Below are positions 1 through 64,000 of a stretch of DNA of 64,000 nt, in pieces. The notes under the pieces were generated by a model, which was not told the DNA's origin, did no database searches, and saw only the letters and a list, made by a program, of their open reading frames with translations. A program made the translations under genes and the position numbers. Numbering within the stretch: position 1 is the stretch's first letter; each line of letters begins with the position of its first letter. This DNA comes from Candidatus Dormibacteria bacterium (GTDB lineage: Bacteria > Chloroflexota > Dormibacteria > Aeolococcales > Aeolococcaceae): positions 7,369 through 71,368 of the forward strand of contig JBMFXB010000008.1 of NCBI GenBank assembly GCA_049964715.1, given 5' to 3'.

Positions 1-2
1 AC

Positions 3-596
3 GAGATAGGGAATCTTCGCTCCCCTGTGCCCCAACACCTGAGTGAGCTCGTCAAGGAGTGTTGTTCCGGACTCTCTTGCAATGCAGGAGCAAATGCCTC
101 GCATCACTTCTGCAGCATCTGCCATGTACAGTACATGATGCGTCTTTTCGAGATCTGGCCATAGACATGAAATAGCAGGATCCCGCAGTACGTTCTCGCG
201 AATGAGAGAAGTCACTGCAAGTACAGCCCCATTCACTACTGTATGCGAGCCTGTCTGGTATTGAATATCCGCGTTTGATGGTTCATTGGCTGCTTCGTGA
301 TACAAGGCAAGAACCTCAGCATGTATTACTGCATCAAGCGCATTGACAAACGCATCCTTCTCGGCATCTGAAAGAACAGCCTCAGGTCGTACTCTCGCTT
401 CCAGCGCATCGCCAACAAGCTCATCCGTGTGCTTCTTGCTCACTGCAACACGGCCTGTCTCATCATCAAACCAGGCCCACTTGCGGAATGCTGGCGGATG
501 GACTATGACATCTGTACCCACGGACTGCGATGTGAGACCTGTTGCTCGCATTACAGCATCATGTAGTGCACGGTACACATCAATCGTTGTCGTCAC
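3..596 (-). CDS. Hypothetical protein, 3' end runs off the window; possible degenerate zincin-like protein
   Basis: Not in the ORF track. Manual translation: GTG at 596 after an AGGGGAGG RBS, open to the window edge (VTTTIDVYRALHDAVMRATG...AWFDDETGRVAV...AFVNALDAVIHAEVL...). Confidence 0.65.
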   Translation of the reverse strand, partial: MTTTIDVYRALHDAVMRATGLTSQSVGTDVIVHPPAFRKWAWFDDETGRVAVSKKHTDELVGDALEARVRPEAVLSDAEKDAFVNALDAVIHAEVLALYHEAANEPSNADIQYQTGSHTVVNGAVLAVTSLIRENVLRDPAISCLWPDLEKTHHVLYMADAAEVMRGICSCIARESGTTLLDELTQVLGHRGAKIPYL

Positions 597-711
597 ACTC
601 TTTCCTCCCCTTGGTACGAATGATACCTGAGTGGCACGGTAGGCACAACAATACACTTCACAGGTATGCTAACTGCTCAATGCAGGATGGTGAATGTGTA
701 GGATGTGAGGC

Positions 712-2097
712 ATGGAATACCGTGACACCATTCTTGACTGCATTGGCAATACACCTCTCATCCGACTGAGTCGCATCAGCACGGGACTACCGATCCCGCT
801 CTATGCAAAGGCTGAACAACTCAATCCCGGCGGGAGTGTCAAAGACCGAATTGGCCTCTCCCTCATTGAAGCTGCAGAACGCAGTGGAAAGCTGCAACCC
901 GGGGGAACAATCATCGAACCGACTTCAGGGAACACTGGTCACGGTCTCGCAATTGCTGCAGCCCTCCGTGGATATAGGTGTATTTTCGTTCTGCCAGACA
1001 AGATGTCCGATGAGAAGATTCGACTACTTGAGGCATACGGTGCAGAAGTCATCATCTGCCCAACCAATGTTGAACGTGAAGATCCCCGTTCGTACTATGA
1101 AGTAGCAAACCGTCTTGCACGAGAAATTCCTGGCGGATTCCAGCCCAACCAGTACTTCAACCCTGCCAACCCGGAAAGTCACTACCGTACGACTGGTCCG
1201 GAAATTTGGCATCAAACTAGTGGCTCCCTCACAGCCTTTGTCGCAGGAATAGGTACTGGAGGAACAATTAGCGGCACTGCCAGATACCTCAAGGAGCAAA
1301 ATCCTGCAGTCACTATCGTTGGAGCAGATCCTGAAGGCTCCATATATTCCGGACCTGTGGCTCCCTATGTTGTTGAGGGAGTTGGGGAAGACTTCTTTCC
1401 CGACACATATTCGGGAGATCTCGTGGACAGGATCATTCAAGTTTCTGACCAGGAGTCATTTCTCATGACACGGCGACTGGCACGTGAGGAAGGCCTTCTT
1501 GTGGGTGGCTCTGCTGGCATGGCTGTTCACGCAGCAGTCTCGTATGCTGCGGAATGTGATGCCACAGCTACAGTCGTAGTTCTCATTCCTGATACAGGTC
1601 GAAACTACCTCAGCAAAATATTCTCGGATGACTGGATGGTTGCCAACGGATATCTATCCGCACGAGATCCTGAAGTAGTGGGAGATCTACTTGGGCACCG
1701 CTCTGCAACACATCCTGCATATGTATCAGCGGAATCCGGCGATACAGTTGAACGAGCCCTTGCACTCATGGAGCGCTATGGGCTCTCTCACCTCCCACTT
1801 CGACATTCACACGATCCTGCTGAAATGCCACATGCTTCGCTGGGGAAAACACACCTCTACCGGGCACTCCTTAGGGGTTCTCTAACACGTGATGCCTCAG
1901 TTGGGAGTGTTACCACCACGCCACTTCCCACCATACCTCGGGAGCTCCCCATTGTTGAAGCACTCCACGAGATCCTTGAGGATCCGGAGTCCCGTCCACG
2001 CATCGTGATCGATGGATCAACCCCCGTGGGACTCATTTCTCTTTCAGATCTCACTTCACCCAAGATCCTCACAACATTGGCAGGAGTTCGAAAATGA
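712..2097 (+). CDS. cbs: Cystathionine beta-synthase with C-terminal CBS domains
   Basis: IGNTPL, NPGGSVKDR (PLP Lys), EPTSGNTG and GTGGT motifs; C-terminal CBS-like extension; ATGA overlap with the next gene. Confidence 0.92.
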   Translation: MEYRDTILDCIGNTPLIRLSRISTGLPIPLYAKAEQLNPGGSVKDRIGLSLIEAAERSGKLQPGGTIIEPTSGNTGHGLAIAAALRGYRCIFVLPDKMSDEKIRLLEAYGAEVIICPTNVEREDPRSYYEVANRLAREIPGGFQPNQYFNPANPESHYRTTGPEIWHQTSGSLTAFVAGIGTGGTISGTARYLKEQNPAVTIVGADPEGSIYSGPVAPYVVEGVGEDFFPDTYSGDLVDRIIQVSDQESFLMTRRLAREEGLLVGGSAGMAVHAAVSYAAECDATATVVVLIPDTGRNYLSKIFSDDWMVANGYLSARDPEVVGDLLGHRSATHPAYVSAESGDTVERALALMERYGLSHLPLRHSHDPAEMPHASLGKTHLYRALLRGSLTRDASVGSVTTTPLPTIPRELPIVEALHEILEDPESRPRIVIDGSTPVGLISLSDLTSPKILTTLAGVRK

Positions 2098-3266
2098 ACG
2101 ACAAATTTGCAACAACCTGTGTACACGCAGGACAAGTTCCTGACATGCAAACAGGTGCAGTTGTTCCCCCCATTCACCTCGCAACAACATATGCCCAGGA
2201 ATCGCCAGGAAAGCATCTCGGATTTGAGTACAGCAGAACAGACAACCCTACCCGTCATACGCTCGAAACCGTTCTCGGAGCGCTTGAGGGTGGCCGTCAT
2301 GCACTCGCTTTTGCATCTGGTCTGGCAGCCGAAACGACGCTACTTTTCACGCTGAAGCCCGGCGACCATGTTGTCACTGTTGATGATCTGTACGGAGGAA
2401 CACATCGACTATTCAGCCAGGTACTTGCAGATCATGGAATTACTACAACAGCTGTAGATGCCCGCGACCCTGAACAGATTTCCAAGGCATGGACGCCTGC
2501 AACAGTGCTGTGTTGGATTGAGTCCCCCACAAACCCTCTCCTCAAGATCATGGATATTGCAAAGATTGCAGATGTTGTCCATACGCATGGAGGATTGTGT
2601 GTTGTTGACAACACGTTTGCAACTCCCGTGCTCCAACAACCTCTTGCTCTTGGAGCGGATGTTGTCGTGCACAGTACAACGAAATATCTTGGTGGCCACA
2701 GTGATGTCGTTGGTGGTGCCATCATCACGAACAATGACATGCTCGCAGAAAAGCTTCGCTTTCTCCAAAATGCAGTAGGTGCTGTTCCATCTCCCTTCGA
2801 CTGTTGGCTCCTCATGCGTGGCATCAAGACTCTTGCACTTCGTGTCGAACAGCAGAATGCCTCCGCAGCCATGATTTCCACCTGGCTTACCACAGCGCCA
2901 GGCGTTGCACGGGTTCTCTACCCCGGTCTCCCTTTCCACGATGGACACGAACTCGTCACCTCACTTTGGAAAGGACGAGGTGGAGCCATGATTTCTTTTG
3001 AACTTGCACCCGAAGCAGACCCTGATGCTTTTTTTCGTTCTCTCACAGTCATCACATGTGCGGAATCACTCGGTGCTGTGGAATCCCTCATTGAACTTCC
3101 TGCTGCAATGACACACAGTGGTATGCCTCCTGCACAGCGGAATGCACTGGGTATCTCAGATCACCTTGTCCGTCTCAGTGTGGGAATAGAAGATCCTGAG
3201 GACCTCATCGAAGATCTTTCACAGGCCTTGCAAGCAGCACTCCGTACCAGCACACACACTTCCTAG
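2094..3266 (+). CDS. metB: Cystathionine gamma-synthase/gamma-lyase
   Basis: YSRTDNPT, FASGLAA, ESPTNP, VDNTFATP, HSTTKYLGGHSD and RLSVGIED motifs. Confidence 0.9.
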   Translation: MNDKFATTCVHAGQVPDMQTGAVVPPIHLATTYAQESPGKHLGFEYSRTDNPTRHTLETVLGALEGGRHALAFASGLAAETTLLFTLKPGDHVVTVDDLYGGTHRLFSQVLADHGITTTAVDARDPEQISKAWTPATVLCWIESPTNPLLKIMDIAKIADVVHTHGGLCVVDNTFATPVLQQPLALGADVVVHSTTKYLGGHSDVVGGAIITNNDMLAEKLRFLQNAVGAVPSPFDCWLLMRGIKTLALRVEQQNASAAMISTWLTTAPGVARVLYPGLPFHDGHELVTSLWKGRGGAMISFELAPEADPDAFFRSLTVITCAESLGAVESLIELPAAMTHSGMPPAQRNALGISDHLVRLSVGIEDPEDLIEDLSQALQAALRTSTHTS

Positions 3267-4852
3267 GAGTGGTTAGCACTACCTGAAAGCTCAGGCGGGA
3301 GGTATAGCTGTACTCCATCGACATCAAGTATCTCCCTATATGAATGCACAGCTATGAACTTCCTGATATACCTGTTGTATTGTGCCATCTGTGGTGTCAC
3401 GATGATCAGCGAAGGCGGATGCTTGTCAAGTCGAGCAATAAGTGGTTTTGGACTGTTATCAAGCATCTGTGTGACATAGAGCGGACCACTTCGCGTTGGT
3501 TCAGAAAGCTTGTTGATGACAAGTGGCCAAGCAAGGTTGGACCATACCATGGCATAGGATCCATCCATATGATGTGCATTGATCCATCGCATAACCACTG
3601 ATTCCCCATAGACGGAATAGCCAAAGAAGTCGTCGTAGGACCTTGTTGAAACAAAGCCTGCAATTCTGCCAAGCGTTACAGGATAGTACCCGAGAGACCA
3701 ACCTGCATGAAAGAGCCCCCCATATGGCTGTGTGAATATGAAACACGAAGCGACTGTGCACCATGCAACGATACCGCTTGCAAACTGGAATCGATGACTG
3801 CGAAGGATGTATCTCCAGTTTTTCCAGTACTTGGCAATGCCGTAGCTTACTCCCAATGTCACAGGAGCTACAGCAGGGAGGAGAAAATGTTCGTACGGAT
3901 ATCCAGGTGCAATGGCCACAATGAGCAGTGTCGTAAACCATATTCTGAGAAACTCAAGTGTCCTGTCCCTCACGTTTCGCAACACAATTATTGATCCTAT
4001 AAAGGAAAGGAGAAGTGCCCCACGCCACACATAGGTGAAAACCTTCGTACTGAGCGACTGCGTGACATACCCACCATATGAACTGACAAGTGCGAAAAAG
4101 ACCCTGTGAAAGCCAGACAGTACGACAAAGGGGCCAATGACAATCAGACCCAAAATAACCATTGTGGCCACCATCACCCCTGCAGCACGAACCTGGCGGC
4201 GTACCACACACCACGCAACAATGGCACAGGCATCCCCGAGCGCAGTCTGCTGAATGAGCGTTGCACAGGCAAGAAGCACACCAATACCCACCATAGTGCG
4301 TAAGTCAAATGCAGTGGTTGCATCATCGTGGTTCCTGATAGTCATGAGAAACCACACACCAGCCCATGTCGTAAAGACAATGAGAAGGCTCTCTGGCAGG
4401 AAAAGCTCACCATCCAAGATTGGGGTGCCGAATAGTATGGCAATGATCACTCCCACAATGAGTGTTGTCCTATACCCGAAATTCTTCCGTGCCCACCAGA
4501 GGGCTCCCCAAAGTGCTCCCCCGCCAGTCAGCAGCGGTAAGACGTGAAGTCCAGCTTCTGTAGGTCCGAACAGCTTGAGGGTTCCTGCCATAAGTGCGAA
4601 GAGAAGAGGTGGCTTGTTGTTCCAGGCATTGACATACAGACCATACCCGAGATGGTAAAGCCACACTGTTGAGGCGTATCCAGCTTCATCGGTGTACCAG
4701 AGTGGCTCAAAGAACGACGGAACACGCAGGAGCAGAAAGAGTACTGCTGGAATACACCAGTACGCATTTTTCCGGAGCCACACTGATAGTTTTCTTCCAG
4801 GCTCTTCACCCTGTATCCCACGCTTTCTACGAGGGGAAGTGTCCTGTGACAT
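3263..4852 (-). CDS. GT-C fold membrane glycosyltransferase (ArnT/PMT, GT39/83-like)
   Basis: WYTDEAGY acidic motif after the first TM, NNKPPL motif, about 10 hydrophobic helices. Confidence 0.75.
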   Translation of the reverse strand: MSQDTSPRRKRGIQGEEPGRKLSVWLRKNAYWCIPAVLFLLLRVPSFFEPLWYTDEAGYASTVWLYHLGYGLYVNAWNNKPPLLFALMAGTLKLFGPTEAGLHVLPLLTGGGALWGALWWARKNFGYRTTLIVGVIIAILFGTPILDGELFLPESLLIVFTTWAGVWFLMTIRNHDDATTAFDLRTMVGIGVLLACATLIQQTALGDACAIVAWCVVRRQVRAAGVMVATMVILGLIVIGPFVVLSGFHRVFFALVSSYGGYVTQSLSTKVFTYVWRGALLLSFIGSIIVLRNVRDRTLEFLRIWFTTLLIVAIAPGYPYEHFLLPAVAPVTLGVSYGIAKYWKNWRYILRSHRFQFASGIVAWCTVASCFIFTQPYGGLFHAGWSLGYYPVTLGRIAGFVSTRSYDDFFGYSVYGESVVMRWINAHHMDGSYAMVWSNLAWPLVINKLSEPTRSGPLYVTQMLDNSPKPLIARLDKHPPSLIIVTPQMAQYNRYIRKFIAVHSYREILDVDGVQLYLPPELSGSANHS

Positions 4853-4998
4853 GATTCCTACGATACCAGTCCCTCCGCCTCCTCCTTGCCTTTGGAAATC
4901 ACCTGGCCGACATGTACACAGGTGAAGCTCCTAGAGTAGTAGGTAGCAGTACATGACCAAGTCAATATAACGATCTCGCACGGAGGTTCTCCCACCCT

Positions 4999-7680
4999 AT
5001 GAGCGGCGATGGCTTTTTACAGCAATTACCTGATATCGATTCCCTGGAAACAGAAGAATGGCGTGAATCTCTGGCGACTCTTGTTGACAGGGAAGGTGAC
5101 GTTCGCGCACAGTACATCATCAATACGCTCCTCGAAGAAGCACATGCCCGACAAATTCCCATTGCGCCAGTCACCTCCACTCCGTATATCAATACGATTC
5201 CAACACGGGATGAGCCTCCATTCCCCGGGGATGAAAAACTCGAAAAACGTATTCGGCGCATCATTCGATGGAATGCTGCTGTCATGGTTACCAGGGCAAA
5301 CAAGCATCTTGAAGGCATAGGGGGACACATCTCGACATATGCCTCAGTCGCATCCCTGTTCGAAGTGGGTTTCAATCACTTCTTCCACGGAAGCGACAAC
5401 GGTACAAGTGGCGACCAGGTGTACTTCCAAGGCCATGCAGCACCTGGCATCTATTCGCGTGCATATCTTGAGGGTCGTCTTACTGAGGAACATCTCGATA
5501 ATTTCCGACAAGAAGTTGGAGGCAATGGTCTTTCCTCATATCCCCATCCACGCCTCATGCCCGAGTTCTGGCAGTTTCCGACTGTCTCAATGGGACTCGG
5601 ACCGCTCAATGCAATCTACCAGGCACGCTTCAATCGCTACCTCCTCAATCGTGGTCTTGTTGACACAAGTGCCTCGCATGTATGGGCATTCCTTGGTGAT
5701 GGCGAAAGTGATGAACCAGAGACTCTTACTGCTCTGTCCCTCGCATCACGAGAGCAACTCGACAATCTCACTTTTGTTGTGTCATGCAACCTGCAGAGAC
5801 TTGATGGACCTGTCCGCGGCAATGGAAAGATCATCCAGGAGCTGGAATCCGTCTTCCGCGGCGCTGGGTGGAATGTCATCAAAGTCATTTGGGGTCGGGA
5901 GTGGGATCCCCTTATTGCAGCAGATGTCGATGGCATACTCCTTCAGAAGATGAATACTACCAATGATGGTGAATTCCAACGCCTTTCCACTGAGTCAGGG
6001 GAGTATATTCGAGAACACTTCTTCGGTCCTGATGCTCGGTTGAAGGAACTCGTCAAAGACTACTCTGACGATCAACTGATGAAGTTGCGACGTGGTGGAC
6101 ATGACTACCAGAAGCTGTACACTGCCTATGCCCGTGCTCTCTCCCTCAAGGGTGCTCCAACTGTAATTCTCGCTCACACGATCAAAGGATGGGCACTGGG
6201 CACAAGCTTTGAAGGTCGCAATGCAACCCATCAGATCAAGAAACTCGCAGATACAGACCTGAGAAGCTTCCGTGACACGCTTGAACTTCCCATTACTGAT
6301 GCCCAACTTGCCGAGGGAGTACCTCCCTACTTTCATCCAGGAACGAAATCCGAGGAAGTCGAGTACCTGCTCGAGCGTCGTCGTGCACTTGGTGGCATGC
6401 TTCCCAAACGACATCATACGCAGTTCTCCCTCACACTTCCTGACCGAAGTGCCAACAAGGAATTCCTTGCTGGCAGTGGTGGTCGACCAGCATCTACGAC
6501 ATCAGCCTTTGTCGGAGTTCTGCGCAATCTTCTTCGCGACCCGGAAGTCGGCAAACGTGTTGTCCCCATTATTCCCGATGAAGCACGTACCTTCGGCATG
6601 GAGTCTCTTTTCAAGGAGATCAAGATCTATGCGCCATTCGGACAGCAGTATGAACCTGTCGATGCAAAGATGATTCTCTCGTATCAGGAGTCACAAAGTG
6701 GGCAGCTCCTTGAGGAGGGAATTACTGAGGCAGGAGCAACTGCGAGTTTCACTGCAGCAGGCACTGCGTACAGCACTCACCGATATCCAATGATCCCATT
6801 TTTCATTTACTATTCCATGTTTGGATTCCAGCGTATGGGAGACCTTGTATGGGCATTTGGAGACATGCGGGGCCGAGGATTCTTGCTGGGAGGAACAGCT
6901 GGCCGGACAACCCTCAATGGCGAGGGACTCCAACATGAAGATGGGCATTCCCCACTCCTGTTTTCAGTTGTGCCAAATGTGAACATCTACGATCCTGCAT
7001 ATGCATACGAACTTGCCCTCATCATCGAGGAAGGAATGCAGCGGATGTATCACGACAATGAGGATGTCTTCTACTACCTCACGGTATACAACGAGAACTA
7101 CCCGATGCCCCCCATGCCTGAGGGCGTTGAAAAGGACCTTCTCCGGGGACTCTACCGGCTCGCGCTTCCTCTTCGTGCAGACGGTCCAGAGGCTCATCTC
7201 ATTGCAAGCGGAAGTGCAATGACTGCAACTATCGAAGCACAGCACATCCTCTCCGAGGAACATGGGGTTGCAGCCACAGTATGGAGTGCACCAGGATGGC
7301 ACCAGCTGTACAGGGAAGCCTTGGACATGGAACGGTGGAACCTCCTTCATCCCACATCTGAGAAGCATGTACCCCATGTCACTTCGAGTTTCATGGGAAC
7401 ATCAGGTCCAGTCGTTGCAGTCAGCGACTATATGAAGACTGTCACTGACAGAATCGCTCGTTTCATTCCGAACCACTTCACTGCGCTTGGAACTGATGGC
7501 TATGGCAGGAGTGACTCACGTCAGGCACTGCGATCTCATTTCGAAGTTGATGCACCACACATCGTTGCAACGACTCTCTCGATGCTTGCCCAGGATGGAA
7601 CGATCCCAGCTGTACAGGCAGAGAAAGCACTCTCAACGCTCGGCATAGATACTGAGAAGTCTGATCCACGATACCTTTGA
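4999..7680 (+). CDS. aceE: Pyruvate dehydrogenase E1, homodimeric type
   Basis: GGHISTYAS, YFQGHAAPGIY, PTVSMGLGP, GDGESDEPE TPP motif, NLQRLDGPVRGNGK, GRTTLNGEGLQHEDGHS. Confidence 0.97.
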   Translation: MSGDGFLQQLPDIDSLETEEWRESLATLVDREGDVRAQYIINTLLEEAHARQIPIAPVTSTPYINTIPTRDEPPFPGDEKLEKRIRRIIRWNAAVMVTRANKHLEGIGGHISTYASVASLFEVGFNHFFHGSDNGTSGDQVYFQGHAAPGIYSRAYLEGRLTEEHLDNFRQEVGGNGLSSYPHPRLMPEFWQFPTVSMGLGPLNAIYQARFNRYLLNRGLVDTSASHVWAFLGDGESDEPETLTALSLASREQLDNLTFVVSCNLQRLDGPVRGNGKIIQELESVFRGAGWNVIKVIWGREWDPLIAADVDGILLQKMNTTNDGEFQRLSTESGEYIREHFFGPDARLKELVKDYSDDQLMKLRRGGHDYQKLYTAYARALSLKGAPTVILAHTIKGWALGTSFEGRNATHQIKKLADTDLRSFRDTLELPITDAQLAEGVPPYFHPGTKSEEVEYLLERRRALGGMLPKRHHTQFSLTLPDRSANKEFLAGSGGRPASTTSAFVGVLRNLLRDPEVGKRVVPIIPDEARTFGMESLFKEIKIYAPFGQQYEPVDAKMILSYQESQSGQLLEEGITEAGATASFTAAGTAYSTHRYPMIPFFIYYSMFGFQRMGDLVWAFGDMRGRGFLLGGTAGRTTLNGEGLQHEDGHSPLLFSVVPNVNIYDPAYAYELALIIEEGMQRMYHDNEDVFYYLTVYNENYPMPPMPEGVEKDLLRGLYRLALPLRADGPEAHLIASGSAMTATIEAQHILSEEHGVAATVWSAPGWHQLYREALDMERWNLLHPTSEKHVPHVTSSFMGTSGPVVAVSDYMKTVTDRIARFIPNHFTALGTDGYGRSDSRQALRSHFEVDAPHIVATTLSMLAQDGTIPAVQAEKALSTLGIDTEKSDPRYL

Positions 7681-7706
7681 AGCCAGCAAGTTGCTCGAGC
7701 TCCCGT

Positions 7707-8282
7707 TTAGAGCTGAGCCTGAAACGGGAGCTCAGCCACACACACATATTGGGATCCAGCTATTGCCGGCACTGTCTGCAGCAGCGACAGGCCCCCAATG
7801 GTGAATGATGGCCCACCGATAGTTTCGACACTTGCTGCACGCCATACTGCTGCACTCTCGACGCTAAGTGGATGATGTGTCCTGCCAATCGTGCAGTGTG
7901 GCACGAAAGATGACCGCTCGCCAGCAATCCCATGATGTCGCAGAACATCTCGGATCTCCATGACAAGTTCCCCAAGTGCACCCGTGGTCTCCACAATGCC
8001 GACATACAGGACTGCATGAGGATTGTTCCGATGGGGAAATGTTCCCAGAGTACCGAATGAAAGCAAAACTGGAGGATGTGCTTTGCAGATGGGTTCGACT
8101 AGCTCGCGTACTTGAGTGCTGAACTCTTTGCTATCCCGATTGCCAAAGAATTCTGTGGTGATGTGAAACTTCTCCTGAGGCACCCACTGGACCCTTGTGA
8201 GAGGGCTGAGTACAGACTGCACATACGTTGCAAGATACTCTCCACTTGCATCAGGAAGACTACATGCAAGAAAGCAGTTCAT
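7707..8282 (-). CDS. thpR: RNA 2',3'-cyclic phosphodiesterase (2H family)
   Basis: Two HxT motifs (FHITT, PHCTIGR); 191 aa. Confidence 0.85.
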   Translation of the reverse strand: MNCFLACSLPDASGEYLATYVQSVLSPLTRVQWVPQEKFHITTEFFGNRDSKEFSTQVRELVEPICKAHPPVLLSFGTLGTFPHRNNPHAVLYVGIVETTGALGELVMEIRDVLRHHGIAGERSSFVPHCTIGRTHHPLSVESAAVWRAASVETIGGPSFTIGGLSLLQTVPAIAGSQYVCVAELPFQAQL

Positions 8283-9280
8283 GCCGATGGAGAGGGGGAA
8301 ACTTCCGAAGTTGGGGAAGGAACGCCACTACATGGCTGGATGTGTGCATTGATATAGACGTGAATGATGTTGTCCTGACAGGCAGACTCAATAAGGGAGA
8401 ATATCTGCCCCTCAAACCACGCAGCCCTGTCTTGCACGGTGTACGGATTTGGTGCTGCAATGACAATTTCATTGAGTGTGACAATGGATCCTTGTTTGCC
8501 AACAAGCTCTGCGAATACATACCCCTGAGGCGTCTGTATTGGTGAGACTGTATGCTGACCAATGTGAAGTTGACCAACAGCAGAGCTCAACTGGAATCCC
8601 TCAGTAGCAAGCTGCTGGGGAGAATACTGCACTGTATATGAAGGCAGTGCTGTCGACGATGCATTGGATTGTGTTTCATCAAGTTGTGCCCACTTTGATG
8701 CAAGGGTATCGAATGATGTGCCTTGTGTGAGCTGGGTAGCAACAGCCTGTGCCTGCTCTTTTGCCCAGTAGTACACAAGCCGTTCCTCATTGAGAGATGA
8801 CCTCGTCTCATCCTCGAGCTCAGCCATGGAACTCTTGCCCTGGGCAAGCTGCTTTTCGAGTGCTTTCTTGCCACCTACCTGTTGTGCATCTTTTGCAATC
8901 TGGTCCTGCACCTGTTGCGATGTCGCCTCGATGCCAAGAAGCTTGTCTTCCCCAGCTATGACTGCATCTATGATGAGACCCTGCATGACATCTGCACTGA
9001 CCTGGTTCACCATCTGGGTACCAGCAGAACCCGAAATGGTGCCGCCTCCCTGCTCAATACTGAGGATTGCAGCATTTTTCCGAAGAGTGAATTGCTGCTC
9101 GGTGATCTTCTGTGTTCCCACTATTGCGACTGTGGAATTCTGCGAGGAATGTGCAGCGGTTCCACTGCATGCAACCAGCACCAAAGGTATGCAGCCCAGA
9201 AGGATATACTTCCTCCCTATTGCCCCCCACGCTCGGTATCCCGAACTCCAACTCAAACAACAGTTCGATATTCGCTTCAC
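8279..9280 (-). CDS. SurA N-terminal/PrsA-like foldase lipoprotein
   Basis: Lipobox-like LVAC; VAIVGTQKITEQQF and GLIIDAVI SurA_N features; degenerate parvulin segment (GTSFDTLASKW, SPIQTPQGY). Confidence 0.7.
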   Translation of the reverse strand: MKRISNCCLSWSSGYRAWGAIGRKYILLGCIPLVLVACSGTAAHSSQNSTVAIVGTQKITEQQFTLRKNAAILSIEQGGGTISGSAGTQMVNQVSADVMQGLIIDAVIAGEDKLLGIEATSQQVQDQIAKDAQQVGGKKALEKQLAQGKSSMAELEDETRSSLNEERLVYYWAKEQAQAVATQLTQGTSFDTLASKWAQLDETQSNASSTALPSYTVQYSPQQLATEGFQLSSAVGQLHIGQHTVSPIQTPQGYVFAELVGKQGSIVTLNEIVIAAPNPYTVQDRAAWFEGQIFSLIESACQDNIIHVYINAHIQPCSGVPSPTSEVSPSPSA

Positions 9281-9427
9281 ATTCCCTACTCTACCCCCCT
9301 TCCCATACCCCTTGCGGTTTGCGTATGATTGCCCAAGAAGTAAAGCCGTTCGACAATAACCTTCACGAGTGAGACATCATTCACATGAAGGGGGCGAACG
9401 CAGTCAATCACGTGGAGGGGATGAAAA

Positions 9428-10990
9428 GTGACATCTTCGTATGGTAGCCCGCTCTCAGGTACGGGTCCAGTTGCTGCACCTAAGGTTGTACAACCTAGCG
9501 TAGCCGACATCGTATTCATGCTTGCAGCCGCACCTGGATTCAATGATGAGACTGCCGAAGAGTCGCTGAGCCAGCGTGGATTCAAGGGATTCTTCTCTTC
9601 TCCATGGGCTTGGATGGCAAAGCGTGAACAAGCAGATCCTCGTGTGCGAGGCATCAATATCCTCATTTGGGGACCTCCTGGAATGGGTAAGACCGAAATG
9701 GTCAAGTCCCTCATGAAGAAGATGAACCGCAATGTCTACAAGAAGGATCTCTCGAAGGACCTTCCTGAAGACGTCAAGGGCATTCCAAAAGCTGTCAAAG
9801 AGCGGAAGACCTGGTGGAAGTTCTGGAAGGCAGATTTGTACACGCTCGATGCTCCGAACCGCTTTCTCATGGCTGCAAAGAACGACCCAAATGCATGTAT
9901 CGTCCTTGATGACTTGACCAATGCCACCCAGGCAGTGCAGGCAGCAGGACTGAGTCTCGTTCTCAACCGCGAGTTCGAAGATGGAAAAGGTGGTACCTTT
10001 TCTCTTCGCCATGCACCAATCATTGCCATGGCAAACCACGGGTCAGCAGCATCCATGACGGAGCTCCTTTCACCAGTTGCCAACCGGTTTGTGCACCTCT
10101 TTGCAGAACCAACAGACATTGGAACACCTTACTGGCTTGGTGAACAGGCTCTCCACGTAGATCCAGAAAAGCTCAAGTCACTCGACGAACGGTGGAATGC
10201 GCAGTACATGAAAAACTGGGCAATCTGCAGTGCATTCGTCCGTCACTATGAGCGTGAACTCACGACGTTTGTCAATGCAGCCAATCGGACAAGTGGCCTC
10301 TGGCAGAAAGACCCTGATGACTTCACTGATGTGCACAGCTATGCATGGTGCACTCCACGTTCGCTTGAGTTCGCAGCACGATGCATGACCATCTTTGATC
10401 TCTTCAGCGATGAGAATGTTCGCTTCGATGACCGCAGGGTTCTCGAAGGTGCAATTGGTCGGACAGCAGCACTGCAACTGATTGAGTTCCGGAACCAGCT
10501 CAAGCTTCCACAGGTTGATGATGTCTACAACCGGACTATCGATTGGAGTCGATGCAATACAGCTCACCGTGTTCTCCTTCCCTTTGAGGCAGCACGTCAA
10601 GCCCAGACACCCGAGCAGCTTCAAGCTGTAATTGAAGGCATGCATGCAGTTGAAGAACTTGCAGGTGGCTCCCACGATCTTGTGAAGCTCACAAAGGACG
10701 TACTTATCCAACGAGCTCGTGGAGTACTTCCGAGTCTCCCGATGTCGCATGATGTCGTCAAGGCCGTCCAGGAAGCATTCCCGGAAGCTTGGAATACACC
10801 ACCACAGCGGCGCATTGCACTTCCTTCTGGGGTGAAGCCAGTCGAATTCGAGCCTGTCCCAGTGGGATGGCCTGGACCGCCTGAAGCCAGCGCTGTTCGT
10901 CCGATGCCATCGTTCCGAGATCTTGCAGTTGTCGCTTCCCGGGAAGGGGTCAAGACACCTGCAACTCGCCAAGGTGTCGAACTCTCGTAA
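9428..10990 (+). CDS. MoxR-type AAA+ ATPase with Pro-rich C-terminal tail
   Basis: Walker A WGPPGMGKT, Walker B CIVLDDL, IAMAN sensor I, PVANRF Arg finger, TPRS sensor II; GTG start after a GGAGGGG RBS. Confidence 0.85.
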   Translation: MTSSYGSPLSGTGPVAAPKVVQPSVADIVFMLAAAPGFNDETAEESLSQRGFKGFFSSPWAWMAKREQADPRVRGINILIWGPPGMGKTEMVKSLMKKMNRNVYKKDLSKDLPEDVKGIPKAVKERKTWWKFWKADLYTLDAPNRFLMAAKNDPNACIVLDDLTNATQAVQAAGLSLVLNREFEDGKGGTFSLRHAPIIAMANHGSAASMTELLSPVANRFVHLFAEPTDIGTPYWLGEQALHVDPEKLKSLDERWNAQYMKNWAICSAFVRHYERELTTFVNAANRTSGLWQKDPDDFTDVHSYAWCTPRSLEFAARCMTIFDLFSDENVRFDDRRVLEGAIGRTAALQLIEFRNQLKLPQVDDVYNRTIDWSRCNTAHRVLLPFEAARQAQTPEQLQAVIEGMHAVEELAGGSHDLVKLTKDVLIQRARGVLPSLPMSHDVVKAVQEAFPEAWNTPPQRRIALPSGVKPVEFEPVPVGWPGPPEASAVRPMPSFRDLAVVASREGVKTPATRQGVELS

Positions 10991-11095
10991 ATTTCACCAC
11001 TGGACAGTGCTACTCTCCTGGCCGCATGAAGTGCATGCCACCAGAGAGAGTCTGCACCGCCAGCGGTCAACCATGATGCAGGAGTAGAGGGGATC

Positions 11096-12856
11096 ATGCC
11101 AGAGCAGCAAGATGTACGTGAAGAAATGCAGACGTATTCGGACCAATGGTTCCAGGCACTTGCCATGGCATGCCATGCTGAAAGCAAGTACACTGCAGTT
11201 CTAACACAGTGGCAACCATATCCACGTGAGGATCTCGATCGTCTTGTGGTAAAAGGACGTCGTGTGTACTACAACCCGTCCATGCCACCTACCACACTTG
11301 CAGCTGAACTCCTGCACCTCACGCATCACCTTGTGCAACACCACAAGGAACGTCTAAATCCAGAGCAGTTCCCAAATGCCAAGCTTCGTAGAATAGCTGC
11401 ATGTCTTGAAACAGTCAATGCACTCAGTGACGACATTGATGCAGCCAAACTTGACTGGGCAGAAGGTACGGACCTGCGCGAGCAGTACCCACTTCCGAAG
11501 CGCATGACAGCTGAAGAGATCTACAAGTACCTCGACGAAACTCTCTCCGAGCAAGAAAAGCAAGACGACCAGCAGCAACAGAGTGGTCAACAAGAGCAGA
11601 ACGACCACGACTTTGGAGATGACGACCAACAGCAGCAGGGTGGTCAGCAGCAGCAGGGGGGCCAGCAGCAGCAGGGTGGCCAACAGCAGCAGGGTGGCCA
11701 ACAGCAGCAGGGTGGTCAACAGCAGCAGGGTGGTCAACAGCAGCAGGGTGGCCAACAGCAGCAGGGTGGTCAGCAGCAGCAGGGTGGCCAACAGCAGCAG
11801 GGTGGCCAGCAGCAGCAGGGTGGTCAGCAGCAGCAGGGTGGTCAGCAGCAGCAGGGTGGTCAACAGCAGCAGGGTGGTCAGCAGCAACAGGGTGGTCAGC
11901 AGCAACAGGGTGGCCAGCAACTCCCCGATCCCAATAGCGTCGATGACGGTGTTTGTCGACTCGAAGACTATGACTTTGACAAAGAAATGGAAGAGAAAGC
12001 AACTGGCACTGGCCAAGATGGTAAAGGTCAGGATGGCGAAGGTCAGGATGGCGAGGGCAAGGACGGTGAAGGCAAGGATGGCGAGGGCAAGGACGGGAAA
12101 GGCAAAGATGGAGAAGGTCTTCGTCCCGGTTCTGAGGATGCCAGTATCCAGCGCCTTCCCAATGCTGAAACACGAAAGCGTCAACTTGTTCTCAACATTG
12201 CAAAGCGGCTCATGGGCGGTTCTTCTCGTGAGGATTATGCTCTGCGCCCCCGGTCATCACCTAGTTCACCAAAGGGCTTTTCCCTTTCAAAGCTTCAACA
12301 GCAAAAGGAGGATCTGGGTATTCTCATCGATGTATCCGGGTCGATCACGAATGAGATGCTTGATATCTTCCGTGACATAGTCAAGGAACTGCAACACCGT
12401 GAACAACGAATCACTGTTGCAACTGGTGATGTAAAAGTACACGAGGTAGGACCTCCTGCACTTCTTGACAAGCCACTTACTGGACGTGGTGGAACGCAAT
12501 TCCGGACAGTCATTCCCGAGGCGTTCAAACGCCTTCGACGTCCCAAGCGAATGCTGATCATCACAGATGGCGAGACCCAGTGGCCGGATACTGTACCAAC
12601 ACCTGGTACTCTCATCCTCATCATCAACGACAATGACCGGTTTAATCCGCCTGGTGAGAAGTACGGACCACAAGGATACAATTCCACCTATCCCATTCCA
12701 CCAGCACTCCGAAAGCATGTCATGTGGGTTCGTCCCTCAGATATCCACACTCCTGACATCCGAAAAGAGCTTGGATTAAACGACTACAAAAAACCTGCTC
12801 CTGGACCTTCGAGTGCACCTGACCGTGGTGCTACTGACCCGGGAATGGGGTTCTAG
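11096..12856 (+). CDS. DUF2201-like protein: N-terminal metallopeptidase-like domain (degenerate), Q/G repeat linker, C-terminal VWA domain
   Basis: VYYNP; LLHLTHHLVQHHKER at the HExxH position; TAEEIY; MIDAS LIDVSGS, GRGGTQF, IITDGE; adjacent to the MoxR ATPase. Confidence 0.82.
   Translation: MPEQQDVREEMQTYSDQWFQALAMACHAESKYTAVLTQWQPYPREDLDRLVVKGRRVYYNPSMPPTTLAAELLHLTHHLVQHHKERLNPEQFPNAKLRRIAACLETVNALSDDIDAAKLDWAEGTDLREQYPLPKRMTAEEIYKYLDETLSEQEKQDDQQQQSGQQEQNDHDFGDDDQQQQGGQQQQGGQQQQGGQQQQGGQQQQGGQQQQGGQQQQGGQQQQGGQQQQGGQQQQGGQQQQGGQQQQGGQQQQGGQQQQGGQQQQGGQQQQGGQQLPDPNSVDDGVCRLEDYDFDKEMEEKATGTGQDGKGQDGEGQDGEGKDGEGKDGEGKDGKGKDGEGLRPGSEDASIQRLPNAETRKRQLVLNIAKRLMGGSSREDYALRPRSSPSSPKGFSLSKLQQQKEDLGILIDVSGSITNEMLDIFRDIVKELQHREQRITVATGDVKVHEVGPPALLDKPLTGRGGTQFRTVIPEAFKRLRRPKRMLIITDGETQWPDTVPTPGTLILIINDNDRFNPPGEKYGPQGYNSTYPIPPALRKHVMWVRPSDIHTPDIRKELGLNDYKKPAPGPSSAPDRGATDPGMGF
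11627..11914 (+). repeat. Coding tandem repeat, 16 x 18 bp (QQQQGG)
   Basis: 288 bp of CAR CAG CAR CAG GGN GGY units with synonymous variation only. Confidence 0.97.
12011..12115 (+). repeat. Coding tandem repeat, 7 x 15 bp (G[QK]DG[EK])
   Basis: GQDGK GQDGE GQDGE GKDGE GKDGE GKDGK GKDGE. Confidence 0.93.
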
Positions 12857-12874
12857 GCAAAATTGTTCCGTATC

Positions 12875-12910
12875 TAAGTCATCACGATGCATATGCATCG
12901 TGATGACTTA
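12875..12910. terminator. 36-bp perfect palindrome between convergent genes; probable bidirectional terminator
   Basis: TAAGTCATCACGATGCAT|ATGCATCGTGATGACTTA; no poly-U tail. Confidence 0.6.
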
Positions 12911-12959
12911 ATAGTGCAGGGTGTGCAATACTTCTTGACCACCAAGTGACTGCGCACCG

Positions 12960-14114
12960 TCAGATAACTACTGCCTCAGGATGCAAGTCATTCCGTTGGA
13001 ACCTGCCCGGATCGTACGGACGAATGTCGACAGCTGTAGCTTTTCCCAACACTGCCTGGGCAAGGAGAAGCCCGATTGCAGGTGCCTGCATGAAGCCATG
13101 TCCACTGAAGCCACAGCACTCCCACAACCCCTCCACATCTGGATCCTTCCCCACTATTGCATGATGGTCTGGAGACACCTCATACAAGCCAGCCCAGCCT
13201 GTTGCAATGTCTGCATTCTCCAGCATGGGAATTCGCCAAGTCGCATGCTCAACAAGATGCGGAAGGAACTCCCAGTTCACACTCGTGTCAAAGGAAGACG
13301 GCTCATCCGGATCACTCATGCCAAGAAGCATTCCACCACCCTCAGGATGACAGTAAAAGGAAGTTCTGAAATCGACTACCATGGGATACTTTCCACTCCC
13401 AGCCAGTGGCCCTGTGACAAAGATATGCCTCCGGTACGGGTCAACAGGCACTGTAGCACCTGCCATCAGACCAACGGCTCGTGAGGATGCACCAGCACAA
13501 TTGATGACAGTATCAGTGGCAATGCTACCCTGCTGAGTTTCCACTCCACGAACCGCATTGTCCGACACCAGTATTCCCGACACCTCGCACTCCTCGAGGA
13601 TGACAGCACCGTGTCTACGGGCAGCGTTTGCATACCCCATAGTCACCTCATTGGGTCCTGCTATTCCATCCGTGGGACACCATGTACCTGCACGGACATC
13701 ATCAATCCGTAAGTCAGGGAGTCGTTGATGAATCTCCTGAGGGCTCAGGATCTCAACCTCAGCGAGTCCACAAGAATGCTGCAGCGCCACATTGCGTTCA
13801 AACTGCTGCACCTCTTCGTCTGTGGTAGCAAGAAAGAGATATCCGATATGCCTGAACGCAGCGGGGCTTCCCGTGTCCTCCTCAAAATGATCGAGAAGCT
13901 GTCTGCTGAGCATGGCGACTTCGACATTCACTTTCGTCGAGAACTGCTGGCGTACGCCTCCAGCACACTTCCCGGTGGAACCCGCACCAAGTGCACCTTT
14001 CTCAAGAAGCACCACAGAAACGCCCAGGGTTGCCAGGTGATACGCAACACTACAACCAACTGCTCCACCACCTATGACGACGCAGTCAGCTGTGGAAGGC
14101 AGTGCCGTGCTCAT
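12960..14114 (-). CDS. FAD-dependent amine oxidoreductase (DAO/sarcosine oxidase beta family)
   Basis: VIGGGAVG Rossmann motif, GSTGKCAGG, WAGLYEVSPD, GFSGHGFMQAP; ATG at 14114 overlaps the upstream stop. Confidence 0.85.
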   Translation of the reverse strand: MSTALPSTADCVVIGGGAVGCSVAYHLATLGVSVVLLEKGALGAGSTGKCAGGVRQQFSTKVNVEVAMLSRQLLDHFEEDTGSPAAFRHIGYLFLATTDEEVQQFERNVALQHSCGLAEVEILSPQEIHQRLPDLRIDDVRAGTWCPTDGIAGPNEVTMGYANAARRHGAVILEECEVSGILVSDNAVRGVETQQGSIATDTVINCAGASSRAVGLMAGATVPVDPYRRHIFVTGPLAGSGKYPMVVDFRTSFYCHPEGGGMLLGMSDPDEPSSFDTSVNWEFLPHLVEHATWRIPMLENADIATGWAGLYEVSPDHHAIVGKDPDVEGLWECCGFSGHGFMQAPAIGLLLAQAVLGKATAVDIRPYDPGRFQRNDLHPEAVVI

Positions 14115-14974
14115 GAAGCTGCTCCCCAAAGCCAGGACTCAGTCGGCATCGATTCACCATCAAGAAATGCAGTAATGACGAGCAGTTGCCGTGTGATGAA
14201 TGCCTCATCCCAGCCATGGCCCGCTTCCTCGAAAATGGCAAGAGTCAACTGATCCCAATCCTTCACTGACTCAACGAGTCTCTCAACATTGAGAATCCGG
14301 TCATTCCGTGCTGCCATGATCAACTTAGGACAATGCAAGTCCCGGAGAATTGCAAGACGTGAGGCACGGAGTGATGTTCTCAGCCACTCACGAGCAGCTC
14401 TGGGATCAGCAAGGCACTGGTTCCGAAAGTTCAGCTCTGCCTCCTCGATGTCGACATTGGGACCCTCAACGACAAATCGTTTGTAGAGGTCTGAAACCGC
14501 CTTCTGGCGACTGAGCCAGACAATGGATGGATATACGCCAGCTGCAGTAAGCATAGTAGCTTGCAAGTGGAATCGACGACGAACAAGCTGAGGATCGAGA
14601 AGAGGCGTGTGAAGAATGATCTGATGAACAGCCTCTGGTCGAAGTGCTGCAACAGCCATGGCAGTATCAGCACCCAGGCACAATCCTCCAAGATCAAAGG
14701 AGTCACCTGCGCCTTCATGATCCATGATCGCAAGAATCTCCCGGGCAAGTCGCTCAGACGAGTGTTCATCTGGAAGTCTATGTGAAGCACCAAAACCTGG
14801 GAGATCCGGAATGATGAGACGACGTCTCGTCCCTATAGCTCCTATCCAGTGACGAAAGTTCTCTGCAGAGCCAAGAAAGCCATGACAGAGGAGTAGTGGA
14901 GGACCATCCCCTTCACTTGTGACATAGCGAACACGTCCATGCCCGGCCTCAAACACCCGTTCGAGAAGTTCCAT
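14111..14974 (-). CDS. Alpha/beta hydrolase with Cys at the nucleophile elbow
   Basis: LLCHGF, PDLPGFGAS, GGLCLGA (GxCxG), EEAGH catalytic His. Confidence 0.8.
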   Translation of the reverse strand: MELLERVFEAGHGRVRYVTSEGDGPPLLLCHGFLGSAENFRHWIGAIGTRRRLIIPDLPGFGASHRLPDEHSSERLAREILAIMDHEGAGDSFDLGGLCLGADTAMAVAALRPEAVHQIILHTPLLDPQLVRRRFHLQATMLTAAGVYPSIVWLSRQKAVSDLYKRFVVEGPNVDIEEAELNFRNQCLADPRAAREWLRTSLRASRLAILRDLHCPKLIMAARNDRILNVERLVESVKDWDQLTLAIFEEAGHGWDEAFITRQLLVITAFLDGESMPTESWLWGAAS

Positions 14975-15020
14975 GCGCCCTCGTGAAGTCCTGTCAGCTG
15001 TATGCCATCATGCAGTGGGA

Positions 15021-16523
15021 CTAGGCTTCTGTATCGATCTGAGCACGCTGAAGCTGTCCACTGTAGTCAATGTACACGGATTTCCACTCAGTGAACTCAT
15101 CAAATGCTGTAGCACCAGCTTCCCTGAATCCATTACCTGTTTGCTTCGTGCCCCCGAAAGGAAGCTGAATCTCAGCTCCAATCGTTGGAGCATTCACGTA
15201 GACAAGACCTGCATCAAATCGCTCAATTGCCTGGAAGGTTGCATGAACACTTGCAGTATAGATACTGAGGCTAAGTCCATACGGAGTGCCGTTTGCTACC
15301 TCGATTGCTTCATCGAGAGTATCAACAGGGATGACAGAAAGAACTGGTCCGAAAATCTCCTCTTGCGCAATACGCATGTCTGGCCGAACGCCTGAGAAGA
15401 TTGTTGGCTCTATGAACGATCCCTCGTGAAATATCCCATCAGTCAGTGCATTTCCTCCTGTGAGAAGCGTTGCCCCTTCCTCTTTCCCAATGGTGATGTA
15501 CGAGAGAATACGTTGCTTTTGCGTATCATTGATGACTGCACCAACCTCAATAGTCGGATCCGTTCCTGGACCAACGTGCAAGCTCTGCACTCTTGCTACC
15601 AAACGCTCCAGCAGTGCTGGCAATACTTTCCGCTGGACTATGAGTCTGGAAGTTGCAGTGCAACGCTGTCCTGACGTGCCAAATGCACCCCAAACTGAAC
15701 CTTCCACAACCAAATCCAGATCTGCATCCTCAAGCACGACAATGGCATTCTTGCCCCCAAGCTCCAGTGAGTACCGCTTGAGTTGCTCTCCACATACGCT
15801 TGCTACATGACGACCAACTTCGACACTTCCTGTAAATGAGATTGCCTTTACGTCTGGGTGACGAAGGAGTGCCTCACCAGCCTCCTCACCAAGTCCGTAA
15901 ACAACATTCATGACACCCGGAGGAAGGCCTGCAGATTCGAGAATTTCCACAAATCGTGCTGCAAGCATTGGCGTATCTTCTGCAGGTTTCAGGACCACAG
16001 CATTCCCCGCCATGATCGCAGCAAAGCTCTTCCACGAAGGAATAGCAATGGGGAAGTTCCAGGGAGTAATACATCCAACAACGCCAAGCGGAGCACGTAC
16101 AGTCATTGCCCACTTGTTACGAAGCTCTGAGGGATACGTTGCTCCAAGTGCCCTGCGCCCTTCACCCGACATGAACTTTGCCATGTCAATGGCTTCCTGT
16201 ACATCGCCACGCGCTTCAACAAGCACCTTTCCCATTTCCCGTGACATCAGCTGGGCAAGTGCCTCTTTCTCTTCACTGAGTCGCTCCGCAATCCGCAGGA
16301 GCACATCACCCCGTACAGGTGCAGGTGTAGTACTCCACGACATGAAGGCCTTCTTCGCAACTTCGACAGCTTGTGCTATCTCCTGTGCACTGCTTCTCGG
16401 AAATACACCAACCACATCAGCATGATTGGCTGGATTGACAGAAGTAAAAGTGGCCATTCCAGCTGGAACTGGTACGTCCTTTCCACCGATGTGGTTACCC
16501 TTGACTGCAAGCGCTGTTGCCAT
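15021..16523 (-). CDS. Aldehyde dehydrogenase
   Basis: [40 protein letters not shown]. Confidence 0.93.
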
Positions 16524-16527
16524 GATC

Positions 16528-17844
16528 CTAACCCTTGCGCTCCATTGCTTCAATGCTCTCCTCAAGAAGTGAAAGCCCTGTATCCAGATCTCCATCCGAG
16601 ACTGTCATTGGTGGAATGAGGCGAATGACGTTTTCATCGCTACCACAGGTAAGTGTGAGGAGTCCACGTTCAATAGCCTCTCGGTGAACACCTTCGACAA
16701 ATGCGGTTGCTGGGGTCTTGTCCTTCATGAATTCGACGCCAATCATAAGCCCCCGACCTCGAATGTCAGCAACGTACGCATAGCGATCTTTCCACGAAGA
16801 AAGTCTCTCCATGATCTGCTTGCCGAGGCGTGCTGATCTGTCAACGAGGTGCTCATCATTAATGACATCCATTACTGCCAATGCCGCTGCACAGGCGACA
16901 GGGTTTCCTCCGTATGTTGTTCCGTGTTCGCCAGCATGCCATGCCTCCATGACCTCATGGCGTGCAACCATTGCACTGATGGGCATTCCATTTCCAAGTG
17001 CCTTTGCAATACACATGATGTCTGGTTTCACACCCTCAAAGTCCACTGCAAACATCTTTCCTGTACGGCCCATTCCACTTTGGACTTCATCTGCTACTAG
17101 GAGGATTCCGTATCGATCACAGTACGACCGAAGGGTCTGAAGGAATCCTTCTGGAGGAACAACATAGCCCCCTTCTCCGAGAATTGGCTCAACCACGATA
17201 GCTGCAACAGACTGTGGATCAACCCACAAGTCAAACATGGTGTCTAGGTACTTCCCTGCTGCAATTGGACAGGGTTCTCCTGGTGCATGACTGCAGTTCC
17301 GGAAGCAATATGGATATGGTGTGTGATGCACTCCAGGAAGGAATGGACCGACACCACGGTGGTACTTTGACTTGCTAGCTGTGAGCGATATTGCACCATA
17401 TGTCCTGCCGTGGAAAGACCCTTCAAAGGCAATGATGTCTGTCCTGCCAGTGCTTCTTCTTGCAACCTTGAGTGCAGCTTCGACAGCCTCTGCACCACTG
17501 TTCCCAAAGAACACACGATCGAGCCCATCAGGCGTTATGGCAACAAGTCGTTCAGCTGTCTCCACGATCTTTGTGTGGTAGGCCGTAGTCGAGGTGTGCC
17601 ACAGTTTGTCCACTTGCTCATGAACTGCCTGGACTACTCGTGGATGTCGATGGCCAACACTCGTGACAGCAATGCCACAGCCAAAATCAAGCACATCCCT
17701 GCCATCTGCTGTATGAAGGTGCGATCCCTCAGCTTCCACAATGACAAGATCTGAATACCTGCTGTACACCTGTGAGACAGCCTTGGCGTCCCTTCCTCTC
17801 CATTCCTTGTCTGTCATATGGGTTTGTGCCACTGCTGTCTTCAT
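16528..17844 (-). CDS. gabT: Class III aminotransferase (4-aminobutyrate aminotransferase-like)
   Basis: NSGAEAVEAA, FHGRTYG, EPILGEGG, DEVQSGMGRTG, AKALGNG, GTTYGGNP. Confidence 0.8.
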   Translation of the reverse strand: MKTAVAQTHMTDKEWRGRDAKAVSQVYSRYSDLVIVEAEGSHLHTADGRDVLDFGCGIAVTSVGHRHPRVVQAVHEQVDKLWHTSTTAYHTKIVETAERLVAITPDGLDRVFFGNSGAEAVEAALKVARRSTGRTDIIAFEGSFHGRTYGAISLTASKSKYHRGVGPFLPGVHHTPYPYCFRNCSHAPGEPCPIAAGKYLDTMFDLWVDPQSVAAIVVEPILGEGGYVVPPEGFLQTLRSYCDRYGILLVADEVQSGMGRTGKMFAVDFEGVKPDIMCIAKALGNGMPISAMVARHEVMEAWHAGEHGTTYGGNPVACAAALAVMDVINDEHLVDRSARLGKQIMERLSSWKDRYAYVADIRGRGLMIGVEFMKDKTPATAFVEGVHREAIERGLLTLTCGSDENVIRLIPPMTVSDGDLDTGLSLLEESIEAMERKG

Positions 17845-17886
17845 GTACGCTCTCCTTTGGTCGTTGTGCAGCTGGTGAAATTCCTT

Positions 17887-18603
17887 TTACCGTGTTCCTG
17901 CTGGTGAAGGTGTAGTGGACCGGGATGGAACACCTACCCGCCCCAGGGCGAGGAACCCGGCAAACATGATGACAATACCAACAAGTTCATACAGACCAAG
18001 CTCATCAACAGAACTCAGACCAGCTGTTTTAGCCACACTGAAACCTGCACCGATAATACTTGCTCCGATCGTAAGAAGTACGTTGCAGATGAGCAGATCC
18101 ACACGGGCATGCGTACGTATGAGCTTGTATGCAGACCAAGCAGAACCCCCAACAAGAATGAGTGTTCCGACAATATTGAAGATCACAACTGCAACAAACA
18201 GCAGACTTCCATGACTGATCGCATTGCCCATGATGCCTTGGGCAGTATCAAGCAGTCCAGCATTCACTTTGACAGTGAGTGCATCAATTAGTACTGGAAT
18301 TGATGCCAGGACCACTACTCCAACAACAATACGTGCAGCCATTTTCGGCATGAGGAGAAAGACAGTACCAAGTGCTAGGTAAATGACGCCAAATGCACCG
18401 CCAAACAGATAGAACCCGCGGAACACAGGTACGGAGAAACCCCTAAATTCCCCCACTGCCTGAAACGCTGAAGCAAGTGCGAAGAACACAAGTCCTACGC
18501 ACCATGCCAGAAATTCCGGCCGTTTGCTCTTGCTGAACTTATTGGCAACGACCATTGAAAACGCGAGTGAAACAATACTCGCGAGGACTGCAAAGTAAAC
18601 CAT
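17887..18603 (-). CDS. Integral membrane protein (about 7 TM)
   Basis: Hydrophobic helices throughout; upstream of and co-oriented with the gabT operon. Confidence 0.7.
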   Translation of the reverse strand: MVYFAVLASIVSLAFSMVVANKFSKSKRPEFLAWCVGLVFFALASAFQAVGEFRGFSVPVFRGFYLFGGAFGVIYLALGTVFLLMPKMAARIVVGVVVLASIPVLIDALTVKVNAGLLDTAQGIMGNAISHGSLLFVAVVIFNIVGTLILVGGSAWSAYKLIRTHARVDLLICNVLLTIGASIIGAGFSVAKTAGLSSVDELGLYELVGIVIMFAGFLALGRVGVPSRSTTPSPAGTR

Positions 18604-18779
18604 GGGGTACCCTCCTACCTTCCACTCGCTTCGCTCATACTAGCACTTCACCTCAGTATCCGTTGGAAAGCAGCTGCCGGAGATTGCTGACACCAACCTG
18701 TCCACAACTGACCTTTCACGTACGTGGTCATGCAATAATGAAAGACGTACGAGCCGATATGAGAAGGAAGGGAACATCA

Positions 18780-19556
18780 ATGCCTACGTCCCAGAACTCT
18801 TCACCCCTACTCCCATCCACGAACCACATCTCCCCCACACCACTTCCTGAAGATGAACTGTCCGTACCGTCGACTGAAGTTGTGGGTTGGGCACTGCATG
18901 CGCTCACAAAAGGTCATGAACATCGCACTGACTTTGAGCTTCGCGGAGTTCTGGCAGCAGCTCTCCATGTCGATGCGTCAGTTCTTGCACTCTTCGACCG
19001 GACAGCTCTTGAACATGCAGTGGACGCTATTCGATCTCTTGTTCTGAGAAATCAGCTCCTTACTGCAGAAGCAACCATCGATGAGCTCACCCAGTCCCTG
19101 CGACGGGGAGCTGGCCTTGCAGCCCTTCAACGTGAACTCAAGCGATTCCAACGCAATGGCGGACGTGGAGTAGTTGTTGTCTTCATCGATGTTGATGGCC
19201 TCAAGGCAGTAAATGACACCATTGGACATTCAGCTGGAGATGAGTTGCTCCAGACTGTCGTCCAGTCAGTCTCCACTCACCTTCGCTCCTACGACATCAT
19301 CTTCCGGTACGGCGGTGATGAATTTGTCTGTGCACTGACTGAAGCGACACTTGCTGATGCACGAAAACGTATCCACTCCATTCAGGAACATGTACGTGAG
19401 CACACAGGCGGCAATACCGTCAGTTTCGGTCTTGCCGTTGCCCAACGGAATGACTCGCTTGAGACACTACTCGCCCGTGCAGATGCGGATCTGTACCGAA
19501 AGCGTCGCCTGTTGCGAGGAAAGTCACAAAGCTCCAAGACCACCGCTGAAGACTGA
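18780..19556 (+). CDS. Diguanylate cyclase (GGDEF)
   Basis: DELT, FIDVDGLKAVNDTIGHSAGD, RSYD I-site, RYGGDEF, ARADADLY; start chosen by RBS. Confidence 0.9.
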   Translation: MPTSQNSSPLLPSTNHISPTPLPEDELSVPSTEVVGWALHALTKGHEHRTDFELRGVLAAALHVDASVLALFDRTALEHAVDAIRSLVLRNQLLTAEATIDELTQSLRRGAGLAALQRELKRFQRNGGRGVVVVFIDVDGLKAVNDTIGHSAGDELLQTVVQSVSTHLRSYDIIFRYGGDEFVCALTEATLADARKRIHSIQEHVREHTGGNTVSFGLAVAQRNDSLETLLARADADLYRKRRLLRGKSQSSKTTAED

Positions 19557-19557
19557 G

Positions 19558-19588
19558 TTATCCACAAGACATGTGGATATGTGGGTAA
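19558..19588. promoter_or_regulatory. Cluster of three DnaA boxes
   Basis: TTATCCACA (19558-66, perfect); TGTGGATAT (19572-80) and TGTGGGTAA (19580-88) are reverse-oriented with one mismatch each. Confidence 0.65.
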
Positions 19589-19616
19589 CTTTTCTGTTAC
19601 GAGATACTAGTTCTGC

Positions 19617-20018
19617 TTACGGGGCTGACGTACCTTCCCGACCATATCGATCTTCAATGCGTACGACATCATCCAGTTCAGGTGAGGAGACTTCAAACAA
19701 CTCTGTGTCCTCAATACCAACGAACCTGTGCTTGCGTCCAGGCTTCACATGACAACTCATGCCAGGAGTGCATTCCCACTCTTCGAGTTCCCCGTCTGCA
19801 TTTTCGAGTACAAGCTTCAGTCGACCGCTAAGAACGTAAATGGCTTCATCCTTCACATTGTGGTACTGAAGTGAAAGTGCTTCCCCAGCCTTGATATGAA
19901 GGAGCTTTCCTGCATAACGGTCAGTTACCATCCACCTGAGCTCATACCCCCAAGGCTTGTCCACTCTGCCAAACCCTGCACCATGCATCTCCGCCGGAAG
20001 TACAGAATCGTGTGCCAT
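19617..20018 (-). CDS. Cupin, mannose-6-phosphate isomerase type II-like
   Basis: VDKPWG, LSLQYHNVKDE, PGRKHRF, EVSSPELDDVVRIEDRYGR; clustered with manB/manC. Confidence 0.8.
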   Translation of the reverse strand: MAHDSVLPAEMHGAGFGRVDKPWGYELRWMVTDRYAGKLLHIKAGEALSLQYHNVKDEAIYVLSGRLKLVLENADGELEEWECTPGMSCHVKPGRKHRFVGIEDTELFEVSSPELDDVVRIEDRYGREGTSAP

Positions 20019-20036
20019 AAGTCGTCTCCTCTCCTG

Positions 20037-21509
20037 CTATGCCTCAGCCATTGCTGGGAGTGCAATTCCTCGGGACTCCACCCAGGAAGCGAGCTGGTCC
20101 ACGAGTTCTTGTGCTCGACCGAGTGTTGGAGCCTCACTATAGATGCGCATAAGTGGTTCAGTTCCACTCATCCGTACGAGTACCCATGATCCATCAGCCA
20201 GATACAGCTTCGCACCATCATCTGTCCGAGTCGAAGTGATCTTCGTCCCACCCACTTCAGTCGGTGGCTGTTCCTGCAAAAGACTGTACACTCGTTTCTT
20301 CTGTGCCTCATATCCATCACGCGGGAATCGTACATCACGTCGTGTATATGCATGGGGTCCAACCCGCTCTTCAAGTTGCGCAAGAATTGCTGAAAGTGGC
20401 TTGCCATACTTCATGATCATGTCCATTGCGTATAGAGCAGCAAGGATTCCATCGCGCTCAGGAATATGCCCACGGAATGCAAAACCGCCTGATTCCTCAC
20501 AGCCGATAATCGCATCCTGCTGCATCATCTCAGGGCCAATGAACTTGAATCCGACTTTTGTCTCGATGACAGGTACATTGAACTGCTTTCCCAGTGCATC
20601 AAGCATTGACGTTGAGGTCAGGGAGCGAACGACAGGTCCCACCTCCTTCTGCTGCTCAAGAAGATACATCGTATAGAGGGCTGCCATCTGGAGCTGATTG
20701 AGGAATCGTCCAGTTTCATCGACAACGCCAATACGATCCGCATCCCCATCATTTGCAATTGCAAGATCATACCCACCCTTTCTCATGGTAGCCATGGTTT
20801 CTGGAAGGTACTGTGCAATTGGCTCGGGATGAAGACCAGCAAATCCGGGATTCCGCTCGCCATGTACTTCGTGCACTGTGGTACTTCCACCAGCAAGCAG
20901 GCGTGTAAGATATCCGCAACCTGCACCATACATAGGATCGTGCAGTACATGCAGTCCTGCATTCCGTAAAGCTGCGAGATCCACTCGCCGTGCAACCTGG
21001 GCCTCATACGCTGGGTACGGATCGTACTTTTCTACAAGCCCTTTTTCGAGTGCATCTGCAAAGGACATTTCCTTGATACCATCGCGCTGGGCACGTTCAA
21101 CTTCAATTTCTATTGCATCAACTACTTCCTGCGAGGCAGATCCACCGTAGTCAGGCTTGTACTTGATTCCGTTGAACTCTGCAGGATTGTGGCTTGCGGT
21201 AACAACAACTCCGCCGACTGCTTTCCGATCTACCACAGTCCAGGTTATGACTGGGGTCGGAGCAACTGAATCGCAGAGAATGACATGGATACCGTTCGCA
21301 GCAAGGACTCGGCACACCTCCTTGGCGAAGAGCTCTGCAGAGAACCTGGCATCATGGCCGACAACAACTGGCCTCGTGTCCCCTGCAACATAGGCTGCTA
21401 TGCCCTGAGAGACAGCGCGGACTGCTTCATAGGTGAAATCATCAGCAATGACAGCGCGCCATCCATCAGTGCCAAATTTTATAGGTTTGGACGTATTCAT
21501 GGTTGCCAT
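20037..21509 (-). CDS. manB: Phosphomannomutase/phosphoglucomutase
   Basis: FGTDGWR, TASHNP, DGDADR, GFKFI, EESGG, RMSGTEP. Confidence 0.9.
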   Translation of the reverse strand: MATMNTSKPIKFGTDGWRAVIADDFTYEAVRAVSQGIAAYVAGDTRPVVVGHDARFSAELFAKEVCRVLAANGIHVILCDSVAPTPVITWTVVDRKAVGGVVVTASHNPAEFNGIKYKPDYGGSASQEVVDAIEIEVERAQRDGIKEMSFADALEKGLVEKYDPYPAYEAQVARRVDLAALRNAGLHVLHDPMYGAGCGYLTRLLAGGSTTVHEVHGERNPGFAGLHPEPIAQYLPETMATMRKGGYDLAIANDGDADRIGVVDETGRFLNQLQMAALYTMYLLEQQKEVGPVVRSLTSTSMLDALGKQFNVPVIETKVGFKFIGPEMMQQDAIIGCEESGGFAFRGHIPERDGILAALYAMDMIMKYGKPLSAILAQLEERVGPHAYTRRDVRFPRDGYEAQKKRVYSLLQEQPPTEVGGTKITSTRTDDGAKLYLADGSWVLVRMSGTEPLMRIYSEAPTLGRAQELVDQLASWVESRGIALPAMAEA

Positions 21510-21545
21510 TGTACCCAAACACATGAAAGGTTGAGGGACTGGGAA

Positions 21546-22673
21546 CTACAGGAGCTCCTCCCTCCTGTCCTGTTGCAGACGTTCAACGATGTGTTTCACT
21601 TTCTGTGCATGTTCAGAAGAGAGAACCAGCACAGCATCTTCCATGTCGATTACAACGACATCATCTGTACCGATAACAGCAACAAATCTTCCACCACTCG
21701 CATGCACGAAGCACCCTGTTGCATCGTGAACAAGCCCATCTCCAGTTATGATATTTCCTGCTGCGTCTGACCTTCCCACCTGTTCCCAAATTGTGCGCAG
21801 ATCTGACCACGATCCCATGTCAGACCAGTGAAAGGTAGACTCGACAACAGAAAGGTTCGTTGCTCTTTCCAGGATGAGCGGTTCCACAGCAACAGACGTG
21901 AGCTGCTGGTATGCTTCTTTCGCTTCTACATCCTTGTCTTCACGCTGCATCGAGGCTACGTCAGCCACTGTGCTTGCCATATGCTCGTCTGCATCATAGA
22001 GTGCCTGCTGAAAGGTCGAAAGTTTCCAGGCAAAAAGACCCGTATTCCATAGCACATGACCCGATGCAAGAAGTGCGACTGCTGCTTCGTGGGAAGGTTT
22101 CTCAATGAAGTGCTCAGCCTGGAACACAGGCAGAACATTCCGATCTGGCAACACTCCATGTGATCTCGTTTCAGGAAATGAGATACTCCGCCCACATGAG
22201 ATATACCCGAATCCAGTAGCTGGACCTGTAGGTACAACCCCAACAGTCGATAGCCCTCCATGTTGTGCTACTCGTGCAGCGCTTACAACGGCATCACAAT
22301 ATGCATCATCATCATCAATGTAGTGGTCCGCATGAACTGATGAGATTATGGCCTCTGGATCGTCCCGGACAATATGGGCCATTGCAAGACCAAGTGCTGG
22401 GCCAGTTCCTCGAGCGTCTGGCTCCACAATGTACTGGACACCTTCTGGGTCAACACCATCCTCACGAAGTGCTTCCTTGCATGCTTCAACTTGCGAAGCT
22501 GCAGTAATAACCGACACTTCAGCGCCAAGATTACGCACTCGCATGACTGTTGACGAAAGAAGGGTGATGCCCGCTGGATGAATAGGAAGGAGGTGCTTTG
22601 GAATGCGTTTCCGGCTGAGAGGCCAGAGTCTCGTACCACTCCCCCCTGCCAAGATGACAATGTGATATCCCAT
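21546..22673 (-). CDS. manC: Mannose-1-phosphate guanylyltransferase
   Basis: LAGGSGTRLWPLSR, EPDARGT, HADH, FIEKP, WNTGLF, WSDMGSW. Confidence 0.9.
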   Translation of the reverse strand: MGYHIVILAGGSGTRLWPLSRKRIPKHLLPIHPAGITLLSSTVMRVRNLGAEVSVITAASQVEACKEALREDGVDPEGVQYIVEPDARGTGPALGLAMAHIVRDDPEAIISSVHADHYIDDDDAYCDAVVSAARVAQHGGLSTVGVVPTGPATGFGYISCGRSISFPETRSHGVLPDRNVLPVFQAEHFIEKPSHEAAVALLASGHVLWNTGLFAWKLSTFQQALYDADEHMASTVADVASMQREDKDVEAKEAYQQLTSVAVEPLILERATNLSVVESTFHWSDMGSWSDLRTIWEQVGRSDAAGNIITGDGLVHDATGCFVHASGGRFVAVIGTDDVVVIDMEDAVLVLSSEHAQKVKHIVERLQQDRREELL

Positions 22674-22688
22674 TGAAAATGCCCCTTG

Positions 22689-23858
22689 TCAGTGTGCGTC
22701 CTGTGAGCCAATGCTTGCAGTACTTCCAACTGCTCGTGCAAAGGCATCAGCAAGAGTCAATCGCTCCCAAGGCACGTTGCAGTCAGTACGGCCAAAATGC
22801 CCAAATGCTGCGACTTGTCTATACATGGGACGACGGAGTTGCAGGGCATCGATAATGCCTCTTGGAGTGAGATCGCAATGCTCTTCAACGACTGCCACTA
22901 TCTTCTCTGGAGCTATGTGCTCCGTTCCAAACGTGTCCACTGTGAACGCAAGCGGCTTATCCATGCCTATTGCATATGCAAGCATGACTTCGCAGTTACT
23001 TGCGATTCCTGCAGCAACTATGTTCTTTGCAATCCACCGTGCTGCATATGAGGCACTCCGATCAACCTTGGTGGGATCCTTGCCACTGAATGCTCCTCCA
23101 CCGTGACGAGCATATCCTCCATACGTATCAACGATGATCTTCCGACCTGTGAGTCCTGAATCGCCCACTGGTCCCCCTACAACAAAACGACCAGTTGGAT
23201 TGACAAGCCGCTGCGTTGCATTGTCCATAAGCTCTTTCGGAATGACAGCATCGACAACTGATTGCTGGATTTCCTCGTAGATCTGTGCATGGGTCGCAGA
23301 GGGATTGTGCTGGGAACTCACCAGTACATTCTCGATATGAACAGGATGGCCAATGCGGTCATATGTGACTGTGACCTGTGTCTTGCCATCTGGCCTTGCC
23401 CAAGAAAGCGTTCCGTCCTTGCGCCTCTCGGTGAGTGTCCGTGCAAGATCGTGAGCGAGTTGAATCGGTAACGGCATAAGTTGCGGAGTCTCGTTGCAGG
23501 CAAAACCATACATCATTCCTTGGTCGCCAGCTCCTCCAGGATCAACTCCTACTGCAATGTCGGGAGACTGTTCATCAATGGAGACGAGCACTCCACAGCT
23601 ACTTGAGTCGAATCCGTATGAGGAATCCGTATACCCAATCTCGTGTATGACCTCCCGCACAAGATGTGGCACATCAACATACGCATCTGTAGTTATTTCG
23701 CCAAATACGAACACCGTTCCCCGGGTTACAGCACATTCACATGCAACGCGACCATTGGGATCCTGCTCAAGTACGGCATCAAGTACTGCATCGCTGATTT
23801 GGTCTGCAATCTTGTCTGGATGGCCGCTTGTCACGGACTCGGATGCTACAACCCTCAT
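22689..23858 (-). CDS. metK: S-adenosylmethionine synthetase
   Basis: [47 protein letters not shown]. Confidence 0.97.
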
Positions 23859-23891
23859 GGGTGAACCTCCATCAACACGCCAGATGGCGCT

Positions 23892-25472
23892 CTATACGGG
23901 AAATACTGCATGATGCCTCCACTGTGCTCCAGGTCTCTGACGGCGTGCATATGTTGCGAATCTCCGAGCCAGCTCTGTACGCAGGTTTGCTGGTTCCACA
24001 ATGTCATCGATGATGAGAAGGGAAGCGAGCTTCTCAACATCAATATCCTTCCTGTATTCCTCCTGCAGACCCAAAACGTACGCTTCACGTTCCGAAAGAG
24101 GCCGTTCCTGAATCTTGTTGAAGTACACAGCATTCACTGCTGCTTCAGGACCCATCACTGCGATTTCCGCACCTGGAAGAGCAAGAGTACAGTCAGGATC
24201 GAATGCTGGTCCACACATGGCATACAGCCCTGCACCATACGCTTTTCGAACGATGACTGAGATCTTTGGCACTGTTGCACTAGAAAGTGCTGCAATCATC
24301 TTCGCACCATGACGGATTATGCCCTGTCGTTCAACAACAGTCCCAATCATGAAACCTGGAACATCTGCAAGAAAAAGGAGGGGGATATTGAAGGCATCAC
24401 AACACGTGACAAAGCGGGCAACCTTGTCTGCTGAATCAACAAAGAGCACTCCTCCCTTGTGATTCGGCTGCGAGGCAATGAGACCAATTGTCTGTCCTTC
24501 AATGCGTGCAAATCCCGTTACTACTTCCTTTGCAAACAGCTCTTTGATTTCAAGCAAGCTTCCTCCATCAATGATGGTGTCAATGAGGTCGTGGACATCG
24601 TACCCTCGGGATCGCTCACTGGGAACGATATCAACGATCCCTGCAGGATCCTTTGCTGGTGGCACAACAGGCTGGATTGGTGGCATCTCCCTCCAGGAAG
24701 TCGGCATTGCTGCAAGGTAGGAACGACATGCAGTGATACCCTCCTCCTCACTGTTTGCAAGCACGTCACCACACCCACTCACAGAACAGTGCATGAGTGC
24801 ACCACCCATTTCCTCAAGGGTGACTTTTTCACCAACAACTACTTCGGCCATTCGTGGTGAACCCAGATACATGGACGCCTTGCCTGCAATCATGATGACG
24901 ACATCGCAGAATGCTGGCACATACGCGCCTCCAGCTGCACTTGGCCCGAACAGCACACACACCTGAGGTACTTGTCCACTGAGACGTACCTGCATGTGAA
25001 AAATTCGACCTGCATGACGTCTGCCGGGAAACATCTGGATCTGGTCAGTAATACGGGCTCCTGCACTGTCAACGAGATACACAACGGGAATTTCCAGCCG
25101 TTCAGCATTCTCCTGCATGCGAATGTACTTTTCGACTGCAAGGGGACCCCATGAGCCAGCCTTTACCGTGGGATCACTCGCAATGACTGCAACCTGTCGT
25201 CCATGTACGACACCAATGCCCGTAACAAGACCATCTGCTGGGAGTTCCGGTTCCCCGGCATTTGCGAAAAGCCCGTCCTCAATGAACTCTGTTCCAGGGT
25301 CACACAGCAATCTGATGCGTTCACGAACAGGCAGCTTCCCCTGCTCCTTGAGCTTTGCCTGGGAACGGACTGGACCACCCTGAAGCAGACGTGCCCGTTC
25401 CTGGCGAGTGTGAGAAGCTGCAGCACGTAAAGAACGTACTTCAGGATGCGCGTTCTTGGAACCACTACTCAC
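23892..25472 (-). CDS. Acyl-CoA carboxylase carboxyltransferase (beta) subunit, methylcrotonyl-CoA carboxylase-like
   Basis: GKLPVRERI, DSAGARI, AAGGAY, EEMGG, DVPGFMIG, RKAYGAG; GTG at 25472 after GAGGAGG. Confidence 0.88.
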   Translation of the reverse strand: MSSGSKNAHPEVRSLRAAASHTRQERARLLQGGPVRSQAKLKEQGKLPVRERIRLLCDPGTEFIEDGLFANAGEPELPADGLVTGIGVVHGRQVAVIASDPTVKAGSWGPLAVEKYIRMQENAERLEIPVVYLVDSAGARITDQIQMFPGRRHAGRIFHMQVRLSGQVPQVCVLFGPSAAGGAYVPAFCDVVIMIAGKASMYLGSPRMAEVVVGEKVTLEEMGGALMHCSVSGCGDVLANSEEEGITACRSYLAAMPTSWREMPPIQPVVPPAKDPAGIVDIVPSERSRGYDVHDLIDTIIDGGSLLEIKELFAKEVVTGFARIEGQTIGLIASQPNHKGGVLFVDSADKVARFVTCCDAFNIPLLFLADVPGFMIGTVVERQGIIRHGAKMIAALSSATVPKISVIVRKAYGAGLYAMCGPAFDPDCTLALPGAEIAVMGPEAAVNAVYFNKIQERPLSEREAYVLGLQEEYRKDIDVEKLASLLIIDDIVEPANLRTELARRFATYARRQRPGAQWRHHAVFPV

Positions 25473-26391
25473 TACCTGTACCCTCCTCAACAATGGGTCT
25501 GTTCTTCCAGAGTCCTGCACGGTAGACCTTGCCCGGAAACTCAGCGTCAAGCAGAGCTGCCATCTCTGCACTCAATGCACAGTATGCATCGAGATCGCTT
25601 GTGAACGTCGCACCGACTGATGCGAGTCCAAGAAGTGCATCTTCACTGCACACATTGCCAGTTGATCGTGGTGCGAAAGGACAACCGCCTATGCCACCCA
25701 GTGAACCATCGTACTTCCGCACACCAACCTCATATCCTGCTATGACATTCGCTACTCCAAGACCACGTGTGTCATGAACATGGAGACTAGTGAGCTCATC
25801 ACCTATCTCTGCAATGACAGCCTCCATGAGTGAACTCACAGAAGCCGGAGTTGCAACACCAATTGTATCCGCTATGCCGATCTCATCAACCCCGACACCA
25901 TGCAGTCGTTGGACAAGGTCCAGTACAGCCGACTCTGCGACAGCGCCCTCAAACGGACACCCAAATGCAACGGATACTGCTACATCACACGTACCACCTG
26001 CATCATGAACCCGCAAGGCGATTTCCCGACAACCTTCAAGAGATGCTGCTATGGACCTATTGACATTACGGTGATTGAACGTCTCAGTGGCTCCAATTGT
26101 CACCAGTACATTGGGCACACCGGCTGCAATTGCAGATTCCGCACCCTGAAGATTGGGAACGAGTACACGGACATGTGCTTTCTCCTCTTCCGTCAATGCT
26201 GCAATGACATCCCCTGCATCAGCCATCTGTGGAACCCACTTCGGTGAGACAAATGAAGTCGCTTCAACTCGTGGTGCCCCAGCCAGGAGGAGGCCACGAA
26301 TCATGCGGATTTTCGCGTCTGTACTTACGGGATGCGGGAATGTCTGCACTCCGTCCCGTGGAGCAACATCTGTCCAAACTATGTCAGTCAT
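25465..26391 (-). CDS. Hydroxymethylglutaryl-CoA lyase
   Basis: DVAPRDGVQ, SFVSPKWVPQMAD, IADTIG, LHVHDTRG, GGCPFAP, GNVCSED. Confidence 0.9.
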   Translation of the reverse strand: MTDIVWTDVAPRDGVQTFPHPVSTDAKIRMIRGLLLAGAPRVEATSFVSPKWVPQMADAGDVIAALTEEEKAHVRVLVPNLQGAESAIAAGVPNVLVTIGATETFNHRNVNRSIAASLEGCREIALRVHDAGGTCDVAVSVAFGCPFEGAVAESAVLDLVQRLHGVGVDEIGIADTIGVATPASVSSLMEAVIAEIGDELTSLHVHDTRGLGVANVIAGYEVGVRKYDGSLGGIGGCPFAPRSTGNVCSEDALLGLASVGATFTSDLDAYCALSAEMAALLDAEFPGKVYRAGLWKNRPIVEEGTGSE

Positions 26392-26714
26392 GAGTTCCAT
26401 CCATGGTGTGCATCATATCCGAACAGGGCAATGAGCAACGATCCAAGCGGTGGAAGCGGCAGGAGTATGACTATGAGGCCCCAGAGAAACGACCTCTTCC
26501 GAAATGCCAGGACACACCCAAACACCCATGCCAGACACGTCGCAACGACTGACACACTCATGAGTACAGCAAGCACCATTCCAGCCCCGCCTGCTCCTCG
26601 TGAACCGTACTGGACGAGAATGAAGTTCACTCCGTATATGGAAAGGGTGCTCAATAGTGCAAACACAATTGTGGTAAATCGAGTGATGATGTGCTGTTTG
26701 GGCTCTTGTGCCAT
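26388..26714 (-). CDS. Small membrane protein (about 3 TM)
   Basis: Hydrophobic ORF with an ATGA overlap to the lyase gene. Confidence 0.6.
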   Translation of the reverse strand: MAQEPKQHIITRFTTIVFALLSTLSIYGVNFILVQYGSRGAGGAGMVLAVLMSVSVVATCLAWVFGCVLAFRKRSFLWGLIVILLPLPPLGSLLIALFGYDAHHGWNS

Positions 26715-26787
26715 GCCTGACCTTCTTCTCCCTGCACTACTGCTGCACGTGACAGTATGCACATGAAAACAGTACGCTGCTGGAATA

Positions 26788-27444
26788 ATGTCGCAGTTTG
26801 TGCTCAGCACTTATCTTACCCAGTCACTTGACATCACATACCACCCGGATCTCAAAATATGCGGAATCGACGAAGTGGGAAGGGGAGCGTTTGCAGGACC
26901 TCTCGTCGCCTGCGGAGTTGTTTTTCCAGCATCGTATGTGAACCCTGACCTCAGGGACAGCAAAGAACTGTCTCCAGCACGACGTACAGAACTGGCTACT
27001 GTCGTGAAACGGGATGCACTTTCCTATTGGATCGTGGAAGTTCCTTCCCAAGACATTGATGCACACGGAGTTGGGTGGGCAAACAGAACAGCATTTGAAT
27101 CGATACTGGATGCACTCGAAGCAGATGTGTTCATTTGCGATGGCAACCTCAAGCTTGCCAGTACGAAAACGTGGATATCACTGCCAAAAGCAGACCAGCT
27201 CATCACTGCTGCAAGTGGAGCTTCCATCATTGCAAAGACCCATCGCGACAGTCTCATGGAGAAGTTCCATGAAGATGCACCCATGTATTTCTGGGCTGAC
27301 AACAAAGGGTACGGCTCCAAAGCACATCGTGATGCAATTCGCATCCACGGACTCCATTCACTCCACCGACGGTCATTCATACATGAAGATCTGCGTGAGG
27401 AAGCCCCACTGCAGCTCGCACTGTTTCCCTCAGTAGATTCCTAA
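26788..27444 (+). CDS. rnhB: Ribonuclease HII
   Basis: GIDEVGRGAFAGP, RDSKEL, DGN, ASIIAKTHRD, NKGYG, HRRSF. Confidence 0.95.
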   Translation: MSQFVLSTYLTQSLDITYHPDLKICGIDEVGRGAFAGPLVACGVVFPASYVNPDLRDSKELSPARRTELATVVKRDALSYWIVEVPSQDIDAHGVGWANRTAFESILDALEADVFICDGNLKLASTKTWISLPKADQLITAASGASIIAKTHRDSLMEKFHEDAPMYFWADNKGYGSKAHRDAIRIHGLHSLHRRSFIHEDLREEAPLQLALFPSVDS

Positions 27445-27665
27445 CAACAGGAACATCCACCTCCGCACCCACAGCTTCCACCCTGTGGAACGAAGCTTGT
27501 TGACTCACTGGAGTTGGAGAGCTGGACATTGGAGAGACTCATGACGAGTACGGACGTAGGTTTCCCACAGCCTGGGCAGGGAGTCGGATCATGACGTGCT
27601 GCAACTGGGCGCATTGTCTCAAAGACTGTGCTGCAGTCATTGCATCGATACTCATATCGCGGCAT
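27441..27665 (-). CDS. FmdB-family zinc ribbon protein
   Basis: MPRYEYRCNDC...CPGCG with a Cys/Gly-rich tail. Confidence 0.85.
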   Translation of the reverse strand: MPRYEYRCNDCSTVFETMRPVAARHDPTPCPGCGKPTSVLVMSLSNVQLSNSSESTSFVPQGGSCGCGGGCSCC

Positions 27666-27707
27666 GAACTCGTCCTCCAAATTCGTGCAATCTTGACAGA
27701 TCCCAGT

Positions 27708-28199
27708 CTACTCCAGTCCCTGCATCGATGAGGCAATTGATGCTGCTGCATGACAGGCCCTTGTGAGTCTCTTGGGAAATCTCGCTCCTGAAGACACTGT
27801 TCATGTCCACGCAGCTTTCCCCGTAGTTTTCTCAAGGACTGAAACGTCTATAGCTCCCCTTCGGCTTTCCATAGTGATTGGCGCAGTTTGCTCTCTTGCT
27901 GATCCCTCACCCAATGCATCCCTGAGCTTCTCCACAACAACTTTCATGTGTGCGACAGTCCTGCGAAGACGCCAGCTGTACAGCGGAAAGGTTCGATCGA
28001 ACAGTGTGCGTTGCCACACAGTCTTTTCGCAAACAGCGTGCCCATCCACCACAATATTGACTGCAGCACCAGTGCGATCAAAAAGATGCAACTTCTCTTC
28101 AACGCTTCCGTCATCGTATCTAGTGAATGTCGGTCCCTACACGGAGCGTACGATGCATTTGACACTGTGTGTCGTGGAAAGTGATGTGCTCGTATCCAT
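27708..28199 (-). pseudogene. Orphan reading frame with two in-frame stops, ending ...SSMQGLE*
   Basis: ATG at 28199 with an AGGAG RBS; a single frame to TAG at 27708, interrupted by TAG 28137-39 and TGA 27801-03. Confidence 0.45.
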
Positions 28200-28318
28200 G
28201 GCCTACTCCTGGGACTCTCACACCGACATTACGCGGACAATATACTCCCCTCCCACAGGACGCTACACTATGGTCTGCATCTCAAGAATCATGCCTTGGG
28301 AAGGGGAAGGAGAAACAC

Positions 28319-29800
28319 ATGTCCACAGTTGCTGCATCCCACAATGCAGCTCACGATGTTCGCCGTACTGAGGCTCTCATTCTTGCTGTCATCTTTCTCG
28401 GAATCGTACTTGCTGCTGTAGACACAACCATCGTTGTCCTTGCCATTCCTACCATCTCGCACGATCTGCACTCCGGAATCTCCACTGTGATCTGGGTCAT
28501 CATGGCCTATATCCTCACTCTCACTGTGCTTGGCACTCAGGTCGGAAAAATTGGAGACATATTTGGCCGGGTGCACATGTACATTGCTGGCTTTGTCATC
28601 TTCACCATTGGCTCCACCCTCTGCGGAATTGCACCTGGTGGAGGCTTTCTTGTAGGCTTCCGCATTCTTCAGGGAATTGGTGGAGCACTGGTTTCCGCCA
28701 ACAGCGGTGCAATCATTGCTGACTCCATTCCTGTTGAGCGTCGAGGAAGGGCATATGGACTGACAAGCGTCGGATGGAATGTTGGAGCCATTCTCGGCAT
28801 TCTCCTTGGTGGCATCCTCATCACATTTGTATCGTGGCGTTTCATATTCCTCATCAACCTCCCAATTGGCATTGCAGCAATTATCATCAGTGCCCTTGTG
28901 CTGCGTGACCGGGGTGAGCGCGTCCACCATGCGATTGACATTCCAGGAATGTTCCTGCTCGCCTTTGGTCTTACGCTCATTCTTCTTGCAGTAAATGATG
29001 TAACAGATGGCAACTGGACAGTGCTGACAACAGTGAAACTCTGCACAGGCATCGCACTTCTCATTGGCTTATTTATATGGGAGCGCTATGCAAAGGAACC
29101 CGTACTCCCTATTGCACTCCTTCGGATCCGCATTCTATTCGCATCGATCTTCGCCTCGTTTTTCCAGGCATTGGCAAACTTTTCCGTACTATTCCTCCTC
29201 ATCATGTACCTCCAGGCAGCACGAGGACTCACGCCACTTGCTGCATCAGCACTCCTTATTCCTGGCTACATTGTCGGTGCATTCACTGGACCGTTTGGAG
29301 GAAGATGGAGCGATCGTGTTGGTTCCCGTGCTCCTGCAACACTTGGACTCATCCTTCAGGCAGTCTCCGTCTTCTGTTACGCACAGCTTGATCCCACCTC
29401 CTCTCTCTGGCTCGTTGCAGGCATATCCATAATATCGGGCATAGGAAGTGGCCTCTTCTTCCCTGCAAACAACAGTGCAGTAATGGCAAATGCACCCCAG
29501 CGCACCTATGGCATTGCCTCAGGTCTCCTTCGCACATTTTCCAATATGGGAATGGTTGGAAGTTTCGCAGTCGCACTGCTGGCAACTTCCATCTCCATTC
29601 CCAAGCAGTTTGCACTTGCAATATTCCTCGGAACGACGTCCACATCCCTTCCCAGGCACCTCATCAAGCCGTTCATGGATGGCTGGCACACAGCCCTCTA
29701 TTTGGCAACTGCACTCTTCATCATCCCTGTCTTCCTCTCCCTCATTCGCGGAAAGGAACAGCGCAATCTCCAGCACCAAAATCATGCAGCAGCCAAATGA
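28319..29800 (+). CDS. MFS transporter, DHA2 (14-TM) drug efflux family
   Basis: AVDTTIVVLAIP, GKIGDIFGR motif A, FRILQGIG, WRFIFLINLPIG. Confidence 0.92.
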   Translation: MSTVAASHNAAHDVRRTEALILAVIFLGIVLAAVDTTIVVLAIPTISHDLHSGISTVIWVIMAYILTLTVLGTQVGKIGDIFGRVHMYIAGFVIFTIGSTLCGIAPGGGFLVGFRILQGIGGALVSANSGAIIADSIPVERRGRAYGLTSVGWNVGAILGILLGGILITFVSWRFIFLINLPIGIAAIIISALVLRDRGERVHHAIDIPGMFLLAFGLTLILLAVNDVTDGNWTVLTTVKLCTGIALLIGLFIWERYAKEPVLPIALLRIRILFASIFASFFQALANFSVLFLLIMYLQAARGLTPLAASALLIPGYIVGAFTGPFGGRWSDRVGSRAPATLGLILQAVSVFCYAQLDPTSSLWLVAGISIISGIGSGLFFPANNSAVMANAPQRTYGIASGLLRTFSNMGMVGSFAVALLATSISIPKQFALAIFLGTTSTSLPRHLIKPFMDGWHTALYLATALFIIPVFLSLIRGKEQRNLQHQNHAAAK

Positions 29801-29945
29801 TAGCTCCTTGGAGAGTGTGAAGAACATGTGACAGATGCTGCTCCACCTTCGACATTGCGTAGACTATGAGAGAACACGACGGTCCCCCATCTTCGCTTCT
29901 GTGCAACGAGCAGTGCAATCGGGGTGCCCGGAAGGAGGACAGAAG

Positions 29946-30518
29946 ATGACACGAGCGCATTGGAAGCACGAGAGCAACGAGGAGGATTCACGCCACCTCC
30001 AGTCACTGCATTCCATTACTGCTGAAGACAGTGCAGTCCGTGAGGGTGTACTCCATGCTCTCGAATCAGCACGGCATGCAGCTGAACGTGCTGCACATGC
30101 TGCAGCAGAGGCACGTGTTCATGCAGAACCACATGTCCGGGCTGCAACCCATGCTGCAATGGATTCCCTCAGTGGAGCTGCAACCCATGCTGCAACACTC
30201 CTTGCAGATGCATCCGGCAGGGTGGGAACTGTGGTTCCTTCTCCTCTTCTGTCTGTTGATGAGACAGCTGAAGCTCCGGATGCTCCACGGCGACACCGTG
30301 TAAGAAAGCTTCTCATTGCAGCCCTCCTTGTTGCAGGAGTTGTTGCCTTTTTCCGCTCTTCCCTTCCTGCACGGATTGCTCATACCATTTTCGGTCATGA
30401 GGAAGACGAAGAAACAGAGACGATTACATTACCAATTGACACAGACGAACTTGAGGGGATGGAAAGCGAGCATCCACATGCATCAGTCGCTTCCGAAGAC
30501 CTTGAGGACCAGGAATAG
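29946..30518 (+). CDS. Hypothetical protein: Ala-rich helical region, one TM, acidic tail
   Basis: GGAGG RBS; KLLIAALLVAGVVAFF TM segment. Confidence 0.6.
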   Translation: MTRAHWKHESNEEDSRHLQSLHSITAEDSAVREGVLHALESARHAAERAAHAAAEARVHAEPHVRAATHAAMDSLSGAATHAATLLADASGRVGTVVPSPLLSVDETAEAPDAPRRHRVRKLLIAALLVAGVVAFFRSSLPARIAHTIFGHEEDEETETITLPIDTDELEGMESEHPHASVASEDLEDQE

Positions 30519-30554
30519 TTCCCCAAAGAGACATCCCGGGTATACTCGATAACG

Positions 30555-31127
30555 ATGCCTCTACTGTTCACTTCAGGTTCGCTGCTGATAATGATCACAT
30601 CCATTGTCAGTGAACTCCTCCAGCTTCTAACCCTTTTGGTCATAGTTCGTGTCGTCCTGTCCTGGATTCCATCCATGGCGTGGTCACGGAACAAGTTTGT
30701 CAAACTCCTGTACCGAATCGTGGATCCTCTACTCAAACCTTTCCAGAAAATTATCCCGACTTTCGGGGGCATGGATGTCTCTCCTCTTGCACTCATTCTC
30801 GTACTTGAGTACCTTTCCTCCGTCATAGCTGGTCTTGGTTACGGAAATTTCAATGTCCTTGGATCTGTCATTGGTCTTGTCGGATTCTTCTTCAGATCTG
30901 TAGCAATCATCATTTTCCTGCTCGTACTCATCAGGTTCTTGCTGCGGATACTCCATGCAGACCGCAGTCACCCGTTTGTGCAGATGATCTACTACATGTC
31001 GAATCCCTTCGTGGCTCCCTTTCAGAACCTTCCCACCATTCCCTTTGATGTCCAGTCTCTTGTTGCATCAATCGTCTACTTTGTGATTGTCGTCATTCTC
31101 CAGTTCATCTTCGTCTACATCCTATGA
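30555..31127 (+). CDS. YggT family membrane protein (two repeats)
   Basis: RVVLSWIP...IVDPLLKPFQKIIPTFGGMDVSP, followed by a second degenerate repeat. Confidence 0.85.
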   Translation: MPLLFTSGSLLIMITSIVSELLQLLTLLVIVRVVLSWIPSMAWSRNKFVKLLYRIVDPLLKPFQKIIPTFGGMDVSPLALILVLEYLSSVIAGLGYGNFNVLGSVIGLVGFFFRSVAIIIFLLVLIRFLLRILHADRSHPFVQMIYYMSNPFVAPFQNLPTIPFDVQSLVASIVYFVIVVILQFIFVYIL

Positions 31128-31562
31128 GGACGGTCGTGCATCCTGGAGAGCCCTTGCTGCAGCAACAGCAAGTGTATCGACCCGTTCATTGCCTGGATTG
31201 CCTGCATGGCCACGTACGTACTCAAATCGCACCAAGCCTGTGACGAGAGGATCAATAGTTGGAAAGAGATCGAGATTGGCATTGCGCTTCCACTGTCGGG
31301 TGAGCCAGTTGATCACACCCTGGCTATCGGTACGGATAAGGATCGGTACACCTGAAGAGTGCTCATTTCCATGAATGACACGAAGTGCTTCCCGAACAGC
31401 GATGAGTTCCTGACGGTTATTCGTCGTCAGGGATTCACCCCCAGAACCTTCCTCAATGCGGCCATCTGGCCACTCAATACGATATGCCCACCCGCCTGGA
31501 CCAGGATTTCCCGAACATGCACCATCGGTGTACACCACGATCTCATTACTCATCAGGCTCAT
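31122..31562 (-). CDS. rnhA: Ribonuclease HI
   Basis: YTDGACSGNPGPGGW, TTNNRQEL, TDSQ, VRGHAG, GNERVD. Confidence 0.95.
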   Translation of the reverse strand: MSLMSNEIVVYTDGACSGNPGPGGWAYRIEWPDGRIEEGSGGESLTTNNRQELIAVREALRVIHGNEHSSGVPILIRTDSQGVINWLTRQWKRNANLDLFPTIDPLVTGLVRFEYVRGHAGNPGNERVDTLAVAAARALQDARPSS

Positions 31563-32026
31563 CTCCCCGACAGCCGCCACACGCAATAGGACCGCCCACG
31601 GTCCATGAAGACATCGTACGCATCAATGTCACACTGTTGTGCTGAAATCGATGCCTCGACCATATCCGCATGTTGCATGGGCTGAAGCACTACCCACTGT
31701 GGTTTCCGGGCAAGTGCATCACCAAGCATGCGTGCAATGGTATTACCGCCCATCCCTGCAATGACAATGGTTGCAACTTCCTCAATGTGAATGGGCTCGA
31801 GGGAGTGTCCCTTCCGTACCTCGATCATGCCTGCACAATCTGGGGCACGTGCAATTGCCTGGAGAAGACGGGGATATGATCCTCCTATCTCTGTTGCAAT
31901 GACACGTGACATAACCTGCCTCACGCGGCTGAGAGCAAGCTGTCCATCCCCTGCACCAATGTCTGCAATGTCGCCATGATGGGGAATGGCAGCAAGCACA
32001 TGCTGTAAACGGAGTGGAAGTGACAC
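31559..32026 (-). CDS. trmK: tRNA (adenine22-N1)-methyltransferase-like, short form
   Basis: RL...IADIGAGDG, IVIAGMGG, VLQPM; lacks the usual C-terminal helices. Confidence 0.7.
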   Translation of the reverse strand: MSLPLRLQHVLAAIPHHGDIADIGAGDGQLALSRVRQVMSRVIATEIGGSYPRLLQAIARAPDCAGMIEVRKGHSLEPIHIEEVATIVIAGMGGNTIARMLGDALARKPQWVVLQPMQHADMVEASISAQQCDIDAYDVFMDRGRSYCVWRLSGR

Positions 32027-32083
32027 CTTTCAATTCTGCAGTACGTACAATAGGTAATGCACACTACCGAAAGGAAAAACCCC

Positions 32084-32884
32084 ATGCCGTCACACACACT
32101 AGCACCATTCGATCCCAAGAGAGTTGCACCATGGTACCGGGGTGCTGGCACCCACGGCGTTCTCCTTCTTCACGGATTTACCAGCACACCAATTGAAATG
32201 CGGGGACTTGGTGAACACCTCCATCGTCGTGGATATCGCTGTGCAATTCCTGCTCTTCCCGGTCATGCAACTACTCCCCAGCATCTCCAGGCCACACGTT
32301 GGCACGACTGGGTCGAAAGTGCTCTTCATGAGGTGGACATTCTTCTTGCAGAGTGCAGCTCTGTTGCCATAGTTGGTCAATCAATGGGCGGCAATATTGC
32401 CCTTCATGTTGCTGCACTTCGTCCTCGTATTGGTGCAGTGGCCACAATCGGTGCTCCTCTGAGATTGCACGATGCACGTATTACAGCACTTCCTGTCATG
32501 AAGCACATCATTCGGTGGCACACTCCTGGTCATGATGTCGATCTCCACTCGCCACAGGCAGTTGCAGACCTCGACTCCTACGGCAAGTGGCCAACTGCAG
32601 CAATCCTTGAACTGAGTCGTCTTCTCCAACAAACAGAACACCTCCTTCCCTGCATTCGCCAGCCAGTACTCCTTCTGCACGGTGGCCATGACCGCACAGT
32701 ATCCCCCTCCAATGCTGCAGAGCTTGAACACCGCCTCACTGGCAGCACTGAAGTACACCGAACAATGTATTGGCGTGACGGGCATGCACTCACTGTCGAT
32801 ACTGACAAGGAGTCCGTATACACTGAAATTGCTGAGTGGCTGAAGCGTCACCTTGGAACCCCTGAAGCTGCAGGTACCCCATGA
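32084..32884 (+). CDS. Carboxylesterase/monoacylglycerol lipase (alpha/beta hydrolase)
   Basis: LLLHGFTS, LPGH, GQSMGG, DRTV, GHAL. Confidence 0.88.
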   Translation: MPSHTLAPFDPKRVAPWYRGAGTHGVLLLHGFTSTPIEMRGLGEHLHRRGYRCAIPALPGHATTPQHLQATRWHDWVESALHEVDILLAECSSVAIVGQSMGGNIALHVAALRPRIGAVATIGAPLRLHDARITALPVMKHIIRWHTPGHDVDLHSPQAVADLDSYGKWPTAAILELSRLLQQTEHLLPCIRQPVLLLHGGHDRTVSPSNAAELEHRLTGSTEVHRTMYWRDGHALTVDTDKESVYTEIAEWLKRHLGTPEAAGTP

Positions 32885-33504
32885 TCTCCATCGATGCCTC
32901 GACACTGAGGAACACCCTCACGCCACGGCTCCTCCCTCTCCATGAACAACCACAACCGCCATCTTTACCACTCCCTCTTGCAGCAGTCCTTGTACTTGTA
33001 GACGAAACATCCCCTGAACTTCCCATCCTCTTTACCGTACGTTCAACCTCCCTTGAACACCATCCCGGTGAGATCGCCTTTCCTGGAGGACACCATGAAG
33101 CTCGTGATGGAACCCTTGCTGCTACTGCACTTCGTGAAGCACAGGAAGAAGTGAATCTTCCCCCCTCCAATGTGGAACTCCTTGGATACCTTCCCTCCTC
33201 TCAGACACGAAGTTCAAACGTCTGGCTCACTCCGACAGTCGGTATGCTTCGATCCGCCTGGAAGCCGCGCCTGCAGGCAGAAGAGGTGACCTCCTACTTC
33301 TGGGCTCCACTTGCAAAGCTCCTCACGAGCCCCCATGCAACAACTGTGCTTCATGTCGAAAAGCGCGATCGACTGGTGCATGCCTTTACGATCGACGACC
33401 ACATCATCTGGGGAGTCACAGGAAATATCGTTGCAGATCTTCTGAGACTTTTGGGAGGAGAGAACCCTCCAGATCCAACTGTCCCTTTCCCAATTACGCT
33501 GTAA
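32881..33504 (+). CDS. Nudix hydrolase, CoA pyrophosphatase family
   Basis: AAVL, HPGEIAFPGG, TALREAQEEV, IWGVTG. Confidence 0.88.
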   Translation: MISIDASTLRNTLTPRLLPLHEQPQPPSLPLPLAAVLVLVDETSPELPILFTVRSTSLEHHPGEIAFPGGHHEARDGTLAATALREAQEEVNLPPSNVELLGYLPSSQTRSSNVWLTPTVGMLRSAWKPRLQAEEVTSYFWAPLAKLLTSPHATTVLHVEKRDRLVHAFTIDDHIIWGVTGNIVADLLRLLGGENPPDPTVPFPITL

Positions 33505-34357
33505 GCATATTTCCAGCACGCGCAACCACACTGTCACATGCGCGCACAAGTACTGGCCAGAATTTTGACGGATCTGTAAGAAAGGCGAAATGCCCGTGAG
33601 GGGAGGTGACAACATGATCCCGTGCACCGGGAATGTGTTCCACAAGCCACTGCTGATCACATGGCAGTGCAAGGGTATCCCGGGTTGTCCTCACAACTGA
33701 GACAGGTACGTCTATGCGTGGGATCCAGGATTTTGAGCTGAAGTGTGCAATGGCATCTGCTGCCTGGGTGAGTGCCAAGGGATCGTGAAGAACAACATCA
33801 CTCACTTTATTGACAACAGGAACATGTCGTAGAAAGCCGAGTGATTTCATTGATGTCTTTGTCACTGCTCGTGTGAGTGGCATCCGTGCATACATCCTTG
33901 CAGCCTGGGACACCACATCCCGCAGTGGTCGAGCCTGCGAGAATTCCGCAGCAGTTGATGCCAGAACAAGTCCTGCCACCTGTTCTGGATGTCGTTGCCA
34001 AAGAAGCTGTGCAACAGGTCCCCCCATGGAGTACCCCACAACATGTGCCTTTGGAATCCGGTACTGCCGAAGGAGTGCTGAGAGATCATCTGCACAGTCC
34101 TCAAGCGAAAAAGGGGTGGTTTGGAACCCTCCCAGGGGCCGAATGCCACGTCCATGACCCCTGAGGTCCATGGCTATGACACGATATCGCTTTCCAAGCT
34201 CCTCGAGAACAGGAAACCAGTTCACTTCACTGCTTGCAACCCAACCATGAACAAGAAGCAAGACTGGAGCATGTCTTGGTCCCTTCACTTCACGGACAAA
34301 GGTCGTTCCCCGTCCTGGGAGATGGACCTTGTGCTCCATGATCGACGAATCCAGCAT
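33494..34357 (-). CDS. Alpha/beta hydrolase
   Basis: LLVHGW, DLRGHG, GYSMGG, HGH. Confidence 0.85.
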   Translation of the reverse strand: MLDSSIMEHKVHLPGRGTTFVREVKGPRHAPVLLLVHGWVASSEVNWFPVLEELGKRYRVIAMDLRGHGRGIRPLGGFQTTPFSLEDCADDLSALLRQYRIPKAHVVGYSMGGPVAQLLWQRHPEQVAGLVLASTAAEFSQARPLRDVVSQAARMYARMPLTRAVTKTSMKSLGFLRHVPVVNKVSDVVLHDPLALTQAADAIAHFSSKSWIPRIDVPVSVVRTTRDTLALPCDQQWLVEHIPGARDHVVTSPHGHFAFLTDPSKFWPVLVRACDSVVARAGNMLTA

Positions 34358-34475
34358 TGTCCTGCTTCCTCATGCATCTCGTGTATCAATACTCCCTGAA
34401 TTGTACGAAAGTAAAGTCGGACACATCGAGGACAATCCCAAAGTACACAGGAATAGGCGCTACCCCTGCAGCACC

Positions 34476-35138
34476 TTACCTCCACTGAATGAAGGGATTT
34501 TCTTCCTTCTCTTCAGCTATCGTTGTCTTGTCACCATGACCCGGATACACAGTACATTCCCCTGGAAGGGTGTACAGCACTGTACGGACAGATCGTTCGA
34601 GTTCCACCCATGACCCCAGTGGGAGATCTGTCCTTCCAACGCCTCTTCTGAAGAGCGTGTCCCCAGTGAATACCAATCCATTCCATGCAAAGCAGACAGA
34701 TCCCGGAGTATGACCTGGTGTTGGTTGCACGTCCATTGACCCGCCAGTCCATGTCAACGATGGACTGGTGGCAAGATCCTCAGTCGCCTCATAAGACGCA
34801 GCAGCATCCCAGGGAAACCCCCGTGATGACCAGTCCACAGCAAGAAGTGGCTTGTCAGCCGAGTGATAGGCAATGCGTGAATCATATTTCTTCCGAAGGA
34901 GCGGAAGACCAAAACAGTGATCAGGATGTGCATGAGTGAGTGCAACAATCTCCGTTCTCAAATGAAGATCATCGAGCCAGGCATGGACAGCATCAGTCTG
35001 GAACCCTGGATCGAAAACACACACATCCGATGCACCTTTGGGAACCAGGACATAGCAGTTCTCACCGGCAAGGGTATCCCTGAAGCAGTAGATTGTCAGG
35101 GAGCCTGAACGTATGCTGTCTGGGCTGTCAATGCTCAT
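34476..35138 (-). CDS. MBL-fold metallohydrolase (glyoxalase II-like)
   Basis: THAHPDH, TPGHTPG, FTGDTLF, GRTDL, YPGHG. Confidence 0.9.
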   Translation of the reverse strand: MSIDSPDSIRSGSLTIYCFRDTLAGENCYVLVPKGASDVCVFDPGFQTDAVHAWLDDLHLRTEIVALTHAHPDHCFGLPLLRKKYDSRIAYHSADKPLLAVDWSSRGFPWDAAASYEATEDLATSPSLTWTGGSMDVQPTPGHTPGSVCFAWNGLVFTGDTLFRRGVGRTDLPLGSWVELERSVRTVLYTLPGECTVYPGHGDKTTIAEEKEENPFIQWR

Positions 35139-37660
35139 GAAGTAATTGGACCATGGCCAAGGGGGAGAGCGAACCCTACTGCCCGTCGCTGTTGGACTGA
35201 TGGAGCAGGAAGAAGTGCATGCTTCAATACTTCTGACACATGTCTCACAGGTATGACAGTCATCGGAGCAAGAAGCTCTCCATCAATCTCCGCTAGATCC
35301 TGCATATTCTTCTCAGGCAAGATGAAGGTCAAGATTCCACTTCTCCTTGCAGCAAGAAGCTTATCCTTGATTCCTCCAACAGGCAGTACCTGGCCACGGA
35401 GGGTCACTTCACCTGTCATTGCCAAATCTCGTCGAACAGGACGCTTCGATGCAGTACTCATGAGTGCAACGACAATTGTCACACCAGCGGACGGTCCATC
35501 CTTTGGAATGGCGGCCTGGGGTACATGCACATGAAAACCAACTCCATCGAAAAACCCCTTTTCGACACCATATTCATCCGCATGTGCCCGAACCCAGGAA
35601 AGTGCAGTTCGTGCTGACTCTTCCATCACCTCACCTATCTGACCGGTGAGTGTGAACCCAGAGCTTCCCTGAATGGCAATCGACTCAACAGTGACAATGT
35701 CACCTCCAACCTCGCTTACAACTACACCCGTGACAGTGCCAACTTCGTCCTCTTCTCGAGCTTCTCCATAGAAGTACCGTTTTGGACCAAGGAACTCCTC
35801 CAGAAGAGCACTCGTTACTGTAATGCGCTTTTTCCCCGATGTCTCAAGGAGTTTCGGAATTTTCCTTGCAATCTCGGCAAGAGACCTGTCAAGTTGGCGA
35901 ACGCCAGCTTCGTGGGTATACGAATGGATCACTTCCCCAATGACATCGTCTGGAATCCGAAGCTCCCCTGACGTGAGAGCATGCTCACGCAGTTGGCGAG
36001 GTAGAAGGTGTCGTGTGGCAATTGCCCGCTTTTCTTCCTCAGTGTATCCACTTATCCTGATGATTTCCATGCGATCCCGTAGTGCAGGCATGATGGTCTC
36101 CATCATGTTTGCAGTGGTGATGAAAAGAACATCCGACAAGTCGTACGGGATCTCAAGGTAGTGATCTCGAAATTCAAAATTCTGCTCCGGATCCAGGACT
36201 TCCAAAAGGGCTGCAGAGGGGTCACCCCGGAAATCCGCACCTATCTTGTCGATTTCATCAAGCATGATGACAGGATTCGTCGTACCTGCCTGACGCATGG
36301 CCTGAAGAATTCTGCCTGGCAAGGCACCGATGTATGTTCGGCGATGTCCACGGATCTCAGCCTCATCACGGACTCCTCCAAGCGAGAGCCTGATGAATGG
36401 ACGATCCAGTGCAGTTGCAATACTCTTGCCAAGGGATGTCTTTCCCACGCCTGGTGGACCAACAAAGCAGAGAATGGGGGTGTGAAGTTTCGATGATTCG
36501 TGATCCTTGTGCTTGTGTTCGTTACGCTGCTGCTCCAGACGCTGGAGAATACGCTGTCGAACTGCAAGCCACTCCAGAATTCGATTCTTCACTTTCATGA
36601 GACCGTAGTGATCCTGGTCGAGAACAGCTTGGGCATCAGCTATGGCAACTGGCTTCTCGGGAGTATGGTCCCACGGCAAATCCAGCACAAGATCGATCCA
36701 GGATCGAACGATTCCCACCTCCGGAGACATTGTGGGAATCTGCTCAAGCCTGTTGAGCTCCTTGAGAACACGATGACGGACCTCTTCAGGAAGCGGCAGG
36801 CTCTCAATCCTGCTCCTGGTATCCTCCTCATCATCCTCACGGTCCCCAGAGATCTCGCTGAGTTCCTTTCGAAGTGCTTGCAGCTGCTCGCGAAGAATGT
36901 GCTCACGTTGAGTGTTATTCATCGTGCGCTGCACATCCTCAGTAATCTTCGCCCGCAGTTTCGCTACTTCGAGGAGTCGTGCATAAATGGGAAGAAGTGC
37001 AGTTAGACGCTTTGCAGTGCGAGTTTCCTGGAGCAGTTCAATCTTTGTATCAAGCGAAATCTCTGGAGCTGACGCTGCATAGTCAGCAATTGCAGCAGGA
37101 TCATCCTCCCGTGCAAGAGCCACTGCCATGTCCGGCGTTACCCCTCCTCCTGCAGCAACGTATTCACTGAACATCTGCTTGATGCTTCCAGCTGCTGCCT
37201 CTGCCCGTGTATCCACTGCTGGGTCATCTGCAAGGAGATCAACGGTAGCAAACCACGCATCACCAACGGCACTGACTGAGCGGATTCGTACACGCTGTTG
37301 TCCTTCGACCAGTGCCTGGGCTGCTCCTGCTGGTAGCCGACGAAATGCACCAACAGCAGCAACAATGCCTACAGGATAGACTGTCTTTTTGGTGATGTCT
37401 TCCCCTTCCGGACTGCGCTGGATTGCGAGTATGACCTGACTCTGGGTAGACACTGCAGTTTCCAGGGAGCCAACGGATCGTGACCGTGCTGCAGCAAGGG
37501 GAGCAATCTGGCGGGGAAAGACGACATTGTCCCTGAGTGGGATAAGGGGCAGGCGGAGTCGTGTCTCCACAATGAGCAGGTCTGGTGACTCCTCATTGTG
37601 GAGTGCCTTGCGGCGTCGCTTTGGAGCTGTATCGTTTTCAGGTGTGGTTTCAGTACTCAT
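35135..37660 (-). CDS. lon: ATP-dependent protease La
   Basis: LON_N domain (LPLIPLR), GPPGVGKTS, RGHRRTYIG, LDEIDK, PKDGPSAG, GGIKDK. Confidence 0.97.
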   Translation of the reverse strand: MSTETTPENDTAPKRRRKALHNEESPDLLIVETRLRLPLIPLRDNVVFPRQIAPLAAARSRSVGSLETAVSTQSQVILAIQRSPEGEDITKKTVYPVGIVAAVGAFRRLPAGAAQALVEGQQRVRIRSVSAVGDAWFATVDLLADDPAVDTRAEAAAGSIKQMFSEYVAAGGGVTPDMAVALAREDDPAAIADYAASAPEISLDTKIELLQETRTAKRLTALLPIYARLLEVAKLRAKITEDVQRTMNNTQREHILREQLQALRKELSEISGDREDDEEDTRSRIESLPLPEEVRHRVLKELNRLEQIPTMSPEVGIVRSWIDLVLDLPWDHTPEKPVAIADAQAVLDQDHYGLMKVKNRILEWLAVRQRILQRLEQQRNEHKHKDHESSKLHTPILCFVGPPGVGKTSLGKSIATALDRPFIRLSLGGVRDEAEIRGHRRTYIGALPGRILQAMRQAGTTNPVIMLDEIDKIGADFRGDPSAALLEVLDPEQNFEFRDHYLEIPYDLSDVLFITTANMMETIMPALRDRMEIIRISGYTEEEKRAIATRHLLPRQLREHALTSGELRIPDDVIGEVIHSYTHEAGVRQLDRSLAEIARKIPKLLETSGKKRITVTSALLEEFLGPKRYFYGEAREEDEVGTVTGVVVSEVGGDIVTVESIAIQGSSGFTLTGQIGEVMEESARTALSWVRAHADEYGVEKGFFDGVGFHVHVPQAAIPKDGPSAGVTIVVALMSTASKRPVRRDLAMTGEVTLRGQVLPVGGIKDKLLAARRSGILTFILPEKNMQDLAEIDGELLAPMTVIPVRHVSEVLKHALLPAPSVQQRRAVGFALPLGHGPITS

Positions 37661-37717
37661 GTATCCCTCAGGATACCGCGTTCCAAAGGATCGAAACCTG
37701 TCAGTCTTGGAATGAGA

Positions 37718-38296
37718 CTACAGTACTATTCCCTCACGCAGGCATTCACGGATGAACTGTGCGGAGTGCATGATGCGGGCACCTGCTCTGTGCATTTCCT
37801 GCAGTGCCCGTTTTCCATCTCCAGCAGTGACATCGACTGCCCTGACAGCATCGTCAAGGACTGTCACCGTGTAACCCAACTTCATAGCATCCAGTACAGT
37901 GGCTCGTACACAGTAGTCTGTCGCAAGTCCACCGATGACAAGTTCCGTGATACCTTGCTTCTGGAGAAGGCGATGAAGATGTGTCCCATCGAAGCCAGAA
38001 TATGCATCAGTCCCACGATCTGTCCCTTTGTCCACAACGGTTCCAGCAAGTGCTGCAATTGCAGGATGGAGCTCAGCACCTGGCGTACCTGTCACACAAT
38101 GTGGTGGCCATGTGCCACCGTTAGCAACAAAACTCACATGGTCAGCCGGATGGTAATCCCGTGTTGCAACAACGAGTGAACAATGGGCAGCAACTGCCTG
38201 GAGTGGCTCAATTACACCATCTCCCCCTGGAACAGCCAAGCTTCCGCCTGGAAGAAAATCATGTTCTACATCTACACAAATGAGTGCCCGTGTCAT
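37718..38296 (-). CDS. pncA: Nicotinamidase
   Basis: VDVEHDF, RDYHP, WPPHC, YSGF, GLATDYCV; ATGA overlap with pncB. Confidence 0.92.
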   Translation of the reverse strand: MTRALICVDVEHDFLPGGSLAVPGGDGVIEPLQAVAAHCSLVVATRDYHPADHVSFVANGGTWPPHCVTGTPGAELHPAIAALAGTVVDKGTDRGTDAYSGFDGTHLHRLLQKQGITELVIGGLATDYCVRATVLDAMKLGYTVTVLDDAVRAVDVTAGDGKRALQEMHRAGARIMHSAQFIRECLREGIVL

Positions 38297-39651
38297 GATG
38301 CTGCCACAGTCGCTGTTCCACGACTTCTCCTCACGTGGTCTGTCATGAGTTCCTCCTTGAGATCTGTCAGTGCACTGCTCAGCTGCACACCAAATGTTGC
38401 AGTAGGGTGTGGGAGCCGTAAAGGGCCAGGAAGGTGTTCCATAAGCACAGAGCACCTATTCCTAATTTCGGCAAGGGAAGGAAGGTCAGAGCTCACACGT
38501 CCTGCCTCCATAACGCGATGAAGGAGTCCATCCCCCGAAATCTTCTCATCGACAAGTCCGACTATGTCATGCCAGGCATTCTGTCGAAACACTTGATGCA
38601 TTCCGGGATTCGTTGCCTTCTCCTGTGAGCACTTCATGAGAGGCTCCCACTTCCCATCAATTTGCTGAGCTACCAGTTTGTACACTCCACTGAGATTTGG
38701 GGCATCAGCAGACGTTCCCAGCATGGTGCCCACACCAAAACTATCGATTGGTGCTCCCTTGGCAATGAATTCAGCAATGCGGTATTCATCGAGATCGCTT
38801 GAAGCAATTATTTGCGTCGATGCCATCCCTGCTTCATCAAGCATCTTCCGTGCAAGAATTGCATGTGCCACAAGATCCCCTGAATCTATGCGAATTCCCT
38901 GGAGCGGAATTCCTGTAGATCGTGCTGCCTCAATTGCATGCTGTATTCCACTCCGAACATCATAGGTATCCACAAGCAGAATTCCACTGGTCGGGAATTC
39001 ATGAAGAAAGGCAGCAAACGCCTCCTCCTCGCCATCCATGCCACAGGAAAGCACATAGTGGTGTGCCATGGTACCTGTTGTTGGAATTCCAAGCACTTTA
39101 CCGGCCTCAACCGTTGCAGTACCTTTTGCACCCGCTATCCATGCTGCACGTGCTGTAGGAACTCCTGCTCCTATCCCATGAAGTCGTCGTAGGGAAAAAT
39201 CCCATATGGAACGTCCTAATGCTGCATCAACAATCTTTCGCGTCTTTGAAGCAATCATGGTCTGGTGTGTGATGATGGCGACAATTGCACTCTCCACAAG
39301 CGTTGCTTCTATTCGTGGTGCAATGATGCGAAGCAGCGGTTCACCAGCACCCACTGGCGTTCCCTCGGGAATGGCATCGACTGATCCTGTAAAGTGCACG
39401 TCCTGAAGGTATGCAAGAAATGCTTGATCGTATCGACCCCCAGATGCAAGATAGGAAAGTTCATCACTGTTGAAGGAAAACTCTTCGAGAAACGTAAGCA
39501 CATCGCTGAGTCCTGCAGCAATGAGGTATCCACGCTCAGCTGGAAGTGAGCGGACAAACAGTTCGAAAGCGACGACTCCTGTATCTTGCCGACGCCAGAA
39601 TGACTGCGACATCGTAAGTTCATATTCGTCGCAAAGCAGGGCTCCAGACAT
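38293..39651 (-). CDS. pncB: Nicotinamide/nicotinate phosphoribosyltransferase
   Basis: DEYELTM, FSLRRLHG, GTMAH, LVDTYD, RIDSGDL, GVGT, GVYKL. Confidence 0.9.
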   Translation of the reverse strand: MSGALLCDEYELTMSQSFWRRQDTGVVAFELFVRSLPAERGYLIAAGLSDVLTFLEEFSFNSDELSYLASGGRYDQAFLAYLQDVHFTGSVDAIPEGTPVGAGEPLLRIIAPRIEATLVESAIVAIITHQTMIASKTRKIVDAALGRSIWDFSLRRLHGIGAGVPTARAAWIAGAKGTATVEAGKVLGIPTTGTMAHHYVLSCGMDGEEEAFAAFLHEFPTSGILLVDTYDVRSGIQHAIEAARSTGIPLQGIRIDSGDLVAHAILARKMLDEAGMASTQIIASSDLDEYRIAEFIAKGAPIDSFGVGTMLGTSADAPNLSGVYKLVAQQIDGKWEPLMKCSQEKATNPGMHQVFRQNAWHDIVGLVDEKISGDGLLHRVMEAGRVSSDLPSLAEIRNRCSVLMEHLPGPLRLPHPTATFGVQLSSALTDLKEELMTDHVRRSRGTATVAAS

Positions 39652-39662
39652 GGCAAGTCTCC

Positions 39663-39683
39663 TTTAGGTCATTTTTACTCAAA
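39663..39683. promoter_or_regulatory. NrtR operator upstream of pncB
   Basis: 21-bp imperfect palindrome TTTAG-GT-CATTTTT-AC-TCAAA (GT-N7-AC core), directly downstream of an extended -10 TGGTACAGT on the minus strand. Confidence 0.75.
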
Positions 39684-39714
39684 TACTGTACCACACTGCC
39701 ATTCCGGAAAAACT

Positions 39715-40458
39715 TCATGTCCTCGCGCTGCGGGTCTTTCTTGCTGGCACACGTGATCTCCTTTCACTCCAGGAAGGTGTGGCCTCCATAAACTCGTAAC
39801 AGTCAGCTGGACGACCCGACTTTCCCAAGACACGGTTCCCTGTGCGCTGAACAAGTCCTGAAGCAATGAGTTCCCTTCGAAAGTTTGAGGGCTCATACTG
39901 CATGCCACTGATCTCTTCAAACACGTGCCGAGCCTCAGGCATAGTGAACTCCCTGGGCAGAAGTCCTACTGCAATATTCGAATACCAGAGTTTTCCACGG
40001 AGGCGATCAACTCCATCACGAATCATGGCATCGTGGTCAAACGCGAGGTCTGGGAGGGAGTCTACTGGCCACCACTTTCCAGCGTCTCGCAGTACCCGCT
40101 CATCAGCTTCATGGCCATGCAGGTTGTGAGCAGGGATGAGAGCAAGATAGGCAATTGCAACGATCCATCCTCGTGGGTCACGCCCAGGACTTGCATACGA
40201 CTTCAGCTGTTCAAGATAGATTTGACCAACAGCTGTCTTCTCTGTCAGTTTTCGCTGTGCTGTATCCTCCGGAGCTTCTCCATACCCGACAAATCCTCCA
40301 GGAAGTCCCCACATACCTTGGTATGGTTCATGAATCCTTCGAACGAGAAGGACTGTCAGTTCACCCTCAACAAGTGCAAACACAACTGGTTCTGCAGTGA
40401 TTCCAGCAGGAGCCTCGTACCCGGAAGTGTTTCGTGCACGAATGGGATTCTCGTTCAT
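39715..40458 (-). CDS. nrtR: Nudix-related transcriptional regulator
   Basis: WGLPGGFV, YLEQL, RDPRG, LAFDH, wHTH NFRR...GRPA; adjacent to pncB-pncA. Confidence 0.9.
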   Translation of the reverse strand: MNENPIRARNTSGYEAPAGITAEPVVFALVEGELTVLLVRRIHEPYQGMWGLPGGFVGYGEAPEDTAQRKLTEKTAVGQIYLEQLKSYASPGRDPRGWIVAIAYLALIPAHNLHGHEADERVLRDAGKWWPVDSLPDLAFDHDAMIRDGVDRLRGKLWYSNIAVGLLPREFTMPEARHVFEEISGMQYEPSNFRRELIASGLVQRTGNRVLGKSGRPADCYEFMEATPSWSERRSRVPARKTRSART

Positions 40459-40507
40459 GGCTCAGCAGACAACTTTGCATGGTGTCATGCATCTATAGTA
40501 TTGAGGT

Positions 40508-41032
40508 ATGGCTGTCAACCGTGCAGGATATCGTGCAGTAGTTCTTGCATTGTGCATTGCATGTGCACTTACAAGCTGCTCACTTCAGACAACACCAGCA
40601 ACAGGCGCTGTTGGTGCGAATGTTCCTCATGTTCCAGCTCCTGCCTTCTCAGGCATGCTGGTAACCGGTGCATCGTTTTCCAGCTCCTCATTTCGAGGGC
40701 ATGTTGTCGTTCTCGATTTCTGGGGATCGTGGTGTGGACCATGCCAGGCAGAACAACCGCATATTACTGCACTGGCACAGGAATTTCTCCCAAAGGGTGT
40801 ACGATTTCTTGGAGTCGATGAACGAGACAACAATGCAGCAGCACTCGCTTTCATCCAGGCAAATCATGTGCCATACACGAGCATCAATGACTCGTCTGCA
40901 ACCGTTGCAGGGCTCTATGGAGTCGATGCTCCACCGTACATTATTGTGATCAACTCTCGAAATGTCATTGTTGGCCGGTACCTTGGCACAACAGCTGGCG
41001 TCGCAAATCAACTCCGTTCGATGGGGTTTTAG
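40508..41032 (+). CDS. TlpA/ResA-family thiol:disulfide oxidoreductase lipoprotein
   Basis: Lipobox LTSC, APAF, FWGSWCGPC. Confidence 0.88.
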   Translation: MAVNRAGYRAVVLALCIACALTSCSLQTTPATGAVGANVPHVPAPAFSGMLVTGASFSSSSFRGHVVVLDFWGSWCGPCQAEQPHITALAQEFLPKGVRFLGVDERDNNAAALAFIQANHVPYTSINDSSATVAGLYGVDAPPYIIVINSRNVIVGRYLGTTAGVANQLRSMGF

Positions 41033-41181
41033 CGTCGGACTTCACCGGAACGTTGCAGATTGTTACAAAATCGTCACAATTTGGTCGATTCCTGCAGTAC
41101 AGTGACTGTAGATTCTTACCCCTAGGAATCCCATGTGAGCACTGGTAGTTGTCTGTACGCAGGTTTGAAGGAGACTTCGCC

Positions 41182-41838
41182 ATGGAAGGGCGTTACCCGG
41201 ATACATCTCTGCAGTATGCCCCGGAGGATGAGGCTATCCTGCAACGGGAACATACTGACTCAACTCCACCAGTTGTGAGTGCTATCCGGTATGTTCTCCT
41301 CACTCAGCTCATTGTTGCAATATTCACCCTTGTACCCATCATTGCCAAGCCACTCACCATGAGCTATCCGAAAGTTCACTTGATCGTGTCGTACAATCCG
41401 ATCAATCTTGAGATCCCTGTCCTCACTGTGCTGTTTTTGTGGGCAATCATCACGGGGATCGGTATCCATTTCCTTGGGAACCTTGAAGAATGGGCAAGGC
41501 GCATGAGTCTCACAGTTGAAGCAGCTGTCCTTGCAGTAATGGCAATACTCGTCTATGGAGGGATTTCCCTCGCACTCCCCACCCTTGTCCTCTCAATCGT
41601 AGTAATCCCATTACTCATGTTCCACTCAACTCGTGATGCATGCATCCTCCATCGTGGAACACCACTACCAGACCCAACCCTTGCACAATATTCGATCTAC
41701 TCCGGATACACACCACCACCCATTTCAACACCGCATGTAGAGAAGATGCCCTTCATTTCCTTGGCTGGACATCGTAGTGAGAGTGATGCAAAGGATACCT
41801 CTCAGGACTCTTCCCGTCCATCCCCAGCATCGAGATAG
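41182..41838 (+). CDS. Hypothetical membrane protein (about 4 TM)
   Basis: AAGGAG RBS; hydrophobic core. Confidence 0.65.
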   Translation: MEGRYPDTSLQYAPEDEAILQREHTDSTPPVVSAIRYVLLTQLIVAIFTLVPIIAKPLTMSYPKVHLIVSYNPINLEIPVLTVLFLWAIITGIGIHFLGNLEEWARRMSLTVEAAVLAVMAILVYGGISLALPTLVLSIVVIPLLMFHSTRDACILHRGTPLPDPTLAQYSIYSGYTPPPISTPHVEKMPFISLAGHRSESDAKDTSQDSSRPSPASR

Positions 41839-42908
41839 TGTTTGTAACCCTGTTCGCAGGCCACATGGCGGGCAGTACTTCCCTTTGTCATCCACGATGA
41901 GGAAAGTTGCCAGAGAAGTGGTTGACCCTTACTCCTTGTAAGAAGTCCCAGATGCTCAAGAAACACAAGATGCGCACCTGCTTCACCGATAGCTGCCCGT
42001 CGCATGGGATCTCCACTGAGTAAATCCCAGCTTCTGGACCACGACAATCTTGAAGCTGTCTCCCAGACAGTCCGTGGGGATCCATCCTCCAATACTCCCA
42101 GAAGTTCCTGCAACCTGTGTCCGTGATGCGCAATGACTTGCATCACTCTTGCCTCTGCATCAACAATCTGCCCCTCGTGGGCAGGAAACATGAGTGGAGT
42201 ATCTTTCGCGATTCTCCTGATATGAAGCAGTGAGGCAACATATGAAGCAAGCGGATTGTCATCACCCCAAGAGTACACAGAGACATTTGGAGTAATGCGT
42301 GGCAAAAGATGGTCACCGAGAAGAAGGAGTCCATCCCGAGGAATGTGGACACTGCAGTGTCCAGGAGTATGGCCAGGCGTTGCCACCACGTGAAGTAAGG
42401 ATCCAATCGTCATAGTATCTTCAAGGTTGCGATATGAAGACAAAGCGGAAGTATCCCGAAGGCTGTGGAGTGAGAGGTGATCTTCCTCCTCCTGCGTGAG
42501 CTCGGGAGCTCCAGCATCCAGAGCATACGTTGCCATTCGTTCATACACAACGTCTGCACGGTTCACTTCTCCTGCAGCCAGAAGTTGTTGATCCTTCCAG
42601 TGGAGTCCAATCCATGCATCTGACACCTCAGGTATGCGGCGTGCAAGTCCTGAATGATCCGGATGGAAGTGTGTGAGTATCACTCCTGCAAGATCACCTG
42701 GTTGGACTCCAGCAGCATGCAAACCAGCAAGCAGCACTTGCCAGCTCTCCTCTGCATCCCATCCAGTATCAATAAGAATTGGACCCTCTGGATCATCAAT
42801 GAGGTACACGAATGTCCATTTGAGTGGACTGTCCGGTATGGGTACACGAATACATTTGACGTGGGGAGTAATGTTCTCGACTGCCCCACCTTCTACCACG
42901 TGTCCCAT
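41802..42908 (-). CDS. MBL-fold metallohydrolase with C-terminal wHTH
   Basis: LIDTG, THFHPDH, TPGHTPGH, GDHLLPRITP, PAHE. Confidence 0.88.
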   Translation of the reverse strand: MGHVVEGGAVENITPHVKCIRVPIPDSPLKWTFVYLIDDPEGPILIDTGWDAEESWQVLLAGLHAAGVQPGDLAGVILTHFHPDHSGLARRIPEVSDAWIGLHWKDQQLLAAGEVNRADVVYERMATYALDAGAPELTQEEEDHLSLHSLRDTSALSSYRNLEDTMTIGSLLHVVATPGHTPGHCSVHIPRDGLLLLGDHLLPRITPNVSVYSWGDDNPLASYVASLLHIRRIAKDTPLMFPAHEGQIVDAEARVMQVIAHHGHRLQELLGVLEDGSPRTVWETASRLSWSRSWDLLSGDPMRRAAIGEAGAHLVFLEHLGLLTRSKGQPLLWQLSSSWMTKGSTARHVACEQGYKHYLDAGDGREES

Positions 42909-42911
42909 CTC

Positions 42912-44984
42912 CTACTGACTGTCAGCTATACTGACTGTCCCGTGGGTGCCCTGTGCAGCAATTCGGTATCGAGCACCTCGAATACTAACTCCATCGAGCA
43001 CAACTTCACCGAACTCCTGTGGAAGATGCGGGTGTATCGTCACTACTTCTCCATCGATATGTACACCCAGGAGTGACCAGACAAGGAGGAATGGAGTACC
43101 TGTTGCCCATGCTTGTGGACTACATGCACTTGGATACCGTACTGGCACCTTGGTTGACTCCCGTGAATACCCTGCAAAGGTCTCCGGAAGCCGATTGTCA
43201 GTGTATGTTGCAGCTTCAAAGAGAGCTGCAGCTATCCTGCCAGCTTCGTGATAATAGCCATACCGAACAAGTCCATCACAAATGAGGGAATTGTCATGGG
43301 GCCACACAGTTCCATCGTGGTATTCGATGGGATTGTACCCCTTGTCATGACTCGACATCGTTCGAATGCCCCATCCAGAAAACATCTCGTCAGACATGAG
43401 CTGTTTGACGACAAACTTTGCCCTGTCCTCAGGAACAATGCCCGTCCAGAGCAGTTGACCCATATTTGATGTCATTGCATCAACCTGCCTCTTGTCATGA
43501 TCGAGCGCCATTGCATAGTACCCGCCTTTGCGATCGATCCAGAATCGCTCATTGAAGGCATCGTACAGTGCCTTCACCTCATCCCGGAGTTTCGCTGCGA
43601 GCCGAGTATCCTTCCATACTTCAGAAGCAATGTCTATAAGTGCCCGCTTTGCTGCATACACGTACCCCTGCACCTCACACAGGGCAATGGGTCGTTCTGC
43701 CAATCGGCCGTCATGGTACAGCACACTGTTCCATGAGTCCTTCCACCCCTGGTTTCCAAGTCCCTCTTTCGACTTCGTTCCGTACTCCACAAACCCATCA
43801 TGATCTGCATCACCATACTCATCGATCCAGGAAAGCGCACGAAGTGCTGTGTCCTTGAGAGACATACAAGTTTCCACATCGTTTGTCACGCGCCAATACT
43901 CGCCAAGGAGCATGAGGTACAACATGGTGGAATCGACAGAACCATAATACGGACGCTGAGGCTTCTTTCCAATGACACTGAGTTCACCGAATCGAAGTTC
44001 ATGGAGAATCTTTCCTGGCTCTTCATCCTTGAAGTCGTCCACTGCTGTTCCCTGCAGTGTCGCGAGGGAATGGAGTGCACCCTTGGCAAGGTCAGCCCCT
44101 ACGCACAGTGACTGGTACGAGGTAATGAGGGTGTCCCGACCAAAAATGGCCATGAACCATGGCAGTCCTGCAGCAGGAAGAAAGAAACGGTGTCCATCGA
44201 TTTCTGCCTCAAGACGAAGTGCTGCAAGATCAATGACGGACTGCTGCAGAACATCGTGCACGGTCTCTGAGCTACTCGTGATAGTGGGTACATCTGCCTG
44301 CCAACGTGACTTAACGAGTTCAGCCATATGCTCGTCTGTTGCAAATGATTCGCACTGCCGGACAGGAGAATAGTGACGTTCCTGTGCGTGCAGATGGAAC
44401 TTCACACACGTTTTCCACGTTCCACCTCCTTCAAGATGTACGGAAAACACCATCGCATTTCCCTCGATCCTGCCTTTTGCAGTGAAGGTGATACGGGTTG
44501 CAGCACTGAAAGGAGGATTCGTGTACGCAAAGTGAAGTTCACAAGCATCAGGATCGTGGCGCTCCTCGTACGTTCCTGCCTTGTCAAGATTGTTGTCCTT
44601 CACCTCGAAGAGGTCAGCAAAATCACAGGCAATCGCAATGCGAATTGTGAGGTCCACTGGATGGTTGTTGTGGTTCTGGATAACGATATCGTCATGAACA
44701 CCTCCACCAACAAACCGATGACGTTGGAGCGACAGTGTATGAGGCTTCACCTCGCCCAACGCAGGATTCGTGAGGAACATTGCAGCGGAGAAGTAATCCA
44801 CCTCAGATGAAGTGAGCACTTCCCACGGGACATCATTGATGGTCACTTCATATGAGGAAACAAATCGGGTGTCATTGAAAAACAGTCCAGAATCTGAGGG
44901 TGCCTTGACATCACCAGTGAGGTCACTCACCATGAATGTCGATCCCTCAAGAACCTTCAGTCGTTGCACATCTGTATCAGCCAT
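42912..44984 (-). CDS. Amylo-alpha-1,6-glucosidase (glycogen debranching enzyme family)
   Basis: DTRFVS, AAGLPWF, FGRD, EPGKILHE, NQGWKDS, YHDGTVWPHDN, LPETF, QAWA. Confidence 0.9.
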   Translation of the reverse strand: MADTDVQRLKVLEGSTFMVSDLTGDVKAPSDSGLFFNDTRFVSSYEVTINDVPWEVLTSSEVDYFSAAMFLTNPALGEVKPHTLSLQRHRFVGGGVHDDIVIQNHNNHPVDLTIRIAIACDFADLFEVKDNNLDKAGTYEERHDPDACELHFAYTNPPFSAATRITFTAKGRIEGNAMVFSVHLEGGGTWKTCVKFHLHAQERHYSPVRQCESFATDEHMAELVKSRWQADVPTITSSSETVHDVLQQSVIDLAALRLEAEIDGHRFFLPAAGLPWFMAIFGRDTLITSYQSLCVGADLAKGALHSLATLQGTAVDDFKDEEPGKILHELRFGELSVIGKKPQRPYYGSVDSTMLYLMLLGEYWRVTNDVETCMSLKDTALRALSWIDEYGDADHDGFVEYGTKSKEGLGNQGWKDSWNSVLYHDGRLAERPIALCEVQGYVYAAKRALIDIASEVWKDTRLAAKLRDEVKALYDAFNERFWIDRKGGYYAMALDHDKRQVDAMTSNMGQLLWTGIVPEDRAKFVVKQLMSDEMFSGWGIRTMSSHDKGYNPIEYHDGTVWPHDNSLICDGLVRYGYYHEAGRIAAALFEAATYTDNRLPETFAGYSRESTKVPVRYPSACSPQAWATGTPFLLVWSLLGVHIDGEVVTIHPHLPQEFGEVVLDGVSIRGARYRIAAQGTHGTVSIADSQ

Positions 44985-45115
44985 GAGCGCCTCCTTGATG
45001 CTGAACTGCATAAGCACGATGATACCCCGATCACCCATTCCCAATCCCGATTGTCATGTGTCTTCCCAATCAAGTACGTACCTGATACCGTGTGAGTACA
45101 CTGAGATCCAACAAA

Positions 45116-45976
45116 ATGATGAATACACCATCGCCGTCATCACCTCCTGCCCTTTCGCTACCCCAACAAGCCGGGAATGCCGCTCCGCCACCGTCATATT
45201 CGTTCATCAACCGTGCGCAGCATGTAACGAGCGTGCATCGCGATCCTTCCCATCCGGGTCGTCCACTGCAGTTCCTCATTCCAGGTGCAGTCCTTGCCAT
45301 CATTGCCCTCGTGGTGGGTGGACTGACAGCATACGCAACGTTCTCTCAGCAGGCTCTGCCCCAGGGTGAAGGCATCGCTATCATCATTCCTCTCGCCATT
45401 GTCTACATCGCTGGCGTATATCTCTTCTCCTATGGATATGAAATGGAGAACACGGCGAAGGCAATTCGTCTTACTGCAATTGTCGTCGTCATCTCAGTCC
45501 TTGCTGTATTCCTCATAGCAGTTCTCGTCATTGTGCTGGGTGCATTGGGAAAGGGTGAAAACAAAGTTGGACATGGAAACTTCACTCGGAGAGTATCCAG
45601 AAAAATTGCCGGAAGTGCAGTTCCCCTGGCAGCAGCTGGAAGTACTGGATCGTATGCAGGTGGAGTCCCAAATCTTGCCTTTCTCCCCTTCTTCATTTCC
45701 ACTGGCAGTGGCAGAACGCGAACTATTGTCAACAACATTACGACTCCCATTACCTGCCCGAACTGCCATCAGGACTTCGTCCCCGTAAAGGGAGAGGAAC
45801 TCCAATGCCCCCATTGCCATGCCGTTCTTGAGGCACACCAACGTCCCATTGTCTGTCCATTCTGCTCCCAGGCATACGTTCCGCAGGACACCCAGTACAA
45901 GTGCCCAAACTGTGGAGCAGGAACTCCACCAAGTCTGCTTGTTGATGTTGCCCCACCTACACCACCAGCTCAGTAG
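45116..45976 (+). CDS. Membrane protein (3 TM) with C-terminal double zinc ribbon
   Basis: Four CxxC motifs (CPNC, CPHC, CPFC, CPNC) after the TM helices. Confidence 0.7.
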   Translation: MMNTPSPSSPPALSLPQQAGNAAPPPSYSFINRAQHVTSVHRDPSHPGRPLQFLIPGAVLAIIALVVGGLTAYATFSQQALPQGEGIAIIIPLAIVYIAGVYLFSYGYEMENTAKAIRLTAIVVVISVLAVFLIAVLVIVLGALGKGENKVGHGNFTRRVSRKIAGSAVPLAAAGSTGSYAGGVPNLAFLPFFISTGSGRTRTIVNNITTPITCPNCHQDFVPVKGEELQCPHCHAVLEAHQRPIVCPFCSQAYVPQDTQYKCPNCGAGTPPSLLVDVAPPTPPAQ

Positions 45977-46019
45977 TCTTTTGCACTTCTGGCCCCACCC
46001 ACTGGCAGGCCTCGACCCA

Positions 46020-46056
46020 TCTCCCATATGATGAAGGAAGTTCATCATATGGGAGA
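46020..46056. other. Perfect 16-bp stem hairpin overlapping the RBS of the downstream gene
   Basis: TCTCCCATATGATGAA-GGAAG-TTCATCATATGGGAGA. Confidence 0.85.
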
Positions 46057-46062
46057 AGTGGC

Positions 46063-46962
46063 ATGATTGCTCACGATCCAGACGACGCCCAACTCACTGC
46101 AAGCCCGTCTCACAGCACATGCTGTGTCGAAACACATGCATCTCAGCTGCCAACAGTTCTTGAAGAAGCCCCAACTGTCTTCGAACGACTCATCCGTCCA
46201 CGATGCACCATTCCTGCTCTTACCTTGGTAAGTGAGGAACATCAGCACGCCGATGCAGGCAGCACCTGTCCTTCAGTTCCCGTAGCATTTGTCAATGCAC
46301 TAGAGGAGTACACGCACGAAACGCTCCTCCAGTCAATGGGCATTGCACCTGGTATGCGCTGGCAACATCTCATTGCAGAAGTGCGTAATGGACTCACCAA
46401 TCTGCTTCATGAACTTCTCCACGCAGTGCACTCAATGCAAGAGCACGCAGTACTGCCCCAAGGTACTCCTCACCCGAAGTCATCGGATTACCTTGCCGAA
46501 GGCATTGTGGAATATGGAACACAGTTGTTCTTTGAGGACTTCGTGACTGCACTTGGAATACCAAATCCAGAGCAGATCCTCGGCTCACCAAACCATGTTT
46601 CCCGAATGTATTCCGAGCAGGCAGCTGCAGTGCGCACACTTATCGAGACATTTTGCCCTGAATTTGACGTAGCACCACGTTCCCTGCTTCGGCAGATGCT
46701 CCAGTATGGCGGATACCCTGAAGGTTTCCTTCGATTTCTTGAAAGGATTGGCACGAAGTCAGGTCTCACTCCTGAATGTACACATGCCGTGCTTGTCCCA
46801 GACATGCATGCGCAACTCGATCAGCTCATCGACAGCACACGACCCCTACGGCACGATGCTGAAGAATCGGGAAGGTTCATTGGATACCTTCTTGCTGCCC
46901 GTATACAACAAACGATTGCAACCCAACGAAAAGTGCTTCCTGCTCCCTTCAGCATGAACTAA
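46063..46962 (+). CDS. Hypothetical gluzincin-like metalloprotease
   Basis: LLHELLHAV (HExxH) followed by LAEGIVE (third ligand Glu). Confidence 0.6.
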   Translation: MIAHDPDDAQLTASPSHSTCCVETHASQLPTVLEEAPTVFERLIRPRCTIPALTLVSEEHQHADAGSTCPSVPVAFVNALEEYTHETLLQSMGIAPGMRWQHLIAEVRNGLTNLLHELLHAVHSMQEHAVLPQGTPHPKSSDYLAEGIVEYGTQLFFEDFVTALGIPNPEQILGSPNHVSRMYSEQAAAVRTLIETFCPEFDVAPRSLLRQMLQYGGYPEGFLRFLERIGTKSGLTPECTHAVLVPDMHAQLDQLIDSTRPLRHDAEESGRFIGYLLAARIQQTIATQRKVLPAPFSMN

Positions 46963-47049
46963 TTGGACACACCTCCCCACATTCCTTAGTCGGGTGAGAT
47001 AGTATCAGTTCATCAACTTACTGCACATGTCGGAGGCAGCCCGTTTACG

Positions 47050-47763
47050 ATGTTTTCACGCTGGAAGAAGCCCCAAGACGCTGAAACCACTGAAGCGATC
47101 ACGCAAGAATCTCCGCATTCCATTGAGGGGACACGACCCTGCAATGAGGAAGGATGCACTTCCATGCTTGCTGCACCTTGTGAATATGTGGACCGGCGTC
47201 ATGATCGATGTACAACTGCATGGTGCCCTGAGCACCAGATAGTGCTCGACGGCCACTGCTACTGCAGGCGACATGCCAACACTATTGAAGCGATCGGTGG
47301 AATTCAGATCACTACATATGGTGCAGCTCTCCCTGACATTGGAAATCGCATGCCGAACCTTGTTCGATGGATAAGTAATGACCTTGATGGCTCAATCCGC
47401 ACACTACTTGACGGGGTACACAGGCCGGATGAACTCTTCAAGCGTGAACCTGTTCATGCTGTACGAGGTATCGATGGTTTTATCAGGTGGGAAATGACAT
47501 GGCAGCTCTTCAACCAGACCGGTTCAACACTGCGAGTCACAATCGAGGTGGATGAACGAGAGCCAGTTGTGGTCATAGCTCGTGTCTCAAACGCACGGGT
47601 CTATTCTGCCACACCACCCTGGATCGCCACGAATGATGCACATCCAAAGGGTGTTCATGCGCATGCAGATGAATCCCAGCGCCAGGCTTTCTATTCAGAC
47701 ATGGTTACTCACATCCGGGATGGAATTGCCAAGGATCGTGAAGAGAGTGCCACAGTAAAGTGA
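47050..47763 (+). CDS. Cys/His-rich zinc-finger protein, paralog A
   Basis: C-x4-C-x7-C-x9-C-x4-C-x2-H-x9-C-x2-H; full-length similarity to the next ORF. Confidence 0.8.
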   Translation: MFSRWKKPQDAETTEAITQESPHSIEGTRPCNEEGCTSMLAAPCEYVDRRHDRCTTAWCPEHQIVLDGHCYCRRHANTIEAIGGIQITTYGAALPDIGNRMPNLVRWISNDLDGSIRTLLDGVHRPDELFKREPVHAVRGIDGFIRWEMTWQLFNQTGSTLRVTIEVDEREPVVVIARVSNARVYSATPPWIATNDAHPKGVHAHADESQRQAFYSDMVTHIRDGIAKDREESATVK

Positions 47764-47796
47764 TTCGCATCATCCCTGAGAGGGTAAGGAGAAACC

Positions 47797-48507
47797 ATGG
47801 GCCTCTTTTCGCGTAAGTCAACTTCCACTCAGGGAGATCCCTCGCCTGCATTTCCACAAGGGAGTTCACCATCAAGTCCACTCGTTGGTGAACTCCCCTG
47901 CAGTGCACCAGGATGTTCGAACACAACAGGTGTTGCCTGCGCATACATTGATCGACGAAACCGCAAATGCAAGACTTCGTGGTGTCCGGAACATCAGTTT
48001 ATTGTCAATGGAAAGTGCTACTGCAGACGTCATGCCAATACTGTCGATGCAGTTGGAGATCAGGAACATACAACGTATGGTTTTGCAATGCCAGATCTTT
48101 CGAATCGAGCCCCGTCTCTGGTCCGCTGGATTGCAAACGACATCTCGGATCGCGTTGAGGAGCTCCTTTCTCGATATCGCATTTCTGGTGAACAGTACCG
48201 CCGTGAGCGGGTGCATGCAGTTCGCAGCGTCGACGGTAGTATTCGATGGGAAGTCACGTGGCAACTCTTTGACCACACAGGTTCCCGCGTACGAGTCTCT
48301 ATTGAAGTAAAAGAAGCCGTACCAACAACCCTGAATGCACGTGTTGGACAGCTCATCGTGTACTCAGAAGTCCCACCCTGGATTCTCCACCGGGAACGGA
48401 ATGAGGAAGTGAGCCCAGAAACTGATACCAGGGAAAGGGACATGTTCTACGAGATGATGCTCAAGGCTATCGATGAGCACTTGACGGACAACAACGAGGA
48501 GTACTGA
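47797..48507 (+). CDS. Cys/His-rich zinc-finger protein, paralog B
   Basis: Identical Cys/His spacing; shares WCPEHQ, YCRRHANT, LVRWI, VHAVR, RWE, TWQLF and PPWI with paralog A. Confidence 0.8.
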   Translation: MGLFSRKSTSTQGDPSPAFPQGSSPSSPLVGELPCSAPGCSNTTGVACAYIDRRNRKCKTSWCPEHQFIVNGKCYCRRHANTVDAVGDQEHTTYGFAMPDLSNRAPSLVRWIANDISDRVEELLSRYRISGEQYRRERVHAVRSVDGSIRWEVTWQLFDHTGSRVRVSIEVKEAVPTTLNARVGQLIVYSEVPPWILHRERNEEVSPETDTRERDMFYEMMLKAIDEHLTDNNEEY

Positions 48508-48514
48508 CCTTCCT

Positions 48515-50038
48515 CTACTCGAGCCCAACTCCCAGTGCTGGACGCTTCGAAGGAGTGGGGGATGAAGGTGTTTCCACTTCACCACGATTGAGTCCTGGTG
48601 CCTTCCTCTCAAGCCCGACAACATATCCAACCGGATTGAAGCCCACTGTACTCCAGAAATCATGGAGTGCCTCTTCATTGCCCAAAATCGCATTCGGAAA
48701 TTCTCTGGCATAAGCATCGGGAAGAGCTCTCCGTACTTTGAGTTTGTCCCACAATGCACGGGGGGACTCAGAGCTCAGCCACACAGGAATTTCATCGTAG
48801 TATTTGCCCCGTCTCATGATGATCCGACCCATTGGTGTGGACTTCCCATGCGGAGAGCGTGCTTCGGGAACGAAGACATAGTACCAGCCATCAGCTCCAA
48901 GGAACCGGTCTCCGATAGTGAGTTTCCCTGCCATTGCTGGTTTGTAGCAAGCAGATCGAATCTCTGGAGCGTAATTTGAATCTGCTGCTGTGGGATCAAA
49001 GGGACTCCTTTCATTTGGCCAAGGTGTCACTGCTTCCATGTATCGAAATGGTGGAGTTCCCCAGGCAACAGTCTTCGGCAGACGCCAGAAGTGTGGCTTT
49101 ACATTTGGAGGTGGAAGGGGAGATGCATCACGTTTTGGCAGTTGAACGATGTCACAAACTCGCTCAAGTGCATCGGCAATGTTGACTGGCGTCCTCCTGT
49201 GTCGTTCGAGCCGTTTCACAGTACGAACAACCTTCCACCTGTTCCAATCGCGAGGTGGGACTGTTCCTGTAAGCGACCAGTACGCAGCCACATGACCTTG
49301 GAGTGGTTGTCCGAAGCGGTTGCGGTATGGTGCGAGAAAGTGGGCAAGTCCACGCTGTACGTGCGGGAGTTCATGAGCAAGCCGTTCCATCTCAAGACGT
49401 TCAGCTGCCCGTGCCTGCTGTACTGCACATCGTAGTGCTTCATACCCGTAGTAGAGTGAACGGGCACGCTCCTCGTCCCATCCCGACAGGATATATTCCA
49501 GACCAAGAAGCTTTGCCTCTTTAGGAGTTGGATGAATAGCGAAGATGAGATTCCATCTGGCTCCCTGCACGTCAAGGGGAATCTTTTCACCTCGCTTTGA
49601 GGCAAGCCTACGAATTTCAATGTCGAGATTGACTGCTGTTGCCTCAACCCAGTGACGGTCAATCCGGATTCGTTCTGGCGGAGCAGCTCCAGTAAGTACC
49701 CAGTACAGTGCAATTTGTTCCTGCGTTGGCACACGGGATCTTTGTCGAAGGACATCAGCATACTCAGCATCCGGAATAGCACCCACATCGATACGCTCCA
49801 TGTGCGCAGCCTTGATGAGTGCTGCACAAATGGCCCCGCGTTTCTGCTCAAACATCTCCGATGCACGGATCTCGAGCCGTTGTTCCTCATGCTCCCTTCG
49901 ACGCTTGTTGAGCCAATCGAGTGCCTGAATAGCAATCTCGACTTCACCTGGTCCAACAGGAATAAGTGCACCAGTATCTTCCATGAGCTTGTCCCATGTC
50001 TCAAATGCCTTGGAGGTGTACACCTGCTCTTCAGCCAT
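48515..50038 (-). CDS. Hypothetical protein (about 507 aa) with Pro/Ser-rich tail ending GVGLE
   Basis: Long ORF; ATG at 50038 after GAGGT, overlapping the upstream stop; internal repeat-like ALYWVLTG/AAYWSLTG. Confidence 0.7.
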   Translation of the reverse strand: MAEEQVYTSKAFETWDKLMEDTGALIPVGPGEVEIAIQALDWLNKRRREHEEQRLEIRASEMFEQKRGAICAALIKAAHMERIDVGAIPDAEYADVLRQRSRVPTQEQIALYWVLTGAAPPERIRIDRHWVEATAVNLDIEIRRLASKRGEKIPLDVQGARWNLIFAIHPTPKEAKLLGLEYILSGWDEERARSLYYGYEALRCAVQQARAAERLEMERLAHELPHVQRGLAHFLAPYRNRFGQPLQGHVAAYWSLTGTVPPRDWNRWKVVRTVKRLERHRRTPVNIADALERVCDIVQLPKRDASPLPPPNVKPHFWRLPKTVAWGTPPFRYMEAVTPWPNERSPFDPTAADSNYAPEIRSACYKPAMAGKLTIGDRFLGADGWYYVFVPEARSPHGKSTPMGRIIMRRGKYYDEIPVWLSSESPRALWDKLKVRRALPDAYAREFPNAILGNEEALHDFWSTVGFNPVGYVVGLERKAPGLNRGEVETPSSPTPSKRPALGVGLE

Positions 50039-50696
50039 TGGGACGTACCTCGAGATAACATGCACGGATTTCGAGTATTCCAGGAATATCGTTCCCGATG
50101 TTCTGCCAAACGTCATCCTCATTGATTCCAAGGGATACGACCACTGCGTTCACAGCCTCATCCAGATAGCACGCACCATCACTTGCAGCCCAAACGCTGT
50201 ACATGATCCCTCCGACAAACGCAATTCCTCCTCCATTGTCGAGTTCAAGGTCACGAGCTATGCGGAACTGTTCAGGGTCATGGGGTACTGATCCAAGTCC
50301 AACACCAGTGGGTATGATTCGAAGTGAGCGAAGCAATTCTCGATTCCCAGAAGAAGTCGAACTCCAGCTGCGAAGCAGCCCCGCCTGTATCAATTCATCT
50401 AATGCCGTATCCACTTCTGAGCATGGGGCTCCAGTGTGTTTGATTCCCTCTGCACGGACTGTCTCAACCGGCATAGGGGACCTTCCTGCGCACCAGAGTG
50501 CAAACGATGTTCGTGTTACCGGGTGGAAGTTTCCACCACATCGGATTGACATGGTCGGTGAAGGAAGAAGTGGATCTCGTACCGTACCAACGGGCATGCC
50601 AACTGCAACAACATTTTGGGTGGGCAGGACACTCTGATGTGGTTCACCCAAGAGTTCATGCTGAACATGTGAGTGATGTTCCACCACTGGAATCAT
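50031..50696 (-). CDS. Hypothetical protein with two PqqD/RRE-like winged-helix repeats
   Basis: SFALW...EVDTALDELIQAGLL and MYSVWAASDG..LDEAV...GILEIRACYL. Confidence 0.55.
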   Translation of the reverse strand: MIPVVEHHSHVQHELLGEPHQSVLPTQNVVAVGMPVGTVRDPLLPSPTMSIRCGGNFHPVTRTSFALWCAGRSPMPVETVRAEGIKHTGAPCSEVDTALDELIQAGLLRSWSSTSSGNRELLRSLRIIPTGVGLGSVPHDPEQFRIARDLELDNGGGIAFVGGIMYSVWAASDGACYLDEAVNAVVVSLGINEDDVWQNIGNDIPGILEIRACYLEVRPNG

Positions 50697-50739
50697 TGAA
50701 TCTCCCCAAAATTGCCTGTGTATCGTACTCTAGAACATC

Positions 50740-51114
50740 ATGGGTGTTTATTTCCAGATACTTGCATCTACCGGTTCATCCAACTCTTTTGTGGTCTATG
50801 GGGTTGGTGCACTTGCACTTGTGATGTTCATCATGTACATCATCTTCGCCAAGGAAAGTTCGCTTGGAACTGCGCTTGGTGACACAGTATTTCGATCGAC
50901 AGGATTTGCATTTGTCGTCTCCACTGTTCTTGCATTCCTCTTCTGGTATGAAATGTCCCCAAAAATGGCTGGCTTTCATGTACTTTCCCTCACACACAAT
51001 GAGTCGATGATTGGACTGAGTGTGGTTCTTTGGCTTGTCGTATTCGGTCTGTGGAGAACGCGCATCCGGCGGGGACGACGAAAGCGGAAAAACAAGGTCA
51101 AGGCTGGGATATAG
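50740..51114 (+). CDS. Small membrane protein (3 TM, basic tail)
   Basis: Hydrophobic helices followed by RRGRRKRK. Confidence 0.6.
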   Translation: MGVYFQILASTGSSNSFVVYGVGALALVMFIMYIIFAKESSLGTALGDTVFRSTGFAFVVSTVLAFLFWYEMSPKMAGFHVLSLTHNESMIGLSVVLWLVVFGLWRTRIRRGRRKRKNKVKAGI

Positions 51115-51140
51115 CTCACGGCTGCGAACGTCCTCCCTCG

Positions 51141-51232
51141 TGGCGGGAAGGGAGGGATTCGAACCCTCGGAGGAGTGTAAACCCCTCACCCACTTAGCAG
51201 GCGGGCGCTTTCAGCCTCTCAGCCACCTCCCC
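51141..51232 (-). tRNA. tRNA-Ser(GCT)
   Basis: GGGGAGG/CCTTCCC acceptor stem, CTGCTAA anticodon loop, long variable arm, GGTTCGAATCC, encoded GCCA end. Confidence 0.95.
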
Positions 51233-51396
51233 GGGAAGAACGTGCCACTCATGGTGACGTGTATCCATCATACAGACTGCATGAAGCGATAGAGAGGCGT
51301 TCATATACTGTATCGTGAGCATCTCGTACAATACAAATGGAACAACATCGTGCAGCGACTACATAGCCTGCTGTGGAGCAAGGGAAGGAGCACCAC

Positions 51397-52524
51397 ATGG
51401 CAATTGATACTCCCGCAACTGAATCATCTGAGCGTCTGGCATTTCCGGAACTTCTGGGAACCGACCATGTTGAACTTTTCGTGGGAAATGCCCGACAGGC
51501 AGCATACTTCTACTCGCGGGCGTTAGGATTTACTGTCATTGCCTATGGCGGGCCTGAGACTGGTATTCGGGACCGGGCATCATATGTCCTCGAACAAGGG
51601 AAGGTCCGCATAGTCCTCACATCTCCCCTTGGACCTGAAGGACCGATTGCACAACACATTGCCCTCCATGGTGACGGGGTTAAGGCAATTGCCCTGCGTG
51701 TTCATGATGCTGAAGCTGCGTACCGTGCAGCAACAGCTCGGGGAGCCAAGGGCATTCAGGAGCCAACCACAGCCAGTGACCGGTCTGGAAATCTCACGTA
51801 TGCCACAATTGCAACGTATGGGGACACCGTTCATCACTTCGTGGCCCGTGATGATTATGCAGGTATCCACTGGCCAGGGTTCCGGGAAGAGACCCGTGGA
51901 AAAGAGAGTGTTGGAGTCCGGTTCATTGACCACACAGTTGGCAATGTTGACAAAGGGAAAATGGATGGCTGTGTAAACTTCTACAGTGAAGTCTTCGGAT
52001 TCACTGTATTCCAGGAGTTTGATGAAAATGACATCGCCACACAATACTCTGCACTCCGCTCGAAGGTAACCCGTGACATGAAGACAATGATTACCTTCCC
52101 AATAAATGAACCTGCTGTTGGTCTCAAGAAGTCGCAGATCCAGGAATACCTTGAGTTCTATCGAGGAGCAGGAGTTCAGCACATTGCGCTACATACTGAT
52201 GACATCATCAGTACTGTCAGTGCAATGCGTGATCGAGGTGTACAATTCCTCTCTTCTACACCGAATGAATACTACGACACTCTGCGTGAGCATTCCTCAG
52301 GCATCGAGGAGGACATCGATGAGCTCCAGCGTCTCAACATCCTCGTTGACCGCGAAGAGGATGGGTATCTTCTCCAACTCTTCACACGACCCGTCACAGA
52401 CCGCCCTACACTCTTCTTTGAGGTCATACAGCGCAAGGGAGCAAAGGGGTTCGGCAAGGGGAACTTCAAAGCTCTCTTTGAAAGTATCGAGCGTGAGCAG
52501 GAAGCCCGGGGCAACCTCGTCTAG
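51397..52524 (+). CDS. hppD: 4-hydroxyphenylpyruvate dioxygenase
   Basis: DHVELFVGNA, IDHTVGNV, PINEP, GVQHIA, LLQLFT, FFEVIQR, GFGKGNFKALF. Confidence 0.96.
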   Translation: MAIDTPATESSERLAFPELLGTDHVELFVGNARQAAYFYSRALGFTVIAYGGPETGIRDRASYVLEQGKVRIVLTSPLGPEGPIAQHIALHGDGVKAIALRVHDAEAAYRAATARGAKGIQEPTTASDRSGNLTYATIATYGDTVHHFVARDDYAGIHWPGFREETRGKESVGVRFIDHTVGNVDKGKMDGCVNFYSEVFGFTVFQEFDENDIATQYSALRSKVTRDMKTMITFPINEPAVGLKKSQIQEYLEFYRGAGVQHIALHTDDIISTVSAMRDRGVQFLSSTPNEYYDTLREHSSGIEEDIDELQRLNILVDREEDGYLLQLFTRPVTDRPTLFFEVIQRKGAKGFGKGNFKALFESIEREQEARGNLV

Positions 52525-52547
52525 CCAGGACAAGGAGCACACACATC

Positions 52548-53729
52548 ATGAGACCATACCGTACACTCGGAGTCATACCGCCAAAACGGCACATGCAGTT
52601 CCGTCCCTCGGGAAATCTTGCATATGAAGAGCTCTTCGGAAGGATTGGCTTCAGTGGCCCTTCCTCACTCCTGTATCACACACATCTTCCGGAATCAACG
52701 CACAAGATTACTCCCGGGAACGAGGACATCTCGCCTCCAGTGCACGAGGATGCACACAGGCAGGCACACTTAAAGGGGATGGATCTTCCCCGTGGTGGCA
52801 ATGTGATCGAACATCGCACCTGGCTACTCGCCAACGATGATATCCGCATTGGCATTGCTGTCCCTGATTCAGGACAATCCCGACTGTATGTGAATGGCTC
52901 TGCAGATGAAGTGTTGTTCTTTCACAAGGGTTCAGGAATCCTTCATTCACAATTTGGCCGCATTGCAATCCGGGAACATGACTACTGTGTCATTCCCCGT
53001 GGAACAATTTATCGACTTGAGATCGATTTGGCTGCAGAACCACGCATCCTCTGCCTTGAAATCACTGGCCTCGTTGAGTCCCCTGCCCGGTACAGGGCGT
53101 ACAATGGCCAACTTACGGAGATTGCACCGTACAGTGAGCGTGATGTCCGTGGACCAGAGGAGCTTGAACATGAGGAGGGAGCAGTTGAACTCCTCGTAAA
53201 GCGTTCCCAGCGGTTCTCAACATACGAACTCGACAACCATCCTTTCGACATCATTGGCTGGGATGGCACAGTGTACCCATACTGCTTCAATATCCATGAT
53301 TTCGAGCCACGTGCTGGTCGATTCCATGTTCCTCCACCCATTCACCAGACCTTTGAGGCTCCGAACCTTGTCATCTGTTCCTTCGTCCCACGAAAGCTAG
53401 ACTGGGATCCTGAAGCACTGTTTCTGCCGTATCATCATTCGAATCTCGACTCTGATGAGGTGCTGTATTACGTGGACGGGAACTACCAGGCACGACGGGG
53501 AATACACCAGGGCTCGTTTACCCACCATGTGGGTGGGCTTCCCCATGGTCCACAGCCTGGAGCTGTCGAAGCGTCCCTCAGCAGAGAGCCTGTGACTGAT
53601 GAACTCGCTGTCATGGTTGACACCTTCCGTCCACTTGGACGCACACAGTCTGCAATCGACATTTCTGATCCAACCTACCCCTTCTCATGGCACAATGCTG
53701 ACCAGGGTGGATCAACGAGTATTCCCTAA
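52548..53729 (+). CDS. hmgA: Homogentisate 1,2-dioxygenase
   Basis: PPKRH, GFSGPSSLLYH, HPFDIIGWDG, HVPPPIHQTF, PYHHSNLDSDE, PHGPQPG; located between hppD and fahA. Confidence 0.92.
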   Translation: MRPYRTLGVIPPKRHMQFRPSGNLAYEELFGRIGFSGPSSLLYHTHLPESTHKITPGNEDISPPVHEDAHRQAHLKGMDLPRGGNVIEHRTWLLANDDIRIGIAVPDSGQSRLYVNGSADEVLFFHKGSGILHSQFGRIAIREHDYCVIPRGTIYRLEIDLAAEPRILCLEITGLVESPARYRAYNGQLTEIAPYSERDVRGPEELEHEEGAVELLVKRSQRFSTYELDNHPFDIIGWDGTVYPYCFNIHDFEPRAGRFHVPPPIHQTFEAPNLVICSFVPRKLDWDPEALFLPYHHSNLDSDEVLYYVDGNYQARRGIHQGSFTHHVGGLPHGPQPGAVEASLSREPVTDELAVMVDTFRPLGRTQSAIDISDPTYPFSWHNADQGGSTSIP

Positions 53730-53845
53730 CTTCTCCAGCATCACGTTATCGTGCACTTCAATACTTCCTGATGTTTGATGCAGAGCAGTACTATCGGTAG
53801 GCAGCTTATGACAGATGTACAGGAATACCATTTGGAGGAAAACAC

Positions 53846-54805
53846 ATGCGCTGGGTAACGTTCACTACCGAACACCACTCATCCCCCCTGTGTGGCATCC
53901 TCATCGGTGATGTTCTCCATGCACTCCCTGAAGAAACCACTCTACTCGATCTCCTCCGGACTCATGGAACAGATCTCGAGGAACCTGCACGCTCTGCAGC
54001 AGTCCATCCATATCTCACTGTTCCCTATGAAGCAGCAACCATTCTTTCTCCCATCCCCAATCCACCAACCATCAGGGACTTCTACTCATTCGAGCAGCAC
54101 GTAAAAACTGCACGAAAACAACGTGGACTCGATATGGAACCAGATTGGTACAACCTTCCTGTCTTCTACTTCACAAACCCTTACGCAACAACAGCTCCAA
54201 ATGCAGATATCCCTGTTCCTCCCGGTACACATGAACTCGATTATGAACTCGAGGTCGCAGCCATTCTCGGCGGAGGAGGTACGAACCTCACTCCGGAGGA
54301 GGCTCAATCACTCATTGCTGGCTACTGCATCATGAATGACTGGAGTGCCCGTGATATCCAGCGAAGAGAAATGAAACTCAGTATGGGCCCCGTAAAAGGA
54401 AAGGACTTTGCCACAACCCTTGGTCCCTGGATGACAACACCAGATGAACTTACTGATCTCGTAAAGGGTCATTCATACGATCTCACAATGACTGCAACAG
54501 TCAATGGAAAAGAGTATTCCCGTGCATCGCTTGCAGATATCTACTGGAGCTTTCCTGAGCTCATCTCATATGCCTCCCGGGGCACAGTTGTCAAACCAGG
54601 AGATGTTATCGGTTCAGGGACGTGTGGAACAGGATGCATCTATGAACTATCCCTTGTTCACGGAACGACCAGATATCCTTGGCTGAAGGAAGGAGATGTC
54701 GTGACACTCTCTGTCGATCGGCTCGGGTCAATCTCAAATCGCATTGTTCGAGGACCTGAGCTTCACGAACTTCGACCACAGGGAGTTATCCATGAAACTG
54801 CATGA
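53846..54805 (+). CDS. fahA: Fumarylacetoacetate hydrolase family protein
   Basis: RDFYSFEQH, LDYELE, NDWSARD, KGKDF, GSGT. Confidence 0.85.
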   Translation: MRWVTFTTEHHSSPLCGILIGDVLHALPEETTLLDLLRTHGTDLEEPARSAAVHPYLTVPYEAATILSPIPNPPTIRDFYSFEQHVKTARKQRGLDMEPDWYNLPVFYFTNPYATTAPNADIPVPPGTHELDYELEVAAILGGGGTNLTPEEAQSLIAGYCIMNDWSARDIQRREMKLSMGPVKGKDFATTLGPWMTTPDELTDLVKGHSYDLTMTATVNGKEYSRASLADIYWSFPELISYASRGTVVKPGDVIGSGTCGTGCIYELSLVHGTTRYPWLKEGDVVTLSVDRLGSISNRIVRGPELHELRPQGVIHETA

Positions 54806-55295
54806 CGAACCCCGGGATGACTTCCTCGCACGACTTGAGGTCGTGAGGGAGCAACTCACAAAGCTTGCATCGTCCACGTATGCACCAGATGCCCAGACTG
54901 ACCCTGATCCAACCGGCTCAGAAACATGGAGTGCGGGCAATGTCTTTGCACATATTGGAGAGTTTCCATCCTATTGGCTCCGGGAAGCATCAATGGTAGC
55001 CGACACGTTCAATGGAAAGCCCGTTCCCTTCGGAAGGACGAAGCAAGATCCCCACCGCAAGGAAGTCATCATCCGCGATGCAGCCCGATCCCCACAGGAA
55101 ATCATGGAACAGATTGCACCTGAACTTGATGAATTGCGGAATTTCATTGCGGATTTACCTCCTGATGGATGGGAAGCCACTGGCCTTCATGAAACGCTTG
55201 GCCCCATGCCGATGTCCCGCATTGTGGATGAGTTTCTCGTTGGACATCTCGAGGAGCATGCAAGGCAGCTTGAACTTCTCCTCACACGCTCCTGA
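54792..55295 (+). CDS. DinB/YfiT-superfamily four-helix protein
   Basis: WSAGNVFAH...GHLEEH His triad; overlaps fahA. Confidence 0.75.
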   Translation: MKLHDEPRDDFLARLEVVREQLTKLASSTYAPDAQTDPDPTGSETWSAGNVFAHIGEFPSYWLREASMVADTFNGKPVPFGRTKQDPHRKEVIIRDAARSPQEIMEQIAPELDELRNFIADLPPDGWEATGLHETLGPMPMSRIVDEFLVGHLEEHARQLELLLTRS

Positions 55296-55304
55296 CATAC
55301 ACGT

Positions 55305-56357
55305 TCACGACATCAAGGGGAATGTTGTTCCAGAGGAAAGGGTCCTATGATAGGTCGTACCCTCAGTGGATCCTGTGAGACCTATCTGTTGTGTTTCCCA
55401 CCCTGGAATGGCTACAACTCGTCGGGTCCTGCTCTCTTCACGAAGGGAATCCATGATATGGATTGCAATGACTTGTCCTCGATGGTAGGGATCAAGGTCC
55501 AGGGATTCACGTCCACTGCCATCACCCCGATCCACTGCAACAGCAATCTCATCTTCATATCGTGCACGCATGGCCTCAGTTGGATGGGCTGCTCCATCCC
55601 CACCTTGCATCGTGTGCGCAAACATCCTCGCAATGACATCAGGGAGTGTCTGGGGAAGGGCACCTGCATCGAGAAGCTCGTCCACAACCACTTCGACACT
55701 GGTCCTTCTTCCATTCATGGCGGGAAGCCTCCCCAGAGTACCGAGAATACCCATATATGTCCCAAGATAGCGATTCCCTGCAATGCCATACCCATCCACT
55801 TCATGATTCACCATGTGAGAAAGACCAAGATATGTTGCACATTCCCGTTCCCTGTACCGTGCTACTGCCTCGGCAAGTGCATCCCTGAGGGGATCCTGTG
55901 AAGATTGACCACTATCCATTTCGTTGGTGTTGCTGTATGACATCTGAATTGCCTCGACGCCACATTGCACAAGATCCCGTATAAGGTTTCTGACTGCCTT
56001 TTGCACCTCGGGCCGGGATTGCTCACCTTGTGTACATTCACCAAGGAGTGACATGCTCCCAGGCTTCATGACAATCGTTGTCGTTGGTGCATCAAACAGG
56101 CAGGATCTGTCCTGCTGACCAGGATCTGCTGACCAATATCCTTCCTTCACACGAAGTGATGATGGCAACACTTTGGTATCGAGACTGAGCCGAAGTGAAC
56201 GTTCCACGCAGCGTACTGTGATTCCAGAGCGAAATAGACCATGGGTCTGCTCCGCGAATGTCAGAAGTGCCTGCCGGAATGAGGTTTGTGTCCGTTGTGC
56301 TCCAAACCCTGCAGTCTGGACTTCTTCCCTCTTTGGTTGTAGCCCACCATCCTCCAT
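55305..56357 (-). CDS. Hypothetical protein, possible pseudo-zincin
   Basis: 350-aa ORF; NLIRDLVQ...DALAEAVA pattern. Confidence 0.6.
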   Translation of the reverse strand: MEDGGLQPKREEVQTAGFGAQRTQTSFRQALLTFAEQTHGLFRSGITVRCVERSLRLSLDTKVLPSSLRVKEGYWSADPGQQDRSCLFDAPTTTIVMKPGSMSLLGECTQGEQSRPEVQKAVRNLIRDLVQCGVEAIQMSYSNTNEMDSGQSSQDPLRDALAEAVARYRERECATYLGLSHMVNHEVDGYGIAGNRYLGTYMGILGTLGRLPAMNGRRTSVEVVVDELLDAGALPQTLPDVIARMFAHTMQGGDGAAHPTEAMRARYEDEIAVAVDRGDGSGRESLDLDPYHRGQVIAIHIMDSLREESRTRRVVAIPGWETQQIGLTGSTEGTTYHRTLSSGTTFPLMS

Positions 56358-56505
56358 ACCTTGATCGTGCAGTGACAGGGCGGACAGGACACGGACAGTG
56401 GACAGTGGGCAGTACTATTTTCCCGTACCAGTCACACTCCCAGCACTTCTGTCCGTGAACTGTCCGCAAGATCCCGATACGATCTACCTACAGTCGAAGG
56501 GAGAT

Positions 56506-57813
56506 ATGGCAGATCACGTGACACAATCCAATCCTGAGGAAGGCCACGATGTGGTACCAACTCAAGTGCAGATTCCGAAGAGTAAGCTAGGGTACCGTCT
56601 CAGGCGCATTGCGGTTGCTGTGACAGTGATTGCTGCTTCGTACCTTGGCTTTCAGGCGTACCGGACTTTCTCCACCCCATATGGAACAATTCCCGCAAGC
56701 TGCAAGGTTAGTCCTCCACCGGGAACTCAATCTGCAATTACTCCTGCACAGGCTTCACAAGCTGCAAGGAAATCTTTCGCAGCTCTTGAAAAGTGTTTCG
56801 GAACAGCAAATGGATCGTTCAGGGGGCTGTATGTTGGTCCTGCAACTGCATGGCCTGAGTCGCAGGGCATGGCTGCACTTCTTGGACTTGGGCGTCTTCC
56901 CAATATGCCACCCTCTCTCCGCAACTCCATTGCCCAACACATGTCGAACCTTGCAGACTACTGGGACAGTGCGCACGGTGGGTACTACCCGGGAGGGAGA
57001 TGGTTCATCTTTGGTGGTGGCGTTAAGAAATATGACGACAATGCATGGATGGGCATGGATCTCCTCGATGCATATAGCCTTACACACAACCATGCATATT
57101 TGACACAGGCAGAACGGGTTGCCACATTCGAAGCTACTGGCTGGTCAAGGAATCAACGTTATCCATCTCCGGGTGGTGTATTTTGGCAGGAGCCGTCAAG
57201 CGGCACTGACAGAAATGCAGTAAGTACAGGAGGAGCTGCCCTTCTCAATGCAGAACTCTACCGCATAACAGGCAAACCTCTGTACAAGGACAGGGCAGAA
57301 CAATATATCGCGTGGACAGTAAATACGCTCACACTCAAAAATGGACTCATAGGAGACCACATTTCAGTTGATGGCACTGTAAGCCCAGCAATCTGGTCAT
57401 ACAACCAGGGACTCGTTATCGCCACATATGCATCACTGTTCTCAACAACTGGCAATAAAGACTATCTCGATGCTGCCAATGCACTTGCCGAAAGGACACT
57501 TTCATACCTTGATACGGGAAGTCGCATGGCTGCAGAGCCGCCCATCTTTGAATCCATCTTCATGCGAAGCCTTGCCAATCTCAATACCATTTCTCCAAGG
57601 CCCGAATACCTCAAAGCCATGCAGAGGTGGGCAACTGTCATGTACAACCACATGGTAAAAGGAACCGGAGTGGTACATGAAGGTCCAGTCAACACTGCTG
57701 CCACTGGCTGGCTCCTCACGCAGGCAGCTGCAGTACAGGCATTCAGCACCTATGCAACTGCTGCAACTGCACAGCATCATTCACCTACCATCTACCAGGG
57801 ATGGGCACTCTAA
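56506..57813 (+). CDS. Glycoside hydrolase family 76 with an N-terminal membrane anchor
   Basis: TM IAVAVTVIAASYLGF; YDDNAW catalytic DD, GGVFW, NAVST, WSYNQG. Confidence 0.85.
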   Translation: MADHVTQSNPEEGHDVVPTQVQIPKSKLGYRLRRIAVAVTVIAASYLGFQAYRTFSTPYGTIPASCKVSPPPGTQSAITPAQASQAARKSFAALEKCFGTANGSFRGLYVGPATAWPESQGMAALLGLGRLPNMPPSLRNSIAQHMSNLADYWDSAHGGYYPGGRWFIFGGGVKKYDDNAWMGMDLLDAYSLTHNHAYLTQAERVATFEATGWSRNQRYPSPGGVFWQEPSSGTDRNAVSTGGAALLNAELYRITGKPLYKDRAEQYIAWTVNTLTLKNGLIGDHISVDGTVSPAIWSYNQGLVIATYASLFSTTGNKDYLDAANALAERTLSYLDTGSRMAAEPPIFESIFMRSLANLNTISPRPEYLKAMQRWATVMYNHMVKGTGVVHEGPVNTAATGWLLTQAAAVQAFSTYATAATAQHHSPTIYQGWAL

Positions 57814-57828
57814 CTGAAGCGAAGCGTG

Positions 57829-59395
57829 TCAGGTGGTCGTGCGGTCCAGGCGATGCATGCACCATACAGCAAGTACAGTTCCTGCAAGCCACAGTCCTGC
57901 AAGGTAGAGGATCCCCTGAAGATCTGGCATTTTGAGGTATGGAGTCCCAAAGGCACTATAAATGGAGAGTTCTGTTATCCACTTGGGCCACTTGAGAACA
58001 TCACTGACAATCATGAATCCGTAGCTCCCTGCCATAAGGAGTATGGGAACAACAATTGCAGTGGGCGTCCGCAATATGACAGCTGATGCTATTCCAACAC
58101 CTCCTACTGCCCCAGCAATGAGCACGATGTCCCACCATGCCCGAAAAATTCCACCTCCAGCAACGGTGAACTTGCCAAAGTGTGATCCGATAACAATGCC
58201 CAGAATTGCTGCACATGCAAAACCCAATGCCACTATTGCAAGTTGCAAGGTTCGTTCCATCACATACCGTACTTCCGTTATTGGAAGACTGAAATCGATA
58301 TCAATCCGGGAACTTGACGCCTCTTGGGACCACGAGGCAACGAGAGTAACAACACAGGCTGTCATGAGGAGGGCAGCGAACGCAAAGATCGAATCAACGA
58401 TGGCACTTTGCACATGGGAAACTGCACCTGAACGTTCAAGGATCGTATGCAAACGTCCTGTCTTGCCAAGAATCCCCCACTTTTGGTCAGTGAGCCAACT
58501 TGTGGTAAATGTACGACGTGAAAGTCTACTCCGATGGAATGGAATGTGATTGACAGCTGCACCCTGCTTTAGATGGAACACCACACCATCAATGTCCCGC
58601 CTCGAATACAGGAAGCCACCAACAACGATTGCAGCACACCTTGCACTAAATGGAATGAAAAGCATGAGTGGATGAAGAACGAGACCCGGAACAAGGCTCC
58701 GTGCATCCTGATAGTAGTAGAACGGTGAGACAAACTTGAGACAGCTGGGCCAGCCGAATGACTGATATGCATTCGCAATGAAATATGACGCCACAAGATA
58801 AATACAGGCAATCCCTGTGGCCATTCGTGTGGTAGCGAAGAATTGGGCAAGGAGAATACCGAAGCCAAGTGCTGTGACAGCAATGACCCCTATTGCAACC
58901 ACCTGGAGTATTGCACTTCCCACAAGATTTGTTTGTGAGACTGCTCCACCTATCACAGTTCCGATATACACCATGACAAGAAGTGCAAGCAAAGTCACGA
59001 TCATTGCACTGCATGCATCAAGAAATACTTCTGTGCGGCCAAGACCTGTACTGATCCAGAGCTGATCGAGACCCTTGCGTTCTCCTCCACGGCTAATGGC
59101 AATCCCCTGGATGACAACGTAGATTGCAACGATGAGACCTACAGTGCAAAGACTTTGTAGCTCAGGTACCCCCCGATCGTATCGAGTCGATCAGCTGGAC
59201 CAGTGAGAATTGCAACACTATCTGCAACCGATTGTGACTGCTTTGCGAGTTCGGAAAGGGACAGGCCAAGAGCGTGCGCAGAAGCAAGATAGGCTGGAGC
59301 AGTTGTCCCAATCATGACTGCAAGTCCAAACCCGGCAAGGACAGCTCCGAGCCAGTGACGACGCATGGACCAGAGAAAAAGTGTCAGGTTACTTG
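57829..59395 (-). pseudogene. ABC-2 type permease, frameshifted
   Basis: Frameshift near 59143: GGYLSYKVFA continues in another frame as VGLIVAIYVV...GGERKGLDQLW; SPFYYY motif; start position uncertain. Confidence 0.75.
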
Positions 59396-60276
59396 AAGTT
59401 CCCAAACTCAGTGAGGAAGATCTCTTTAAGGCTCTTCTCCGCAGAATCGATAGTGAGGATTGTTGCAGGTCGGACTGCATCAAGAAACGGTGTCATGGTG
59501 CCTGCAAGAGTACATGTGATGCGGTGATCTTCCATATAGAGCTCGCTCAGTCCTGGAAGGTGTTCCAGTGCTGTACGGTCCACTTTGCCCTCAATGCGGA
59601 CAGCTACCCTGAGGGACCGTTCGATGAGGAGTTCCTCCATCGTGCCCACCTGTCGTAGCTTCCCACCATGGAACACTCCTACCCGATCACAAAGCTCCTG
59701 AACTTCGGGGAGAACATGCGAGGAGAGGACTATCGTCGTGCCCTGTTCACGCAGGCTCCGCATGAGATACCTGAATCGTTGTTGGATGACAGGATCCAGT
59801 CCACTTGTTGGTTCATCCAGGAAAATAAGCTTCGGACTGTGCATAACGGCCTGAAGAAGCCACAACTTCTGACGATTTCCATGGGAGTATTCGCGATATC
59901 TTCTTCTGAGATCGAGATCAAATTGCGTTGCGAGTTCTGTAATGCGGGCATCAGCAACACCTCCCCGGACATGAGATAGGAGATCGAGAATCTGTGCTCC
60001 TGTCTAATTCGGATAGTCAGGAGCCTCTGCAGGCATGAACCCCGTTTCCTGCTTGATCCTGACACTGTCGCGGACAGCATCCCTGCCAAGGACTGTCGCG
60101 CTTCCACGTGTGGCACAAATGAGGTTCATGAGAAGCCGTATGGTTGTGGTCTTCCCTGCTCCATTGGGTCCCACAAGCCCAAATATCTCTCCCTCGTGGA
60201 TGGTCAGATCGAGATCAAAGATTCCATGGCTGCTGCCATAGTCCTTCGTGAGTCCATGGGTTTCAACGCTTTCCAT
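59389..60276 (-). pseudogene. ABC transporter ATP-binding protein with one in-frame TAG
   Basis: GPNGAGKTT, YSHGNRQK and LDEPTSGLDP lie in one frame, interrupted by TAG at 60004-06 (PN*TG). Confidence 0.85.
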
Positions 60277-60762
60277 CCCTTGATACTAGGCCAGAAGACT
60301 CAATTGTTGTTGATCAGTGTGAGCTTTGCAAGGACACATTCCAGGGCGCATCGCGTCCACCGTATGCTGCTGGGTCTCGGACAATCAATTGGAGGGTCCT
60401 AACACTGCGCTGGCAAAATTCTTCACATTTAGTTCCAATTGCGATCGAGACATCGGAAGCTACTTCCCATGCGAAAAGCAAAGTTCACATCGAGTACTCA
60501 CGTCCCCAAATAGTGTTCCTTGCTTGCAGTTGAACCTGCCACGAGTTTACCCACCCTCCGATCACGCTGGAGATTTTTAATAGAAACAGCCACTGCACGT
60601 TGGAATCAAAGTCTCTTGTATATTGTCGATAGTCGTTCACTTACAAGCACACGTGATTCCGTCAATTCCACCCTCTTCCCTATCATGAAGCTTGAGAGCC
60701 AAATCGAATAGTGACCTGCCACTGCAGTACAGTGGAGAAGAACAAATGTGAAAGGGAAATTG

Positions 60763-61263
60763 ATGCACATGGCACACTCATACTGGACACGACTTCCTGA
60801 TCGGAAGAAGGAACTCCGTGGCATGGTGTTCTGCAGGGATCTTCCTGAACGGTATGCAGGGGGGTTTGTACTCCTTGAATCCCAGCCCTTCCGAATAGGG
60901 CACAATGTCAGCATCCGCTTGAAGGAACAGGACAACGCACTCCTCGTGTATGAGGTCAAAAGAATTGTCACCTACCGTGGTCCTGCAGACTATGTGAAGT
61001 GCATACCATGTGGAAGGGATCTCGACAAGGCGATTTTGTGCGCAAACGAGATTCTTGACACTAATATGGGAGTCCCCAAAACGGGGAAGGTACCTTTCCA
61101 GTTCACACGTAAGGAGCTGGAGCGTTCGCTACTTCGTCACTTTACATTCGCATCTCGCTCCCACCTTCGAGCTCTGGAAGAGCAGCAACGGAAAGACCGT
61201 TTGCATCTGCAGGAACGGATAGCACGGGAGCATGTAAAAGCTGCTGGATTCGAGATTTCCTAA
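60763..61263 (+). CDS. Hypothetical protein ending AAGFEIS
   Basis: About 166-aa ORF with a charged helical tail; RBS-like AAGGGA. Confidence 0.6.
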   Translation: MHMAHSYWTRLPDRKKELRGMVFCRDLPERYAGGFVLLESQPFRIGHNVSIRLKEQDNALLVYEVKRIVTYRGPADYVKCIPCGRDLDKAILCANEILDTNMGVPKTGKVPFQFTRKELERSLLRHFTFASRSHLRALEEQQRKDRLHLQERIAREHVKAAGFEIS

Positions 61264-61275
61264 TCCTGTACATTC

Positions 61276-62781
61276 TCATTTTCCTGCAATGGGATGGAGG
61301 GAAGTCGAAGCGTATGCCTGGGCCTGTACAAAGCCACTTCGTTGTATAAGAGAGTCTGAGTGCATTCCCTGACAGCGGCCAGCATACCCCATGAGAGCAT
61401 CACTGAAGCGGCCATTCGGTGTAGGAAGAACGGAATTGAGATGCTGCAGATTCTTGAAGAAAATGGCATTGAACTTTGCAGGCTGGGAAGCGAAATCTCC
61501 AAAGTGATGTATCGCTGCATCGGCAAGACGGACTCCCTGGTGAAGGTATTCCTCCTTCCCGGTAATTTGGTAGAGTAGTGCAGCGTTTCCGACCATGAGT
61601 CCCTGATTGTAGCTCCAGATATGATGGTCCTTTCCATCCACAATAAGCGGTGAGTTGTGCGCGGACATATTGTGCTGTGTCCAGGAATAGGTATGAATTC
61701 CCCATGCAAGGTCAGCTTGACTACCTGTATGCTTCGCGAGTTCAAGGGCAAGCTGTGCAGCACCAGCTGTCGCTGCAGCACTGACCTTGGTGCGGGTGTC
61801 ATTCCAGAACATTCCCCCACCTTGCATATCCCAGCCAGTACGCTCAAATTTCATAATCTGCTTTGCCCGTACAAGGAATTTTCTCTCCCCTGTCAGGGAA
61901 TATATATTGACAAGATCTATGCCTACCCACGCATTATCATCGTAGAAGGCAAGACTGTGCTTCGTTGAATGTGCCACTGGGTATGGAAGATATGCACCAC
62001 GCTTGGCATCCCAGTATGGTACCAACATGCGAAGAACTCTTCTCAGCTTGCCAACAGCGTAGACATTCTCACCAGGGACAGCTGCCAAGGAAATGAGTGC
62101 CGCAATTTCCTGAGACAGGCTCCAAACTGCTGCCCGGTTGTCAGATCCCCGTGTATCCCGGAGTGAGAGGCCCTTGATATGAAACTCCCTGATAAGGTGT
62201 TCATAGGCCGTACGTGGATTGACAACACTTCCAATTCGGGCAGAGGGTAGGTAATCAGCCCTGGTAGCCATTCCCTCAAGTTCCTGACCAAGAGACTCAA
62301 TCTCTGCATGCTGTCTGGACCGAAGCGATTCCAGTTGCGAGAGTACCTCCTCAATGAAAAGTCGAGTGCTGGAAACTTCTGCATCATCTATCGGACTCGT
62401 CGTATCCAGGCGACTCATAGCTTGTGCAATGAGCTGATGTTTTTCTGCCTCACACGAGGCAACAGTCTGGTGTGTTCCGTGAAGTGCACCCAGGGCATCT
62501 CTGATTGCAGTGGAAGTCCCAGCACATCGCTCCTGCATACCGGAAACGTGCTGCAATGCAGCAATTGAAGCAACACCCTTCCAGTTTGAAACAACTTGCT
62601 GAATCCCACCAACTACATGCGCATGTCTAGACTGTTCATCTGCGATTCCACTTAACACACGCAGTGTTTCGGTGACAGGATCGAGATGGAATGGCTCATG
62701 CTCCATCGAAGTCTTCCAGCGCTCTATCTGTTGGCGACATTCTGCAAGCACATGCACATTGTGCAAATCCGAAGCAATCAT
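61276..62781 (-). CDS. WxG-motif helical N-terminus fused to a GH76 glycoside hydrolase; putative T7SS substrate
   Basis: VVSNWKGVAS within a long helical N-terminus; FYDDNAWVG, GGMFWN, WSYNQG; no signal peptide; ATGA overlap with the WXG100-like gene. Confidence 0.8.
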   Translation of the reverse strand: MIASDLHNVHVLAECRQQIERWKTSMEHEPFHLDPVTETLRVLSGIADEQSRHAHVVGGIQQVVSNWKGVASIAALQHVSGMQERCAGTSTAIRDALGALHGTHQTVASCEAEKHQLIAQAMSRLDTTSPIDDAEVSSTRLFIEEVLSQLESLRSRQHAEIESLGQELEGMATRADYLPSARIGSVVNPRTAYEHLIREFHIKGLSLRDTRGSDNRAAVWSLSQEIAALISLAAVPGENVYAVGKLRRVLRMLVPYWDAKRGAYLPYPVAHSTKHSLAFYDDNAWVGIDLVNIYSLTGERKFLVRAKQIMKFERTGWDMQGGGMFWNDTRTKVSAAATAGAAQLALELAKHTGSQADLAWGIHTYSWTQHNMSAHNSPLIVDGKDHHIWSYNQGLMVGNAALLYQITGKEEYLHQGVRLADAAIHHFGDFASQPAKFNAIFFKNLQHLNSVLPTPNGRFSDALMGYAGRCQGMHSDSLIQRSGFVQAQAYASTSLHPIAGK

Positions 62782-63083
62782 GCTGATCGAACCCCACTCA
62801 CCTGCCGTTCTGTTTCCATGTATGCTGCTGCTGCTTCCTCAAGTGCAATAGCCAGAGCCAACATGCCTTCAGCTGTGCGATGGAGAGCTTCACTCCACCG
62901 AGAAGTAAATACGTTGACACCACCTCTTGCTGAAGTCTCGCCAAGTTCACTCGAAAGATGTCGTTCGACATCAGAAAACTGAGCGCACATTGCCTGTTGC
63001 TCAGCCGCACATTTCTTCAGTTCACTGGCTGCAGCAAGGAGCGTATCTGGAGTGACTGCTATTTGACTTGAATTTACGCTCAT
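62778..63083 (-). CDS. WXG100/EsxA-like protein
   Basis: 101 aa; IAVTPDTLLAAA start; helix-turn-helix hairpin; C-terminal AAAAYMETE (YxxxE). The WxG itself is degenerate. Confidence 0.75.
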   Translation of the reverse strand: MSVNSSQIAVTPDTLLAAASELKKCAAEQQAMCAQFSDVERHLSSELGETSARGGVNVFTSRWSEALHRTAEGMLALAIALEEAAAAYMETERQVSGVRSA

Positions 63084-63247
63084 ACATACACCCCGTCACT
63101 GCCTTTGCTCATTCCAGTATCACGGACACAAACAAGGAGGAGTCTGGCTGATGCAGAACTGTTAAAAATCATCCGATCCATACACCCCGTATTGCACTGT
63201 CTTTGCACGAGCACCACTTCCCCCGGTTACACTAGAAAGTAACGTGC

Positions 63248-63335
63248 GGAGGGATGCCGGAGCGGTCGAACGGGGCGGTCTTGAAAACCGTTAAGGTGCA
63301 AGCCTTCTAGGGTTCGAATCCCTATCCCTCCGCCA
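63248..63335 (+). tRNA. tRNA-Ser(TGA)
   Basis: GGAGGGA/TCCCTCC acceptor stem, CTTGAAA anticodon loop, variable arm, GGTTCGAATCC, GCCA end. Confidence 0.95.
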
Positions 63336-63799
63336 CACGATTCATGTCCAGCAAGAAGGGGTGCATCCTAATTTATCCAATTCGGAGAAATCGAAGAGAT
63401 GCTACATTGCGATCACCAATAAATCTATTGGTGCCAACGTCCTCTCAGGCCCCTATCAGTTAATACTGATGGCAGAAGTGCAAGTTCAGTTTCTATTGAT
63501 GGCTTAGTTGATATTTCGGTGGAACCACACACTTGCATCTTCTCCAAAGTGGTCTGCTTTACACCCGAACTAAAAATTCAATTCAACAGATGGTCAGCTG
63601 AATGCATATCGATGCACTGGCAAAAAGTTTCTCCCAGTCTTTCTTGTTCCATTTGTACTGCCACGTCTGGCATTGCAGCTTCACCGGGTTGAGTCTGAGA
63701 TAACACTCTGAGCACCCCTGTCTGCAAATGCACCCTGTATTCATACCCTCAACAGCAGGTCAATCCCGAGTGCAATTCCTCTTCTGTATTGGTTACAGT

Positions 63800-64000
63800 T
63801 CACAGTTCAGCCTGCATTTGAGGTGACATAGCACCACTTCCCTTGAGTCCAGCCGACCTCCGCATGCGGGCAAGATCCCCTTCACTGAGGTGCAGGTATG
63901 GCGTTTGTATTGCTTCATGATAGGCACGTTCTGCCCGCTCCCTGTCCCCATACGTTCCTGCTGCGATGCACAGGTGATAAAGAGCAGATTGGCGAATGCT
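63800..64000 (-). CDS. 3' end of a hypothetical helical (TPR-like) protein ending ...SPQMQAEL
   Basis: Manual translation: SIRQSALYHLCIAAGTYGDRERAERAYHEAI...RMRRSAGLKGSGAMSPQMQAEL*; 5' end lies outside the window. Confidence 0.5.
   Translation of the reverse strand, partial: SIRQSALYHLCIAAGTYGDRERAERAYHEAIQTPYLHLSEGDLARMRRSAGLKGSGAMSPQMQAEL

Follow-up and report, generated by a model that had tools for sequence, protein, structure and literature searches.

Here, we propose that two overlapping genes of a Dormibacteria genome, encoding a 101-aa helical protein and a 501-aa protein with a GH76 domain, form a type VII secretion system (T7SS) substrate pair whose larger member is an exported alpha-1,6-mannanase, likelier aimed at another organism's polymer. 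We give this reading, taken whole, an even chance, and its parts differ in strength: that the pair is a T7SS substrate we consider probable, that the 501-aa protein is an active alpha-1,6-mannanase, given its membership of GH76 by sequence, we hold still more firmly, and that the target is non-self, given secretion, we somewhat favour. The proposal is based on the observed anatomy of the genes, their conservation, their family matches and the presence of secretion machinery in the genome; binding of the two proteins we infer from a complex model, as we likewise infer secretion, enzymatic activity and target.

The gene pair and its secretion features

The pair lies in a 64,000-nucleotide stretch of DNA, the whole of which was analysed and is here called the window. 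In the ORF listing of the window, the gene for the 101-aa protein (62778..63083, minus strand) precedes that for the 501-aa protein (61276..62781, minus strand), and the two share an ATGA stop/start overlap (62778..62781, minus strand), bearing out the translational coupling claimed in an earlier note on this DNA. The GCATGA junction is kept in 3/3 genomes of the genus, in each of which a small helical partner gene lies beside the proposed substrate gene, as is expected of T7SS pairs. The lack of a Sec or Tat signal was also correctly noted, a sequence scan having found neither a hydrophobic N-terminal segment nor a twin arginine in the 101-aa or the 501-aa protein; no membrane segment was found in either. 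The same holds for the absence of a co-oriented immunity gene 3' of the pair: no co-oriented gene was found downstream of the GH76 gene at the locus, and the next gene (60748..61263, plus strand) is convergent. This orphan ORF of 171 aa ends 13 bases from the GH76 gene stop, occurs in the same 3/41 genomes only and is always adjacent and convergent to the pair. Neither Pfam nor PADLOC gave a match for it, a signal peptide and a membrane segment are both absent, and its model (pLDDT 65.9) gave 0 Foldseek PDB matches at E<=1e-3; as a possible immunity or accessory protein it is a weak candidate.

All genomes sampled from one Dormibacteria genus (3/3) have the pair, with protein identities of 60-70%; in 38 further genomes from that family and order it was not found. 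The pair itself, the ATGA junction, the WxG and YxxxE motifs and the catalytic DD motif are all kept in the 3/3 congeneric genomes. Values of dN/dS run from 0.08 to 0.27 (1/9 comparisons was not computable, its synonymous sites being saturated), with 0.11-0.27 for the small partner and 0.10-0.13 for the N-terminal domain of the large protein; as judged from these substitution ratios, the pair is under purifying selection in the genus.

YxxxD/E together with WxG is the bipartite type VII secretion signal of Esx and PE/PPE-type pairs. In the small partner, a WXG100-like helical hairpin that may serve as co-substrate or escort in the manner of PE, Lap and Tap proteins, the only YxxxD/E match is Y88-M-E-T-E92 (codons 62808..62822, minus strand), of which Y88, E90, T91 and E92 are invariant across 3/3 orthologues. 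The earlier note had the protein end in AAAAYMETE; the motif is indeed there, as residues 84-92, and sits 9 residues short of the C-terminus and not at its very end. The small partner has no WxG motif, which is found on the large partner instead, as in PE/PPE pairs. Its helix-turn-helix match runs across the whole WXG100 model (PF06013, model positions 1-85/86) and scores 22.6 bits for the window copy, below the cut-off of 27.3, while the orthologues in genomes G002 and G001 exceed that cut-off with 30.7 and 28.6 bits. TIGR03930 gave 23.4 bits (E 5e-5), also below its cut-off of 44.85, and the protein has weak PPE, EspC and WXG100 matches. PF00934 PE does not match it, one orthologue reaching E 0.88, and a profile search for further relatives returned the three orthologues only. 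By its family scores, then, the small partner probably belongs to WXG100, with orthologues above and the window copy below the Pfam cut-off.

The WxG motif lies within the first ~190 residues of the 501-aa protein (62212..62781, minus strand), an all-helical N-terminal domain for which we propose T7SS targeting and partner binding. Predicted helices span residues 3-27, 33-47, 53-66, 70-84, 90-127 and 133-177, and NWKG occupies residues 66-69, so that the motif W67-K-G69 (67-69; codons 62575..62583, minus strand) falls at the turn joining helix 53-66 to helix 70-84. Across 5 aligned rows, which represent 4 distinct sequences, W67 and G69 do not vary. Of the WXG/PPE/LXG type considered for this N-terminus in the earlier note, the helical build and the WxG in a turn are present, and family membership by sequence was not recovered. 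Its best family scores, against WXG100, are weak (E 0.0098-0.074 in 2/3 orthologues, nothing at E<=1 in the third), and neither PF04740 LXG nor PF00823 PPE matches the large protein at E<=1. A HMMER search with residues 1-200 against 1.84 billion representatives returned the domain's own cluster only, and hhalign comparisons with the two other large WXG proteins of this genome were not significant (E 0.12 and 0.039). Likeness to WXG100, PF22905 and PF21725 clusters was rejected, the Atlas scores being <=0.87 and below the level that this tool treats as more than a lead.

Does the pair form a complex? The heterodimer considered in the earlier note is indeed predicted, the complex model having ipSAE values of 0.77, 0.77 and 0.78 in three runs against 0.18 for the best of 3 controls; since similar complexes (Esx, PE-PPE, LXG-Lap) have already been solved, this pass may partly reflect likeness to them. 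The pass mark is reached by 58/80 solved complexes and 2/110 mismatched pairs, counts that are rough for alignments as shallow as those used here (3-4 rows only). The partner is modelled at pLDDT 80, and the runs have at least 75% of contacts in common. On the large protein the modelled interface comprises residues 30-100 and 158-182, and the contacts 1:46-2:32, 1:53-2:25, 1:85-2:70 and 1:89-2:66 indicate antiparallel packing. Extrapolation from this register, and not a listed contact, would set the WxG turn (67-69) beside partner residues ~86-88; the YxxxE residues fall outside the confident contacts. The model supports a heterodimeric helical bundle. In an AF2 monomer of the 501-aa protein (mean pLDDT 61.9), N-domain residues 28-93 fall below 50 without the partner.

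The EccC/EssC-type ATPase that the earlier note would have looked for is encoded in the genome, above both NCBIfam cut-offs and beside an EccD/YukD-like protein. This EccC has 1319 aa and three FtsK domains, scores 715 bits with TIGR03924 (cut-off 509) and 728 bits with TIGR03925 (cut-off 347), and is present in 3/3 genomes of the genus. The EssC model gives the same ATPase 604.5 bits, below its cut-off of 778.4. The adjoining gene encodes a 368-aa membrane protein matching YukD (E 3.4e-15) and, below the cut-off, EccD (E 1.5e-14). EccB (PF05108) and YukC/EssB (PF10140) were not found by family search of the genome, and there is no EspG, mycosin or EccE among the scanned neighbours of EccC; to judge by these searches, the T7SS of this genome looks minimal. 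The EccC/EccD-like machinery is on another contig, unlinked to the pair. The genome also has one canonical WXG100 gene (E 3.6e-22) and two further small/large WXG pairs whose WxG and Y..E motifs are aligned.

The GH76 domain and its paralogue

The assignment of the C-terminal domain to GH76, a family of endo-alpha-1,6-mannanases and transglycosylases, with its DD motif intact, was confirmed by PF03663, by sequence alignment to solved structures and by Foldseek. The domain covers about residues 205-501 (61279..62169, minus strand) and matches PF03663 Glyco_hydro_76 at E 3.4e-26 and 93.1 bits (cut-off 25.9), over model positions 74-258/366, the remaining domain having diverged. YDDN stands at residue 280 and WSYNQG at 389; D281 and D282 (codons 61936..61941, minus strand) align to the DD of 4mu9 and 4c1s and are invariant in the orthologues. 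The DD motif is described as catalytic in GH76, and the enzymes of the family as acting on mannans of fungal cell walls and of the mycobacterial envelope (PMC12295086, PMC11233589). The best sequence matches among solved structures are chains 4mu9_A (E 2.7e-21) and 4c1s_A (8e-17). As to the (alpha/alpha)6 toroid fold of the family, a Foldseek search with the low-confidence model (mean pLDDT 61.9) gave 29 matches at E<=1e-3, of which those listed are GH76 structures.

A second GH76 gene, of 471 aa (56398..57813, plus strand; PF03663 E 9.6e-33), lies 3.5 kb from the pair, is found in the same 3 genomes and has 34% identity to the GH76 domain of the fusion. We regard it as a conventionally exported paralogue, with a hydrophobic stretch at residues 70-88 whose KD19 of 1.30 does not reach the usual threshold of 1.6. 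In a tree whose sampling is skewed towards matches of the fusion query, the fusion GH76 is sister to this anchored paralogue, with weak support (80/57) and long branches. Among the GH76 ORFs listed at six loci of the phylum, none has a helical WXG-type N-domain; their N-termini are hydrophobic and signal-like.

Known pairs and enzymes compared

Nucleases, NADases, lipases and pore formers were long seen as making up most T7SS effectors. The earlier note called a GH76 warhead unusual, which for glycan-cleaving cargo at large has become dated: EatA, an ESX-4-dependent GH183 endo-D-arabinanase toxin of Mycobacterium abscessus and relatives, was published in 2026 (PMC13444075), and thus a glycan-cutting T7SS cargo is no longer unprecedented. 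EatA is to our knowledge the first such effector, and is known from mycobacteria only. As described there, a helical domain of ~182 aa is followed by the GH183 domain, the partners are small helical Tap proteins, and housekeeping GH183 paralogues carry Sec signals (PMC13444075). The likeness to EatA/TapA as so described is close in layout. In both, a helical N-domain of ~180-190 aa is joined to a cell-envelope glycoside hydrolase, one or more small helical partners are encoded directly upstream, the effector has no Sec signal and paralogues of the same GH family have conventional export signals, here the second GH76 with its N-terminal hydrophobic segment. They differ in enzyme and substrate (GH183 and D-arabinan there, GH76 and presumably alpha-1,6-mannan here, likened by description and not by sequence comparison), in partners (TapA1 and TapA2 there, one partner gene here), in the downstream lipoprotein immunity gene (EatI there, none here) and in host, Mycobacteriales as against Dormibacteria, the N-domain here being without detectable sequence relatives.

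With PE/PPE and EsxA/EsxB the pair shares adjacent genes, a YxxxD/E close to the small partner's C-terminus and a WxG helix-turn-helix in the other chain, but the N-domain lacks a PF00823 PPE match and the small protein a PF00934 PE match; unlike in mycobacterial ESX systems, EccB was not found here by family search. LXG toxins are described as having a helical N-terminal targeting domain, a variable C-terminal enzyme and small helical partners encoded upstream (PMC13444075), and the pair resembles the LXG-Lap systems of Bacillota (T7SSb), so described, in the order of targeting domain and enzyme and in its upstream small helical partner gene. It differs from them in having no PF04740 match, WxG in place of LxG and no immunity gene, and its ATPase favours the EccCa/EccCb models (715, 728 bits) over that of EssC (604.5 bits).

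Among GH76 enzymes, the mycobacterial LM/LAM hydrolase LamH (Rv0365c) is described as reaching the envelope without a detectable signal sequence (PMC11233589). Like it, the 501-aa protein combines GH76 and a DD motif with no detectable signal sequence and an expected action in the envelope or outside the cell; in contrast, LamH is, in the description cited, a Mycobacteriales-wide housekeeping enzyme presented without a helical N-domain or WXG partner, whereas GH76 is confined here to one genus, the two having been likened without direct sequence comparison. The best solved relatives, the Bacteroides thetaiotaomicron GH76 endo-alpha-1,6-mannanases (4mu9_A, 4c1s_A), have the DD aligned but are only ~18-24% identical in Foldseek alignments and have no T7SS-type N-domain. 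The Bacteroides GH76 enzymes are Sec/lipoprotein-exported and encoded within mannan-utilisation loci. Our literature search found nothing on GH76 together with type VII secretion, and a single search found nothing on Dormibacterota together with type VII secretion; in the case examined, a co-mention of mannanase and T7SS was traced to a reference list. What is new here is the cargo, a GH76 enzyme, together with the orphan N-domain, the lack of an immunity gene and the lineage of the host.

Role, target and setting of the pair

How might the pair work? We envisage that the 101-aa WXG100-family protein would bind the ~190-aa helical N-domain to give an elongated helical bundle, in which the partner's C-terminal YxxxE would adjoin the WxG turn of the large protein and the two would make up a two-part signal for recognition by an EccC-type ATPase. 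With no Sec or Tat signal involved, the complex would be exported by the EccC/EccD-like machine encoded on another contig, and once outside, the GH76 domain, whose DD motif is intact, would cut alpha-1,6-mannan backbones. The likelier substrate would be the polymer of another organism, either actinobacterial lipomannan/LAM-type glycans or fungal mannan, and the pair would be a GH76-based equivalent of EatA, the T7SS arabinanase toxin of mycobacteria. Of the T7SS-delivered mannanase put forward in the earlier note, the substrate-pair anatomy, EccC and a GH76 domain with DD are upheld, and membership of the N-domain in a known family by sequence is not.

Could the pair be no secretion substrate at all? 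The N-domain and the small protein might then be a cytoplasmic coiled-coil scaffold or regulator, their WXG100-like scores being weak matches of a kind common among helical hairpins, and in keeping with this the window copy of the small protein and the N-domain are below all curated cut-offs, the N-domain is a sequence orphan and the pair is unlinked to eccC. We nevertheless find this improbable, and the least probable of the readings weighed here: two small-protein orthologues exceed the WXG100 cut-off, WxG and YxxxE do not vary and sit where they would be expected structurally, and EccC and further WXG pairs are encoded in the genome. We also know of no cytoplasmic GH76 substrate, and the mannans on which GH76 enzymes are described as acting, in fungal cell walls and the mycobacterial envelope (PMC11233589, PMC12295086), again argue against a cytoplasmic function.

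If the pair is secreted, on what does its enzyme act? GT87 enzymes are polyprenol-phosphate-mannose-dependent mannosyltransferases. Genes of this family are present in 41/41 relatives, with 6 in this genome, and a self mannan substrate is therefore possible: the exported GH76 could trim the cell's own alpha-1,6-mannan lipoglycan or glycoprotein, much as LamH acts on LM/LAM, itself described as reaching the envelope without a detectable signal (PMC11233589). Both GH76 genes, moreover, stand amid housekeeping genes with GC equal to that of the genome, and a self-envelope target would need no immunity protein, of which there is none at the locus. GH76 itself, however, is found in only 3/41 family and order genomes, those of this genus, which argues against a conserved housekeeping function of the lineage; it is missing from the 38/38 others, all with GT87, so the lineage as a whole does not need GH76 to trim mannan. 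In addition, a GH76 paralogue with conventional anchoring is already present 3.5 kb away, and we think such self-remodelling rather unlikely. Slightly less likely again, in our estimate, is a foraging exoenzyme for which the T7SS is a mere export route and which feeds the cell by freeing oligomannosides from fungal necromass, without any antagonism. The best solved relatives are yeast-mannan GH76 enzymes of Bacteroides (4mu9_A, 4c1s_A), one GH38 alpha-mannosidase-like gene makes some use of released mannosides possible, and the lack of an immunity gene agrees with such a function; but neither GH92 nor GH125 was found in this genome (92% complete), making a full pathway for mannan foraging less likely, and the neighbourhood has no sugar-utilisation genes, its only nearby transporter being an ABC-type gene that is apparently split.

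That no immunity gene is present agrees equally well with a non-self target, a non-toxic exoenzyme and a self-remodelling enzyme, and in the absence of a counterpart to the EatA/EatI arrangement toxicity is unsupported. Within our preferred reading of an exported mannanase, we put forward only tentatively a T7SS effector directed against foreign-envelope alpha-1,6-mannan, be it in the lipomannan/LAM layer of Actinomycetota living nearby in soil or in the mannoprotein coat of fungi. Were this true, glycan-cutting T7SS weapons would have evolved independently outside Mycobacteriales, in Dormibacteria, and a fungal target would make this the first T7SS effector against a eukaryotic cell wall known to us. 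A GH76 cargo in Dormibacteria would make glycanase payloads a wider theme of type VII secretion, would indicate alpha-1,6-mannans as a target layer and would give a first functional handle on the minimal EccC/EccD-type T7SS of an uncultured soil lineage. The pair would also be one explicit answer to the signal-less export of GH76 enzymes such as LamH as described, and it is small and readily tested in vitro by co-purification and mannan assays.

As to its setting, the pair has genes for tyrosine catabolism, cytidine deaminase, DsbA and an ABC transporter as neighbours, which ruled out a mannan-utilisation locus. Recent horizontal transfer was likewise rejected, there being no compositional signal (GC 0.50 in the pair, 0.516 in the window), and a promoter/terminator scan of the locus gave no signal exceeding the shuffled expectation. 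Upstream, the pair is bounded by a tRNA-Ser gene (UGA anticodon; 63248..63335, plus strand), and in G002 and G001, too, a tRNA-like stretch, judged from ORF translations alone, precedes the pair.

A coupled WXG100-like protein and GH76 fusion

We propose that two overlapping genes on the minus strand of the window most likely encode a type VII secretion system (T7SS) substrate pair with an enzyme as its cargo. Four lines of evidence, all of them computational, support this reading well: how the pair is built, how it is conserved, the model of its complex, and the secretion machinery encoded in the genome. The small protein gene (62778-63083, minus; a 101-aa ORF) is joined by an ATGA overlap to the large protein gene (61276-62781, minus; a 501-aa ORF). 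Residues 84-92 of the small protein read AAAAYMETE and are followed by nine more before the C-terminus; Y88-E92 is its one match to YxxxD/E, and WxG is absent. The large protein, a fusion of a helical N-domain to a GH76 domain, contains NWKG (66-69), YDDN (280) and WSYNQG (389). Hydrophobic N-terminal segments and twin-arginine motifs are absent from both products. All the sequence features listed in the earlier note were thus recovered by an ORF and motif scan of the window.

In Pfam, Glyco_hydro_76 matches residues 266-430 of the large protein (E 3.4e-26, 93.1 bits against a cut-off of 25.9), and WXG100 matches the small protein over its full length but below threshold (22.6 bits against 27.3), as does TIGR03930 of NCBIfam (E 5e-5, under its cut-off). 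The best alignments of the GH76 domain to solved chains are with 4mu9_A (E 2.7e-21) and 4c1s_A (8e-17), where FYDDNAW aligns to YYDDNIW and FYDDNVW, and a Foldseek search with a low-confidence model of the large protein gave GH76 structures as top matches (29 at E<=1e-3). Adjacent aspartates form the GH76 catalytic pair, namely D124/D125 in Aman6 and D96/D97 in LamH (PMC11233589; PMC12295086).

When 5.8 billion proteins were searched with a word index, only two full-length relatives of the fusion emerged (96% and 70% identity), the remaining 15 of 17 matches covering the GH76 half alone. Across 41 family and order genomes, the source genome counted, the fusion is present in three, the complete set for this genus, and was not found with the fusion query in the other 38 (including four flagged unpublished: G004, G027, G032 and G036). 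The Pfam GH76 model gives the same tally, with two copies per positive genome. Both congeners keep the same order: a small gene of 100-101 aa, a GCATGA junction, a 501-aa gene and a convergent ORF of about 165-173 aa. Invariant across the orthologues are W67, G69, D281 and D282 of the large protein and Y88, E90, T91 and E92 of the small one. For the small gene dN/dS is 0.11-0.27; within the large gene it is 0.10-0.13 over the N-domain and 0.08-0.12 over the GH76 domain, with synonymous sites close to saturation and one comparison not computable. Together with the conserved arrangement and motifs, these values establish that the pair consists of functional genes rather than chance frames.

Modelled complex and secretion machinery

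By sequence the N-domain is an orphan: when 1.84 billion representatives were scanned exhaustively with HMMER, it matched its own cluster alone. Its WXG100 matches are weak (E 0.0098-0.074) in two of the three orthologues, with none at E<=1 in the third. When the large protein was modelled alone (mean pLDDT 61.9), residues 28-93, which form the partner-binding helices, fell below 50; such behaviour would at least fit a domain dependent on its partner. The complex model paired residues 1-200 with the small protein, each with a shallow orthologue alignment. Three runs scored 0.77, 0.77 and 0.78, sharing at least 75% of contacts with a partner pLDDT of 80, and three controls scored 0.00, 0.00 and 0.18. 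The pass mark comes from a calibration in which it was attained by 58 solved complexes out of 80 and by 2 mismatched pairs out of 110, and which is only roughly valid for custom alignments. Solved structures exist for Esx, PE-PPE and LXG-Lap complexes, so the pass may in part come from such bundles being known to the model; it indicates likeness rather than binding. The heterodimer anticipated by the earlier note is thus predicted well clear of the controls (0.77 against 0.18 for the best), as likeness and not as binding. The modelled interface involves residues 30-100 and 158-182 of the large protein and 10-84 of its partner, and contact pairs 46/32, 53/25, 85/70 and 89/66 describe antiparallel packing. 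Extrapolating this contact register, the WxG turn would adjoin partner residues of about 86-88, at the start of YxxxE.

The source genome (1.92 Mb, 65 contigs, 51% GC, 92% complete) does encode the T7SS ATPase whose absence would have spoken against the pair being a substrate. A 1319-aa protein with three FtsK/SpoIIIE domains, on a contig other than that of the pair, scores above the cut-offs of EccCa (715 bits; 509) and EccCb (728 bits; 347) and under that of EssC (604.5 bits; 778.4). The gene directly after it encodes a 368-aa membrane protein that has a YukD domain (E 3.4e-15) and matches EccD below threshold (E 1.5e-14), the two genes lying outside the window at C10:39830-44925 (L011:3831-8926). 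No WXG100 gene stands beside this locus, and a family search of the genome did not find EccB (PF05108) or YukC/EssB (PF10140), so the system looks minimal, or its further components are too diverged for detection. Full-length EccC-like frames occur in 10 of the 41 relatives (8 above cut-off), all ten from the same family and including 3/3 of the genus.

Elsewhere, the genome has a canonical WXG100 gene (E 3.6e-22) and two further small/large pairs. The first (C24:5737-7683; L012:3738-5684) encodes a 101-aa WXG100/EspC-like protein with a Y..E tail at its end and a 539-aa protein with WxG at about residue 77, the C-terminal part of which has no Pfam match and no PDB sequence match. Here an Atlas feature search pointed towards T7SS_signal and LXG-toxin clusters (scores 0.85-0.89, leads only). 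The second (C61:1-1187; L007) encodes a 117-aa WXG100-like protein and a large member of at least 273 aa, truncated by the contig end, whose N-terminus contains CNWKG and passes the cut-offs of both WXG100 (E 3.4e-9) and PPE (E 1.4e-7, 32.2 bits against 26). Comparison of the GH76 pair with these WXG proteins by hhalign was not significant, yet the large proteins align at their WxG turns and the small ones at their Y..E tails.

Precedent and target of the enzyme

Among published systems EatA of Mycobacterium abscessus comes closest; it joins a helical N-domain of about 182 residues to a GH183 endo-D-arabinanase (PMC13444075). Genes for two small helical Tap proteins lie upstream, a lipoprotein inhibitor (EatI) is encoded downstream, toxicity to other mycobacteria is ESX-4-dependent, and the housekeeping GH183 paralogues carry Sec signals (PMC13444075). 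The Dormibacteria locus repeats this logic with another enzyme family, a single partner gene and no recognisable immunity gene. A glycan-cutting T7SS cargo, which had seemed without precedent, is therefore no longer so (PMC13444075). The commonest payloads in that survey are alpha/beta hydrolase, HNH/ENDO, NlpC/P60 and TNT, and GH76 is not mentioned among those named in the main-text parts covered, though Supplementary Table 3 may bear on it (PMC13444075). We found no literature linking GH76 or mannanase, or Dormibacterota, to type VII secretion. What remains novel is GH76 as the payload, a targeting domain that is an orphan, a lone partner, the missing immunity gene and a host within the Dormibacteria.

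What might such an enzyme cut? Some findings point to a non-self target, others to a self target or a harmless role. The window ORFs bear out that no co-oriented gene lies downstream of the large protein gene, which counts towards a non-self target. Pointing the same way, GH76 is confined to one genus whereas GT87-family glycosyltransferases occur in 41/41 relatives, and searches of the source genome found neither GH92 nor GH125, which argues against a full foraging pathway. On the other hand, this 1.9-Mb genome has six GT87-family genes (contigs C35, C13, C29, C1 and C47; L021-L026), making a self mannan conceivable, and since each of the 40 relatives has 2-14 copies, the gene content suggests that mannose-containing envelope glycans are general in this lineage. 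LamH is a precedent for a self-acting GH76 enzyme without a signal sequence (PMC11233589), and one GH38-like gene, together with no sign of toxicity whatever, would also suit a self or harmless role.

The GH76 paralogue and neighbouring genes

At a distance of 3.5 kb from the pair there is another GH76 gene (56398-57813, plus; 471 aa). Since the N-terminal segment of its product is moderately hydrophobic (KD19 1.30, short of the usual 1.6), conventional export or anchoring is probable. A tree of 31 GH76 domains supports the fusion and anchored clades at 100/100 each and joins them as sisters at just 80/57, on long branches; an old duplication is possible. GH76 occurs in 15 of 201 sampled genomes of the 'phylum', this genus being the sole carrier among those of its class. 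At six inspected loci of that sample, the listed GH76 ORFs start with hydrophobic signal-like N-termini and none has a helical domain. Among the nearest relatives of the fusion's GH76 domain, P0004, P0005, P0006, P0009, P0010 and P0011 have hydrophilic N-terminal extensions (DD at about residues 127-191) and no hydrophobic signal peptide; these too may be exported by non-Sec routes.

Convergent on the large protein gene is an orphan 171-aa ORF (60748-61263, plus) with no signal peptide, family match or fold match, for which a low-confidence model gives a beta-rich N-terminal half and a long C-terminal helix. It strictly co-occurs with the pair (3/41 genomes, always adjacent), which is weak evidence because genus-restricted genes co-occur anyway. 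An ABC-transporter ATPase (59389-60276, minus) is seemingly broken into two ORFs in different frames, one of 90 aa for the N-terminal part (ABC_tran) and one of 158 aa for the C-terminal part, which could reflect a frameshift, pseudogene formation or an error of assembly. It is adjoined by a 391-aa polytopic membrane protein (57829-59004) with no Pfam match. Just upstream of the GH76 region is an ordinary tyrosine-catabolism run (51373-54805, plus), comprising an HPPD-like dioxygenase, a homogentisate dioxygenase-like protein and a fumarylacetoacetate hydrolase.
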